The notes beneath the pieces are model-generated. The model did not search any database and was not told the DNA's origin. It saw nothing but the letters and a program-made list of their open reading frames with translations. DNA of 48,359 bases from a virus (taxonomy: Duplodnaviria; Caudoviricetes), in IMG/VR virus record IMGVR_UViG_3300020045_002918, positions 1 through 48,359 of that record. One strand, written 5' to 3'. Both the position numbers and the translations under genes were made by a program. This document shows positions 1 to 48,359 of the stretch, in pieces; position 1 is the stretch's first letter, and every line of letters begins with the position of its first letter.

Positions 1-121
1 TAAACACAATAATATCAATTGATGTTGGATTAGGTGGCGGAATAGCTGTTTTTTCAAATGGAAGAGCCAAAGCCGTTGCCATGCCTAAAAATGTTTATGA
101 AATGAGCCAGTATTTCGCTTA
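1..121. repeat. Terminal direct repeat (assembly overlap of a circular contig), left copy
   Basis: 1-121 is identical to 48239-48359 and falls inside the RuvC-like ORF, so the unit genome is 48238 bp. Confidence 0.95.
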
Positions 122-563
122 TTTGATTGACACTTATGATAATATTATTGTGTTTATTGAAAAGGTTCAAATGTACGGGGGCGGGGATGATGCGCCAGGC
201 AAAAAGTTTGCAATTAATAAGATGCTTGCGAACTACGAACAAGTTTTGACAGTTGTGAAATTGGCAGGATTGCGATATGTAGAAGTTTACCCGATTACAT
301 GGCAAACAACATTAGGTTTGAAATTATCAAAGGTTTACGGGAAAAGAGATGAAACCAAAACCGAAAGAAAAAAAAGGTACAAAGAATATGCGCAAGAGTG
401 CTTCCCAGAAATAAAAGTAAATTTGAAAACTTCAGATGCTTTGTGCTTAATTCAATTTGCTTTGATTAAAATTCAATGTGATGTAAGTTGGATAAGGGAA
501 CGTTTACAAAACAAACCGCCTGAATTATTATTTCAAAATAAATTAAAAAAAGTCGGGCACTAA
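1..563 (+). CDS. RuvC-like Holliday junction resolvase, 3' part (true start at 48229 across the junction)
   Basis: Joined N-terminus MKTLNTIISIDVGLGGGIAV has the RuvC IDxG motif; also VFIEKVQ, VYPITWQ and SDALCL motifs. Confidence 0.8.
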   Translation, partial: NTIISIDVGLGGGIAVFSNGRAKAVAMPKNVYEMSQYFAYLIDTYDNIIVFIEKVQMYGGGDDAPGKKFAINKMLANYEQVLTVVKLAGLRYVEVYPITWQTTLGLKLSKVYGKRDETKTERKKRYKEYAQECFPEIKVNLKTSDALCLIQFALIKIQCDVSWIRERLQNKPPELLFQNKLKKVGH

Positions 564-582
564 CTTTTTTTAACTATATTTG
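536..582 (+). promoter_or_regulatory. 47-bp early promoter/operator, copy 1
   Basis: AAATAAATY-AAAAAAAGT-N9-ACTTTTTTT-AACTATATTTG; ends in a Bacteroidota -7 box TAnnTTTG; four copies in the genome. Confidence 0.8.
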
Positions 583-609
583 CAACAACAAACAAATAAC
601 ATTGGGAAA

Positions 610-1047
610 ATGAATACTACTTTAAAAGAGAATGACGCTTTGCGAATGCTGGCTTCATCTGCAAAATTATCCATTTCAAACCTAGAGAAAAGGATATTAG
701 AGAAAATGGAATCTGAAAAGTTATTGACTGGAAATGTTGAAGACATTGGATTGTCCGTTTTGGAGATTATGAAATTAAACGGATATGATGCACAGGATGC
801 AATAAATATCCTTTTCCCTGAAGACTTCAAGAACCAAGAAATTATCCAGTTATTAGATGCCATTTTAATTTGGGGGGATGCTAAAAACAATCCATGTCCT
901 AAATGCGGATGCGAAGTTTTACACGAACCGCACTCGCACGGGAAACATTTTTGGGAAACATGGGAATGCGATAATTGTGATTTTTCAACTTCAAAAGAAC
1001 CTGATTGGGACACAATGAAAGGAGGGAAAGACTATGAGTGCAATTAA
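610..1047 (+). CDS. Hypothetical protein with C-terminal zinc ribbon
   Basis: CPKC...CDNC; ATG at 610 downstream of the promoter. Confidence 0.7.
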   Translation: MNTTLKENDALRMLASSAKLSISNLEKRILEKMESEKLLTGNVEDIGLSVLEIMKLNGYDAQDAINILFPEDFKNQEIIQLLDAILIWGDAKNNPCPKCGCEVLHEPHSHGKHFWETWECDNCDFSTSKEPDWDTMKGGKDYECN

Positions 1048-1225
1048 AATGAAGCCAAATTTTACAGTTGGTAAAGTAGGAACGAACAAGCCTAATTATA
1101 TTTTAGTGTTTAATTTTGATAATTTAAATTCAATCAGATTGGCGGGATTTGACAAAGAAGAATTTTATAAAGAATATAAAGATTTTCCAATTAAAGCAAT
1201 AGCAGGATTTAGAATAAAAAAATAA
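1034..1225 (+). CDS. Hypothetical protein; its stop codon forms the TAA of the first TAAC core
   Basis: 63 aa ORF overlapping the previous gene; TAA at 1223-1225. Confidence 0.65.
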   Translation: MSAIKMKPNFTVGKVGTNKPNYILVFNFDNLNSIRLAGFDKEEFYKEYKDFPIKAIAGFRIKK

Positions 1226-1345
1226 CGGGAAAGATTGTCGCTGGCTGGAAAAATAAGCCTGATAATTAAATTAATAACTAATTTTAAAAATACAAAACAA
1301 TGACAAAGTTAAAGACAGATGCCAGCTTGCTACAATCGTGTGTTA
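1223..1345. repeat. attC-like hairpin site A
   Basis: TAAC-gggaaa-GATTGT-cgct-GGCTGG ... CCAGCT-tgct-ACAATC-gtgt-GTTA; A-rich loop holds ATG 1300. Confidence 0.8.
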
Positions 1346-1839
1346 GCAAATCGGTTCCGAAAATTAAAACCTATGTACTAACCGTTTCAGAATTTTTCCC
1401 GAAAACTCACAATAAATCTGGATTTCCAACAGGTTTTATTGACAAAATCGGAAGTAAAATTAAAAAGCATACCATTCGTGGAAATTATCCTTTATGGGAA
1501 AAAAGAATTAAAGAAATACAAAAAGGAAATGCTGTTTTGTCAATTCGTTATTGGATTGGAAAACCTTATAATTCCAAACAAAAAGAAGTTTATGTTTTAG
1601 ATAAAAATTCTGGAATTGGAGTTCAAAAATTAACTTTTGAAGAGATGATTATGACTTGCGAAGATGTTTTAGAAACAAAATCAAAAGTAGGGATGCATAT
1701 TTGGAAACCAAATTTTTCAAATATTAAAACTCTGGCGAAAAATGACGGACTTGAACTTGAAGATTTTAAAGAATGGTTCAAAGGTTATGATTTAAGCGAA
1801 CCAATGGCAATAGTTCATTTTACCGCTGAACGTTATTAA
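1300..1839 (+). CDS. Cassette 1: ASCH/PUA-like domain protein
   Basis: KKHTIR and LAKNDGL..EDFKEWF resemble ASCH-family motifs; starts inside site A. Confidence 0.6.
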   Translation: MTKLKTDASLLQSCVSKSVPKIKTYVLTVSEFFPKTHNKSGFPTGFIDKIGSKIKKHTIRGNYPLWEKRIKEIQKGNAVLSIRYWIGKPYNSKQKEVYVLDKNSGIGVQKLTFEEMIMTCEDVLETKSKVGMHIWKPNFSNIKTLAKNDGLELEDFKEWFKGYDLSEPMAIVHFTAERY

Positions 1840-1847
1840 CTGTTTGC

Positions 1848-1976
1848 TAACGTTTGTGGCTTTGCGAGGATTTTCGGTTAAGGATGCGTAATATTTCAGT
1901 TGAGCCAAAAACACACCAAGTACAAACTAAAAATTAAATTAAACCTAAAGCCGAAAATCTCGCAAAACTACTGTTA
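1848..1976. repeat. attC-like hairpin site B
   Basis: TAAC...TTTGCGAG-g-ATTTTCGG ... CCGAAAAT-CTCGCAAA...GTTA, with one bulged G. Confidence 0.85.
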
Positions 1977-2011
1977 TGGTGCGTTGTGGATGGCTGAAAA
2001 ATAAACATCTT

Positions 2012-2317
2012 ATGAAAACTACTTATTTTAAATTTATTGCTCAAAAAACATTTGAAGGAAAAACAATATTAGTTGCTGTTATTCCTGATGATATGTTAGG
2101 AAATGATTTGCCATCTATTTATGAAGGACAAGCGTTCTTAATGCCTGCAACTATCTACACAGGAACTTACCCACAGATAAAGATTAATACCGATACTATC
2201 GTAGATAAAACAGAAGATTTTAAAGGTTTCGGAATTGCGGGCATAATCACAGAAGCCGAATGGTATATCAAAAATGATGTCAAAGAGGATGTTATGGGAA
2301 TTTCTTTGGAAAGATAA
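2012..2317 (+). CDS. Cassette 2: hypothetical protein
   Basis: ORF fills the space between sites B and C; ATG 2012 (alternative 1976). Confidence 0.7.
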   Translation: MKTTYFKFIAQKTFEGKTILVAVIPDDMLGNDLPSIYEGQAFLMPATIYTGTYPQIKINTDTIVDKTEDFKGFGIAGIITEAEWYIKNDVKEDVMGISLER

Positions 2318-2332
2318 ACGAGCAATGCACCA

Positions 2333-2459
2333 TAACGGACGGCGTGTATGGGAGGTTGCGCCGATTCAAGACTAAACTTCCAAATATTACTAATCATTAA
2401 ATTCAAAAACTATGAAATCAAACACAAAACTATTGCGCAATCTCTTATACACGATGTTA
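2333..2459. repeat. attC-like hairpin site C
   Basis: TAAC-ggacgg-CGTGTATGGGAGGTTGCGC ... GCGCAATCTCTTATACACG-at-GTTA; loop holds ATG 2412. Confidence 0.85.
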
Positions 2460-2711
2460 TGCCTTGTTTTTCTTTCGCTAACGTCTTGTGCAGATGTATC
2501 GCCTCACGTTCAGGATTGCATTACAAGTTCTCCTTATGGATTTTGGGGAGGTTTATGGCACGGAATTATTGCTCCATTTTCTTTTTTTGGAAGCTTATTC
2601 ACGGACGATATTGCTCTCTATGCTTATAATAATAACGGGGGTTGGTATAACTTCGGTTTTGTTCTTGGAGCAGGGATTTTATTTTCTAGTTCGTCTAGTT
2701 CTTCAAAATAA
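2412..2711 (+). CDS. Cassette 3: small membrane lipoprotein
   Basis: Signal peptide with lipobox LTSC, then hydrophobic GFWGGLWHGIIAPF and WYNFGFVLG segments. Confidence 0.7.
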   Translation: MKSNTKLLRNLLYTMLCLVFLSLTSCADVSPHVQDCITSSPYGFWGGLWHGIIAPFSFFGSLFTDDIALYAYNNNGGWYNFGFVLGAGILFSSSSSSSK

Positions 2712-2715
2712 GGCA

Positions 2716-2842
2716 TAACGGTTCGCCTGTATGGTAAGTGGCTTGTAAATAAGCCACAAACATTCAATAATTACTAATATTAACAAACACAAAACTATGT
2801 TTAAATTAAGCCAAATAAAGCCATTTATTATACAGGCTGTTA
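2716..2842. repeat. attC-like hairpin site D
   Basis: TAAC-ggttc-GCCTGTATGGTAAGTGGCTT ... AAGCCATTTATTATACAGGC-t-GTTA; loop holds ATG 2797. Confidence 0.85.
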
Positions 2843-3096
2843 GTAGCTGTTTTTCTTCTAAACCACCAAAATTACATTGGTACGATTGCCAATTTTATTA
2901 TAAGAAAAAAGGAGCTGATATGTATTGTGTAGATTTTAATTTACAAGTTGGTTTTGTAAATCAGAAAGACATTCTAAACGGCAGAAAAGTTAAAAAACTA
3001 ACAGGATATAGGGTTGAAGAATTTCCTAAAAAAGTTCTTGATAATGGATTGTTCTATTTTAAGATAAATGCTTATTTAGGGCAGTTCTCAAAATAG
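2797..3096 (+). CDS. Cassette 4: hypothetical protein
   Basis: Starts in site D; TAG lies in the cassette's right inverted end. Confidence 0.7.
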   Translation: MFKLSQIKPFIIQAVSSCFSSKPPKLHWYDCQFYYKKKGADMYCVDFNLQVGFVNQKDILNGRKVKKLTGYRVEEFPKKVLDNGLFYFKINAYLGQFSK

Positions 3097-3100
3097 CTAC

Positions 3101-3185
3101 TAACGGCGGATGCTACAAGCTGTATGCCAGCACAAAATACGAACTGAAAAACTAAAGCCGTGCATATAGCTTGTAGCATATGTTA
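3101..3185. repeat. attC-like hairpin site E (shortest, 85 bp)
   Basis: TAAC-ggcgg-ATGCTACAAGCTGTATGC ... GCATATAGCTTGTAGCAT-at-GTTA. Confidence 0.85.
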
Positions 3186-3220
3186 GCAGGCGTTGTGGGT
3201 TATTAACCAATAAATTTGTT

Positions 3221-3832
3221 ATGAAACTAGATAAAAAACTATGTGAAATTAAAATTTGTAAATTCAAAGATATACGTCATATTTTTGAAGAGTTCCATTA
3301 TAAAAAAGGTAATATGGGTGGGGGAATAAGTATTTGTTTTGGAATGTTTATGGATGGAAATTTAGTAGGCGGAAGCGTACTAGGAAAGCCTAGACACGAA
3401 AAGAAATATAAAAATTGTATTGATATTAGAAGAATGGCTTGTTTAGATAGTTCTCCTTGTAATAGTGAAAGTTATTTTTTAGGACAAATTATAAAATACA
3501 TTACTTGTAATACTGATTATAATTTTGTTTTATCTTATAGCGATATGACTGTAGGACATAACGGGACAATTTACAAGGCATCAAACTTTAAAGAAATAGG
3601 ATTTACCACACCGACAAAATTTGTAGATTGGAATGGTAAAATATACCACCCAAGAAGTTTGACTATTGACAGGGATTATTCATACAAAATGAGGGAAGCC
3701 GTGAAAACAGGCGAAGCAATAATAAAAACAGGGCTTCCAAAGAGAATATGGATATATGAGATAAATAAAAAACTCAGAAACAAAAAATGTATCATGAGAG
3801 ATATACACGCATTGCAAGAAACGTTATTTTGA
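3221..3832 (+). CDS. Cassette 5: Mom-like (GNAT-fold) DNA adenine-modification protein
   Basis: FHY, IRRMACLD..PCNSESYFLG, LSYSD..GHNGTIYKASNF match motifs of the phage Mu Mom family. Confidence 0.75.
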   Translation: MKLDKKLCEIKICKFKDIRHIFEEFHYKKGNMGGGISICFGMFMDGNLVGGSVLGKPRHEKKYKNCIDIRRMACLDSSPCNSESYFLGQIIKYITCNTDYNFVLSYSDMTVGHNGTIYKASNFKEIGFTTPTKFVDWNGKIYHPRSLTIDRDYSYKMREAVKTGEAIIKTGLPKRIWIYEINKKLRNKKCIMRDIHALQETLF

Positions 3833-3854
3833 AAACTAAACGAGCAATGCCTGC

Positions 3855-3978
3855 TAACGCTCTGTCGCTTGTAGCAGGACGTTGATTCAAGACCAATTAT
3901 ACAAGCAAAAAACAATTTATAAATTAAACCCGACCACTCAAACACAAACTAATGCAGTCTTGTTACAAGCGACTGTTA
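3855..3978. repeat. attC-like hairpin site F
   Basis: TAAC-gctct-GTCGCTTGTAGCAGGAC ... GTCTTGTTACAAGCGAC-t-GTTA. Confidence 0.85.
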
Positions 3979-4012
3979 TGGTGCGTTGCGGGTCATTAAA
4001 CGAAAATATGTT

Positions 4013-4357
4013 ATGAAAGTAATATCAAGTAAACCAAAGAAACAGCGAATTTTAAAAAGTGTATATCATAGGATGGAATTTGGAATACATAAAGGTAAAA
4101 AATTAAAAAGACCTTTTAGTATTTCTCCAATTGGAAGTAATTGGTGGTTTTGTTTAAAAGATGGACAATGGAGGCAAGGATATAATGGTACAGGAGGAAT
4201 GACTTCAAATTATTATGCGATGTCACACGATGGATTCAACGATGCTTATTCATTAAAAGCAGTTATTAGATTAATTAGAAAATGGGATATACCTAAAGGA
4301 ACAAAATTTACAGCAAGTTTGCCATTTATAGGTTATGACTTCACTATTACAAAATAG
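4013..4357 (+). CDS. Cassette 6: basic hypothetical protein
   Basis: ORF between sites F and G; ATG 4013. Confidence 0.7.
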   Translation: MKVISSKPKKQRILKSVYHRMEFGIHKGKKLKRPFSISPIGSNWWFCLKDGQWRQGYNGTGGMTSNYYAMSHDGFNDAYSLKAVIRLIRKWDIPKGTKFTASLPFIGYDFTITK

Positions 4358-4388
4358 TTATTAGGAATGATAAACGAGCAATGCACCA

Positions 4389-4514
4389 TAACGTATGGTG
4401 ATTGTCGCTGTTGCCAAAAAACAAACCGATTCATTAAATTAAAAAACAATAATTAAGATGCAAACAAAACTTCAAATTCAAGACCAATCTGGCAATAGCT
4501 ACAATCACGTGTTA
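4389..4514. repeat. attC-like hairpin site G
   Basis: TAAC-gtatg-GTGATTGTcGCTGTTGCCA ... TGGCAATAGCtACAATCAC-gt-GTTA; loop holds ATG 4458; stem resembles site A. Confidence 0.85.
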
Positions 4515-5177
4515 CCGCTTGTTGTTCTGGTCGGTTGCGAGGAATCACAAGCGGTTACAATCGAATTAAGAAAATTAGGTCACGAAGCATATAGTTGTGA
4601 TTTATTGCCGTGTTCTGGAGGGCATTCAGAATGGCATATTCAAGGCGATTGTTTAAAAGAAGCTTATAGTGGTAAATACGATATGGGTATATTTTTCCCG
4701 CCTTGTACTGATTTAGCTGTTAGCGGATCAAGATGGTTTAAGGATAAAATTGCAGATGGTAGCCAGCAGAAAAGTGTGGATTTTTTTATGGACTTAGTAA
4801 ACGCTCCAATTGATATAATAGCAGTTGAAAATCCAATAGGAATTATGAGTGGTAAATATCGAAAGCCTGACCAAATAATACAGCCTTGGCAATTTGGAGA
4901 TAAAGCGCAAAAAAGCACTTGTTTATGGTTAAAGAATTTACCAAAATTACAATCTACTGATATTGTAGAAAAAGGAGAATTTATAACAATGAGCAATGGA
5001 AAAAAAATGGCAAAATGGTATAATGATTCCGCTTTAGAAAGTATGAAGATAAAATGTCCTATTGAACGAAAAGCGTTAAGACAGAAGTTACGAAGCAAAA
5101 CTTTTTTCGGAATTGCCAAAGCTATGGCGCAACAATGGGCTGGAGAAGTTCTTGTTACCGAAGAAGTTGTGCAATAA
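4458..5177 (+). CDS. Cassette 7: phage C5-cytosine DNA methyltransferase-like protein
   Basis: VLVGCEES, SCDL, FFPPCT (catalytic PC), VENP, RSKTF..IAKAMAQQW. Confidence 0.75.
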   Translation: MQTKLQIQDQSGNSYNHVLPLVVLVGCEESQAVTIELRKLGHEAYSCDLLPCSGGHSEWHIQGDCLKEAYSGKYDMGIFFPPCTDLAVSGSRWFKDKIADGSQQKSVDFFMDLVNAPIDIIAVENPIGIMSGKYRKPDQIIQPWQFGDKAQKSTCLWLKNLPKLQSTDIVEKGEFITMSNGKKMAKWYNDSALESMKIKCPIERKALRQKLRSKTFFGIAKAMAQQWAGEVLVTEEVVQ

Positions 5178-5205
5178 GCGGTAACTATTATATATAAAAA
5201 CCATC
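5172..5205 (-). other. Putative attI-like primary recombination site
   Basis: TAAC core at 5182-5185 closes cassette 7 but is followed by TATTATATATAAAAACC with no hairpin; 52 bp upstream of the recombinase ATG. Confidence 0.55.
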
Positions 5206-5237
5206 TGTAAACGCCAATAAACTTAATACCTTACACT

Positions 5238-6041
5238 ATGAATATCGGAAAGTATGTGGAATTGTATTCCGAAGATTTAAAGCTAAAAAATTATTCTGAA
5301 AATACAATTTCGAATTATTCTAATCAAGTAAAATTGTTTTTGGAGTATTTTAATAAAGTAGCCACAAAGCCTTCTGAAATATCAGAAAAGCAGATAAAAA
5401 ATTGGTTATTATTGGCTAATTCAATAAACGGCAGAAAACACAGGATTTCTGCCGTAAAATTGTTTTATAAACTTACAGGAAAACAACCATTAAAATTCAA
5501 ACATATTGAATATCCCAGATCAGAAAGAAAGCTTCCGCAAATAATTGAAAAGGAATTTTTATTGGATGCTATTTCGAAAATAGAAAACACCAAACACAAA
5601 GCGATTATTTCTTTAGCTTATTCAACAGGAATGAGAGTTTCAGAAGTTTGTAATTTAAAAATAGCAGACATTGACAGTAAAAGAATGATTATTACTATCA
5701 GACAAAGTAAAGGAAGGAAAGATAGGATTGTGGGATTATCAGAAAAAATACTTGAAATTTTAAGAATTTATTTTACAGAATATAAGCCAAAAGAATATTT
5801 ATTCAATGGTCAATTTGATTTGAAATATTCATCAACAAGCTGTAATCAGATAGTGAAAAAATATTTAGGTAAAGAATATCATTTTCATTTACTAAGACAT
5901 TCAAACGCTACAGCATTATTAGAAGCGGGGACGGATTTAAGAATTATTCAAAAACATTTAGGTCATGCAAATTGCAAAACGACTGAAATTTATACACACG
6001 TAAGCACTAATGTTTTATCAAAAATGGCATTGCCAATTTAA
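5238..6041 (+). CDS. Tyrosine recombinase (XerD/IntI-like with SAM-like N-domain, no IntI insertion)
   Basis: Catalytic set: GMRVSE, KGRKDR, HLLRH, HLGH, TEIYTH; N-terminal LKNYSENTISNY. Confidence 0.95.
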   Translation: MNIGKYVELYSEDLKLKNYSENTISNYSNQVKLFLEYFNKVATKPSEISEKQIKNWLLLANSINGRKHRISAVKLFYKLTGKQPLKFKHIEYPRSERKLPQIIEKEFLLDAISKIENTKHKAIISLAYSTGMRVSEVCNLKIADIDSKRMIITIRQSKGRKDRIVGLSEKILEILRIYFTEYKPKEYLFNGQFDLKYSSTSCNQIVKKYLGKEYHFHLLRHSNATALLEAGTDLRIIQKHLGHANCKTTEIYTHVSTNVLSKMALPI

Positions 6042-6061
6042 TTAATTTAATATTTTAAACA

Positions 6062-6691
6062 ATGGAGAGATCACAAGAAGAACAAAGAACGAGATTAATG
6101 GACTTAAAAGATTTTGACTTGAAGAAAGTTAAGATTGCGGGAAAATTTGTTGATGTATCACATCATGAAAACGGAAATGATGCGGGGGATGTAGAGAAAA
6201 AAGGACAAACAGTTCCGCACCCTGATTTAAAAAAATCATTGGATGCGCTTGCGCCTTTTATGGCAAGGCATTTGGGATTATTGGAAGGGGTTGAATTAGC
6301 TATAAATTTATATCAAGGCGTTGACTTGGATAAAATGGCTAAATTAGTAGAATTGAAGAAAACAATAATTTCCAGAATGAATGTTGGCGGGTTGACTTTT
6401 GTTGGTTCTAGCGATAAATACGGGGTTATTATTACGGGATCAGTTACGACACCAGAAAGCGGATCAGTAGGATTGGTAACCCCGAAAATTAGTTTTGAAG
6501 AAGATGTTTTGGGATATGAAAAAGAGTGTTTTGAACTTTGCAAAAAAGTAATTGAAGAGGTACACGCCTATAGATTTTGCAATAAAAAAGCACAACAAGA
6601 TATTTTCCAACAAGCGGAAGAATTTGACAAAGAAGAGGCAACGCAAAAGCCTAAAAAAGCATCAAAAAAGGATCAGCAAGAAGAGATTTAA
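6062..6691 (+). CDS. Hypothetical protein
   Basis: 209 aa ORF in the operon. Confidence 0.75.
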   Translation: MERSQEEQRTRLMDLKDFDLKKVKIAGKFVDVSHHENGNDAGDVEKKGQTVPHPDLKKSLDALAPFMARHLGLLEGVELAINLYQGVDLDKMAKLVELKKTIISRMNVGGLTFVGSSDKYGVIITGSVTTPESGSVGLVTPKISFEEDVLGYEKECFELCKKVIEEVHAYRFCNKKAQQDIFQQAEEFDKEEATQKPKKASKKDQQEEI

Positions 6692-6696
6692 TAAAT

Positions 6697-6719
6697 GCGG
6701 GGCAATTGTCCCGCTTTTT
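6697..6719 (+). terminator. Possible intrinsic terminator
   Basis: GCGGGGCAATTGTCCCGC followed by TTTTT. Confidence 0.5.
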
Positions 6720-6730
6720 ATATTTTTATT

Positions 6731-7183
6731 ATGAAAGTAAAGACACATAAGAACTGCAAGAATCCAGATTGCGGAAAAGAATTCAAGCTTTATAATACAA
6801 CTCAAAAATTTTGTTCTGCTCAATGTGTAAGGGCTTGCGAAAAAGAAAAAAAGCCAAAACAAATTTATATAATCCCGCAACAGTCTAAAAAAAGAATTGT
6901 TGAAAATGGAAAATACACAGCTAGAAGAATTATATTTCTTGGAAAGCCAGAGAATAAATTTTGTTTCATCAAAGGATGCGGAAAAAGAGCAGATACAATT
7001 GAACATACAATGGGGCGCAAAGGCTATGCAGACGAAGAAGCAAGAATGGAGGGGATAACATTATATTTAGATGAAAGATTTTGGAAGCCATGTTGTGGAG
7101 ATCACAACAGAGAATTAGAAAACAACCCAGAATTATCCAAAGAGTATCAACTTTCAAAAATACATGGAGGAAAAAAAGAATGA
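6731..7183 (+). CDS. Zinc-binding HNH/NinG-like nuclease
   Basis: CKNPDC..FCSAQC; CFIKGC..TIEH..PCCGDHN. Confidence 0.55.
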   Translation: MKVKTHKNCKNPDCGKEFKLYNTTQKFCSAQCVRACEKEKKPKQIYIIPQQSKKRIVENGKYTARRIIFLGKPENKFCFIKGCGKRADTIEHTMGRKGYADEEARMEGITLYLDERFWKPCCGDHNRELENNPELSKEYQLSKIHGGKKE

Positions 7184-7893
7184 AAATATTAATTGGATGT
7201 GAAGAAAGTCAAGCGGTAACAATTGCATTCAGGAAATTAGGACATGAGGCGTTTAGTTGTGATTTACAGGATTGCACGGGGGGGCGTCCTGAATGGCATA
7301 TAAAGAAAGATATTTTTGAAGTAATAGAAGAACAACAATGGGACATGGCAATTTTCTTTCCGCCTTGCACTTATTTAACGGTAACGGCTAATAAATGGCT
7401 TAAAGATCAACCGCCTTTAAAATCTGGTGCATTAGTAGGCAAAGAAAGAAGAGAAGCCAGAAAAAAGGCAATTGATTTTTTTATAAAATTGCACAAATGC
7501 AATATTAAAAGAATTGCAATTGAAAACCCAATAGGTTGTATTAATACGGAATACATGAAGCCAACCCAGATAATACAACCTTATTATTTTGGAGATGAAG
7601 CAAGGAAAACGACTTGTTTATGGTTGAAAAATTTACCGCCTTTATATCATAATAAAACTCCAAATTTATTTGATGAAAATATATCGCATGTAGGTAAAGG
7701 AGAATTAACAGAATGGATAAGTAAGGAAGGAAGGGCGAAAAGTCAGCCTAAATGGTATGCAAACGCAAAGCATGGAAAAAAATTTGGGGAACGATCCAAA
7801 GAAAGATCAAAAACGTTCCCGGCTATTGCGAAAGCAATGGCGATTCAATGGAGCGAATTTTTATTGAGTGAATCAAATGGCAAAAAAAGTTAG
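7180..7893 (+). CDS. C5-cytosine DNA methyltransferase-like protein (paralog of cassette 7)
   Basis: MKILIGCEESQAVT, FFPPCT, IENP, RSKTF; ATGA overlap with the upstream gene. Confidence 0.75.
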   Translation: MKILIGCEESQAVTIAFRKLGHEAFSCDLQDCTGGRPEWHIKKDIFEVIEEQQWDMAIFFPPCTYLTVTANKWLKDQPPLKSGALVGKERREARKKAIDFFIKLHKCNIKRIAIENPIGCINTEYMKPTQIIQPYYFGDEARKTTCLWLKNLPPLYHNKTPNLFDENISHVGKGELTEWISKEGRAKSQPKWYANAKHGKKFGERSKERSKTFPAIAKAMAIQWSEFLLSESNGKKS

Positions 7894-8074
7894 TACAACA
7901 TTTTTAAGTATATCACAAGACACCATTATTGAAGTAATTTCGATAAAAGGAAGCAAAGTGTATAAAAAACAAATGAGTTACGGAGATGCGATAAAAATGA
8001 CAAAATTAAAAGGATGGCGATATATTTATTATCAAATTGGAGTATCGCAATTCAAGGAAGCTAAAACACTCTAA
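7877..8074 (+). CDS. Hypothetical protein
   Basis: Short ORF overlapping the upstream gene. Confidence 0.6.
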   Translation: MAKKVSTTFLSISQDTIIEVISIKGSKVYKKQMSYGDAIKMTKLKGWRYIYYQIGVSQFKEAKTL

Positions 8075-8091
8075 TTATTAGGGTGTTTTTT
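8063..8091 (+). terminator. Intrinsic terminator
   Basis: AAAACACTCTAA-tta-TTAGGGTGTTTT plus T-run. Confidence 0.6.
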
Positions 8092-8099
8092 ATTTTATA

Positions 8100-8146
8100 A
8101 AATAAATCAAAAAAAGTTGCGTAAGTACTTTTTTTAACTATATTTG
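8100..8146 (+). promoter_or_regulatory. 47-bp early promoter/operator, copy 2
   Basis: Same consensus as 536-582. Confidence 0.8.
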
Positions 8147-8170
8147 TAATCACAAACAAACATTGAGAGC

Positions 8171-8401
8171 ATGGCAAAGAGAAGCAATAATCCAGTTGTT
8201 GCCGAAATAAACAAAAACTTTTTAATTCGCTGGAAAGATGTTCCGCACGGAAAAGTTAAATTAGTTTCAGCAGGAAAATATCATACAATTGTAGGGGATG
8301 AATTCAAAGAAAGGCATTTTAAAAGAGTGCTTGAAGGCTTGGAGCAGGATTATGTTTTCAAAATACGGAATCGATTAGAAATTAAATTCATATCTAAATA
8401 G
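8171..8401 (+). CDS. Hypothetical protein
   Basis: First ORF after promoter copy 2. Confidence 0.7.
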   Translation: MAKRSNNPVVAEINKNFLIRWKDVPHGKVKLVSAGKYHTIVGDEFKERHFKRVLEGLEQDYVFKIRNRLEIKFISK

Positions 8402-8409
8402 CAAACAAA

Positions 8410-8652
8410 ATGGGAAAAACTGTAATGATTACGATGCACGAAATAGAAAAAACGGACGCATACAAGGGATTATCTGGAGTACAGAAAAAATTGACGCAAA
8501 ACAAAGCGACAATAAAGCACATTGAACACGGGGTCAATGTTTCGCTAAACATTGGTTTTGAGAAATGGGACGCACAAACTAATTTTAATCATGTAAATGG
8601 TAAAATTGTAAAAGAAATTGTTGAATTAAAAACATCAACAAATGGCGTGTAG
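8410..8652 (+). CDS. Hypothetical protein
   Basis: Operon ORF with A-rich start context. Confidence 0.7.
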   Translation: MGKTVMITMHEIEKTDAYKGLSGVQKKLTQNKATIKHIEHGVNVSLNIGFEKWDAQTNFNHVNGKIVKEIVELKTSTNGV

Positions 8653-9028
8653 TAATGAATTACCAAAAAAATTTAAAACTTGGCTTGAATTTTATGATTA
8701 TATAGTTAGAAATATAGATACTAAAATTTTGGACTTAGAACCAAGTGAATATGAAAGACAAAAAACAATACTATTTGAGGAAGAATTTATATGCGAAATT
8801 AATTCTAGTAGTTATCCAAGTGGTAAAGTAAAAGAATATACTGAATACAATTGGGGATTTATTAAAACAAAAGCATTAGAACAATTACAAGAAGCTAGAT
8901 TTGATTTTAGAAAAATAATGGTTTTTAAAGAAGTATTTGAAAGAACATTTCATATATATAGAGATAAAATAGCATTTGAAATGTGGGAAGAAATAGAAGA
9001 AAAATTATTAATTCAATCAAAAAAATAA
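8642..9028 (+). CDS. Hypothetical protein
   Basis: Operon ORF. Confidence 0.7.
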   Translation: MACSNELPKKFKTWLEFYDYIVRNIDTKILDLEPSEYERQKTILFEEEFICEINSSSYPSGKVKEYTEYNWGFIKTKALEQLQEARFDFRKIMVFKEVFERTFHIYRDKIAFEMWEEIEEKLLIQSKK

Positions 9029-9032
9029 AAGA

Positions 9033-9605
9033 ATGGAAATATTAATATTAGATATTGAAACAACTAAATTTTTAAATAATGGCGGAAAGATTATTGAAAT
9101 AGGGATTGTTTCTTTGAATTTGGAAACTGGAGAAAGAAAAATAATTTTTAGTGAATTTTGCCACGAAGCGGGAATAACATTGAAAGAGGTGGAAGATTCT
9201 TGGATTATAGAAAATTCAGATATTACGGTGGAAGATATAAGGCAATCAAAAAAACTATTCATTTTACAGCCAAAAATACAGGAAATTATAAATAGTTATC
9301 CATTAGGTGCAACGGCTTTTAATAATGATTTTGATTTTGGATTTATGGAAAGCAGGGGCTTTGTATTTCCAAAGAAGCTTCCTTGTCCAATGAAATTAAG
9401 TGTTGATGTTTTGAAGATTCCGCCAACTGCTAAAATGGTAAAAGCTGGATTTAATAAATTCAAAACGCCAAATGTACAAGAGGCTTACAATTATTTTTTT
9501 CCAAACAATACTTATATTGAACAACACAGGGGGGCAGATGATGCTTTCCATGAGGCGGAAATAGTTTGGGAATTGTACAAACTAGGAATTTTTAAAATTG
9601 ATTAA
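9033..9605 (+). CDS. DEDDh 3'-5' exonuclease (DnaQ-like)
   Basis: ExoI LDIETT, ExoII AFNNDFD, ExoIII HRGADDA. Confidence 0.85.
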   Translation: MEILILDIETTKFLNNGGKIIEIGIVSLNLETGERKIIFSEFCHEAGITLKEVEDSWIIENSDITVEDIRQSKKLFILQPKIQEIINSYPLGATAFNNDFDFGFMESRGFVFPKKLPCPMKLSVDVLKIPPTAKMVKAGFNKFKTPNVQEAYNYFFPNNTYIEQHRGADDAFHEAEIVWELYKLGIFKID

Positions 9606-9632
9606 AATAATAATAACTAAAAATTGAAAAAA

Positions 9633-11168
9633 ATGTCAGAATCACAACCAAAAACAATCGTATTAGAAGCTGAAATAATTCAGGAAGAAACAATAAACAA
9701 TCCAAGTTATGAACTTGCTACAGTTGACGAAAACAAGTTTTTAGCATTAGGGGATTACGAAGAAAAGTTAAAAAAATTAGTCGTTGACAATCCGTTTATT
9801 GAAGTTAAAGACAAGGAAAGTTTAAAGATTGCCAAAGAAAGAGAAGCGAAATTCAGAAGCGCAAGGCTGGAACTTAGAACAACGGGAAAAAGCGAAAGCC
9901 AGGAACGAACGCTTTTGAATATGCTTAAAAAAGCAAATGAATTTGTAAAAGGAAAAATTGATTATTTGGTTTTGATCCCAACAGTTGCTGAAGACAAGCA
10001 AAAAAACGAAATCACAGCTTTTGAAAATAAAGAAAAAATTGCAAAAGAAAAAGCAATTGAAGAAGAGAAAAAAAGAACGGACGCAATACAAGCTGAAGTG
10101 GGTTCAATTGGTGAAGCGTTGCAAAAAATAATAGATGAATTAACTTTTGAAAAGATAACCGCATCAAAGTTTGAATTTGCTATCGCTTCAACAAGTTCAT
10201 TTAATTTCCAAGAATTAGCGTTTTTGTATGAGGAATTAAAAGAAGAAAAAGAAAAGGCTTTGGCGGTAAAAGTTGAGGAACTAAAATCAGCAGAAAATAC
10301 CAGATTAGAGAATCTGAAAAAAGAGCAGGAAGCAAAATTGAATACTGTTTTACTTGAAGCCAAAGAAGCAATTGAAAATTACACGGGATCGGCTGAAGAT
10401 GAAGACCTGAATGAATCAATTGAAAATGTATTTAAAACTGAATTTGATTTCGGGGATTTTTCGCAAAAGTTTGAAGAAGAAAAAATAAAATACATTGCCA
10501 AAGCAAAAGAGCATATTGAAGCAATGCATTTGGCTAATGTGAAAACAGAAAAATTAAGAGTGTTCGAGATTCAAGAAGGCATGTTGGATTTAATAAACCA
10601 AATAAACATCGAGAACCTTGACGAAACAAAATTATTGATTGAAGATACTTTGAAGCAACCGCACATGGAAGAAGTCAAAGAAAGATTTGCATCAATGAAA
10701 GTTACAGTTGAAAAATCATTGGCGGATAAATTAGCATCAATGAATGATGCACTATTGAAACGCAAAGAAGATGGATTAAAACTTCAAAAGGAAAAAGACA
10801 AAACAACCGACATGAGAATTAAACTTCTCAAAAAAGTAGGTTTGATTTTGACGGATAATTTTTTGACTGGATATGGAACGTATCTTTTTACACGTTCAGA
10901 TATTCAAGACATGGAGCAAAAAAAATTAGATGAAATTATTGCATTCATGAAGAAAAAAAAGGCTTACGCAGAAAAAGAAGAAGCCAGACAAAAAAATCTA
11001 AAAAAGGATAAATTGAAAATGTCAGATTTATTTTTGTCTATCAAAGAATCAATTGACGCAAAGAAGATTGTTTTTGAAAACAAGGAAAGCGAAGAATTAT
11101 ATTTAACGCTTACGGAACAATTTAAAGAATGTATTGAATCATTTGAAACAATTATAAATGAGTTTTAA
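9633..11168 (+). CDS. Long coiled-coil hypothetical protein
   Basis: E/K-rich helical sequence with no NTPase motif. Confidence 0.75.
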   Translation: MSESQPKTIVLEAEIIQEETINNPSYELATVDENKFLALGDYEEKLKKLVVDNPFIEVKDKESLKIAKEREAKFRSARLELRTTGKSESQERTLLNMLKKANEFVKGKIDYLVLIPTVAEDKQKNEITAFENKEKIAKEKAIEEEKKRTDAIQAEVGSIGEALQKIIDELTFEKITASKFEFAIASTSSFNFQELAFLYEELKEEKEKALAVKVEELKSAENTRLENLKKEQEAKLNTVLLEAKEAIENYTGSAEDEDLNESIENVFKTEFDFGDFSQKFEEEKIKYIAKAKEHIEAMHLANVKTEKLRVFEIQEGMLDLINQINIENLDETKLLIEDTLKQPHMEEVKERFASMKVTVEKSLADKLASMNDALLKRKEDGLKLQKEKDKTTDMRIKLLKKVGLILTDNFLTGYGTYLFTRSDIQDMEQKKLDEIIAFMKKKKAYAEKEEARQKNLKKDKLKMSDLFLSIKESIDAKKIVFENKESEELYLTLTEQFKECIESFETIINEF

Positions 11169-11409
11169 CGGCAAAATTGAATGGTTCGGTGAAAAGGATT
11201 TCCCTGAAGAATTGAGCATGGCACAAAATAATTTATCCGTTGATGTTCTAGTTTATTGCAAAATAGGAAGGGTCAGGACTGTAGGTTGGTACAATTACAA
11301 CTTATTCACATGGCACTTCCTTAGTAACGAGAATATAAAGGAGGGGTTTAAATGGCGATATTTCATTGAAGAGATAGACAAGCCACAGAAAAAGAAAAAA
11401 GAGGCTTAA
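11158..11409 (+). CDS. Hypothetical protein
   Basis: Overlapping operon ORF. Confidence 0.65.
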   Translation: MSFNGKIEWFGEKDFPEELSMAQNNLSVDVLVYCKIGRVRTVGWYNYNLFTWHFLSNENIKEGFKWRYFIEEIDKPQKKKKEA

Positions 11410-11437
11410 AAACGATTAATTTAAAAAATAAAAAATT

Positions 11438-11698
11438 ATGATGTCAATTGATTTCGAAGGAACAAATATAAATTTGACCAAACCATTTGGAATGACAGAT
11501 GAACAATGTTTGCCATTGATGGCGCAAAAGGCGGTGGACAATCAAGGATTGCCGTATTTTTTAACTGCTTGGATGCCAAACAAAGAAGATTTAGAAGCTT
11601 TGAACGCTGGAAAGCCATTATTTTTGAAAATGGTGGGAACTGGATTTCAGCCAGTAGCATTGTTTACGGTTGATGATAATGGGGAAGGTAATTTTTAG
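11438..11698 (+). CDS. Hypothetical phage protein
   Basis: CLPL..TAWMPNKEDLEALNAG..QPVAL. Confidence 0.7.
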   Translation: MMSIDFEGTNINLTKPFGMTDEQCLPLMAQKAVDNQGLPYFLTAWMPNKEDLEALNAGKPLFLKMVGTGFQPVALFTVDDNGEGNF

Positions 11699-11702
11699 AA
11701 AA

Positions 11703-11921
11703 ATGGAAAAGAGAAAAAGACCTTGCCAAGTGAAAACAAAAATATACACGGGCGGAAAAATGCAAGATTTGGAGTTTAATGGTTTATTCCACGAATGGGG
11801 GAATGAAGCTGTAGACGCTGGAGAAAGTGGATTCGGAAATTTTACAATCGGAATAATTGAAGATGAATCAGGACAAATACACACGGTTAACCCAAATCAT
11901 ATAAAATTCACAGATAAATAA
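11703..11921 (+). CDS. Hypothetical phage protein
   Basis: GLFHEWG..TIGIIEDESGQI..IKF. Confidence 0.7.
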   Translation: MEKRKRPCQVKTKIYTGGKMQDLEFNGLFHEWGNEAVDAGESGFGNFTIGIIEDESGQIHTVNPNHIKFTDK

Positions 11922-11936
11922 CTAAATTAAAAAAAG

Positions 11937-12161
11937 ATGAACAAACAAGAGCAATCAGAAAAAAGAATGAAAGAATTGACGGTAAAATTACATGCGACAG
12001 TTCAGGAATTTTTAAAGGATGGAAATTCAGAATTGACAACAAATGAAATCACGAACGTTTGTTTGAAATTGGGTCATGGATATAATAAATATCAAATTGA
12101 AGTTGATAATATGCATGATGAAAAAGAGAACCCAGAAATATTGGAATCTAAAACAAATTAG
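11937..12161 (+). CDS. Hypothetical protein
   Basis: Operon ORF. Confidence 0.65.
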   Translation: MNKQEQSEKRMKELTVKLHATVQEFLKDGNSELTTNEITNVCLKLGHGYNKYQIEVDNMHDEKENPEILESKTN

Positions 12162-12168
12162 TAGCAAG

Positions 12169-12531
12169 ATGAAAAAAGATATTTACAGCTGTAAGAAATG
12201 CGGACATGAAATAAAAACCGCAAATCGTGATAAAGGCAAAACGCCCATACATATTTCATGCGAGAATTCAGAATGTAACGGGATGATGTCAACACATGAT
12301 TATAAAGTCAATCAAAATCAAGAATTTGAATTTATTTTCATATCGCCCAGAAACAACAAAGAATGGCAATTAATAGAAAAGCAAATCATTGAAGATGTTG
12401 AAGCCACATTCAAGGAACAAAGCAGACTTGACAGAAAAAAGATGAAAGATAACTTTATCAAGATGCTTCGAGAACACGCAAGGAAAGGACATTTGATTCA
12501 TTTGAGAAAGGAACTTGTTACACTTCCATAA
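12169..12531 (+). CDS. Zinc-ribbon hypothetical protein
   Basis: YSCKKCG..DKGKTP..CENSEC. Confidence 0.7.
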   Translation: MKKDIYSCKKCGHEIKTANRDKGKTPIHISCENSECNGMMSTHDYKVNQNQEFEFIFISPRNNKEWQLIEKQIIEDVEATFKEQSRLDRKKMKDNFIKMLREHARKGHLIHLRKELVTLP

Positions 12532-12537
12532 ATTCAA

Positions 12538-12616
12538 TATATTTGCAAAGCCAGCAGTGAATATTTTTTTTGAATTTTACCCGTAACAATTGATTTTCAC
12601 TTGTTACGGGTTTTTT
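12538..12616 (+). ncRNA. Candidate small RNA (promoter followed directly by terminator)
   Basis: TTG-N20-TATATTTG promoter; hairpin ACCCGTAACAA/TTGTTACGGGT plus T-run at 12579-12616. Confidence 0.35.
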
Positions 12617-12651
12617 GTTTAAATTTGTTAAATAATTTCAAAGGGAAAGAA

Positions 12652-13029
12652 ATGAAAAAAGTTAGAATTGGAATAATCGGAGCGGGAAGCAATGATGTTT
12701 TAAGAGAAATACACAAAATAGCATCAAATAATACTTCTGTTTGCATGTGTCCGCCAATGACAAGTACAGAACTTCAAGAATGTCAAGAGCCAAAGCGAAT
12801 AAAACATACTTTTTCGGGAACAATTAAAGGGATTGATTTTGCTACAATGAGCCAATTAGAAAAGCTATCAGAACAATTTAAAGCCTTAAATAATTACGGA
12901 GAATCTTTAACGGATAGGCTTTCAGCGATACAAGATTTGAAAGAAGCTTTGTCAAAAATAAAAGACCCAAAAGAGCATTTTAAAAAGCCAAAAGAATTTC
13001 CTAAACCAAAATCAAAATATCACAAATGA
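12652..13029 (+). CDS. Hypothetical protein
   Basis: ATG 12652 after TAAATTTG. Confidence 0.65.
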   Translation: MKKVRIGIIGAGSNDVLREIHKIASNNTSVCMCPPMTSTELQECQEPKRIKHTFSGTIKGIDFATMSQLEKLSEQFKALNNYGESLTDRLSAIQDLKEALSKIKDPKEHFKKPKEFPKPKSKYHK

Positions 13030-13367
13030 GAATAAAAAAAATAGAAATACCATTATATTTTGGTAATCTTGTAATGATTGAATGTGAAGATTTACAGGAG
13101 GTGGCAAGGAAATACGGAATAAAAGAAGACATGTCAGGGTATCAAGCTATAACCTTTCAAAATATAAATAGTTCACTATTTGAATGCGTGATGGCTTATT
13201 CAATGGGATGTGAAAATAAAACAATAGCGCATGAATGTGTGCATTTCATTAGCAATTTATTTATATGCAGGGGTGTGAAATTAGACGCTTTTAATGACGA
13301 ACCTACAGCGTATTTAATGGGTTGGGTATTCGAGCAAAACGAAAAATTTATAAATAATAAAAAATAA
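13026..13367 (+). CDS. HExxH zincin-like protein
   Basis: IAHECVH ... DEPTAY. Confidence 0.65.
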   Translation: MRIKKIEIPLYFGNLVMIECEDLQEVARKYGIKEDMSGYQAITFQNINSSLFECVMAYSMGCENKTIAHECVHFISNLFICRGVKLDAFNDEPTAYLMGWVFEQNEKFINNKK

Positions 13368-13550
13368 ACATTATGAGTAGATTTATAGGTAATTATAACA
13401 GTAAAGAAGGAGTAATAGGAATGAGCGAAAAACAACACGATATAATAAAGTTAAAAGAAGAATTAAAAAAAAAAGATAGCAGTATAGGAAGAAGCACACA
13501 AGGAGGCGGAAACTATAAAGGAAAATTTGAACCTAAAAACAAAAAGTAAA

Positions 13551-13985
13551 ATGGGAAATTACATGTTCAAGAACACGCACGGAACGGGATTAAATAACCG
13601 CCACAAGAAGCAAAAGAGAACCAAGAAAGAAAAAGCACAAGAATTAGAGCCAAAATATAAAGCTGAAGCAAACAGAGTTATTGGAACATTGCAAGGCGGG
13701 AAAGCTTACACATTCGATAAAAACGGAGAGGCAAAGGAAGTTAATTGGACAAAGGAACAATACGAAGAAGCGAGGAAAAGTCCAATAGTATTTTTTGAAA
13801 TGATGCAGAAAGCGGGATATGAGTTCCCGCACGAAACAGAAGCATTTGTGGACAGATTAGAGCAAGAAGAGGCGAAAAGAGAGCGAGAACAAGAGAGAAT
13901 GGAGTACAATGAGCATGGAATAGATGTGTTGGAGTATTCGATAGTTTTTGCGAAAGACATTGGAGATAAGCAAGTTAACGCATAA
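13551..13985 (+). CDS. Hypothetical protein
   Basis: Charged 144 aa ORF. Confidence 0.6.
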   Translation: MGNYMFKNTHGTGLNNRHKKQKRTKKEKAQELEPKYKAEANRVIGTLQGGKAYTFDKNGEAKEVNWTKEQYEEARKSPIVFFEMMQKAGYEFPHETEAFVDRLEQEEAKREREQERMEYNEHGIDVLEYSIVFAKDIGDKQVNA

Positions 13986-14037
13986 AAGGAAGAGAAAAAA
14001 ACGGGTATTTTAAACACACTTACACTCTATAGAAAAT

Positions 14038-14063
14038 AAAACACCTCAAATCGGGGTGTTTTT
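14038..14063 (+). terminator. Possible terminator
   Basis: AAAACACCTC-aaatc-GGGGTGTTTTT. Confidence 0.45.
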
Positions 14064-14148
14064 GGGGTTTTTATAAAAACGCAAATACCAGCAAAATAAG
14101 GGGTTGAGTTAGGTTGTTGCACGGGGTGGAGACAAAAAAATTAAAGAC

Positions 14149-14538
14149 ATGGCAAGTAATAAAAAACCAAGTACTAAAAAATTATTAGAAGCGGTTGAAC
14201 ATTATTCAGGATGTACAATGGATATTGCAAGGGCTTGTGGAGTATCAAGAGGAACGATTTATAATTGGAGGCAGAAAGACAAGGAGTTCGATGAAGCAAT
14301 GAAAAAGGGCAATGATATTTTATTGGATTTGGCAAAAGAAGGATTGAAGCATCTTTTGGTTAATAAATCTGAAAAGGCTATTTTGTACACATTGGATCGT
14401 TTAGGGCGCAAGGATGGTTATGGAATGATGGTTCAGGTTCAAGATAAATCGAAGCTGGATGAACAATTGTCAAATATGTCTGATGCAGATATTATGGCAG
14501 AAATGGAAAGAAATTTAAACCGAATAAAAAAGGGTTAA
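14149..14538 (+). CDS. terS: Terminase small subunit
   Basis: HTH (IARACGVSRGTIYNW) directly upstream of TerL. Confidence 0.75.
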   Translation: MASNKKPSTKKLLEAVEHYSGCTMDIARACGVSRGTIYNWRQKDKEFDEAMKKGNDILLDLAKEGLKHLLVNKSEKAILYTLDRLGRKDGYGMMVQVQDKSKLDEQLSNMSDADIMAEMERNLNRIKKG

Positions 14539-14541
14539 TAA

Positions 14542-16032
14542 ATGGCTACACGGGAAGAACTATTCAAGGAATATAAAAAGCAATTCGAGGCGCATGGTAA
14601 GTTGGCAAAACAAAAGCTTACGCACTTTGCGACTTTTGTAAATAAGGATGTTGACATTGAATGGTTTCACAAAATAGTTTATGACAATCTGGATTTATGG
14701 ATTGATGGAAAAATAAAGAAGCTTGCAATATTTGTACCGCCTCAACACGGCAAAAGCTTCATGTCTTCGATTAATACACCCGCAAAAATACTTGGAAAGA
14801 AGCCCAAAGCAAAAATTGTTGTTGCCTCTTATTCAGACAAGTTGGCATCGAAATTTAATAGGGGATGCCAGGATATTATAGACAGTTACGAATTTAAATC
14901 AATTTACCCAAACGTTATTCTTCCAGCAAAAGGAGTTGAAACAACAAACGAATTAAGAAATAATACATATTTCGAAACAGTAAAACATAAGGGGTTTTAT
15001 AAGGCAGTATCGATTGGCGGGGCAATGACGGGGGATTCAATTGACTATGGAATCATTGATGATCCAATAAAAGACCGTAAGCAAGCCAATTCGAAAACTT
15101 ACCGTGATACGCTTTGGGATTGGTACAATGATGTATTCTTAACCCGTATGCATAATGATTCGAGCCAATTAATGCTGTTCACAAGATGGCATGAAGATGA
15201 TTTGGCGGGAAGGCTTTTCAACCCTAAATCAGAATTTTATAATGAAGAAGAAGCGAATGAGTGGACTGTTTTATGTTTTCAAGCATTAAAAGAAGAGAAA
15301 CTTCCCTTCGCAAACGCAGTAAAATACGATGATCCAAGAAAATTGGATGAAGCTTTATGGGAATCGAAACACTCCGCAGAAAAGCATAAAAAGCAAAGGA
15401 TTAGAAATCCACAAACATTTGCTTCATTAGGACAACAACGCCCGTCCCCAAAATCAGGAAACAAGATCAAGCGTGAATGGTTTAGGATTATGAAACCAAG
15501 TGAATTGCCGTTCAATCCTGAAACAGTTAAAAAAGATTTCTTTATTGATGGAGCATTCACGGAGAAAGTACAGAATGACGAAAGCGCACAATTGGTTTGT
15601 TCGTTTTACAAAGGGGATATTTATATTTTCAATTGTCATGGTGTTAGAAAAGAATTAAACGAATACTTAAAATATATTGTCCCGTTTCTTAAATCATCGG
15701 GATATAAAGGGAATTCGAGTGTTTATATAGAAATGAAAGCTTCAGGATATTCTTTTTATTCTATGCTTAGATCGCCAGAATATGGAAAGTTCAATTGTAG
15801 AAAGATAAGCAACAAAACCGTTGCAGATGGAAAAATGACCCGTGTTGAATCGAGCCAACCCGCTTTGGCTTCTGGAAAAGTGATTCTAGTTGCGGGAGGT
15901 TGGAACGAATCATTTATCGATCAATGCGCATCATTCCCGAATGACACGCATGATGATATGGTGGATGTTTTAACCTATGCGGTACATGAATATATAATCA
16001 ATGAGCAGGAAGTAAGTGTAACTTATAGCTAA
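14542..16032 (+). CDS. terL: Terminase large subunit
   Basis: Walker A PPQHGKS, Walker B GIIDDP, TRWHEDDL, nuclease motif FPNDTHDDMVD. Confidence 0.95.
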   Translation: MATREELFKEYKKQFEAHGKLAKQKLTHFATFVNKDVDIEWFHKIVYDNLDLWIDGKIKKLAIFVPPQHGKSFMSSINTPAKILGKKPKAKIVVASYSDKLASKFNRGCQDIIDSYEFKSIYPNVILPAKGVETTNELRNNTYFETVKHKGFYKAVSIGGAMTGDSIDYGIIDDPIKDRKQANSKTYRDTLWDWYNDVFLTRMHNDSSQLMLFTRWHEDDLAGRLFNPKSEFYNEEEANEWTVLCFQALKEEKLPFANAVKYDDPRKLDEALWESKHSAEKHKKQRIRNPQTFASLGQQRPSPKSGNKIKREWFRIMKPSELPFNPETVKKDFFIDGAFTEKVQNDESAQLVCSFYKGDIYIFNCHGVRKELNEYLKYIVPFLKSSGYKGNSSVYIEMKASGYSFYSMLRSPEYGKFNCRKISNKTVADGKMTRVESSQPALASGKVILVAGGWNESFIDQCASFPNDTHDDMVDVLTYAVHEYIINEQEVSVTYS

Positions 16033-16040
16033 AAAATAAA

Positions 16041-16087
16041 AAATAAATCAAAAAAAGTTGTTTGATAACTTTTTTTAACTATATTTG
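16041..16087 (+). promoter_or_regulatory. 47-bp early promoter/operator, copy 3
   Basis: Same consensus as 536-582. Confidence 0.8.
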
Positions 16088-16131
16088 TATTCAGATAACA
16101 GCAACGGAGCGGTTAAGAAATATAAATAAAG

Positions 16132-16326
16132 ATGCAAGATTTAAAAAAGATAGTAAACGGAACTAAGATTGAAAGTAAAAATATGACAATGGTTGTTACT
16201 GGTAAAAATGAAACGGCTTTCTTAGGATATATAAGCTATAAAGGCAAAGCAGTTGGGCAATGTTCTCTTAGTTTCGAAATGTTTACAAATCCACATTATT
16301 CAAATGATATAAAAATAATAAGTTAA
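16132..16326 (+). CDS. Hypothetical protein
   Basis: First ORF after promoter copy 3. Confidence 0.65.
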   Translation: MQDLKKIVNGTKIESKNMTMVVTGKNETAFLGYISYKGKAVGQCSLSFEMFTNPHYSNDIKIIS

Positions 16327-16338
16327 AACACAAACAAC

Positions 16339-16545
16339 ATGATAAAAAAAATATTGACAGATTTAGCAATTTCAATCAGCCTTATGATGGTTGGATTTGT
16401 ACTTGGTTACTTTTACACACAGGATCAAATATTGTCCAGATGTAAAGAAGTGATGAAAAGTGAAAGAGTAGAATTTGACGGTGCGGACATTCAGTATATC
16501 GCATTAGGAGTAAAACAAGAAGAATTGAATAACTTTAAAAAATAG
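16339..16545 (+). CDS. Small membrane protein
   Basis: N-terminal transmembrane segment. Confidence 0.65.
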   Translation: MIKKILTDLAISISLMMVGFVLGYFYTQDQILSRCKEVMKSERVEFDGADIQYIALGVKQEELNNFKK

Positions 16546-16550
16546 AAAAT

Positions 16551-16679
16551 ATGTTTAGTAGTTTTAAATTAGCAGTGTATTTAATAAATATTATTATATC
16601 TGCATTTTGGGGAATAGTTGACAGAATTAGTAATTTTTTGACAGGCGGTAAAAGTGTAATGCCTAACGAATTTAAATAA
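16551..16679 (+). CDS. Small hydrophobic protein (42 aa, below track cutoff)
   Basis: MFSSFKLAVYLINIIISAFWGIV...; fills the gap between neighbours. Confidence 0.5.
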   Translation: MFSSFKLAVYLINIIISAFWGIVDRISNFLTGGKSVMPNEFK

Positions 16680-16687
16680 CTTTAATC

Positions 16688-17092
16688 ATGGGAAAATCAA
16701 TAGTGAATTTAAAAAGGAAAAATATGATTGAGTATTCGGGAACTCCATTTGTTTCGATTGATGCAGATAATGCAATGAAAGCTTTGAGCAATAATATTCC
16801 AAACCTGATTGAAAAGGAAAAGTTGAGAAGAGCAAAGTTAAAGGCTAAACGTGAAGCTATTTTAATTTATATCATGCTGGATTTATTGGCAATTGCTTTG
16901 CTTTGTTCTTGCAAAACAACGATAACGACAAACTACAAAATAAGTACACCAAAAGGTAATTTCTACACGAACGATTTTTTATTGGATTACGAAAAGGATT
17001 CAATCTACATTGTAGAGTTTAACCACAACGGGCAAATTAGACGCAATGGAGTTTTCAAGATAGATCAAGTAGTAATCGAAGAAAAAAAGTAA
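16688..17092 (+). CDS. Membrane protein with internal lipobox-like motif
   Basis: AILIYIMLDLLAIALLCSC. Confidence 0.65.
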   Translation: MGKSIVNLKRKNMIEYSGTPFVSIDADNAMKALSNNIPNLIEKEKLRRAKLKAKREAILIYIMLDLLAIALLCSCKTTITTNYKISTPKGNFYTNDFLLDYEKDSIYIVEFNHNGQIRRNGVFKIDQVVIEEKK

Positions 17093-17094
17093 TC

Positions 17095-17271
17095 ATGAGG
17101 CACATGGACGCTTATGAATGGAAAGTGTTTAATTGGTTTACTTCAGCAGTAAAGACGCTTAGTGATGCAAAGCAATTGTGCTTAAAGCATTTTAATACTG
17201 ATAATGTTGACATCTTAAATGAAAACACGGTAAAAGAGATTTACAAGAAAGAAAATAAAAAACGATCATGA
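17095..17271 (+). CDS. Hypothetical protein (58 aa, below track cutoff)
   Basis: MRHMDAYEWKVFNWF...; ATGA overlap with the next gene. Confidence 0.55.
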   Translation: MRHMDAYEWKVFNWFTSAVKTLSDAKQLCLKHFNTDNVDILNENTVKEIYKKENKKRS

Positions 17272-17492
17272 AAAAGTATTACAGAACCATAGAGAAGATT
17301 TTTATTGAATCATCAGAAGATGAATTTGACAAACAATTCAGGAATGATTGCGCTTTGAAATTGGCGCAATCAATGGTTCATGCGACACTTTTAAAGCGTG
17401 GTTCTGAAGAATCGATAAACAAGGTATTAGCGCAAATACCCGAAAAGGCTTATTTGCTGGCTGATGAAATGGTAAAACAAAGCAAATTATGA
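17268..17492 (+). CDS. Hypothetical phage protein
   Basis: C-terminal KAYLLADEMVK. Confidence 0.65.
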   Translation: MKKYYRTIEKIFIESSEDEFDKQFRNDCALKLAQSMVHATLLKRGSEESINKVLAQIPEKAYLLADEMVKQSKL

Positions 17493-17710
17493 AACAAGTA
17501 AGAATAAACGAGTTTAAGGAATTGTTGTTTATGAATGAATTAATGTTTGTAGAGCATATAGATTTTATAAAAGCAGATATTCCAGAGTTGGGGGAAGTAA
17601 CTTATTATCCTAAAAAAAACCGATTGAATATTCATAAGGGGAATAAGTGGGAATCAGATGGATTTTACTTTGTTAGGAATCATTTGAAAAAATTAAATGA
17701 GAAACGATAA
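17489..17710 (+). CDS. Hypothetical protein
   Basis: ATGA-coupled ORF. Confidence 0.65.
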   Translation: MKQVRINEFKELLFMNELMFVEHIDFIKADIPELGEVTYYPKKNRLNIHKGNKWESDGFYFVRNHLKKLNEKR

Positions 17711-17719
17711 ATTTTTTAA

Positions 17720-17799
17720 TACATTTGTAGGGTTATCATTCATAGACAATTTTAATTAGTTATTAGCATTAAATGCATTCTTCACGGGATGCATTTTTT
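17720..17799 (+). ncRNA. Candidate small RNA (promoter followed directly by terminator)
   Basis: TACATTTG box; hairpin AAATGCATTC/GGATGCATTT plus T-run. Confidence 0.3.
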
Positions 17800-17870
17800 G
17801 TTTTGTAAATATTTAAAAAAGTTTTATATATTTACAGTCTTAAAATTATTAACATTTAAAACCAAACATC

Positions 17871-18002
17871 ATGAAAAGAATTTTTTTATCACTCGTATTA
17901 GTTAGTAGTATGTCATTCGCAATGTCCAACGGATATTCGGAAAGAGCAAAGCCAATGAAACAGCAATTTGAAATGTGCAACATATCAACGAATTTTCCCT
18001 AA
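17871..18002 (+). CDS. Small secreted protein (43 aa), possibly extended to 18129 by a +1 frameshift
   Basis: Sec signal MKRIFLSLVLVSSMSFA; ends TTT CCC TAA. Confidence 0.5.
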   Translation: MKRIFLSLVLVSSMSFAMSNGYSERAKPMKQQFEMCNISTNFP

Positions 18003-18157
18003 CACGGCTTTTGTTGAACAAAAAGAAATATACTTCAGGGAGGAAAAGCAGATACAATGTTTTCCAAAGTCAAGTGAAACCGTAAAGACGGTATTATTGA
18101 AAAGTAAGTTGCCAATAGTTGGTCTTTAAAACCAAAAACTTATAAAATTATATATTC

Positions 18158-18188
18158 AAAAAACCGTCCGAAAGTGGGCGGTTTTTTT
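18158..18188 (+). terminator. Intrinsic terminator
   Basis: AAACCGTCC-gaaagt-GGGCGGTTT plus T-run. Confidence 0.7.
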
Positions 18189-18293
18189 ATTTTATGATAT
18201 TAAATAAAAAATGTTATAAATTTGTACAGACTTCAAGGGGATAGACAGTCGTTATATCTTAAAAATCAATTATTAATTTAAAATTTACTTATT

Positions 18294-18920
18294 ATGGATT
18301 GCAATTGTCCAGAAAGTTCGGCATTGACCGACATCGTAGCGGAAAACTGCGTGGTTAACTTTGGTCAAATTCAAAAGAATGCTTTTCAAAGAGCAGGAGA
18401 TGAATTTGATGTTGCGGGAACGCCAACCCCTTCAGATATTACTTTACTTTCAGTTTGGCAAGCTAAAACAACAGCGGTTGACGGTGAAAAAATTGTAATT
18501 ACTCCATTTATTGGCGGTGATCCAGTTATAGAAGCGGGAGAAGCGATAACAGTTGGAGGCGGGGACAACTCAACCTTAAACGGAGTTGTTGAAGTTCAAG
18601 GCGTAAACCCTTCATCTTTTTCATGTGTATTCAAAGGTTTGTCTTCAAAAGTTGAATCTGATATGAAGAAACTAATTTGCGAAAAAAACTTAGTTGTTTA
18701 TTTCTTCTTACAAGGTGGAAAGATTGCTGCTAAAAACACAGGAACTGGAAAGTATCAAGGTTTCCCAATCCAATCAATGTTCGTTTCAGACAGAAACAAT
18801 GCAGGATTTGGAACAAGCGACACGGTAACAATGACGTTCAGTTTAGCGGAAGGATGGTCAAATGATGCTGAAATTATCACACCAGCTTTCAACCCTTTGA
18901 TTGATTTGGTTGTCGTTTAA
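18294..18920 (+). CDS. Virion structural protein, probable major tail tube
   Basis: 208 aa, acidic, G/T/V beta-rich; first gene after TAAATTTG; no other tube candidate near the chaperone. Confidence 0.5.
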   Translation: MDCNCPESSALTDIVAENCVVNFGQIQKNAFQRAGDEFDVAGTPTPSDITLLSVWQAKTTAVDGEKIVITPFIGGDPVIEAGEAITVGGGDNSTLNGVVEVQGVNPSSFSCVFKGLSSKVESDMKKLICEKNLVVYFFLQGGKIAAKNTGTGKYQGFPIQSMFVSDRNNAGFGTSDTVTMTFSLAEGWSNDAEIITPAFNPLIDLVVV

Positions 18921-18938
18921 TAATTAACAACAGAAATT

Positions 18939-19238
18939 ATGGAAAATCAGAAAGTATCTTTAAAAGCAAAAGACCAGAAAAAAGGCGAAACCGTTTCGTT
19001 TACAGTTGGTCAAGCTAACAAACTTTTAAAGAATCCATTTTCAAAATGGGAATTGGAAGACAAGGAATGGGCTTGGAACGGTTTGGAATTGGCGAAAGCT
19101 TCACAAGAAGAAGTGAAAAAAGAGGAAGTGAAAGAAGTTGGAGAACCAATAAAAGCTGAAGAGCCAGCAAAAGAAATTCCTGAAGAGCAGTCAAAGCCAC
19201 AAACGGCAAAAAATTCAAAAGACATTCAAAAAGATTAA
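18939..19238 (+). CDS. Hypothetical protein
   Basis: Low-complexity K/E C-terminus. Confidence 0.65.
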   Translation: MENQKVSLKAKDQKKGETVSFTVGQANKLLKNPFSKWELEDKEWAWNGLELAKASQEEVKKEEVKEVGEPIKAEEPAKEIPEEQSKPQTAKNSKDIQKD

Positions 19239-19241
19239 AAC

Positions 19242-20996
19242 ATGATATTGAGCGAAACACAGGCAAAGGATGTTTTAATCACTCCAAAGTCAAAAAAGGA
19301 AATACAGGCAGTTAAACGGCTGGAATCACAATTGCGAGTGTGTACGGAAGAAATGTCGTTGGCTGAATTACAAAAAGAAGAATATTGGGATTGTTTAATG
19401 ACTATCATGAAAGCAAGATCAGAAAAGAAATTCGACAGAGTAATGAAGTTTGCCCGTTATCCTTTGCCAGTCGTTCAATTGTCTGATTCAATACTAAGCG
19501 ATTTCTTTAGAGTTTTTGAAGGCAAAAACAGATTTTTCAATGTTGACGGTGATAGGGATGTGGTAAGGTTGGATATGTGGATTGAAGACAACAAACCCGC
19601 AAAATGGATTGAAAAATATGCCAAACAAGTTTTTAAAAACAAGCCAAATTCTTTTGTTGTAGTTGATACGAAAGCAGATGGAACGCCTTATTTGGTTTTT
19701 GTAGATTCAAATAGGTTAATTGATGCAGTAATAAAAGACAATGAAGGGAATTGCGAATACATAGCCTTTATACATTCGCAAGAAGAAAGCGCAAACGGTG
19801 AAGTCATTACGACTTTTTTTTCTGTTTATGATGAATTGAATTATTATGTGTTTTCAAAAGATTCAAACACGGATGTTATTACAACAATTTCAGTTGTTGC
19901 ACATGGTGTGGGTTATTGTCCAGCAAAATCATTTATCAAGACAGTATCAAATCAAAAGAACAAGTTTAAAAGGCGTGTTGCATTTTCACCAGCAATATCA
20001 AAACTTGAAGATTGGATAATATTTGATATTTTCAGAAATTATGTTGACCATTACGCCCCGTTTCCTGTTACTGAATCACCCCGTAATAAATGCGCTAATG
20101 ATGAATGCGTAAACGGAAAAGTTAAAACTGAAGTCATTGACCCATCTAACGGAGAAGTTGCAAGTGTAACATTTAGCGATTGCCAAGCATGCGGGGGAAC
20201 AGACAACGGACAACACATTTACCCTGGCACACACATTGGAATCACACTTCAAAGCGAAAAAGGAGCGGAAGACGGTTCGGGAAAATTCAAAATGATATTT
20301 CCAGATGTTGACAAACTAAATTATGTTCCTGAAAAATTAAACGCAATTGAATTAGATGTTAGATATAAAACAGTTGGTGTAAATAGTTTGCTATCGAATG
20401 AAGCAGTAAACGAACTACAAGCGAAAGGCTCATTTGAATCAATGGAATCTGTTTTATTACGAACCAAAGGAGAAATGGACGCTTTGTATAAATGGATTGT
20501 GATAACGGTTGGTAGATTGATATACAAAGATGTTTATGTGGATGTAGATGCTAATTTCGGAACTGAATTTTATTTAATTTCGGAAGAAGATTTGCAAAAG
20601 CGTTTCGATAATGCAAAAAAGATTGGGTTGCCAATGGAAGAAATCATGATGATTTATATGCAGATAATCGAAACGAAATATAAAGGGAATGAGTTGAAAA
20701 TACAACGCCAAAAAATGCTTTTAGAACTTGACCCGTTGCCTTTAGTTTCTACAACAGAGGCTGTTGAATTAAACGGAAAAGGATTCATTGATGATTTTGA
20801 TTTAATACAAAAAATCAATTTCTTAAATTTTATTACTAAATTTGAACACGAAAACGGAGCAATTACACAATTTGGGTCAAACTTAGAGCATTCAAAAGTA
20901 GTTGAGATTATTAAAGAAAATTTAAATATTTACACAAATGAAACAATTACAAGCAAACAATTATTCAAACGCCCAGAAGGAGCTGGAGGCAATTGA
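19242..20996 (+). CDS. Portal protein
   Basis: 584 aa, upstream of scaffold and capsid genes; internal CANDEC/CQACGG insertion. Confidence 0.7.
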   Translation: MILSETQAKDVLITPKSKKEIQAVKRLESQLRVCTEEMSLAELQKEEYWDCLMTIMKARSEKKFDRVMKFARYPLPVVQLSDSILSDFFRVFEGKNRFFNVDGDRDVVRLDMWIEDNKPAKWIEKYAKQVFKNKPNSFVVVDTKADGTPYLVFVDSNRLIDAVIKDNEGNCEYIAFIHSQEESANGEVITTFFSVYDELNYYVFSKDSNTDVITTISVVAHGVGYCPAKSFIKTVSNQKNKFKRRVAFSPAISKLEDWIIFDIFRNYVDHYAPFPVTESPRNKCANDECVNGKVKTEVIDPSNGEVASVTFSDCQACGGTDNGQHIYPGTHIGITLQSEKGAEDGSGKFKMIFPDVDKLNYVPEKLNAIELDVRYKTVGVNSLLSNEAVNELQAKGSFESMESVLLRTKGEMDALYKWIVITVGRLIYKDVYVDVDANFGTEFYLISEEDLQKRFDNAKKIGLPMEEIMMIYMQIIETKYKGNELKIQRQKMLLELDPLPLVSTTEAVELNGKGFIDDFDLIQKINFLNFITKFEHENGAITQFGSNLEHSKVVEIIKENLNIYTNETITSKQLFKRPEGAGGN

Positions 20997-21555
20997 AAAA
21001 GGATTAGGCGGGAAAGTTAGTGAACAAGTTTCGCCAAATGATTCAAAACATTATCATGTTGCGCTAGTTCGAATATTCGACAAGCCAGGCGAAGCAAAAA
21101 ACGAAGTTTCAGTCGTATTGCAAAAGTATCATAAAGAAGCTTTTGAGAAACTTGAAAAAAACTTCATGTTTCAAGGAATTCACAAATTAGTTATTGTGCA
21201 TGATCCAACAAAAGAAATTGCTGAAGCGCAAGGACAACAGCCAACAGCAAGTACAGGAACGCAAACAAAAACAGCTGAAGAAATTGAAGCAGAAATAAAA
21301 GCGGGAATTGAGGCGGGAATATCTGCAAGATTAGAATTAATTAAAAATGATTCAGGAACAGCAGGAGAAGGAGCAGGAACGCAAACAAAAACAGCTGAAG
21401 AATTAAGATTTGACACTTTAGTAACTGAAGGGAAAGTGGATGAATTGAAAGCATACGCAACAGAAAAAGAAATTGATTTAACTGGAGTTACTGACAAGAA
21501 ATCAATAGTTTTGGCGATTACCGCTTGGGGGGAAGACCCAGAGAATAAAAAATAA
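20938..21555 (+). CDS. Head-associated protein with C-terminal HeH/Rho-N-like helix pair
   Basis: KVDELKAYATEKEIDLTGVTDKKSIVLAI; duplicated GTQTKTAEE. Confidence 0.6.
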   Translation: MKQLQANNYSNAQKELEAIEKGLGGKVSEQVSPNDSKHYHVALVRIFDKPGEAKNEVSVVLQKYHKEAFEKLEKNFMFQGIHKLVIVHDPTKEIAEAQGQQPTASTGTQTKTAEEIEAEIKAGIEAGISARLELIKNDSGTAGEGAGTQTKTAEELRFDTLVTEGKVDELKAYATEKEIDLTGVTDKKSIVLAITAWGEDPENKK

Positions 21556-21592
21556 TAAACAAACTAAATATTAATCCATAAAAAGGGAAAAG

Positions 21593-22561
21593 ATGGAAAA
21601 AGAAGCAATCATTGAAGCATTTAAGGCTAATCCTGCATTAGTTGGGGAAATTTTACCGTCAATTACTGATGCTGAACCAGTAAAACAGTTAATTGAAAAC
21701 AAATCAAATGTTTTATTCGAAGAGAAGATCGGAGAAAAAATAAAAGAAGTTCATCAAAAATACGATGATGATTTATTCGAAACTTTGGGCGTAAGAGCAG
21801 GAACAACCGAAAGTGGAGCAAAGCAAAAGACTTATGAAGTTGTTAAAACTAAATTAGTTGAATTAAAAACATTACAAGGGCAAAAGGATAGTCTTAACAA
21901 AGATGCTGAAGTTATCAAATTGAAAGGAGAAATTGAAGTTTTGAAAACTACAGGAGGCGGGAAAGAGTTTAAAGAAATGCTTGAAACATCGAAAACGCAA
22001 TGGGAAGCCAAAGAAACTGAATATAAAAAACAGCTTCAAACAGCAAACCAAAGCAAAGAAGATTTTCAAAAATCAGTTTCAATAAAAACAGCCTTCAGCG
22101 GTTTGAAATTCAATCCAGATGTTCCAGAATCAGCAAGAAAAGCAATTGTTGATAATGTTGAAAAAGAATTGGTTAAAAATTCTAAACTAAACGAAGACGG
22201 GAAATTGGTTTTTTTAGGAGAAGACGGAAAAATATTAATGAATGCACAATATCAGCCAAAAACAGCTGAAGAAGTATTGGAATCATTAGCCGTAATAAAA
22301 GATATTTCTTTGAAAGACGGAAACAAAGGCGGTGGCGCAAAAGAAGAAATCACAGGATCAATAAAAACAATCAAGGTCGAAGGGAAAGACGATGCTAAAA
22401 AACTTATTTTACCTGAAGGAATCAAAACGAAAAAAGAATTTACTGAACAAGCTGAAAAGGCTTTATTAGCTTCAGGGATTACGAAACGTGATGTTTTATT
22501 CAATAAATTAAAAGATGAAGCTTACATTGATTTAGAAATCGGAAAACTGCCATTGCAATAA
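21593..22561 (+). CDS. Capsid scaffolding protein
   Basis: Coiled-coil with KGGG linker, directly before the capsid gene. Confidence 0.65.
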   Translation: MEKEAIIEAFKANPALVGEILPSITDAEPVKQLIENKSNVLFEEKIGEKIKEVHQKYDDDLFETLGVRAGTTESGAKQKTYEVVKTKLVELKTLQGQKDSLNKDAEVIKLKGEIEVLKTTGGGKEFKEMLETSKTQWEAKETEYKKQLQTANQSKEDFQKSVSIKTAFSGLKFNPDVPESARKAIVDNVEKELVKNSKLNEDGKLVFLGEDGKILMNAQYQPKTAEEVLESLAVIKDISLKDGNKGGGAKEEITGSIKTIKVEGKDDAKKLILPEGIKTKKEFTEQAEKALLASGITKRDVLFNKLKDEAYIDLEIGKLPLQ

Positions 22562-22596
22562 TTTTAATTATTGTTTAATTTAAAAAACTAGAAAGA

Positions 22597-23661
22597 ATGA
22601 GTTTAATAGCAACTTATTTACAGGACATTAGAGTAAATTACCCTTCGAACCTTGACAGAGATGAATTAAGATTGACACAAACAGGGCTTTTGACTGCTGT
22701 TTTGAACATGACAAATTCACAAAGTTCAATTGTTTCACAAGACTTAATCAACAAGGCGGAAGTTTCTGAAGGAAGAAACCTTGATGTTCCAGTCATGACA
22801 AAAGGAACAATCACAATTACGAACGCCCGTTCTTGTACAATCGGGGGCGGTCAATCAAATTCAGCCTTAGTGCGTGTGGTATGGAAAACGGTTGTTGCTG
22901 ATATTTTGATGGTTCCTTCTCAATATGAAAAAAACCAAATTGGTTATTTAGCCGATTTAAACAAGAAGTTGAGAGAAACAGCGGAAGCATTCAAAATTGA
23001 GATTGAAAACGATTTGGACACGGCTTTGGACACAAACAAATCACAGATTTACAATTCTTCAATTGTTACGACAAAGTACACAATGGCAGGAAATGCAATT
23101 CAAGTATTGCCAGAGCAAACGGATTTCTTCTTCAATGACTTAGAAAGTATTAATTACTCCGATGATTTTTACACTTCGCCTATTAAGATTATTTCTAGCC
23201 CAACCATTATGCCAACGGTTATGAAGTACATCAATCAAGGGACTGGAAATGCTGTAAATACAACATTTCAATTTGCTGGAAAAGATTTTACTTTCTCAAA
23301 CCGTGTAACAAATGGAGCGGGAACGCTTGGAACAGGGTATTTTATGAGTGATGGATCGGTGGGGTTATTGACCCGTGTTGCAGTTGATTCAAGATTGGGT
23401 CATAAAGCAGGGGACGGAACGGAATGGCTTGAAGAAACTATCCCAACAATGCCTTTCCCAATCGGAATTCAATACAAATCACAATGTTCTGACCAATCAG
23501 CGTTGGAAGCATCAGGATTAGGACATTTGAAAGCTACATTAGCAGAACATTATCAATTATCTTTCGATTATGCGATAATTGTTCCTTACAACTCTAATAT
23601 AGCAACGAAACCAAGTGTAATTCGTAAATTCGAATTTATCCCAACGCCTGTAATTCCTTAA
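22597..23661 (+). CDS. Major capsid protein
   Basis: 354 aa after the scaffold and followed by a strong terminator. Confidence 0.75.
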   Translation: MSLIATYLQDIRVNYPSNLDRDELRLTQTGLLTAVLNMTNSQSSIVSQDLINKAEVSEGRNLDVPVMTKGTITITNARSCTIGGGQSNSALVRVVWKTVVADILMVPSQYEKNQIGYLADLNKKLRETAEAFKIEIENDLDTALDTNKSQIYNSSIVTTKYTMAGNAIQVLPEQTDFFFNDLESINYSDDFYTSPIKIISSPTIMPTVMKYINQGTGNAVNTTFQFAGKDFTFSNRVTNGAGTLGTGYFMSDGSVGLLTRVAVDSRLGHKAGDGTEWLEETIPTMPFPIGIQYKSQCSDQSALEASGLGHLKATLAEHYQLSFDYAIIVPYNSNIATKPSVIRKFEFIPTPVIP

Positions 23662-23690
23662 CAGGAAGGATTGGAAAGATTCAATAAATC

Positions 23691-23732
23691 AAACGCCATT
23701 TGATTCCGTTTAGGTTTTGAATGGCGTTTTTT
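23691..23732 (+). terminator. Intrinsic terminator after the capsid gene
   Basis: AAACGCCATT...AATGGCGTTT plus T-run. Confidence 0.75.
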
Positions 23733-23755
23733 AATAATTTAAAAACAGACATAAT

Positions 23756-24892
23756 ATGTTTAATTCTAGTAAAGTTGTAGAAGCATATAAAAATTTATTG
23801 GGCTGGAAGCAGTCTTATGATACATCGATTGTGATTGACGATGATTTATTGACCACAAATTCAGGGGAATATTACAACCAAAAACACCCAGCTTTAGACC
23901 CTGTTATAATTCAAACGCTTTTACCGCCATCATATACAATAAATAGATATTTGCGGGATAAAGTAACCGATTCATCAAATGAGATTTTCAATGATTTGAT
24001 TCAATATAGACAATTGCAGGAATACGGGAAAACAATTTTAGAGCAATCAGTATTGTTAAACAAATATGGTTGGGTAAATGATAAGATTACAAATCAAAGC
24101 AGATTTGTTGGTTTGCAAATAAGACCACGAACAATGACGGCATTAAGTGCGGTTATTAACGAAATTGGATTGCAGTTTGCAGGAGAAGAAATTTTCAACA
24201 TGTATTTGTTTCATTCTTCACAATCAGAACCGTTAAAAGTTTTTGAGGTAACTACAACGGGGAATAATTCTTGGGATTGGACAATACAAGATTTAGAATT
24301 GTCCGCATTTCTTAGTGAAAAATATATGGGCGGGGTTTTTATATTGGGATATTATCAAGATGAAATCGCTTCAAATGCGATAAACTATTCGAATTTCAAT
24401 TGGTCAAATGGAGTTTGTGGCGGATGTAATGACCCGCACATTAACACATGGCGATCAATAAATAATAATTTTAGTGTTTATCCATTATATGTTCCGTATG
24501 GCTCTTATGTGATTGGAGAAATGTTTGACATGAATAATGTACTATACAGCCAAGATCAATCATTCGGAATAAATTTAAAATTCACAGTAAGATGTGATTT
24601 AACTGATTTCTTTGTACAAAACAAATTTGCATTTAAAAATTTACTTGCATTGAAAGTTGTTTGGCAGATTTTAAACGACATGAAGTTTTCACAGCAGATA
24701 AACGCAATTGAAGAAAATGTAAAAATGATGATAATTAGAGATTTGGAAGGGGATATTGATACAAAATTGACTAATATTCCAACACAATATCAGAAAGAGT
24801 TGAAAGCGGTATCTTATAACATTTCAGGAATAAACCCAAAATGTTTGCCATGTACCGACAAAGCTTATGCACCAGTTTACGGAAATGTATAG
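23756..24892 (+). CDS. Head-tail adaptor-like structural protein
   Basis: Position after the capsid gene. Confidence 0.5.
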   Translation: MFNSSKVVEAYKNLLGWKQSYDTSIVIDDDLLTTNSGEYYNQKHPALDPVIIQTLLPPSYTINRYLRDKVTDSSNEIFNDLIQYRQLQEYGKTILEQSVLLNKYGWVNDKITNQSRFVGLQIRPRTMTALSAVINEIGLQFAGEEIFNMYLFHSSQSEPLKVFEVTTTGNNSWDWTIQDLELSAFLSEKYMGGVFILGYYQDEIASNAINYSNFNWSNGVCGGCNDPHINTWRSINNNFSVYPLYVPYGSYVIGEMFDMNNVLYSQDQSFGINLKFTVRCDLTDFFVQNKFAFKNLLALKVVWQILNDMKFSQQINAIEENVKMMIIRDLEGDIDTKLTNIPTQYQKELKAVSYNISGINPKCLPCTDKAYAPVYGNV

Positions 24893-24895
24893 ATT

Positions 24896-25330
24896 ATGTT
24901 TAAGGAGCAATTACAATTTTTAGATGAATTCGAAGCTAATTTATATAAGCAGTTTGAAAAAGCTGTAATTGATTATGATTTCGTAATGAAAGATTATATT
25001 ATAAATAAGCAATTATTCAGGGAAGGAATTGACGGGGACGGGGTTAAATTGCCAGGGTATAAAAGAACAACAATAAGACTAAAAATTGCAAAAGGTGATC
25101 CAGCAGACAGAACGACATTAAGAGATTCAGGACAATTTTACGCACACATTCAAATTGATGCGTTTTCTGATCGTTTTGAGGTAAGTTCTAACATTCCATA
25201 CGATGAATTTATTTTAAAGCGTTACGGAAGAGATATTCTAAAAATAACAAATGAAAATATGAATGATTTTATGACAACTTATTTTCTACCAAATTTAAAA
25301 AACTATGTCAACAACATCTTTGCAATTTAA
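24896..25330 (+). CDS. Neck/virion morphogenesis protein
   Basis: Y..TTIRLK..TLRDSGQF motif and position. Confidence 0.55.
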   Translation: MFKEQLQFLDEFEANLYKQFEKAVIDYDFVMKDYIINKQLFREGIDGDGVKLPGYKRTTIRLKIAKGDPADRTTLRDSGQFYAHIQIDAFSDRFEVSSNIPYDEFILKRYGRDILKITNENMNDFMTTYFLPNLKNYVNNIFAI

Positions 25331-25910
25331 ACCAATAGTAGTTGGAACACCAATTGAAATTGGGAAAGCAATAAATGAAATACGATTAAAGCTTGCGACA
25401 TTGACTTGGATTAATAGACCATTTTTCATTGCGCAAAGATTTTATAGAAAAACAGATCAAAAAGTTTTTTATTATCCAGAAACTTACACAACAGAGCCGA
25501 TAAAAGATTCAGGCGGAAAATATACAAGAAGCTATCAGAGGCTAACGCCTGACAATGATTATTTTGGAATGTTTTTTTTTATGGTTGGTGCAAGTAGAAA
25601 TCAATTTGATGCGCCAAAACAGAATTATATTACTTATCCTGTTTCTATTATATTTTCGGTAAATTTGGAATTAATTGATTCTTTTAAATTAAATGACGGT
25701 TTATTTACATGGGAATTAATAAAAGAAGCAAGAAGGATTTTAACAGAAAATAAATTTGCTTTTGGATTTACTTATGTTTTGAAAAGTGAAACTACTGATT
25801 TAAAAGAATGTTATAAGGAATTTGCATTAGAAGATTTGGAAAGTTACAACCGTGCGCCTTTGCAATGTTTTAGATTTGATTTAGATGTAACAATTTTAGA
25901 AGACTGTTAA
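25305..25910 (+). CDS. Tail terminator-like protein
   Basis: Position before the chaperone and tape measure. Confidence 0.45.
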   Translation: MSTTSLQFKPIVVGTPIEIGKAINEIRLKLATLTWINRPFFIAQRFYRKTDQKVFYYPETYTTEPIKDSGGKYTRSYQRLTPDNDYFGMFFFMVGASRNQFDAPKQNYITYPVSIIFSVNLELIDSFKLNDGLFTWELIKEARRILTENKFAFGFTYVLKSETTDLKECYKEFALEDLESYNRAPLQCFRFDLDVTILEDC

Positions 25911-26176
25911 TGGAAAATATAATTATAATATTGGGATTGCTTTATTTTATCGATGCTTTATTAGATAAATTTTTAATTTGGAATTGGATAGAACGGAAAG
26001 GATCAAAAGTAAAATTTAAATTCATGTATTTATTATCCCAATGCAGATTTTGTATAATGTTCCACATAGGATGGATTTTAACATTGATTTACGGAGCGAT
26101 AACAGTTTTTAAAATAGAACTGATTGTCGTTCCTTTTGTGATTTCAGGATTAACACGAATAATTGAAAAAAGATGA
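25910..26176 (+). CDS. Small membrane protein (DUF1360-like)
   Basis: Transmembrane segments with CRFC motif. Confidence 0.55.
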   Translation: MENIIIILGLLYFIDALLDKFLIWNWIERKGSKVKFKFMYLLSQCRFCIMFHIGWILTLIYGAITVFKIELIVVPFVISGLTRIIEKR

Positions 26177-26664
26177 TATACAAACATGAGAACCACGAAA
26201 TAGAGTTATTCGATTCTATACACGATTTGCCAATAATGAGATTCCAGAAGTACAATAAATATTTGATGCAAGCTTCGGAGGTTGGGAACACATTGGAAGA
26301 CTATGACGAAAAGACATTGAAAGCCGTTCAGTTCCTAAAAAAAAATATGTTGGCTGAAGCAATTCAGGAATTTGAAAACAGAAGGCAATGCGTATTTAAT
26401 GCATTAAATGAATTTTCGCCACAAGGAAAAGCATTTGCAGTATTAGTAAAAAGAATTGATAAAATAGAATACAAGGATTTCACGCCTGATTCATTAGATA
26501 GATGCTTGGTTCATTTGGATAAAATAGGATTAGGGAACGCCACATCAATTGAAAAGTTGAAGGAAGTAAAAAAAAAATCCAAACAGAACTTTATGTCTAT
26601 TTTCCAAAAGCTTTTCCGAAAGGCGGAAACAAAGAAGTTACAGCCTTACGAATTCAAAGAATGA
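26173..26664 (+). CDS. Tail assembly chaperone (G-like)
   Basis: Upstream of tape measure; A10 slippery run at 26568-26577. Confidence 0.7.
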   Translation: MIYKHENHEIELFDSIHDLPIMRFQKYNKYLMQASEVGNTLEDYDEKTLKAVQFLKKNMLAEAIQEFENRRQCVFNALNEFSPQGKAFAVLVKRIDKIEYKDFTPDSLDRCLVHLDKIGLGNATSIEKLKEVKKKSKQNFMSIFQKLFRKAETKKLQPYEFKE

Positions 26665-26927
26665 ATAATAGGTTAGATTCGATTATAAACAGGGGAGGTG
26701 ATGAAGAGGCATTGTTTAGAATTGAAAAGGAAATTTTATCACATGATAAACCGAATAATTGGAATATCTGGAAAGAAGGAAACATGGAACGAGTTTCAGA
26801 AGTTGACTTTATGAAATTTGGAATTGCAGTAACAAGAAAAACAGGGGCGAAATTGGAAGAAATGACAATGTTTGCTTTTTATTCAACGGTGGAATTATTA
26901 AGCGAAGAAAAACCAAAAGGAAAGTAA
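26568..26927 (+). CDS. Tail assembly chaperone, -1 frameshift extension (GT-like)
   Basis: -1 frame is open from the A10 run (KKKIQTELYVYFPK...) into ORF 26661-26927. Confidence 0.7.
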   Translation, partial: KKKIQTELYVYFPKAFPKGGNKEVTALRIQRMNNRLDSIINRGGDEEALFRIEKEILSHDKPNNWNIWKEGNMERVSEVDFMKFGIAVTRKTGAKLEEMTMFAFYSTVELLSEEKPKGK

Positions 26928-29900
26928 ATGGAGAATGTAATTTTTAAATATAGCGACTTTTTCGAAGATGATGGCGGGATGGCTCGTGTTAAATCTGAAT
27001 TTGTGAAATTGGGGGATGAATTAATAGCAGAAGCCAAAAGAGTAAAATCAGAATTAAACAAAAATCTTTCATTTGATAATCCTGAAAGTGCATCGGCTTA
27101 TGAAAAGCAAGTTGAAAAAATGGTTGAAGTAAATAAGCAATATGAAAAATCATTAAAGGATTTAAATGCAGTTGCTGAAAGCCATCAAAAAGAAATAAAA
27201 GAAGCGATTGCCGTTGAAATTGCATTGGAAAAAGCCAAACAAGAATCAATCAAGACAACAAGACAAGAAATTCAAGCCGAAGGAGATTTGGCAAAAGCAA
27301 TAACAGCCGAAAACAATTCCATAAAATCTGGAATTGCTTTGCAGGAAGCCCAAAGAAGACAACGTGAAGCGTCTGAAAAGTCAATTAAAAAGGAGCAGGA
27401 TGCATACGGGCGTTTATCAGCGGAATTAAATACATTATTTAGAGCAACGGCAAGTTTGGCGGTTGAAATGTATGAATTAGAGCAAGCAGGATTGAAAACA
27501 AGTCCAGCTTATGCCCGTTTAGAATCTCAATTTAATACTTTTCAAGCAAGAACAACAAAATTAGATGGCGCATTAAAAACAATTGATGCGTCATTGGGAA
27601 GGCATCAAAGAAAAGTAGGAGAATACGAAAGGGGATATTCTGGTTTAAATAATGCGGTTGGACAAATAGCAAGGGAATTGCCAGCCTTTACATTTTCATT
27701 GCAAACTGGATTATTGGGGGTTTCGAATAACATTCCAATTTTAGTTGATGAAATAAACAGATTGAAGGTTGCAAATGCGGATTTATTAAAACAAGGAAAA
27801 CCAACACAAAGCATTTTGCAAGGTTTAGTGGGGGCGGTTTTTTCTTGGAACACAGCTATTTCAATAGGTATATTTTTAATAACTAAATATGCAAAAGAGA
27901 TTCAAGAATGGACAATGGCATTATTGGGCGGAAGTTCCGCATTGGATGAATTAAATGACAGACAAAAAGAATACAACAACCAAAAATTAGAAGGTAGGAA
28001 AAACGCACAAGGCGATATTATAGAATTAAGAAAATATTTGGCAGTTGTAAAGGATCAAAAAGTTTCAGACGAAGAAAGAAACATTGCTTTGAAAGCTTTG
28101 AGGGATCAATACCCTTTCTACTTTAAAAACTTAACTGATGCTCAAATTTTGGCGGGAAAATCAATAATTGCCGAAATGGAACTAACAAAAGCGTTGGAAA
28201 AAAGAAAAGAAATTGAAAAAAAGACAGAATTAAATGTAACTAATAAACAAAAATTAATTGATATTGATTTAGAGATTGAAAAAGAAAGGGAACTTTTAGA
28301 AAATAGAAGGGCAAATTTTAAGGAATTAAGTTCAATTCAGGGGATAAATCCAAACATAACATTGCAAGCGAGCAAAAGGCTTAGAGAATCAGAATTGATT
28401 TTGAATAAATTATTAAAAGAAAGAACAGCTATTAATAATATAAGTTTAAAAAATGACAGGGATATTTTTAAACTAAAAAAAGAAACAATTGCTTTAGAAT
28501 ACAAAGAAGAAAAACAAAGAAAAGACAAGGAAAAGCAATTGCAACAAATAAATAGTGTTGATTATTTGGCAAATGAATTTGAATTGAAGAAAAAAGTATT
28601 AGAAAATAATATTAAAATTAATGAAGAGATTTTCAATTCGGATAAATATACAGCTGAAACAAGAGTTGAAGCGCAAAAACAAATGGCTTCAGAGATGGTT
28701 GCTCTAGCCGAATTGGAAAGAAATGAACATTTGAGAGTTTTGAAAAATGCTTATAAAAAAGAAAGTACCGAAATGCTGAAGGATAGTGAAGGTAAAAAAA
28801 CGATTCATAAATATACAGCAAAAGGACTTTTGGAACTTGAAAAACAATACGGATTCAATAAAGAAATTATTCAAAAAGAATACAATGAAAAATTAAGACA
28901 GGCGCAAGAAAAAGCCGAAGGAGCATTTTATTTAGAAACTAGACAAAGGCAAATTGATAATTTGAAATATTTACAAAAAACATTATCAATGAATGCTGAT
29001 GTTTACAAAGCTTATTCCCGTCAAATTTCAATTATTCAGGAAGACATTAACAATGTTACAGATTTATCAAAAGTACTTGACGCAAGAGATAAATTATTAA
29101 TGAGTTCAGACGAATTAAAAAGAACTGAACAATTAACAAAGGATTTGGACAATGAATTGGAAAAAAGAGGCGCATTAAATTTGAGGCAATTAGAAAAGTT
29201 TCAAAAAAGACAGGAGCATATACAAAAAAATTCAGAAACTCAAAGAAAATTGCAACGAACTTATGCAATAGCCGAAGAGCAAAAGAGTTTTGAAAAAGGA
29301 ACAACTCAATTTGTGGCTTTGGAAACAGAACGACAAAATATTTTGACTTCATTGGAAAATGATGCTATAAAAGAAAGATTGCAGAATCAAAAGGATAATT
29401 ATGAACAATGGAAAGCTTTTGCAGATGATTTAAACCAACTTATTGAAAAGGTTTTGGATAGAATGATGGAAATCACGCAAAGAAGAGTGGATCAAGAAAC
29501 ACAAGCCGTTGAAAGCCAAAAAAAATCACTAGAAACGCAAGAAAGACGGGCGGAACTTGGATTGGAAAATACATTGGCTTTAGAGCAAAAAGCATTGGCA
29601 GAACGTGAAAGCATGTTGATTAAACAACAGAAAAAGGAAGAGCGTTTAAGAAAGATTCAATCTTTATGGACTTCGTATTCTAGTTATGCGGATAAAGACC
29701 CAGACACAGCAATTGCAAAAGCATTAAGGGATTTTGCTATTTTGGAAACAATTTCAGCAACGTTTGGAGATGGGGGAATACCAAATGACAAATTGCCAGC
29801 AGACGGAATTTTCAGGGGTCAATCTCATAAGGGAAACAATGGGGGAATTCCAATTTTAGTTGAAGGAAGAGAAGGGATTTTCAGCGCAAGAGAAATGGAC

Positions 29901-30194
29901 AATTTAGGAAAGGATAACTTTTATAAAATGAAAGACATTGCGGGACAAGGTAAAGTGGATTCAAATTTCTTCAGCAGACAAAGAAAACAATTTACTTCAA
30001 TTCAAAGGAGATCGCCAAAACAGCATAACAGCGAAGACGGTTGGAAAAAGGTTCGTGAAGCAATAGAAAACAAACCAGTTCCGAACTATGAAGTTGCAAG
30101 AATAGCAAATGGAACAATGGAACTTGTAGAAACTATTTTGACCAAAAACGGAGCAAAAAGGAATCATTATAAAACTAAAAAACCAAGATTATAA
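26928..30194 (+). CDS. Tape measure protein
   Basis: 1088 aa helical protein with QIARELPAF..SNNIPILVD motif and a hydrophobic segment. Confidence 0.85.
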   Translation: MENVIFKYSDFFEDDGGMARVKSEFVKLGDELIAEAKRVKSELNKNLSFDNPESASAYEKQVEKMVEVNKQYEKSLKDLNAVAESHQKEIKEAIAVEIALEKAKQESIKTTRQEIQAEGDLAKAITAENNSIKSGIALQEAQRRQREASEKSIKKEQDAYGRLSAELNTLFRATASLAVEMYELEQAGLKTSPAYARLESQFNTFQARTTKLDGALKTIDASLGRHQRKVGEYERGYSGLNNAVGQIARELPAFTFSLQTGLLGVSNNIPILVDEINRLKVANADLLKQGKPTQSILQGLVGAVFSWNTAISIGIFLITKYAKEIQEWTMALLGGSSALDELNDRQKEYNNQKLEGRKNAQGDIIELRKYLAVVKDQKVSDEERNIALKALRDQYPFYFKNLTDAQILAGKSIIAEMELTKALEKRKEIEKKTELNVTNKQKLIDIDLEIEKERELLENRRANFKELSSIQGINPNITLQASKRLRESELILNKLLKERTAINNISLKNDRDIFKLKKETIALEYKEEKQRKDKEKQLQQINSVDYLANEFELKKKVLENNIKINEEIFNSDKYTAETRVEAQKQMASEMVALAELERNEHLRVLKNAYKKESTEMLKDSEGKKTIHKYTAKGLLELEKQYGFNKEIIQKEYNEKLRQAQEKAEGAFYLETRQRQIDNLKYLQKTLSMNADVYKAYSRQISIIQEDINNVTDLSKVLDARDKLLMSSDELKRTEQLTKDLDNELEKRGALNLRQLEKFQKRQEHIQKNSETQRKLQRTYAIAEEQKSFEKGTTQFVALETERQNILTSLENDAIKERLQNQKDNYEQWKAFADDLNQLIEKVLDRMMEITQRRVDQETQAVESQKKSLETQERRAELGLENTLALEQKALAERESMLIKQQKKEERLRKIQSLWTSYSSYADKDPDTAIAKALRDFAILETISATFGDGGIPNDKLPADGIFRGQSHKGNNGGIPILVEGREGIFSAREMDNLGKDNFYKMKDIAGQGKVDSNFFSRQRKQFTSIQRRSPKQHNSEDGWKKVREAIENKPVPNYEVARIANGTMELVETILTKNGAKRNHYKTKKPRL

Positions 30195-30195
30195 A

Positions 30196-31950
30196 ATGGC
30201 TATTAGACACTATATAAGCGGAAGAGATTTTGGAGAACCGAGAGGCTGGCAAGATTTAGAAATTACAATTGACTGGATAAACAAGAAAGAATCAGGAACG
30301 ATAAACGTTTCTGATTTGGCTTTTGTGGAAAGAGCGAATGAATATTTACAAAGCAGAATATTAGATGGACTTTTGGGAGGTGTGGGAATTTTTGAAGGTG
30401 AACCGTATAAAATTACCGTTGGAGATGAAACAGACCCAGAATTTATATTTGATGGTTTTTTAGATTTTACACAGGATATAACAGTTTTAGGAGGTGAAGA
30501 AATAATTTGCGCTTTAAAAACAACAAAAGGTGATGATTGGTTGAATGATGTTGCGGACGGTTTTTCAATGGCTTCATTGTATCAACTTGGAATTATAAAA
30601 GCAAGTGATTTCGTAAAAGTGCCTTATGTTATAAACTTTGTTCCAGATAATACGCAAATAGTTGTTTTAGGGATGGCGATTTTTATGATGTCGAAAGAAC
30701 TTGCTGAAAATGTTTTGGCATTAGCGCAAGTAATAGCGGATGTTACAAACGCTTCAATTCCTGTTTTGGGTGTTTCGGTTGGTTTAGGTGCGGGAGTTGT
30801 TACGGCTTGGGATTTTGGGGATTGGGCTATGGTTGCAATAAAGGCACTTGCAAGGCTTGCTTATATCATAGCGATTGCAATTGCGATTGTTAAGCTTATA
30901 GATCAAATATTTGAACAGTTTTTACCAGAGAAGAGATTTCATTTAGGAATGACTTATAGAAGAATGTTTGAAAGGTCATGTGAACATTTAGGAATGCAAT
31001 TTTATTCAGACATTGCGGAACTTGACAGCGTACATTTACCAGTTAAAAGCAAAAAAGGAGGTTCAAAAGGAGAAACAGGATTCCCGACAATTGACGAACC
31101 AATTTCAGGATTTGGCGATTTAATACGCACAATGAAATTAATGTTTAATGCAGATTACAAAATATATAATAATACATTTTACTTTCAAAGAAGAGATAAA
31201 TTTGCGCTTCCTGTTTCGTATAAAATGCCATCGTATTTTGTGGATCAGCAAAGGAAACTTGATCCGCATGGTTTTAATACTGATGAAATGGTGGGTAATT
31301 ACACAATTATTTATTTATATGATGTACAAGACCAAAACACATTGGATAATTCAGAAGGAAGAGTATTTCAGGCTATAACTTCGCCAATAACAACAAAGAA
31401 TAAAGATTTCACAATGATTAAGGGATTGACACAAATTCAAATTCCTTTTTCATTAGGTTTAGAAAAAACAAATCTTACAACAGTTGAAGAAATTGCAAAA
31501 GTATTAGCAAACATTGTTGATGGATTGACAGGGATTTTTGGAGGTGGCACGGATTATTCATCAAAAATAAATAATAGAATTGGATCGTTGCTTTTGTCTT
31601 CACATTCAACAACAATTGGAAAAATAATAAAAATGAGCGGTTCGAAGTTGGCAACGAATCAAAGAACGGTTTTAAGTGCAAAAATACTTTTTGATAAATA
31701 TCATTTAATAAATTCATTTGCTGAATATTTGGGTGAACACAATCAATTTTGGAAATATAAAGCGCAACCAGTAACAATGCCTATTTCAGATTTTAAATTG
31801 TTACTAAATAATAATCAGGCAACGGATGATTTTGGACAACAATATGAAATCGAAAGAGTTATTTACAATCCAGAAAAAACAACAGCAACAATTGATTACA
31901 GAGTAAAAAGAAAATACACTAACAACCTAAAATTAAATTTTGTAGAATGA
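30196..31950 (+). CDS. Minor tail protein
   Basis: Follows tape measure; long hydrophobic helical insert. Confidence 0.6.
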   Translation: MAIRHYISGRDFGEPRGWQDLEITIDWINKKESGTINVSDLAFVERANEYLQSRILDGLLGGVGIFEGEPYKITVGDETDPEFIFDGFLDFTQDITVLGGEEIICALKTTKGDDWLNDVADGFSMASLYQLGIIKASDFVKVPYVINFVPDNTQIVVLGMAIFMMSKELAENVLALAQVIADVTNASIPVLGVSVGLGAGVVTAWDFGDWAMVAIKALARLAYIIAIAIAIVKLIDQIFEQFLPEKRFHLGMTYRRMFERSCEHLGMQFYSDIAELDSVHLPVKSKKGGSKGETGFPTIDEPISGFGDLIRTMKLMFNADYKIYNNTFYFQRRDKFALPVSYKMPSYFVDQQRKLDPHGFNTDEMVGNYTIIYLYDVQDQNTLDNSEGRVFQAITSPITTKNKDFTMIKGLTQIQIPFSLGLEKTNLTTVEEIAKVLANIVDGLTGIFGGGTDYSSKINNRIGSLLLSSHSTTIGKIIKMSGSKLATNQRTVLSAKILFDKYHLINSFAEYLGEHNQFWKYKAQPVTMPISDFKLLLNNNQATDDFGQQYEIERVIYNPEKTTATIDYRVKRKYTNNLKLNFVE

Positions 31951-32198
31951 ATATAGATGATATAAAAGAAAGAGCAAGGGTTTCAATGGAAGCTATAAAG
32001 CAAATGCGGGAACAGGAAAAAATTTTTGAAGGAGTAATCAAAGAAGCTATTAAAAACGCACCTGAAGAAGCAAAAAAAGATATTTCAAGATTTAATGATT
32101 TATTTATGGATGTTAAAAGATTAGCAAAAAGCGGTGATATTTCGCAAGCTGAAGAATTAATAAAAAACTTTGATTATGCCAGTAAAAATAATAAATAG
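31947..32198 (+). CDS. Hypothetical protein
   Basis: ATGA-coupled. Confidence 0.65.
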   Translation: MNIDDIKERARVSMEAIKQMREQEKIFEGVIKEAIKNAPEEAKKDISRFNDLFMDVKRLAKSGDISQAEELIKNFDYASKNNK

Positions 32199-34686
32199 GG
32201 GTTACGATGGAATTTTCGAAAGCGGGACAACAGATTGGTTGTTGGGAAATGTTGGAGATTGGCAAACACTTTTATTGAAGGTTGAATCATCAGTTGATTA
32301 TATTGCTACACAACAAGAGCCAATCCAAATTGATTACATTAACAAATCTTTTAAACTTGCCAGCGGAAAGACATGGGGCGGATTAGGATTCGATAATGGA
32401 ATGGTGGCAACTTTAGAGTATTTATATTCTACAGATGCAGACAATGACGGTACTTTTGAAACAAATGTTTTGGTAACGCAAAATTTTAGTATTTCAAATG
32501 TTTTCAGTTCAACAATGGAAGTGTTGCAGGATATTGATGGAAAAGAATTTGACACAATCCCAAATAACTATGGGACTAGAAAAATAAGTCAAGTAAAAAT
32601 TTATGTTGATAAATTGCCAGAAGGATGTAAAATTAAATATGCTCATGTAGTAAATGAAAATGCATCTAGTGCGACATTAACTTCTTTTATTGATGGAAGT
32701 ACAACGGAATTTGTAAAACCAAATATTGCAAATAATGGAACTTTTCAGCAAATGGAAGCCGTTGGCGAACAATCTGGAATGTCTATCAGGACAATAGAAG
32801 TAAAATCAAATGGGAAGAAGCCAGGAACAGACAACGTTTATCAATACGATATAAAAATAAGCTATATGATTTCTTCAATATTTGAAGATTTAGCAACAAT
32901 GTTGGCAAATAAAATACCATCATATTTACTTGGGAACGGTTCTTTAGCTGATAATTTTTCAATTCAATTTTTTCCAGAATGGAATAATCCAAACGTAAAA
33001 ATTCAGAATGATCCAAAAGAAACTGTTAGATTGGGGAATACAGGATGGTTTGATGAAAACTTCAATCAGTTAAAAAATGATTTTAAGATAGCTTCAGTGC
33101 AATATTTTGATTTAAACGGTAATCAAGTAGAGGCGTTGGACTATGTAACGCAAACTAAGGTTAAAATAGTTATTTCGGGTGTTCCTAATCTTAATTCACA
33201 AACTAAATGCGGTTTCGGTTTCGCTTGGATTCCAGAAAATGACGAAGAATTCAAGAATTTGGAAACTCCTTTTTATCGAAATTGCTTTGTACAATCAGGG
33301 AAAATTGATGCAGGATTCATTTTAAATACACTTTACACGGACACAAATTTTGGTGCGGGTGTAAATGGTGCATCGATTGACACGGATAACGTAAGATTTA
33401 CAGCATTAGGAACACAAATAATAATGGAAGCGGTATTTATACCAAATCCAAATTTTATTGCAACATTCGAAGCAAAAGAAGCTGACAACAGAAATTATGT
33501 GCTTTGGGTTTCGGTTGCGGATAGTTCTTTGACACCTAGAAACTTTTCGGATAGAGTTTCATTACTTGCTGATATTAATTCATTAGTGAAGAGCATTCCG
33601 CCAGCTGGCGAATATCCTTATTTGGATAATATGTTTTTGGAACACCCATTTAGTGAAACAGCAATAGGAGTTGAATTATTGGAAGGGATTTCGCAAGATG
33701 ATTTCCTTTGCCGAATGCCATTCAGAATAAAAAGGGACGGGAATTTATTTCAAAGAATGGAATTTGGCGTTGAAGCTTATAACATAGGGTTGAATTATTC
33801 TTTTAATTTAGAGAAATACGAAGTTGATTTAACTGGTTACCCAATTGATTCAAACGGAATACAGCAATTTAATTTTAATCAAATAAGAGGTTTCAAATTA
33901 AATCAGGGAAACAATAAAAATTGGGTAAAAATACAAAGATCAACGCCAATAGATACAAATGAATTTAATGGATATATTGCCTATTTTGGAACGAAGATTC
34001 GTTGGGAAGATTGGTTGTTGAATCAGAATACAACGGGATTTTTCTTTGATAAAAACGAATTAAACAACGGTTACAATAATAATTGGATTCATTATTTAAG
34101 GACTTCAGGTTTTGTCATAAATTTTTATGTGAAAATAAATTCATTAGAAAATGGCGAAATAGTGCAGTACAAAAACCAATTTAGATTCAAATTTGTTGAT
34201 ACTGATGAAAACGAAAATGTACAATCAACAACTACTTATTTAAGAAATTCAGATAATACAATTTTAAATGTTGGAACTGATCCAGAAACGGGAAGACCTT
34301 TGGGCGTAATACTTTCAAATGAGCCAACAAGAATTGAAATTGAATTTGACATTTTAGATGATGGAATTTGGGACATAACAAAAAATTACGCAACGATAAC
34401 ACTTGAAATTGATAAAGGAGCGGGAGAATTTGAAATGAGGCAAATATCATCAGTTTGTGAACCTGAAGGCGATAACCCATTAAGACCGATTACAGGCGAA
34501 ACAAAATTAAAAGTTGAAGTTGATGGGACGGGAAAAATATGGAAATCAAGTTGTTTGGTTGATCCTGAATTATTAGCAAAAGCCGAAAGATACAGAATAA
34601 CAGGGCGTGTTGGATGTAGTGAAGAAGCAGAAGGGGAATTTAATGAAGGATTATATGAATTTAGATATGAAGAAACTTACGAATAA
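32176..34686 (+). CDS. Tail/baseplate protein
   Basis: 836 aa, beta-rich, in the tail module. Confidence 0.6.
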   Translation: MPVKIINRGYDGIFESGTTDWLLGNVGDWQTLLLKVESSVDYIATQQEPIQIDYINKSFKLASGKTWGGLGFDNGMVATLEYLYSTDADNDGTFETNVLVTQNFSISNVFSSTMEVLQDIDGKEFDTIPNNYGTRKISQVKIYVDKLPEGCKIKYAHVVNENASSATLTSFIDGSTTEFVKPNIANNGTFQQMEAVGEQSGMSIRTIEVKSNGKKPGTDNVYQYDIKISYMISSIFEDLATMLANKIPSYLLGNGSLADNFSIQFFPEWNNPNVKIQNDPKETVRLGNTGWFDENFNQLKNDFKIASVQYFDLNGNQVEALDYVTQTKVKIVISGVPNLNSQTKCGFGFAWIPENDEEFKNLETPFYRNCFVQSGKIDAGFILNTLYTDTNFGAGVNGASIDTDNVRFTALGTQIIMEAVFIPNPNFIATFEAKEADNRNYVLWVSVADSSLTPRNFSDRVSLLADINSLVKSIPPAGEYPYLDNMFLEHPFSETAIGVELLEGISQDDFLCRMPFRIKRDGNLFQRMEFGVEAYNIGLNYSFNLEKYEVDLTGYPIDSNGIQQFNFNQIRGFKLNQGNNKNWVKIQRSTPIDTNEFNGYIAYFGTKIRWEDWLLNQNTTGFFFDKNELNNGYNNNWIHYLRTSGFVINFYVKINSLENGEIVQYKNQFRFKFVDTDENENVQSTTTYLRNSDNTILNVGTDPETGRPLGVILSNEPTRIEIEFDILDDGIWDITKNYATITLEIDKGAGEFEMRQISSVCEPEGDNPLRPITGETKLKVEVDGTGKIWKSSCLVDPELLAKAERYRITGRVGCSEEAEGEFNEGLYEFRYEETYE

Positions 34687-34700
34687 TTAAAAGCTGAAAA

Positions 34701-36116
34701 ATGGATAATTTAAATTTAATAAAAGACAGGATAAACCAAGACATTGACCCAGCGGGTGCGCCAAATTCTATTCTTGCAATTAATCATAATGAAATTGAAC
34801 AATCAATATTATCAAGTACGGGAAAATATGTTGGTTCTTGTTATACAGCTGTAAAAACTGCAACAATTTTCAATAGTGGTGTTTTTTCATGGGAAGGAAA
34901 CGCAATGAATAATGTTGCAGATTTCACCATTAAGGTATCGAAGAAAACGACAGATTTAAATGATTTTGGAGTATTATTAAATACTTTGGTTGAAACTGAT
35001 ATTATACAATTCAAAGATTTTGCGGGAAGATGCATTTATTTAGTATTCAAAAGTTTTTCAACGGGAACAGATGGAAGCGGAAATGATATTTATAATATTG
35101 TTGTAGCTGGATTGGCGGATAATCCAAATTATGTATATCAGACAAATGAAAATCAAATTTGTATTTTAAGTCTATGTAAACAAATTGTGCCAGTTACGGG
35201 ATTTGTGCCAGCGGGAGGCTATGCAGGAAGCGGACAAGATTTAAAAGATGAAATTGATACGAAATTAAATATTGCAGATTACAACGACAGATGGAAAGGG
35301 AAGTATACTTCTTATGCGCTTCTTATTTCAGCACACCCAACGGCAAACGCTGGAGATTATGCGCAAGTAGATGAAGGATCGGGATTTGATGTAATAAATT
35401 ATAATTATGACTTAGAAGACGGATGGATTGACGGCGGTTCGGGAAGTAGCGCAACAAATACGGACATGTTGCCAGAAGGATCAAGTAATTTGTATTGGAC
35501 AACTGCAAGGGGATTGGCTTTGGTGTTAAGTGGTTTAACTGCTTCAGCGGGGACATTTACTTCATCAGATACGCTAATTACTGCGTTTGGTAAAATTAAA
35601 TATTTGATTGATAATATAGCTTCAATTTATCAAGTCATTTTGACTGATGTGAATTTTGGTGCGTTTATAAATGGATTGACAGCAAAGACAACTCCAATTG
35701 ATGCTGATTATGCATTATACATGGATAGTGCTGATTCAAATAAAGCTAAAAAAGTTTCATGGTTAAATATAAAAGCAACTTTGAAAGCTTATTTCGATAC
35801 ATTTTATTTAGTTCCACAAATTACAATAACACTTACAGGAAATATAACAACTGCCACGACTGATGCGTCTGGGTATGGTCAAAATGGAAGGCATAATCTT
35901 CTTGATAATGGTGCAACTGCACGAAATCTAACTTGCAATGGAGGTGTAACAGCTTCTTATGGAAGAATAGGCACGGGAACAATAACATTTGTTCAGGGTT
36001 CAGGGCGTACTTTAGTTCAATTGGCTGGAACAAATGTCCTTAATGGAATTGCAGGAAGTACAGCTACTTTGTGGAGTAATGGAACAACTGATTATTTATT
36101 AATTACAAATTATTAA
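34701..36116 (+). CDS. Tail fibre/appendage protein
   Basis: T/G/A-rich; TDMLPEGSSNLYWT and DTLITAFGKI fibre-like motifs. Confidence 0.65.
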   Translation: MDNLNLIKDRINQDIDPAGAPNSILAINHNEIEQSILSSTGKYVGSCYTAVKTATIFNSGVFSWEGNAMNNVADFTIKVSKKTTDLNDFGVLLNTLVETDIIQFKDFAGRCIYLVFKSFSTGTDGSGNDIYNIVVAGLADNPNYVYQTNENQICILSLCKQIVPVTGFVPAGGYAGSGQDLKDEIDTKLNIADYNDRWKGKYTSYALLISAHPTANAGDYAQVDEGSGFDVINYNYDLEDGWIDGGSGSSATNTDMLPEGSSNLYWTTARGLALVLSGLTASAGTFTSSDTLITAFGKIKYLIDNIASIYQVILTDVNFGAFINGLTAKTTPIDADYALYMDSADSNKAKKVSWLNIKATLKAYFDTFYLVPQITITLTGNITTATTDASGYGQNGRHNLLDNGATARNLTCNGGVTASYGRIGTGTITFVQGSGRTLVQLAGTNVLNGIAGSTATLWSNGTTDYLLITNY

Positions 36117-36120
36117 AATT

Positions 36121-36888
36121 ATGTTTAATTCAATTTTATTTAATACTGGAATACCAATGAGTAGTCCGAAAACAAATCCAACTAATACTGATTTAGTGGC
36201 GTATTATAATTTAGATTCAAATACTAACGATCAAACAGGATTAAGCCCAAATGGAGTTGCTACGGGGATAGATTATGTAGCAGGAAAAACAGGAACATGT
36301 GCTAGATTTAATCTAGGAACGGATAGAATTACAATTGCAGATTCTAATAATTTAAGTTTCACTAATGGAAGCGGTACGGATATACCTTTTTCTATATCAA
36401 TGTGGGTTTATTTTACAGGTTTTAATAGTACGGGAAATTGGTTTATAAACAAAAGAGATGCTGAACCAACGGTTAACATATCTGAATGGCAATTTATTTA
36501 TGCAAATTCTAGGCTTAGTTTTACGAAATTTGATTCTACATCGGTTATTTCTCAAGGAGTATCAACAGATGTAAATCCTTTTTCTTTAAACGCATGGTAT
36601 TTTATAACATTTACAGATGATGGAAGTAAAACAAATGCAGGAATGAAAATATATATAAATTCATTTTTAAAAACAGTTATAAACAATAATAATGGTACTT
36701 ATATAGGAATGTCAAATACAAATAAAAATACTACAATAGGGGTTCTTTCATCAACTACAGCTCCAAATATAGCAACCGCACATCAAGGCTATATTGAAGA
36801 TGTGGGCATATGGAAGAATAAAGTATTAACACAAGCGGAAATAAATTATTTGTATAATGCAAATAGGGCAAATATTTATCCATTTTAA
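36121..36888 (+). CDS. LamG/concanavalin-A-like domain protein (receptor-binding candidate)
   Basis: LVAYYNLD, FSISMWV, WYFITFT, GYIEDVGIWKNKVLTQAEINYLYN. Confidence 0.8.
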   Translation: MFNSILFNTGIPMSSPKTNPTNTDLVAYYNLDSNTNDQTGLSPNGVATGIDYVAGKTGTCARFNLGTDRITIADSNNLSFTNGSGTDIPFSISMWVYFTGFNSTGNWFINKRDAEPTVNISEWQFIYANSRLSFTKFDSTSVISQGVSTDVNPFSLNAWYFITFTDDGSKTNAGMKIYINSFLKTVINNNNGTYIGMSNTNKNTTIGVLSSTTAPNIATAHQGYIEDVGIWKNKVLTQAEINYLYNANRANIYPF

Positions 36889-36894
36889 AAAAAC

Positions 36895-36924
36895 AAAACC
36901 CGCTAAAACAGCGGGTTTATTTTT
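36895..36924. terminator. Bidirectional terminator between convergent genes
   Basis: AAACCCGCT-aaaac-AGCGGGTTT flanked by A- and T-runs. Confidence 0.7.
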
Positions 36925-36928
36925 AGAA

Positions 36929-37720
36929 TTAATTTCCAACTTTGGTATTTGCAGCGCCTTGTGAACCAGACCCAGCCATTGTGCCAGAATTGAAAATGAC
37001 TTGTCCTTGCTTAACCGCTTGAATATCCCCAGCTAAATGATTAAACAACTGAAACAATTGGGCGAATTGTGTTTGTTGTTGTTGTTGTGCTTGTGCTTGC
37101 ACTTGCGCTTGGTTTACTTGTTGAGTTACATTAATTTCAACATCTCTACTTCTTGAATCAAATCTTTGACTTGCTAATTGTGTTTCAAGTTCTGAAATTC
37201 TGTTTTGGTCTATTTTGCTTGATAAATTACAAATTGCACCTAAAATATCTTTAGTATTGTTATTATCATTCAAAAGAATTGCAGTAGTTCCATTTTGGAC
37301 AGAATCTTTAACATTTGTAGTTGCTTGCAATTGAGCCAATCCAACTTGATTGATTTGGTTTGTAATTGAGGCAGTTTGTTCAAGTATTGAATTTTGGGTC
37401 TGCAATGCAGAAAGCGGAATTGCGCCTTCAATAGAACCTAATTTACTCAAAATATTTGTTCCAAAAATACTTGTTGAAAGGTCATTTTTTCCATTACAAT
37501 CGCCATGATTTCCAAAACCACGATTACCAAATAAAGTTGCCAATAAAATTGCTTCAAGACCAATTCCATTGCCATAATTACCATTATTGCCATAATTGCC
37601 AGAATAGCAATAAGGCGGGTTGGAAACAAATGTAGGCGCAATAATTGGCGCATCTGCTCCAGATTGTCCGTAACCTTCTGAAATACGAACAGGACTAACA
37701 TTAAATTCATTTTCTCGCAT
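36929..37720 (-). CDS. Hypothetical N/G-rich then Q-rich coiled-coil protein; the only credible minus-strand gene
   Basis: 263 aa from ATG 37720; no competing long + ORF; converges on the terminator. Confidence 0.8.
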   Translation of the reverse strand: MRENEFNVSPVRISEGYGQSGADAPIIAPTFVSNPPYCYSGNYGNNGNYGNGIGLEAILLATLFGNRGFGNHGDCNGKNDLSTSIFGTNILSKLGSIEGAIPLSALQTQNSILEQTASITNQINQVGLAQLQATTNVKDSVQNGTTAILLNDNNNTKDILGAICNLSSKIDQNRISELETQLASQRFDSRSRDVEINVTQQVNQAQVQAQAQQQQQTQFAQLFQLFNHLAGDIQAVKQGQVIFNSGTMAGSGSQGAANTKVGN

Positions 37721-37857
37721 GATTTCAAATATTAAATTGTTAATAATATTCAAAATTATGACGGTGAAAAAAATATATCTCAACACTAAAATATCAGCAT
37801 TTAAAAGGTAGTAGTTAACTACTAATTAATGAGTTATAATTTTTATAATTTTGTAAG

Positions 37858-38112
37858 ATGCAAGAAGATTTGAACATAGGGCAAATTGAAAAATATACAA
37901 GAAATCAAGTGTTGAATATTGCTTGCAATATGCGAAAATTCAGGAAAGACAATAATTATACTCAAATGGATTTAGCTGTAAAATTAGATTGTTCAGATTC
38001 TTTTATTTCAGGAGTTGAACGGGGGATTTATTTAGAATTAAATTTACTTACGTTAAATAAAATATGTTTTTTATTTGGGGTTTCATTGGAGGAATTGACA
38101 ACTATAAAATGA
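37858..38112 (+). CDS. XRE-family HTH regulator
   Basis: RKFRKDNNYTQMDLAVKLDCSDSFISGVERG. Confidence 0.85.
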   Translation: MQEDLNIGQIEKYTRNQVLNIACNMRKFRKDNNYTQMDLAVKLDCSDSFISGVERGIYLELNLLTLNKICFLFGVSLEELTTIK

Positions 38113-38182
38113 TGAAAATTAAAATATAAATCCTATTGAATTTATTTAGCTAATTTTGTATTTATTAATTAAATACAAAGCA

Positions 38183-40297
38183 ATGTGCGATAAAAACATA
38201 AATGAACTATTAGATATTGATTTCTCAACGATTAGTGATGAATTCAATTGGGTTTCAAATGTATCAACCCCGATAGAAACCATAAACGGACAATTAAGGC
38301 TTATGCCTGAAGATTCAACAAGTTTTTTCCGAAGAGGTTTAGGGATTATTGACCCAGCAAATAACCGAATTAGATTAAGAATTAATTTAGATTTATTACG
38401 CCCGCAAACATCATTAAATACTAAAATGACAGTTGTTTTTGGGGTTTACATAGGTTCTGAATTAATAGATCAGTTTACAATCTTTCAGGAAAACATTACA
38501 TCAGGCGAAAGAGTTACACAAAATTTGGAAAGGGATTATAAATATGATGGAATTTCGGGAAGTGTTTCTTTAAGAATTTCGTTATCTGAAGGATATTCAA
38601 ATCAATTATTTTTGGATTATTTAAAAGCAGAAGATTACTTTTTTTGTGAAGATAGTGTAAGGACATATTTTAATATTGATGAATTTTTAGAAAAGTCTTT
38701 TGCTTCAGTTTCTTCAGGAATTCAATTATTGGAATGGAAAATTGATGATGTAGAAACTTTAACCCCAGCATTCTTCGCTGAAATAATAAACACGGGCGGG
38801 AATCCATTAACTGAATGGTTTTTTGCAAAAGCAGATATTGACGGATCAAATAGAATTGCGGATGTAATAGAGCCTAATTCGTTCAATCCTTTTGAAAGTG
38901 AATTAGGATTATTATTCGACACGGTTTCTTCATTTCACGGAGGAAAGCCAACGGGAACTTTAAGCGGTTCAAATTACGGAGCGGGAATAATGTCTTTAGG
39001 ATTTGAAAAACCATCTATTTTAAACGGGAATTTAGATAATAAATCAGGGTCTTTTTTTGTAGATATTGACTACAGTAAAAATTTAAGAATTGTTTTTAAT
39101 TCATTGGTGAACAACACAAATTCAAATGTTTTCGATTCGCCATATTCTTTCAGAAAATATTTTATTATTTGGGACGCTGATAATTGCAAAAGTTCATTTT
39201 ATTATCAAGACCAATTGGCTTCAAATCCATCAATAAAAATTCCAATGGATCACAATGGATTCTTATATGGAATAACGGGCGGAATATCAATTCAAAACTT
39301 TATTAGTTGTGATGAATCGTTTAGTTATTCAGGAAATTCAGGAGTATTTGAATTTGTGATAAATTTTGGAACAGACATTGGAGAATGCGGAATAAATTAC
39401 AATGCTTTTAATGTTCCTGATAAATTCGAAATACTTTGGAACGAACAAACGTTCTCAACTGGATATGTTGGAAGCAATCAATATGACCAACAATTGTTGA
39501 ATGCTGGAGTGAATCAAACAGAAATAAACACGGGGAATCCTTCAACTGGATCAGGAGCGTTAAAATTCATAAAAGCAACGGCAGAACCTTCAACCGCCAT
39601 TGTTAGAATTACGGCAATTTTACCTAGTACGGGGTGGGATGTTTCGGGGATTTGTCCGCAACCAATTGAAACGGGAGAATTTACCCAAATAATATGGGAT
39701 GATACAAGTACTATCGAAAACAGAAGCGGAAATGCTACAGAACAATTAATTTTCTATACAGGGAATTTTTATGCTGTAACTGATAAATTTTGGCAAATTT
39801 TTGACGGGGTTAATTGGATTGATAATGGTGCGGTTGTTGGATTAACTAAAATTTTTACATTAGATAGAACGATAAACAAATTAAGAATGAAAGCTTTAAA
39901 CGGGGCTTCAGAGGAAGTTTATTCAAATGTATTACAATACACAAAAGTAAATACTGAATTGCAAATTACATCATCTGTATCACTTGCAGGGGCTGGAACT
40001 ATTGATATTATAAACGGTAATGCAGGGGAAACAATAAACTTAAAATTTAATTTAAATTATGATAGCGGTTCAAGTTTCGCTTCGATAGGATTCAGTAATG
40101 GAATTGCAGTTTCAATAATTGATACATTACACACGGAAAGATACGGAACGGCTGTTCTTGATTCTAATGGAGAAATACACGGAAGTTATTTATTTGATCC
40201 TACAAGCGGTTATCCTGATACTACAATAACAGTTCAAATAATTGGAAGAAGCGGGGCGGGAGGTTTGCCAACAATTGACACAACAACAATAATTTAA
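38183..40297 (+). CDS. Structural/tail-associated protein
   Basis: 704 aa, beta-rich, YNAFNVPDKF..STGYVG domain. Confidence 0.55.
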   Translation: MCDKNINELLDIDFSTISDEFNWVSNVSTPIETINGQLRLMPEDSTSFFRRGLGIIDPANNRIRLRINLDLLRPQTSLNTKMTVVFGVYIGSELIDQFTIFQENITSGERVTQNLERDYKYDGISGSVSLRISLSEGYSNQLFLDYLKAEDYFFCEDSVRTYFNIDEFLEKSFASVSSGIQLLEWKIDDVETLTPAFFAEIINTGGNPLTEWFFAKADIDGSNRIADVIEPNSFNPFESELGLLFDTVSSFHGGKPTGTLSGSNYGAGIMSLGFEKPSILNGNLDNKSGSFFVDIDYSKNLRIVFNSLVNNTNSNVFDSPYSFRKYFIIWDADNCKSSFYYQDQLASNPSIKIPMDHNGFLYGITGGISIQNFISCDESFSYSGNSGVFEFVINFGTDIGECGINYNAFNVPDKFEILWNEQTFSTGYVGSNQYDQQLLNAGVNQTEINTGNPSTGSGALKFIKATAEPSTAIVRITAILPSTGWDVSGICPQPIETGEFTQIIWDDTSTIENRSGNATEQLIFYTGNFYAVTDKFWQIFDGVNWIDNGAVVGLTKIFTLDRTINKLRMKALNGASEEVYSNVLQYTKVNTELQITSSVSLAGAGTIDIINGNAGETINLKFNLNYDSGSSFASIGFSNGIAVSIIDTLHTERYGTAVLDSNGEIHGSYLFDPTSGYPDTTITVQIIGRSGAGGLPTIDTTTII

Positions 40298-40302
40298 AAA
40301 TT

Positions 40303-41262
40303 ATGAGTAATACAAATGAATTATTAAACTTAGCATATATTGACCAATCTGATTTCGGTTGTAACATTGTTGTAAGATGTCCGCATCAAGAACGAACACT
40401 AAGCTATGCACTTGGTGTTCAAATTCCAATTGCAAGTCAACCGCCTGAAGAGGTTTTCAAAGAATGTTGCTACACGCATATAACATTAGCGGATTTAAAT
40501 TCAAATGATGATTTCAAAAATGATTATTCAAGTTTTTATCATCAAAGGCAATTATCGACAGAAACAGCAAATTTTTTCTTATATAAATTTGAAGACGCAA
40601 GCGAAACGCCTTTAACAGATTCAACTTACGGAACATTTTTTGATTTTGGTTCATTTGTTTCAAATCCTAATTTAAAAGGGTATTTGGTTAAATGGAGAAA
40701 TGTTTTGACAGAACTTGGAGCGGGAAACTATAAGATTATAAAAAGAATTACAGTTGCTGGATCGCCCGTTGAATTTTCATCGATTGTTTTTACTCTTCAG
40801 CAATATTCCACAGGATCGGCAAATCATACGGTTAGAATAGATGTGGTTATGAATGGAAGATTAGTGAAGACGGGGGATGATTTCACGGGAACATCTTGGA
40901 AGCATTCAATTAGAGTGCCTGGCTTCTTCGGGAGAAGAGAACCACAATTTGAAGAAGATAACTTGGTAAATAGAAATTACGAAAAAACGCAAATTTCAAT
41001 GACGCAAGTAAATGAATTTAAATTCCAAACGAATTTGATTCCTGATTGTTTGACCAATGAAATTTGGGATTTTATAATATTAGCAAATGATATTTATTTC
41101 AATGATTACAACTTGAACAATCATTCTTATGACTTTGTAAAATTCGGGGCAAAATTCGCATCAAATAACGGGACTGTTTACGGAGAAAAAACAAGAAAGG
41201 CACAATTGAATTTGACTTTTAATGACAAATTTGAAAACAATATCAAAAGAAATTACAAATAA
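40303..41262 (+). CDS. Structural protein (putative tail component)
   Basis: Position before the lysis cassette. Confidence 0.5.
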   Translation: MSNTNELLNLAYIDQSDFGCNIVVRCPHQERTLSYALGVQIPIASQPPEEVFKECCYTHITLADLNSNDDFKNDYSSFYHQRQLSTETANFFLYKFEDASETPLTDSTYGTFFDFGSFVSNPNLKGYLVKWRNVLTELGAGNYKIIKRITVAGSPVEFSSIVFTLQQYSTGSANHTVRIDVVMNGRLVKTGDDFTGTSWKHSIRVPGFFGRREPQFEEDNLVNRNYEKTQISMTQVNEFKFQTNLIPDCLTNEIWDFIILANDIYFNDYNLNNHSYDFVKFGAKFASNNGTVYGEKTRKAQLNLTFNDKFENNIKRNYK

Positions 41263-41337
41263 AATATTAATTGATTTTAAAAAGATGTGTTTTTGTAAAT
41301 TAGCACTTTAAATTAACCCCCTTTAAAGATAAAATAT

Positions 41338-41556
41338 ATGAGTTTACAACAAAGAAGAGAAGTCGCATATTGGTTTATGCTTTTGGCAGGAATTGCACTA
41401 ATGACAATTCAATTAATTAGATACGGAAAAAATGAATTGGAATTCAGTTTGGGGGAAATTATAATCACTGTTTTATCAGTTGCATTAATGATTTTGCCGA
41501 AATACATACTTAGAGTTTTTGAAAAATTTATTAATTCAAATAAAAATGAAAACTAA
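41338..41556 (+). CDS. Putative holin (two TM)
   Basis: Two hydrophobic helices upstream of the endolysin. Confidence 0.55.
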   Translation: MSLQQRREVAYWFMLLAGIALMTIQLIRYGKNELEFSLGEIIITVLSVALMILPKYILRVFEKFINSNKNEN

Positions 41557-41719
41557 AATGCATTACATGATAGATTTAAAGGTAAGTTCCCTTTGTGGAT
41601 TATTTGCGGTTGTATCGTTTTCAAATATTGAAATTATGATGAAAGTAATAGTTTTCATTCTAACAGTTGGATATACGATAAGGAGATGGTATTTATTAGA
41701 GAAAAACAAAAAAGAATAA
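41546..41719 (+). CDS. Putative holin/antiholin
   Basis: Hydrophobic with basic C-terminus. Confidence 0.55.
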   Translation: MKTKMHYMIDLKVSSLCGLFAVVSFSNIEIMMKVIVFILTVGYTIRRWYLLEKNKKE

Positions 41720-41737
41720 AATTTAAAAAAATATGAC

Positions 41738-42244
41738 ATGAGTGAAAATTTTGAAAGAGCCTTCAATGAAATATTAGTAATTGAAGGCGTTATCGTAACA
41801 AACTTAAAAAGCGATAGAGGTGGATTAACAAAGTACGGAATTTCACAAAAAGCATTTCCGAAAGTAGATATTGAAAATTTGACTTTGGATGGAGCAAAGA
41901 AAATTTACTTTGATAATTATTGGAAAACAAATTCATTGAATTTAGAAGTTTTTGAATCAAAAATAGCAAATGAACTTTTTGACATTGCTGTAAATATGGG
42001 AGTGGGGACGGCTTCAAAAACTCTTCAAAAAGGTTTAAATCTAATGAATAGAAATGAACGTGATTGGAAAGATATGAAAGTGGATGGAGTTGCAGGAGCG
42101 GAAACAATGAAAGCTTATTTCAAATGCAGAAAAGATGTGCTTTTAAAAGTACTTAACGGGTTGCAGTTTTCAAGATATGTTGAAATTGTAACCAATGACC
42201 CAGAGCAAGAGCAGAATTTTAACGGTTGGATGAAAAGAGTATAA
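41738..42244 (+). CDS. Endolysin, glycoside hydrolase family 108 with PG-binding-3 domain
   Basis: EG..DRGGLTKYGI, FDIAVNMG, DGVAG..T, FNGWMKR. Confidence 0.9.
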   Translation: MSENFERAFNEILVIEGVIVTNLKSDRGGLTKYGISQKAFPKVDIENLTLDGAKKIYFDNYWKTNSLNLEVFESKIANELFDIAVNMGVGTASKTLQKGLNLMNRNERDWKDMKVDGVAGAETMKAYFKCRKDVLLKVLNGLQFSRYVEIVTNDPEQEQNFNGWMKRV

Positions 42245-42247
42245 AAA

Positions 42248-42817
42248 ATGAAAGACTTTATAAAACAAAACTGGTATTGGATAGGAATAATAATTGTTCT
42301 TATTTCGGCTTTAGCATCAAGATGCACAAATGACAAAGCGACAAAAAAAGACACAAAGCAATTTACAACCGTTTCAACTAAAAAGGAAGCATTGGAAAAA
42401 TTACAAGTTCCTGAAACGATAGTTAAAAAATTTACCCAGATCAAAGAAATTACAAAGTTTAGGGAACGAATACGAATAGATACTATTCAAATAGCCTATA
42501 AAGATTCAATAAACTGCAATTTTGAGCGTTCAGGGGAAATAAAAACAAAAGAATATACATTTGCTTATCAATCGAACAATAAGGGCTTTAAAATAGATAA
42601 TTTAGAGATTAGCGATTCTTTGATTATAATAAGCGGAACGAAAAAAAAATGGTTTTTAGGCAGTCAATATAATACAATAGATATTTATCATTCGAATAAA
42701 TATATTTCAAATGAAAACATAAGACATGTTGAAATAAAAGAAAAAAAGAAATTTTATGAAACAACATTGTTTAAAGTAGGAGCAGGATTTATTTTTGGGG
42801 TTGCAATTACAAGATAA
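42248..42817 (+). CDS. Putative spanin
   Basis: N-terminal TM ending ASRC, C-terminal GAGFIFGVAI; follows the endolysin. Confidence 0.55.
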   Translation: MKDFIKQNWYWIGIIIVLISALASRCTNDKATKKDTKQFTTVSTKKEALEKLQVPETIVKKFTQIKEITKFRERIRIDTIQIAYKDSINCNFERSGEIKTKEYTFAYQSNNKGFKIDNLEISDSLIIISGTKKKWFLGSQYNTIDIYHSNKYISNENIRHVEIKEKKKFYETTLFKVGAGFIFGVAITR

Positions 42818-42824
42818 ATAACCG

Positions 42825-42906
42825 TATATTTGCTTCAAGATTTTCCCAATAAATCTAAAACTCATGTTTGTTTATTTAAAGCCGTTCTCTTCGAACGGCT
42901 TTTTTT
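42825..42906 (+). ncRNA. Candidate antisense small RNA with terminator
   Basis: TTG-N21-TATATTTG promoter; 5' hairpin AGATTT-TCCCAAT-AAATCT; terminator AAAGCCGTTC/GAACGGCTTT plus T-run. Confidence 0.45.
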
Positions 42907-42910
42907 ATTT

Positions 42911-42957
42911 AAATAAATTAAAAAAAGTTGCTGAAATACTTTTTTTAACTATATTTG
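42911..42957 (+). promoter_or_regulatory. 47-bp early promoter/operator, copy 4
   Basis: Same consensus as 536-582. Confidence 0.8.
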
Positions 42958-42977
42958 TAAAATAAAAACAAACAAAA

Positions 42978-43136
42978 ATGGGAAAAATAGAACTAAACAC
43001 AGAACTTATCAAGCCTAAAAATGAAATTAAAATAGGCGGTCAAATTGCTACAGATATAGCGAAAAATGCATGGATGTATGTTGTGATTCTTGTTCAGGAC
43101 ACAACAAACATTTTTATTTTTAATTCTTATAATTAA
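42978..43136 (+). CDS. Hypothetical protein (52 aa, below track cutoff)
   Basis: MGKIELNTELIKPK...; first ORF after promoter copy 4. Confidence 0.5.
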   Translation: MGKIELNTELIKPKNEIKIGGQIATDIAKNAWMYVVILVQDTTNIFIFNSYN

Positions 43137-43141
43137 AAGCT

Positions 43142-43270
43142 ATGCAAGAAAGATTGATAAAAAATTTAATATCAGAAGGATATAAATTGAAAGAATTGAA
43201 CAACGAATTTGTTGCAACGTTGAAAAAAGAAAATGCAACCGTTAAAATTTACCCACATAAAAAAAAGTAA
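43142..43270 (+). CDS. Hypothetical protein (42 aa, below track cutoff)
   Basis: MQERLIKNLISEGY...; stop 1 bp before the next ATG. Confidence 0.5.
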   Translation: MQERLIKNLISEGYKLKELNNEFVATLKKENATVKIYPHKKK

Positions 43271-43271
43271 A

Positions 43272-43739
43272 ATGAAGAAAGGAAAAATTGTTGCCTTAAA
43301 TATTGATAAGGCGATTGACGCATGGAATGATAAAAACCCAACATTGCTTCCAATGAGTAGGAACAGAGTGGCGAAAGAAGCGGGGTTTGCATCAAAACAG
43401 ATTTACGCATGGAAATCTACAGAACCGCCACAATGGGTCAATTATTTGGAAGTTGCATTCACGAAGTTAGAAACAAATTTGGAAGGGATTGTTGAAAGGG
43501 AAAACGGTGTAATTGTTAGGGTAAATATTGATAATGCGATTAAAAATTGGAATGATAAAAACCCAGATAAGACATTGCAGAAAAGGAAAGAAATAGCAAT
43601 TGAAATGGGTTGTAAATTGCAATTATTCAGCGATTGGAAAATAAAAACAGTACCCAAATGGATTATTGTTTTGGATAACATTTTGAAAATATTGGAATGT
43701 GATTTTGATGGAATCTTAGAAAGGGAATCATTATGGTAA
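43272..43739 (+). CDS. Regulator with two tandem Cro/HTH-like domains
   Basis: Internal duplication NIDKAIDAWNDKNP / NIDNAIKNWNDKNP, each followed by an HTH-like A.E.G......WK. Confidence 0.65.
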   Translation: MKKGKIVALNIDKAIDAWNDKNPTLLPMSRNRVAKEAGFASKQIYAWKSTEPPQWVNYLEVAFTKLETNLEGIVERENGVIVRVNIDNAIKNWNDKNPDKTLQKRKEIAIEMGCKLQLFSDWKIKTVPKWIIVLDNILKILECDFDGILERESLW

Positions 43740-44644
43740 AAGAAACTAAAATACTGTACAAAGATTTCATTGAACAGCAGGAGCAAAAAGATAAAATAAA
43801 AGAAATATTGGGAGATGGTGGAATTTCTTTTTTAAATACTTCTTTGCAGATTGTTCAAAGAGATAAAGATTTGCTAAAAGCAGATAATGAAAGCATTTTC
43901 AACGCAGTTTGCGCAATTGCTTCTTTGGGACTTTTTATTGAACCTTCTTTCGGTCATGCGTACATCGGACATTATAAAGAAAAAATAGGTTTAGTTTGGC
44001 ACACACGGGCGCAATTTCAAATGGGATGGAAAGGATTTGTTGCGTTGGGTACAAAAACAGGATTGTATAAAAAAATACATGCTGATAAAGTAGTACAGGG
44101 GGAATATGTTGGGGCGGATAGAATGACGGGAGATTTTGAATTCGATTGGAAATTCGGAAATGATGAAAGAAACAAACTTCCTATAATTGGCTTTGTTGCT
44201 TACTTTGAATTGATGGGCGGAATGAGTAAAAATACTTATATGACCATTACAGAAATGAATAACCATGCAAAGGAATATTCAAAAACATTCAAAGAAAAAG
44301 AAGGTGATTGGCATAAGAATTATGACAAAATGGGAAAGAAAACCGTTTTAAAATTATTGCTGGATAAGTTTGCGCCAAAGTCTTCAGAGATGCAACGAGC
44401 AATAAGATATGACCAAGCTATTATCGGGAATGATGGTTCTTTGAATTATGCAGACAATCCAGCGACAAAAACAAAATTAACCTTAGAAGAAAGTAACCAA
44501 CAGCAATTGAAAAAAAGAACTTTTGATTTTATTAAAAATTCTAAAACATTAGAGCAATTGGAAGGCTGTTTTGAAGCAATTGACGGGGAAGAAATGTTGG
44601 AAGCTTACGAAACAAAAAAGAAAGAATTAAAAAGCAAAAAATAA
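43733..44644 (+). CDS. recT: RecT-family single-strand annealing protein
   Basis: GHAYI, AQFQMGWKGFVALG, IIGFVAYFEL, W..NYDKMGKKTVLK. Confidence 0.85.
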   Translation: MVKETKILYKDFIEQQEQKDKIKEILGDGGISFLNTSLQIVQRDKDLLKADNESIFNAVCAIASLGLFIEPSFGHAYIGHYKEKIGLVWHTRAQFQMGWKGFVALGTKTGLYKKIHADKVVQGEYVGADRMTGDFEFDWKFGNDERNKLPIIGFVAYFELMGGMSKNTYMTITEMNNHAKEYSKTFKEKEGDWHKNYDKMGKKTVLKLLLDKFAPKSSEMQRAIRYDQAIIGNDGSLNYADNPATKTKLTLEESNQQQLKKRTFDFIKNSKTLEQLEGCFEAIDGEEMLEAYETKKKELKSKK

Positions 44645-44659
44645 TTAAATAAAACAAAC

Positions 44660-45526
44660 ATGAAAGCAAAAGAAGAAATTTATTTTAGATCATCAAGTGC
44701 AGGGAAAATAATGACTGATGCGCAAGGTTCACAATTGACAGAAAACCAATTGAAAACATTGAAAGAGTATCAGGAAAGAACTAGATTAGCTTTAAGCGGA
44801 AACGCAAAGCCATTGACCGAAAACATGAAAAATGACATGTTAGATTGGCAAGCTAGAAAAGATGCGCCTTTTCAATTATCGGAAACGGCAAAAGGAGCGG
44901 TTGAAGATGTTTGGAGATTTAACGAAAAAGGTTATTTCCAACAAATAGAATCAAAATACACAGATAAAGGAATATTTGGCGAAGAATTTGGATTCAACAT
45001 GCTTACTGAAGTTGACGGAAGATTTTACACAAAAAACACTAAAAGAATTTTCAAGGACAACAGAACAGGCGAATTTGACAATATGTTTACTTTAGATGGC
45101 AAAAAGATTATTCAGGATGTGAAATGTTGTTGGGACACAAAAACATTTATGAATTCAGATTTTAGCAAGGATTACGAATGGCAGGGACGGGATTATATGG
45201 ATTTAGCTGAAGCGGACGAATTTTGGTTGCGTTATTGCTTAGTGGATTGCCCTGAACATTTGTATGAAAAGGAAAAGGATAAGATTTTTTTCAAATATTA
45301 TTCAAACTCAATGACAGATGTTGAACAGTCAGATTTGGAAAAACAATTAGAGCCATTGTTTCAGCAACTAAGAAGAAACTTAATTTATACAGACAATCCA
45401 GCTTATACGTTGGAAGAGCGTGTAAAAACATTCAAGATAACCCGTGATGATTTGATTCATGCGAAGTACACAAAGAGAATCCCAGCATGCTTGGATTATT
45501 ACCAAACAATTAAATTAAACGGATAG
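44660..45526 (+). CDS. YqaJ/lambda-exonuclease-like nuclease
   Basis: FRSSSAGKIM, KG..E, TGEFD, QDVKCCW, YEWQGRDYMDL; adjacent to RecT. Confidence 0.75.
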   Translation: MKAKEEIYFRSSSAGKIMTDAQGSQLTENQLKTLKEYQERTRLALSGNAKPLTENMKNDMLDWQARKDAPFQLSETAKGAVEDVWRFNEKGYFQQIESKYTDKGIFGEEFGFNMLTEVDGRFYTKNTKRIFKDNRTGEFDNMFTLDGKKIIQDVKCCWDTKTFMNSDFSKDYEWQGRDYMDLAEADEFWLRYCLVDCPEHLYEKEKDKIFFKYYSNSMTDVEQSDLEKQLEPLFQQLRRNLIYTDNPAYTLEERVKTFKITRDDLIHAKYTKRIPACLDYYQTIKLNG

Positions 45527-45786
45527 TGGGTTTATTTAAAAGAATGACTAAAAAGAGCCGTGAAGCTGAAAAAAGAATCAAAGTAAACGAGATTTTAACT
45601 TCGATAACGGAAGACCGAAATGAATTCACGGAACAAGAGCAAGTCGAAATTATGATAATGGCTTGTGATCGTTACAGGGAAGTTAAAACGGAAGAAATGG
45701 AAACCAAATATAAAAAGGCGGTTGAGATTAAAGATGCTTTGAATAAGCTTACAGTTAATCAACAAATTAAAATTGAATTTCCATGA
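45526..45786 (+). CDS. Hypothetical protein
   Basis: Coupled ORF with GTG start. Confidence 0.65.
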   Translation: MGLFKRMTKKSREAEKRIKVNEILTSITEDRNEFTEQEQVEIMIMACDRYREVKTEEMETKYKKAVEIKDALNKLTVNQQIKIEFP

Positions 45787-46235
45787 AAAGAAAAATAATT
45801 ATTGATTTAGAAAAAGATTCAAAGATTGATGGCACAATGGAAGAATTGGAATTGATTAGAGATATTTTAAACGATTCGATACGATTAAAGCGGAAAGAAG
45901 AAAAACGGAAAAAACCAAAAGAAAATTTACTTTTCGATATTCCAGAGAAAGAAGACAAACCGACAACATTTAAAAATTCGGAATGCTTTGATTATTCGAA
46001 GTTTGTGCAAGAATTATCAGCAGAAGAAAAATTGGGTGTAAATTTGCTTTATTATTACAATTCGATTTTAGATTGGTCAAGTATAAAAACAAAAGTATTT
46101 CGAACGAATAACGGATGGATTGCAACGGCTAGAACTTGGATGCGAACAGATAACGAAGCGGGAAAGCTGAAAATGACAGCAGGAACACCGCAAACAATAA
46201 ACAGCAACGAAGAATTAGAATATTTAAAATTATAG
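45783..46235 (+). CDS. Putative replication protein
   Basis: WIATARTWMR resembles the C-terminus of phage replication initiators. Confidence 0.45.
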   Translation: MKRKIIIDLEKDSKIDGTMEELELIRDILNDSIRLKRKEEKRKKPKENLLFDIPEKEDKPTTFKNSECFDYSKFVQELSAEEKLGVNLLYYYNSILDWSSIKTKVFRTNNGWIATARTWMRTDNEAGKLKMTAGTPQTINSNEELEYLKL

Positions 46236-46238
46236 AAA

Positions 46239-47129
46239 ATGACACCTGAAAATAAAATGCAAGTTCAGCTATTCGAAGACCCAATATTGAAACAGAGGGC
46301 GGAAATGTTATCAAATGAATTGGTAACTAAAAAAATGACGCAATCTGAAATAATGTTGGCAAATGCTTCAACCATGATTCAAATTAAATCAATTGAAAAT
46401 GTTGAAGTAAAATTGATTGTTATTGGAAAGGGGATTTTGCAGGATATAGGTGTAAGAGATTGGAATGATGAAAACGCCAACAGACATAGACTAATTAGAT
46501 TTTCAGATATTGTAAAAAGATATTTTAATACTTTAAGTTTAAGGGAAATTAAGTTGGCGTTTGAATTTATGGCGGTTGGTTATCTCGATGAATATTTACC
46601 GAAAGACAGGAACGGAAAAGCCGAAAGAAACCATTATCAGGACTTTTCAATGGAATATTATTCTAAAATTTTAAATGCTTACAAGGAATATCGTTCGCAA
46701 GTTTGGCACAAAGCAAAATCAAACCTTCCAAAAATAGCTGAAACAATTTCAAGCGAAGAGCAAAAGCAAAATACAAACATTATAATTCAGGAAATTCACG
46801 AAGCTTTTGACAACTTTAAAAAAGAAAAGATTGAACCAAATTTTGATTTACATGTACATGCAAGGATATTGGTTGATAATAATTTGATTGATTTAAAGCC
46901 ATTAGACAAAGAAAGTATTGACAAAGCATACAAGCATGCATTAGTAGATAAATTAATTCAAGGAATCGAAAGAAAAAGCATGATTGACACATACGCAGAA
47001 GGGAAAATGACGCACCCTTTAAAAGTTATTGCGTGGAGCGTACAAAACAACAAAACAATTAAACAATATTTCGAAAAGTTAATCGAGGAAAAAAAAGACA
47101 TTCGGGATTATTTAAAAAAGATAACATGA
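46239..47129 (+). CDS. Hypothetical protein, possibly replication accessory
   Basis: Position after the putative initiator. Confidence 0.6.
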   Translation: MTPENKMQVQLFEDPILKQRAEMLSNELVTKKMTQSEIMLANASTMIQIKSIENVEVKLIVIGKGILQDIGVRDWNDENANRHRLIRFSDIVKRYFNTLSLREIKLAFEFMAVGYLDEYLPKDRNGKAERNHYQDFSMEYYSKILNAYKEYRSQVWHKAKSNLPKIAETISSEEQKQNTNIIIQEIHEAFDNFKKEKIEPNFDLHVHARILVDNNLIDLKPLDKESIDKAYKHALVDKLIQGIERKSMIDTYAEGKMTHPLKVIAWSVQNNKTIKQYFEKLIEEKKDIRDYLKKIT

Positions 47130-48229
47130 GAGAATTTTTTGAAAAAAGAACATTGACGGGAATCATAAATATAAAAATGGATGATGTCAAAGGAACTTGG
47201 AGAGGGGATAAAGCTGAAATTGCAAAAGCAATAAAGGACATTGCAAAAGAGTATCAAAATGATAATTATATTCTAACATTAAGACAATTATATTATCAAT
47301 TAGTTTCAAGGGATATTGTGCCAAATCATGACAAAGTTTACAAGAAAATTTCTTCAATAAAAGATGATGTTGTTTACAGCGGTTTAGTTGATTGGGATGT
47401 TTTTGAAGATCGTGGGCGTGTACCAAGTATTGCTTATTATGAAAATAGTATTGCGGACGCTTTGAGAAGGACTAAAGAATGGTATAGACTTGATAGACAA
47501 TTAGACCAGTCAAATCATGTAGAAGTTTGGACGGAAAAAGATGCAATTTCAAGTATTTTAAAAAGAATTACAGATAAATATACGGTTCGTTTAGTTGTAA
47601 ATAAAGGCTATACTTCAAGTACTGCAATTTATGGGGCTTACACAAGATTTGTTGAAGAGATATTGGAAGGAAGAACAATAACTATTTTGTATTTTGGAGA
47701 TCATGACCCATCAGGAATGGACATGATTAGAGATATAAGAGAACGATTAATAATGATGTTTGTTCAGGGGGAAAGATTGCGGGACGCTGTACAATATTGG
47801 TGGGACAATGAGGAAAAGACTTATTCTGACATTGCTGAACAAATTGAAAAATATGAAAATTTACCAGAATTATTTCAATCAGAAGAGGAAAATGACAAGG
47901 TTATGCAAATGTTTGAACGTGGACAAGTTGAATTATTTTTAAAAGAAAAAGAATGTTTTAAAGTGATTCCAGTTGGATTAACTATGGAGCAAATAAAATT
48001 ATATAACCCGCCTCATAATCCTGCAAAAATGACTGATCCAAGAGCGAAAGGATATATTGAACAATTTGGGGCGGTAAGTTGGGAGGTTGACGCATTGAAA
48101 CCTGATGTAATGGCGAAAATAGTTGAAAAGGCTATAATTGAAAATATTGACATTGAAATTTATAAGGAAGTATTGGAAAGAGAATCGCAAGAAAAAGGAA
48201 CAATAAATGAGATTATAAATAAATTATAA
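47126..48229 (+). CDS. Topoisomerase VI-A/JetD-like winged-helix plus TOPRIM protein
   Basis: TLRQLYYQLV, EVWTEKDA, NKGYTS, YFGDHDPSG, WEVDAL. Confidence 0.75.
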   Translation: MREFFEKRTLTGIINIKMDDVKGTWRGDKAEIAKAIKDIAKEYQNDNYILTLRQLYYQLVSRDIVPNHDKVYKKISSIKDDVVYSGLVDWDVFEDRGRVPSIAYYENSIADALRRTKEWYRLDRQLDQSNHVEVWTEKDAISSILKRITDKYTVRLVVNKGYTSSTAIYGAYTRFVEEILEGRTITILYFGDHDPSGMDMIRDIRERLIMMFVQGERLRDAVQYWWDNEEKTYSDIAEQIEKYENLPELFQSEEENDKVMQMFERGQVELFLKEKECFKVIPVGLTMEQIKLYNPPHNPAKMTDPRAKGYIEQFGAVSWEVDALKPDVMAKIVEKAIIENIDIEIYKEVLERESQEKGTINEIINKL

Positions 48230-48359
48230 TGAAAACATTAAACACAATAATATCAATTGATGTTGGATTAGGTGGCGGAATAGCTGTTTTTTCAAATGGA
48301 AGAGCCAAAGCCGTTGCCATGCCTAAAAATGTTTATGAAATGAGCCAGTATTTCGCTTA
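48229..48359 (+). CDS. RuvC-like resolvase, 5' part
   Basis: TAATG overlap; MKTLNTIISIDVGLGGG continues into 1-563. Confidence 0.8.
   Translation, partial: MKTLNTIISIDVGLGGGIAVFSNGRAKAVAMPKNVYEMSQYFA
48239..48359. repeat. Terminal direct repeat, right copy
   Basis: Identical to 1-121. Confidence 0.95.

Follow-up and report, generated by a model that had tools for sequence, protein, structure and literature searches.

Genes and sites of the array

The DNA analysed here (the window) is 48,359 nt of a Flavobacterium-type phage contig and carries a row of seven small-gene cassettes, integron-like in layout, upstream of a gene for a 267-aa tyrosine recombinase. Each cassette gene in the window array is preceded by its own DNA hairpin, running from AAC to GTT (Table 1), and the genes point towards the docking site. 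The cassette ends (core and inverse core) are complementary at 6/7 or 7/7 positions in all seven, and cassette bodies end in inverted repeats. An Rfam search of positions 1–6500 gave no match at E values up to 0.1. Homologs of gene 4 were found in arrays exclusively, none of them free.

Table 1. Features of the cassette array and its surroundings
Feature	Position	Strand	Remarks
Hairpin site 0	1224..1344	+	AAC..GTT; terminal array site; loop carries gene 1 ATG
Gene 1	1300..1839	+	phrog_8581 family; 14 codons ahead of GTT
Hairpin site 1	1849..1975	+	no in-frame loop start
Gene 2	2012..2317	+	own start past GTT; ATG 1976 also in frame
Hairpin site 2	2334..2458	+	loop carries gene 3 ATG
Gene 3	2412..2711	+	predicted small lipoprotein, phrog_30702; stop at −11
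Hairpin site 3	2717..2841	+	loop carries gene 4 ATG
Gene 4	2797..3096	+	no family match; stop at −11
Hairpin site 4	3102..3184	+	short type, 83 nt
Gene 5	3221..3832	+	Mom-like DNA modification protein (PF25680, phrog_1384); own start
Hairpin site 5	3856..3977	+	
Gene 6	4013..4357	+	no family match; own start
Hairpin site 6	4390..4513	+	loop carries gene 7 ATG
Gene 7	4458..5177	+	DNA methyltransferase, phrog_757; 17 codons ahead of GTT; stop at −11
Cassette 7 end and attI-like docking stretch	5175..5237	+	AAC 5183–5185; docking stretch without hairpin; 52 nt before recombinase ATG
Tyrosine recombinase, Xer-like	5238..6041	+	267 aa; no IntI insertion
Free methyltransferase paralog of gene 7	7180..7893	+	outside array; comparison only

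The recombinase matches PF00589 and adjoins the docking site at the array end. Integron integrases have an IntI-specific insertion, which the phage enzyme lacks: its residues 177–212 span residues 179–262 of IntI4, leaving it about 48 aa shorter across that region, and against TIGR02249 it gives a split match of 143 bits, below the cut-off of 265. The recombinase is tied to the sites by co-location only, and sites of this kind also occur in Polaribacter phage P12002L, which lacks a recombinase to match.

Counts below refer, unless stated, to 215 single-gene cassettes from related loci, the other 29 of 244 unique cassettes not being single-ORF. Cassette 1 of the window is not counted among the 215, its site 0 having no T at −11; the later site detector accepts only sites with T at both −11 and −1 and with A at −7, and the frequencies of those bases are quoted only from an earlier tally of cassette ends. 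Also left out were two annotated-phage loci, 9 duplicate pairs from the body-pair comparison, and 10 of 76 metagenome cassettes from the held-out count. The records of phages Freya, Ingeline, Leef and phi17:2 had few or no detected sites and yielded no usable cassette gain or loss. Among the sequencing runs listed as containing the sequence none was of RNA, and its small shares in them say nothing about habitat.

The mobile unit and its polarity

Across the related loci, 217 sites were found in 419 kb upstream of the recombinase and none in 621 kb downstream, and at least 6/7 complementarity of ends was seen in 134/158 adjacent pairs, compared with 2.5% at random. Five of five cross-locus pairs with bodies 92–96% alike keep the upstream hairpin (94–96%) and diverge after AAC, and sequence after AAC was common to none of 14 related body pairs, although cassette pairs are not independent, coming from few cassette families and from loci of which many belong to related samples. 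A 1798-nt contig matches the window at 2716–3112 only. These comparisons of DNA show the mobile unit to be a hairpin plus the gene downstream of it, exchanged at a point within AAC. The link between hairpin and gene has exceptions, given that the upstream hairpin differs (62–68%) in 6/14 pairs with bodies 81–96% alike. That last count, and the motif order GTT-gene-AAC-hairpin, which is that of integrons, would suit canonical integron polarity, in which each hairpin belongs to the upstream cassette, the N-terminus of a protein is set by its neighbour, and loop fusions are accidents of cassette order. We consider this very improbable: besides the divergence after AAC, the last cassette has no downstream hairpin, as in 43/55 last cassettes, which end 32–53 nt before the recombinase and are followed by a conserved TA-rich stretch; moreover, the coding strand is the better-folding strand at 196/244 sites, like the attC bottom strand that is recombined in integrons (PMC5027507).

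The hairpin thus precedes its gene because the better-folding strand is the coding strand. In other respects the array resembles integron cassettes and their attC sites (PMC5027507, PMC4889954): in both, AAC and GTT bound the hairpins, the ends of a cassette are complementary, each cassette holds one gene and one strand folds better; exchange falls within AAC, in the phage probably on that strand, and a docking site lies beside a tyrosine recombinase gene that is divergent when read from the folding strand's partner. In integrons, however, attC lies at the 3' end of the gene and the non-coding strand is recombined, whereas the phage hairpin goes with the gene downstream. The extrahelical bases also differ. 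In wild-type attC they are on the arm opposite AAC, whereas the phage sites have 2–4 unpaired bases on the AAC arm itself, adjoining AAC; offsets of 5/1, 4/1 and 5/2 dominate, single deeper stem bulges being outside the tally.

In integrons, cassette expression is taken to rely on the platform. A Pc promoter at the docking site could not transcribe the phage cassettes, because the genes point towards it. TAnnTTTG is a promoter consensus, and such motifs lie upstream of the array at 575 and 1111; within hairpins, a search for hairpin-borne promoters found the motif in only 8/244.

Probable translation starts in the hairpin loops

The earlier note proposed that genes 1, 3, 4 and 7 start at ATGs inside the hairpin loops and are read through the site. 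Every position it cited was found in the sequence: the ATGs at 1300, 2412, 2797 and 4458 are 42, 44, 42 and 53 nt ahead of the G that opens the GTT core (1342, 2456, 2839 and 4511), and the four frames cross arm and core without a stop. Such starts occur more often than expected by chance. A loop ATG opens 76/215 cassettes, an own start after GTT being found in 125/215; of bodies that are open at GTT and have no ATG of their own, 42/45 have an in-frame loop ATG (held-out, 8/8), versus 22/282 in an off-frame control. Some class-A calls are ambiguous because 22/98 long-hairpin cassettes with an own ATG at +10 to +65 also hold a loop ATG. A fixed reading frame across GTT was considered and rejected, the 76 cassettes being divided 43, 27 and 6 among the three frames.

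The Bacteroidota initiation region has no Shine-Dalgarno sequence, is unstructured, and has adenines at −3, −6, −12 and −13, of which A−12 and A−13 promote initiation in F. johnsoniae (PMC6847099). Both the adenines and the open structure are found at the loop starts, which differ in lying within the loop of a recombination hairpin. Frequencies at the 76 loop starts were 61% for A−3, 63% for A−6, 83% for A−12 and 70% for A−13; loop ATGs that are off-frame gave 36%, 52%, 48% and 36%, the difference at A−12/A−13 having p 3.6e-7. In the predicted mRNA fold the median unpaired probability was 0.71 around the loop ATG versus 0.08 in the right arm. The claim that the site doubles as a portable Bacteroidota-style start is therefore supported by sequence context, by the predicted unpaired loop and by travel with the gene; it is not general, given the 125/215 cassettes with their own start. 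In the window, 4/7 cassettes likely begin translation inside their own hairpin, as judged from frame and context.

A start at or after the core has to be weighed against this, with the loop ATGs either incidental or serving to recruit ribosomes. In gene 7 the next in-frame ATG is only at +172 and, as the earlier note observed, no other precedes GCEES, whereas the free paralog starts MKILIGCEES at 7180; in-frame GTG 4509 and CTG 4527 are also present. In gene 3 another in-frame ATG follows at 2454, and gene 1 has an ATT at 1363, close to the position of the free homologs' ATG. In 32/42 ATG-less loop-start bodies an alternative is present, either a near-cognate GTG or TTG from −3 to +65 or else ATG at −2, and in the 27 frame-1 cassettes the xTG codon of the core could itself be a start. 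There is also precedent in class 1 integrons, where ORF-11, ORF-17 and ORF-18 of attI1 and short ORFs of attC aid reinitiation, so that a recombination site carries a translation start for start-less cassettes; ORF-11 even spans the crossover point (review, PMC8876359). Those ORFs, however, are part of either the platform or the cassette upstream, usually stop and reinitiate, and depend on position, whereas the phage loop ORF is joined in frame to its own gene and travels with it; terminate-reinitiate is impossible for the loop frames because no stop precedes the body. Core codons are in the paired arm; those of genes 3 and 7 score −4.7 and −6.2, and the loop ATGs of these two genes +6.9 and +1.9, though the general A-richness of the loops inflates such scores. 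The loop ATG outscores the alternative in 58/76 cassettes and is outscored in 8/76, with no alternative in 10/76, and in loci L101 and L102, which lack the −2 ATG, the frame is still kept. A start at or after the core is thus unlikely.

Comparison with homologs, suggested by the earlier note as a check, agrees with starts in the loops: the N-terminal extension is absent from free homologs of genes 1 and 7, which begin at residue 21–23, and matches begin at residues 21–25 in 11/17 cases for gene 1 and 61/80 for gene 7. Nothing seen in the sequences corresponds to either result that, by the earlier note, would speak against it (starts beyond the GTT core, or the same extension on free homologs). 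In gene 3, the first 14 codons of the predicted signal peptide lie within the hairpin. Of the parsed gene 3 homologs, 111/112 have 16–32 residues ahead of the lipobox Cys, and a start at ATG 2454 would leave 11, so that the lipoprotein signal peptide likely takes its front part from the tag. Many gene 3 homologs may themselves be cassette-borne.

Cassette assembly, N-terminal tags and cassette ends

Near-identical hairpins are found on unrelated bodies, joined at GTT, with 1-nt shifts that keep the frame. Taking the evidence together, we think it quite probable that in this integron-like row every hairpin precedes and moves with its own gene, the loop being the likely ribosome entry in 4/7 cassettes. 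Ribosomes would initiate at the A-rich, unpaired loop ATG, and the protein would begin with 14–17 residues from the loop and right arm. The adjacent 267-aa recombinase may make its cut within AAC on the folded coding strand, in the way that IntI acts on the bottom strand of attC, and may insert cassettes at the docking stretch 5183–5237. Less often, a hairpin would acquire a new body through joining at GTT; a body without a start of its own would survive only if in frame with the loop ATG, directly or via a 1-nt indel. The tag would be mostly a start device, its sequence being tolerated.

It is possible, though we hold it the less probable account, that the loop starts are real but a neutral by-product: an ATG fell in frame by chance in an A-rich loop, the native start decayed, and start modules were never selected. 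This reading has the same start sites and differs only on selection. The frame in which a given arm is read varies between cassettes, so that tag sequence is weakly constrained; the body frame is already open back to −42 in 29/76 own-start long-hairpin cassettes; and the ATT of gene 1 is near its homologs' ATG. Neutrality accounts poorly, however, for start type following hairpin family (agreement in 96/104 similar-hairpin pairs with unrelated bodies), for the bodies of genes 7 and 4, which leave no room for a native leader, and for the 1-nt indels that keep frame. A bolder proposal, which we advance tentatively and at somewhat less than even confidence, is that genes are built at two joints: an Xer-sized recombinase would move hairpin and gene at AAC and graft hairpins at GTT, and the hairpin library would consist of portable start modules, able to activate gene fragments that lack a start and to give them new N-termini, signal peptides included.

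attC hairpins are known as translation barriers. With polarity reversed relative to integrons, a site can carry its own gene's start wherever it is inserted. If the preferred reading is true, one 120-nt element is recombination substrate, ribosome entry and protein N-terminus at once, folded-strand recombination runs without the IntI insertion, and re-pairing of hairpin and body at GTT offers a testable route to cassette origin, an open question. Many annotated Bacteroidota phage proteins would also bear site-derived N-termini that mark them as cassettes. A literature search found no description of such hairpin loop-start cassettes. The closest case is the CALIN of Polaribacter phage P12002L (PMC9892861), in which P12002L_attC1 (30009–30055, minus strand, before a methyltransferase) fits our site family and the cargo is likewise a methyltransferase. 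That account reads the site as an ordinary attC, and among its six sites this was the exception in not recombining with IntI1; polarity, loop starts and a non-IntI recombinase go unmentioned in the accessible passages.

The idea that N-terminal tags mark cassette-derived genes elsewhere was only half borne out. A tag profile recovers 57/69 cassette proteins (leave-one-out). Against a background of 1398 ORFs, drawn solely from DNA downstream of the recombinase in the studied loci and including spurious ORFs, it gave 2 matches, one being another intact array, and no tagged relic gene outside an array was found among them.

Stops 2709, 3094 and 5175 do begin exactly 11 nt from where the AAC cores of cassettes 3, 4 and 7 end, as the earlier note stated, with those of cassettes 1, 2, 5 and 6 at −15, −22, −29 and −38. 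As a rule, a stop fixed at −11 was rejected: it is a minor position, used in 10/215 cassettes and in 0/66 held-out. Stops lie within 20 nt of the cassette end in 163/215, with clusters at −16 and −4, and we propose that trimming of the body to the site crowds them there, T's in the flank of the site being used (−16, −4, sometimes −11); the T at −11 is a consensus base of the site, present at 99% of 202 cassette ends. The window's 3/7 stops at −11 exceed the family rate (binomial p about 0.003, post hoc). Stops at −11 are also commoner in loop-start cassettes (8/76, versus 2/125; p 0.007), four of the eight being one methyltransferase family.

Array structure and relation to integrons

The window, an entire contig of 48,359 nt, carries terminase, portal and virion genes. 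Among genomes, Flavobacterium has the recombinases most similar to the one encoded here (94% in F. urumqiense), so a flavobacterium is the likely host. Seven hairpins bounded by AAC and GTT precede the cassette genes (Table); a search of both window strands detected no more. In each cassette, the 7 nt following the GTT can pair with the 7 nt that lead up to the next AAC, at six positions in cassette 1 and at all seven in the other six. A stem detector was then run on the window, on three annotated phage loci and on the 80 best of 116 viral loci. It reported 217 sites upstream of the recombinase (419 kb) and none downstream (621 kb). Ends were complementary at 6/7 positions or more for 134 of 158 pairs of adjacent sites, versus 2.5% of pairs drawn at random; for the two flanks of a single hairpin the figure was just 7 of 217. 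Of 55 last cassettes, 43 ended 32-53 nt before the recombinase, with a conserved TA-rich stretch after the AAC; among the other 12, several last cassettes precede short hairpins that the detector missed. In the window the presumed docking stretch (5186-5237) doubles as the recombinase 5' leader, and its 52-nt length is in the range separating loop ATGs from their AAC (mostly 43-80 nt).

Putative recombination sites of the window, with probable start codons in hairpin loops and stop codons 11 nt from the end of the next AAC
Feature	Position	Gene behind it	Loop ATG	Stop begins	Remark
Site 0	1224-1344	1	1300		
Site 1	1849-1975	2			
Site 2	2334-2458	3	2412	2709	
Site 3	2717-2841	4	2797	3094	
Site 4	3102-3184	5			
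Site 5	3856-3977	6			
Site 6	4390-4513	7	4458	5175	
Last AAC	5183-5185				no hairpin; 52 nt before ATG of 267-aa tyrosine recombinase

The array would work like an integron, but with cassette polarity reversed; it differs from integrons proper in that polarity and in its enzyme, which lacks the IntI insertion reported as essential (PMC8138268). A CALIN has been reported in Polaribacter phage P12002L, and its attC1, the one of six sites described there as not recombined by IntI1 (PMC9892861), fits the phage hairpin family and precedes a methyltransferase. Loci in Croceivirga radicis (L223, 10064-14653) and a Lishizhenia MAG (L225, 12334-15900) encode a 43%-identical recombinase with hairpins of this family downstream of it. 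There the genes have their own starts and the folding strand is antisense to them, the canonical integron polarity; these arrays are a likely chromosomal counterpart of the phage system. In the literature searched, which did not take in subscription journals, we found no account of reversed cassettes or of starts in hairpin loops. Reinitiation is the reported mode of action of ORF-11/17/18 and of the short ORFs in attC (PMC8876359).

Probable translation starts in hairpin loops

The start and stop codons entered in the Table, as listed in the earlier note, were all correct in the sequence. From 277 sequences we obtained 259 cassettes, 244 unique and 215 with a single ORF; of these last, 76 open at a loop ATG, 125 at their own ATG at +10 to +65 from the GTT, and 14 at neither. 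Almost all loop starts occur in long hairpins (72/154 versus 4/61). Where the cassette body was open at the GTT and had no ATG up to +65, a loop ATG was present in 42 of 45, and among 66 held-out cassettes from 80 metagenome loci in 8 of 8, compared with 22 of 282 off-frame control frames. A start matrix trained on own-start cassettes scored loop ATGs above off-frame ones (p 3.6e-7). Adenines are enriched at A-12 (83% versus 48% off-frame) and A-13 (70% versus 36%), positions reported to promote initiation in F. johnsoniae (PMC6847099), and the predicted fold leaves the region around the loop ATG open with the right arm paired. Near-cognate alternatives do occur, in 32 of the 42 ATG-less bodies. 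The earlier note does not list the in-frame GTG at 4509 and CTG at 4527 of gene 7, nor a second in-frame ATG at 2454 in gene 3. With the best loop ATG picked per cassette, the loop start was better than its rival in 58 of 76 cassettes, worse in 8, and without rival in 10. Judged from sequence, loop starts are probably real. The proposal that the hairpin is a portable, Bacteroidota-style start fits the ATG-less bodies and the adenine context, but the larger class of cassettes has its own ATG.

Homologs bear on the same question. Among the best 80 of 129 gene 7 matches, 61 begin at residue 21-24, typically with their own Met; three matches are cassettes with their own Met after the GTT, and only two identical loci among those 80 carry the tag (the residues read from loop and right arm), in each case downstream of a 96%-identical hairpin. 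Of 17 matches to gene 1, 11 begin at residue 21-25; L084 carries the gene 1 body with another hairpin and another tag, read in the same frame. Gene 4 was seen solely in arrays (5/5). Similarity begins 3-8 codons after the GTT and not at it; the 11 nt directly behind the core are still part of the site. Non-cassette homologs of genes 1 and 7 lack the extension. Gene 3 looks like a lipoprotein by its lipobox pattern. Its loop start gives 25 residues before the Cys and the ATG at 2454 gives 11, without a basic residue. Of the 120 homologs listed, 112 were parsed, gene 3 among them, and 111 of these have 16-32. Many of these homologs may be cassette-borne. Further small lipoproteins (L347, 1413; proteins P0009, P0014 and P0028) have signal peptides resembling hairpin-encoded tags.

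Ownership and probable re-pairing of hairpins

Calling the start portable makes sense only if a cassette owns the loop ATG that opens it. Bodies 81-96% alike were compared across loci in 14 pairs. No pair shared the 60 nt after the AAC (48-62%; background median 49), and 8 kept the upstream hairpin (80-96%), including all five pairs more than 92% alike. The coding strand folded better at 196 of 244 sites and worse at 39; in attC sites the better-folding strand is reported to be the one cut in AAC (PMC5027507). In addition, the match between a public contig of 1798 nt and the window covers exactly 2716-3112, the hairpin together with gene 4. Together these indicate that hairpin and loop ATG belong with the downstream gene. 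Positions -4 and +3 within a cassette covary (227 A-T, 16 G-C, 1 G-T; n=244), and the exchange point is therefore placed inside the AAC.

A second joint probably lies at the GTT. Six of the 14 related-body pairs have a different upstream hairpin; identity jumps at the GTT between gene 4 and L196 and between gene 1 and L084, and gene 3 and L101 have much of the loop in common with differing arms. Hairpins 75% or more alike form 113 pairs; in 104 of these the bodies are unrelated, and 96 of the 104 agree in start type. A contig of 1098 nt matches 4388-4515, hairpin 6 and nothing more. The frame through the GTT is not fixed (43, 27 and 6 among 76), and in near-identical hairpins (L028/L067, L011/L203, L024/window site 2) 1-nt indels after the ATG match each body's frame. 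Such re-pairing may reflect the recombinase acting on the other strand, the creation of cassettes or exchange by homologous recombination. A short hairpin class (45-57 nt; L063, L074, L078, L065, L280) is 92-100% alike across loci on unrelated bodies.

Cassette ends, tags and cargo

Stops inside the inverse core are common in classical cassettes. Here 163 of 215 stops begin at most 20 nt from where the cassette ends; just 2 extend beyond the AAC. Counts by position were -16 (60), -4 (38), -14 (19), -17 (11) and -11 (10). Held-out stops (66) gave 15 at -16, 6 at -4 and none at -11, and the other four window stops, left out of the earlier note, lie at -15, -22, -29 and -38. A stop fixed at -11, as claimed from cassettes 3, 4 and 7, was not upheld. 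T at -11 is a site base, present in 99% of 202 ends, stop or not (in cassettes 2, 5 and 6 without one), and faces G (77%) at +10. Among the 61 cassettes still open at -16, a stop triplet at that position ends the gene in 60. Cassettes 2, 5 and 6 (ends 2302-2342, 3824-3864, 4358-4398) carry unrelated genes with their own starts; the 3' end sequence is common to all three and the 5' leaders are similar, which suggests that one cassette frame was reused.

A profile of the 14 residues around the GTT (leave-one-out, related tags kept in) recovered 57 of 69 tags and matched 2 of 1398 background ORFs, one without a core, the other a cassette of an inverted array at L058. Tags recognise cassettes, but among those 1398 ORFs no tagged relic was seen outside an array. 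The L058 array (2396-4017) is on the opposite strand and lies downstream of a recombinase match limited to residues 1-154.

Two of the seven window cassettes carry DNA-modification genes, a Mom-like gene (3221-3832, cassette 5) and a methyltransferase (4458-5177, cassette 7), likely anti-restriction cargo. Repeated elements at 535-596, 8099-8160 and ~16019-16060, each an inverted repeat plus TAACTATATTTG, look like phage promoters.
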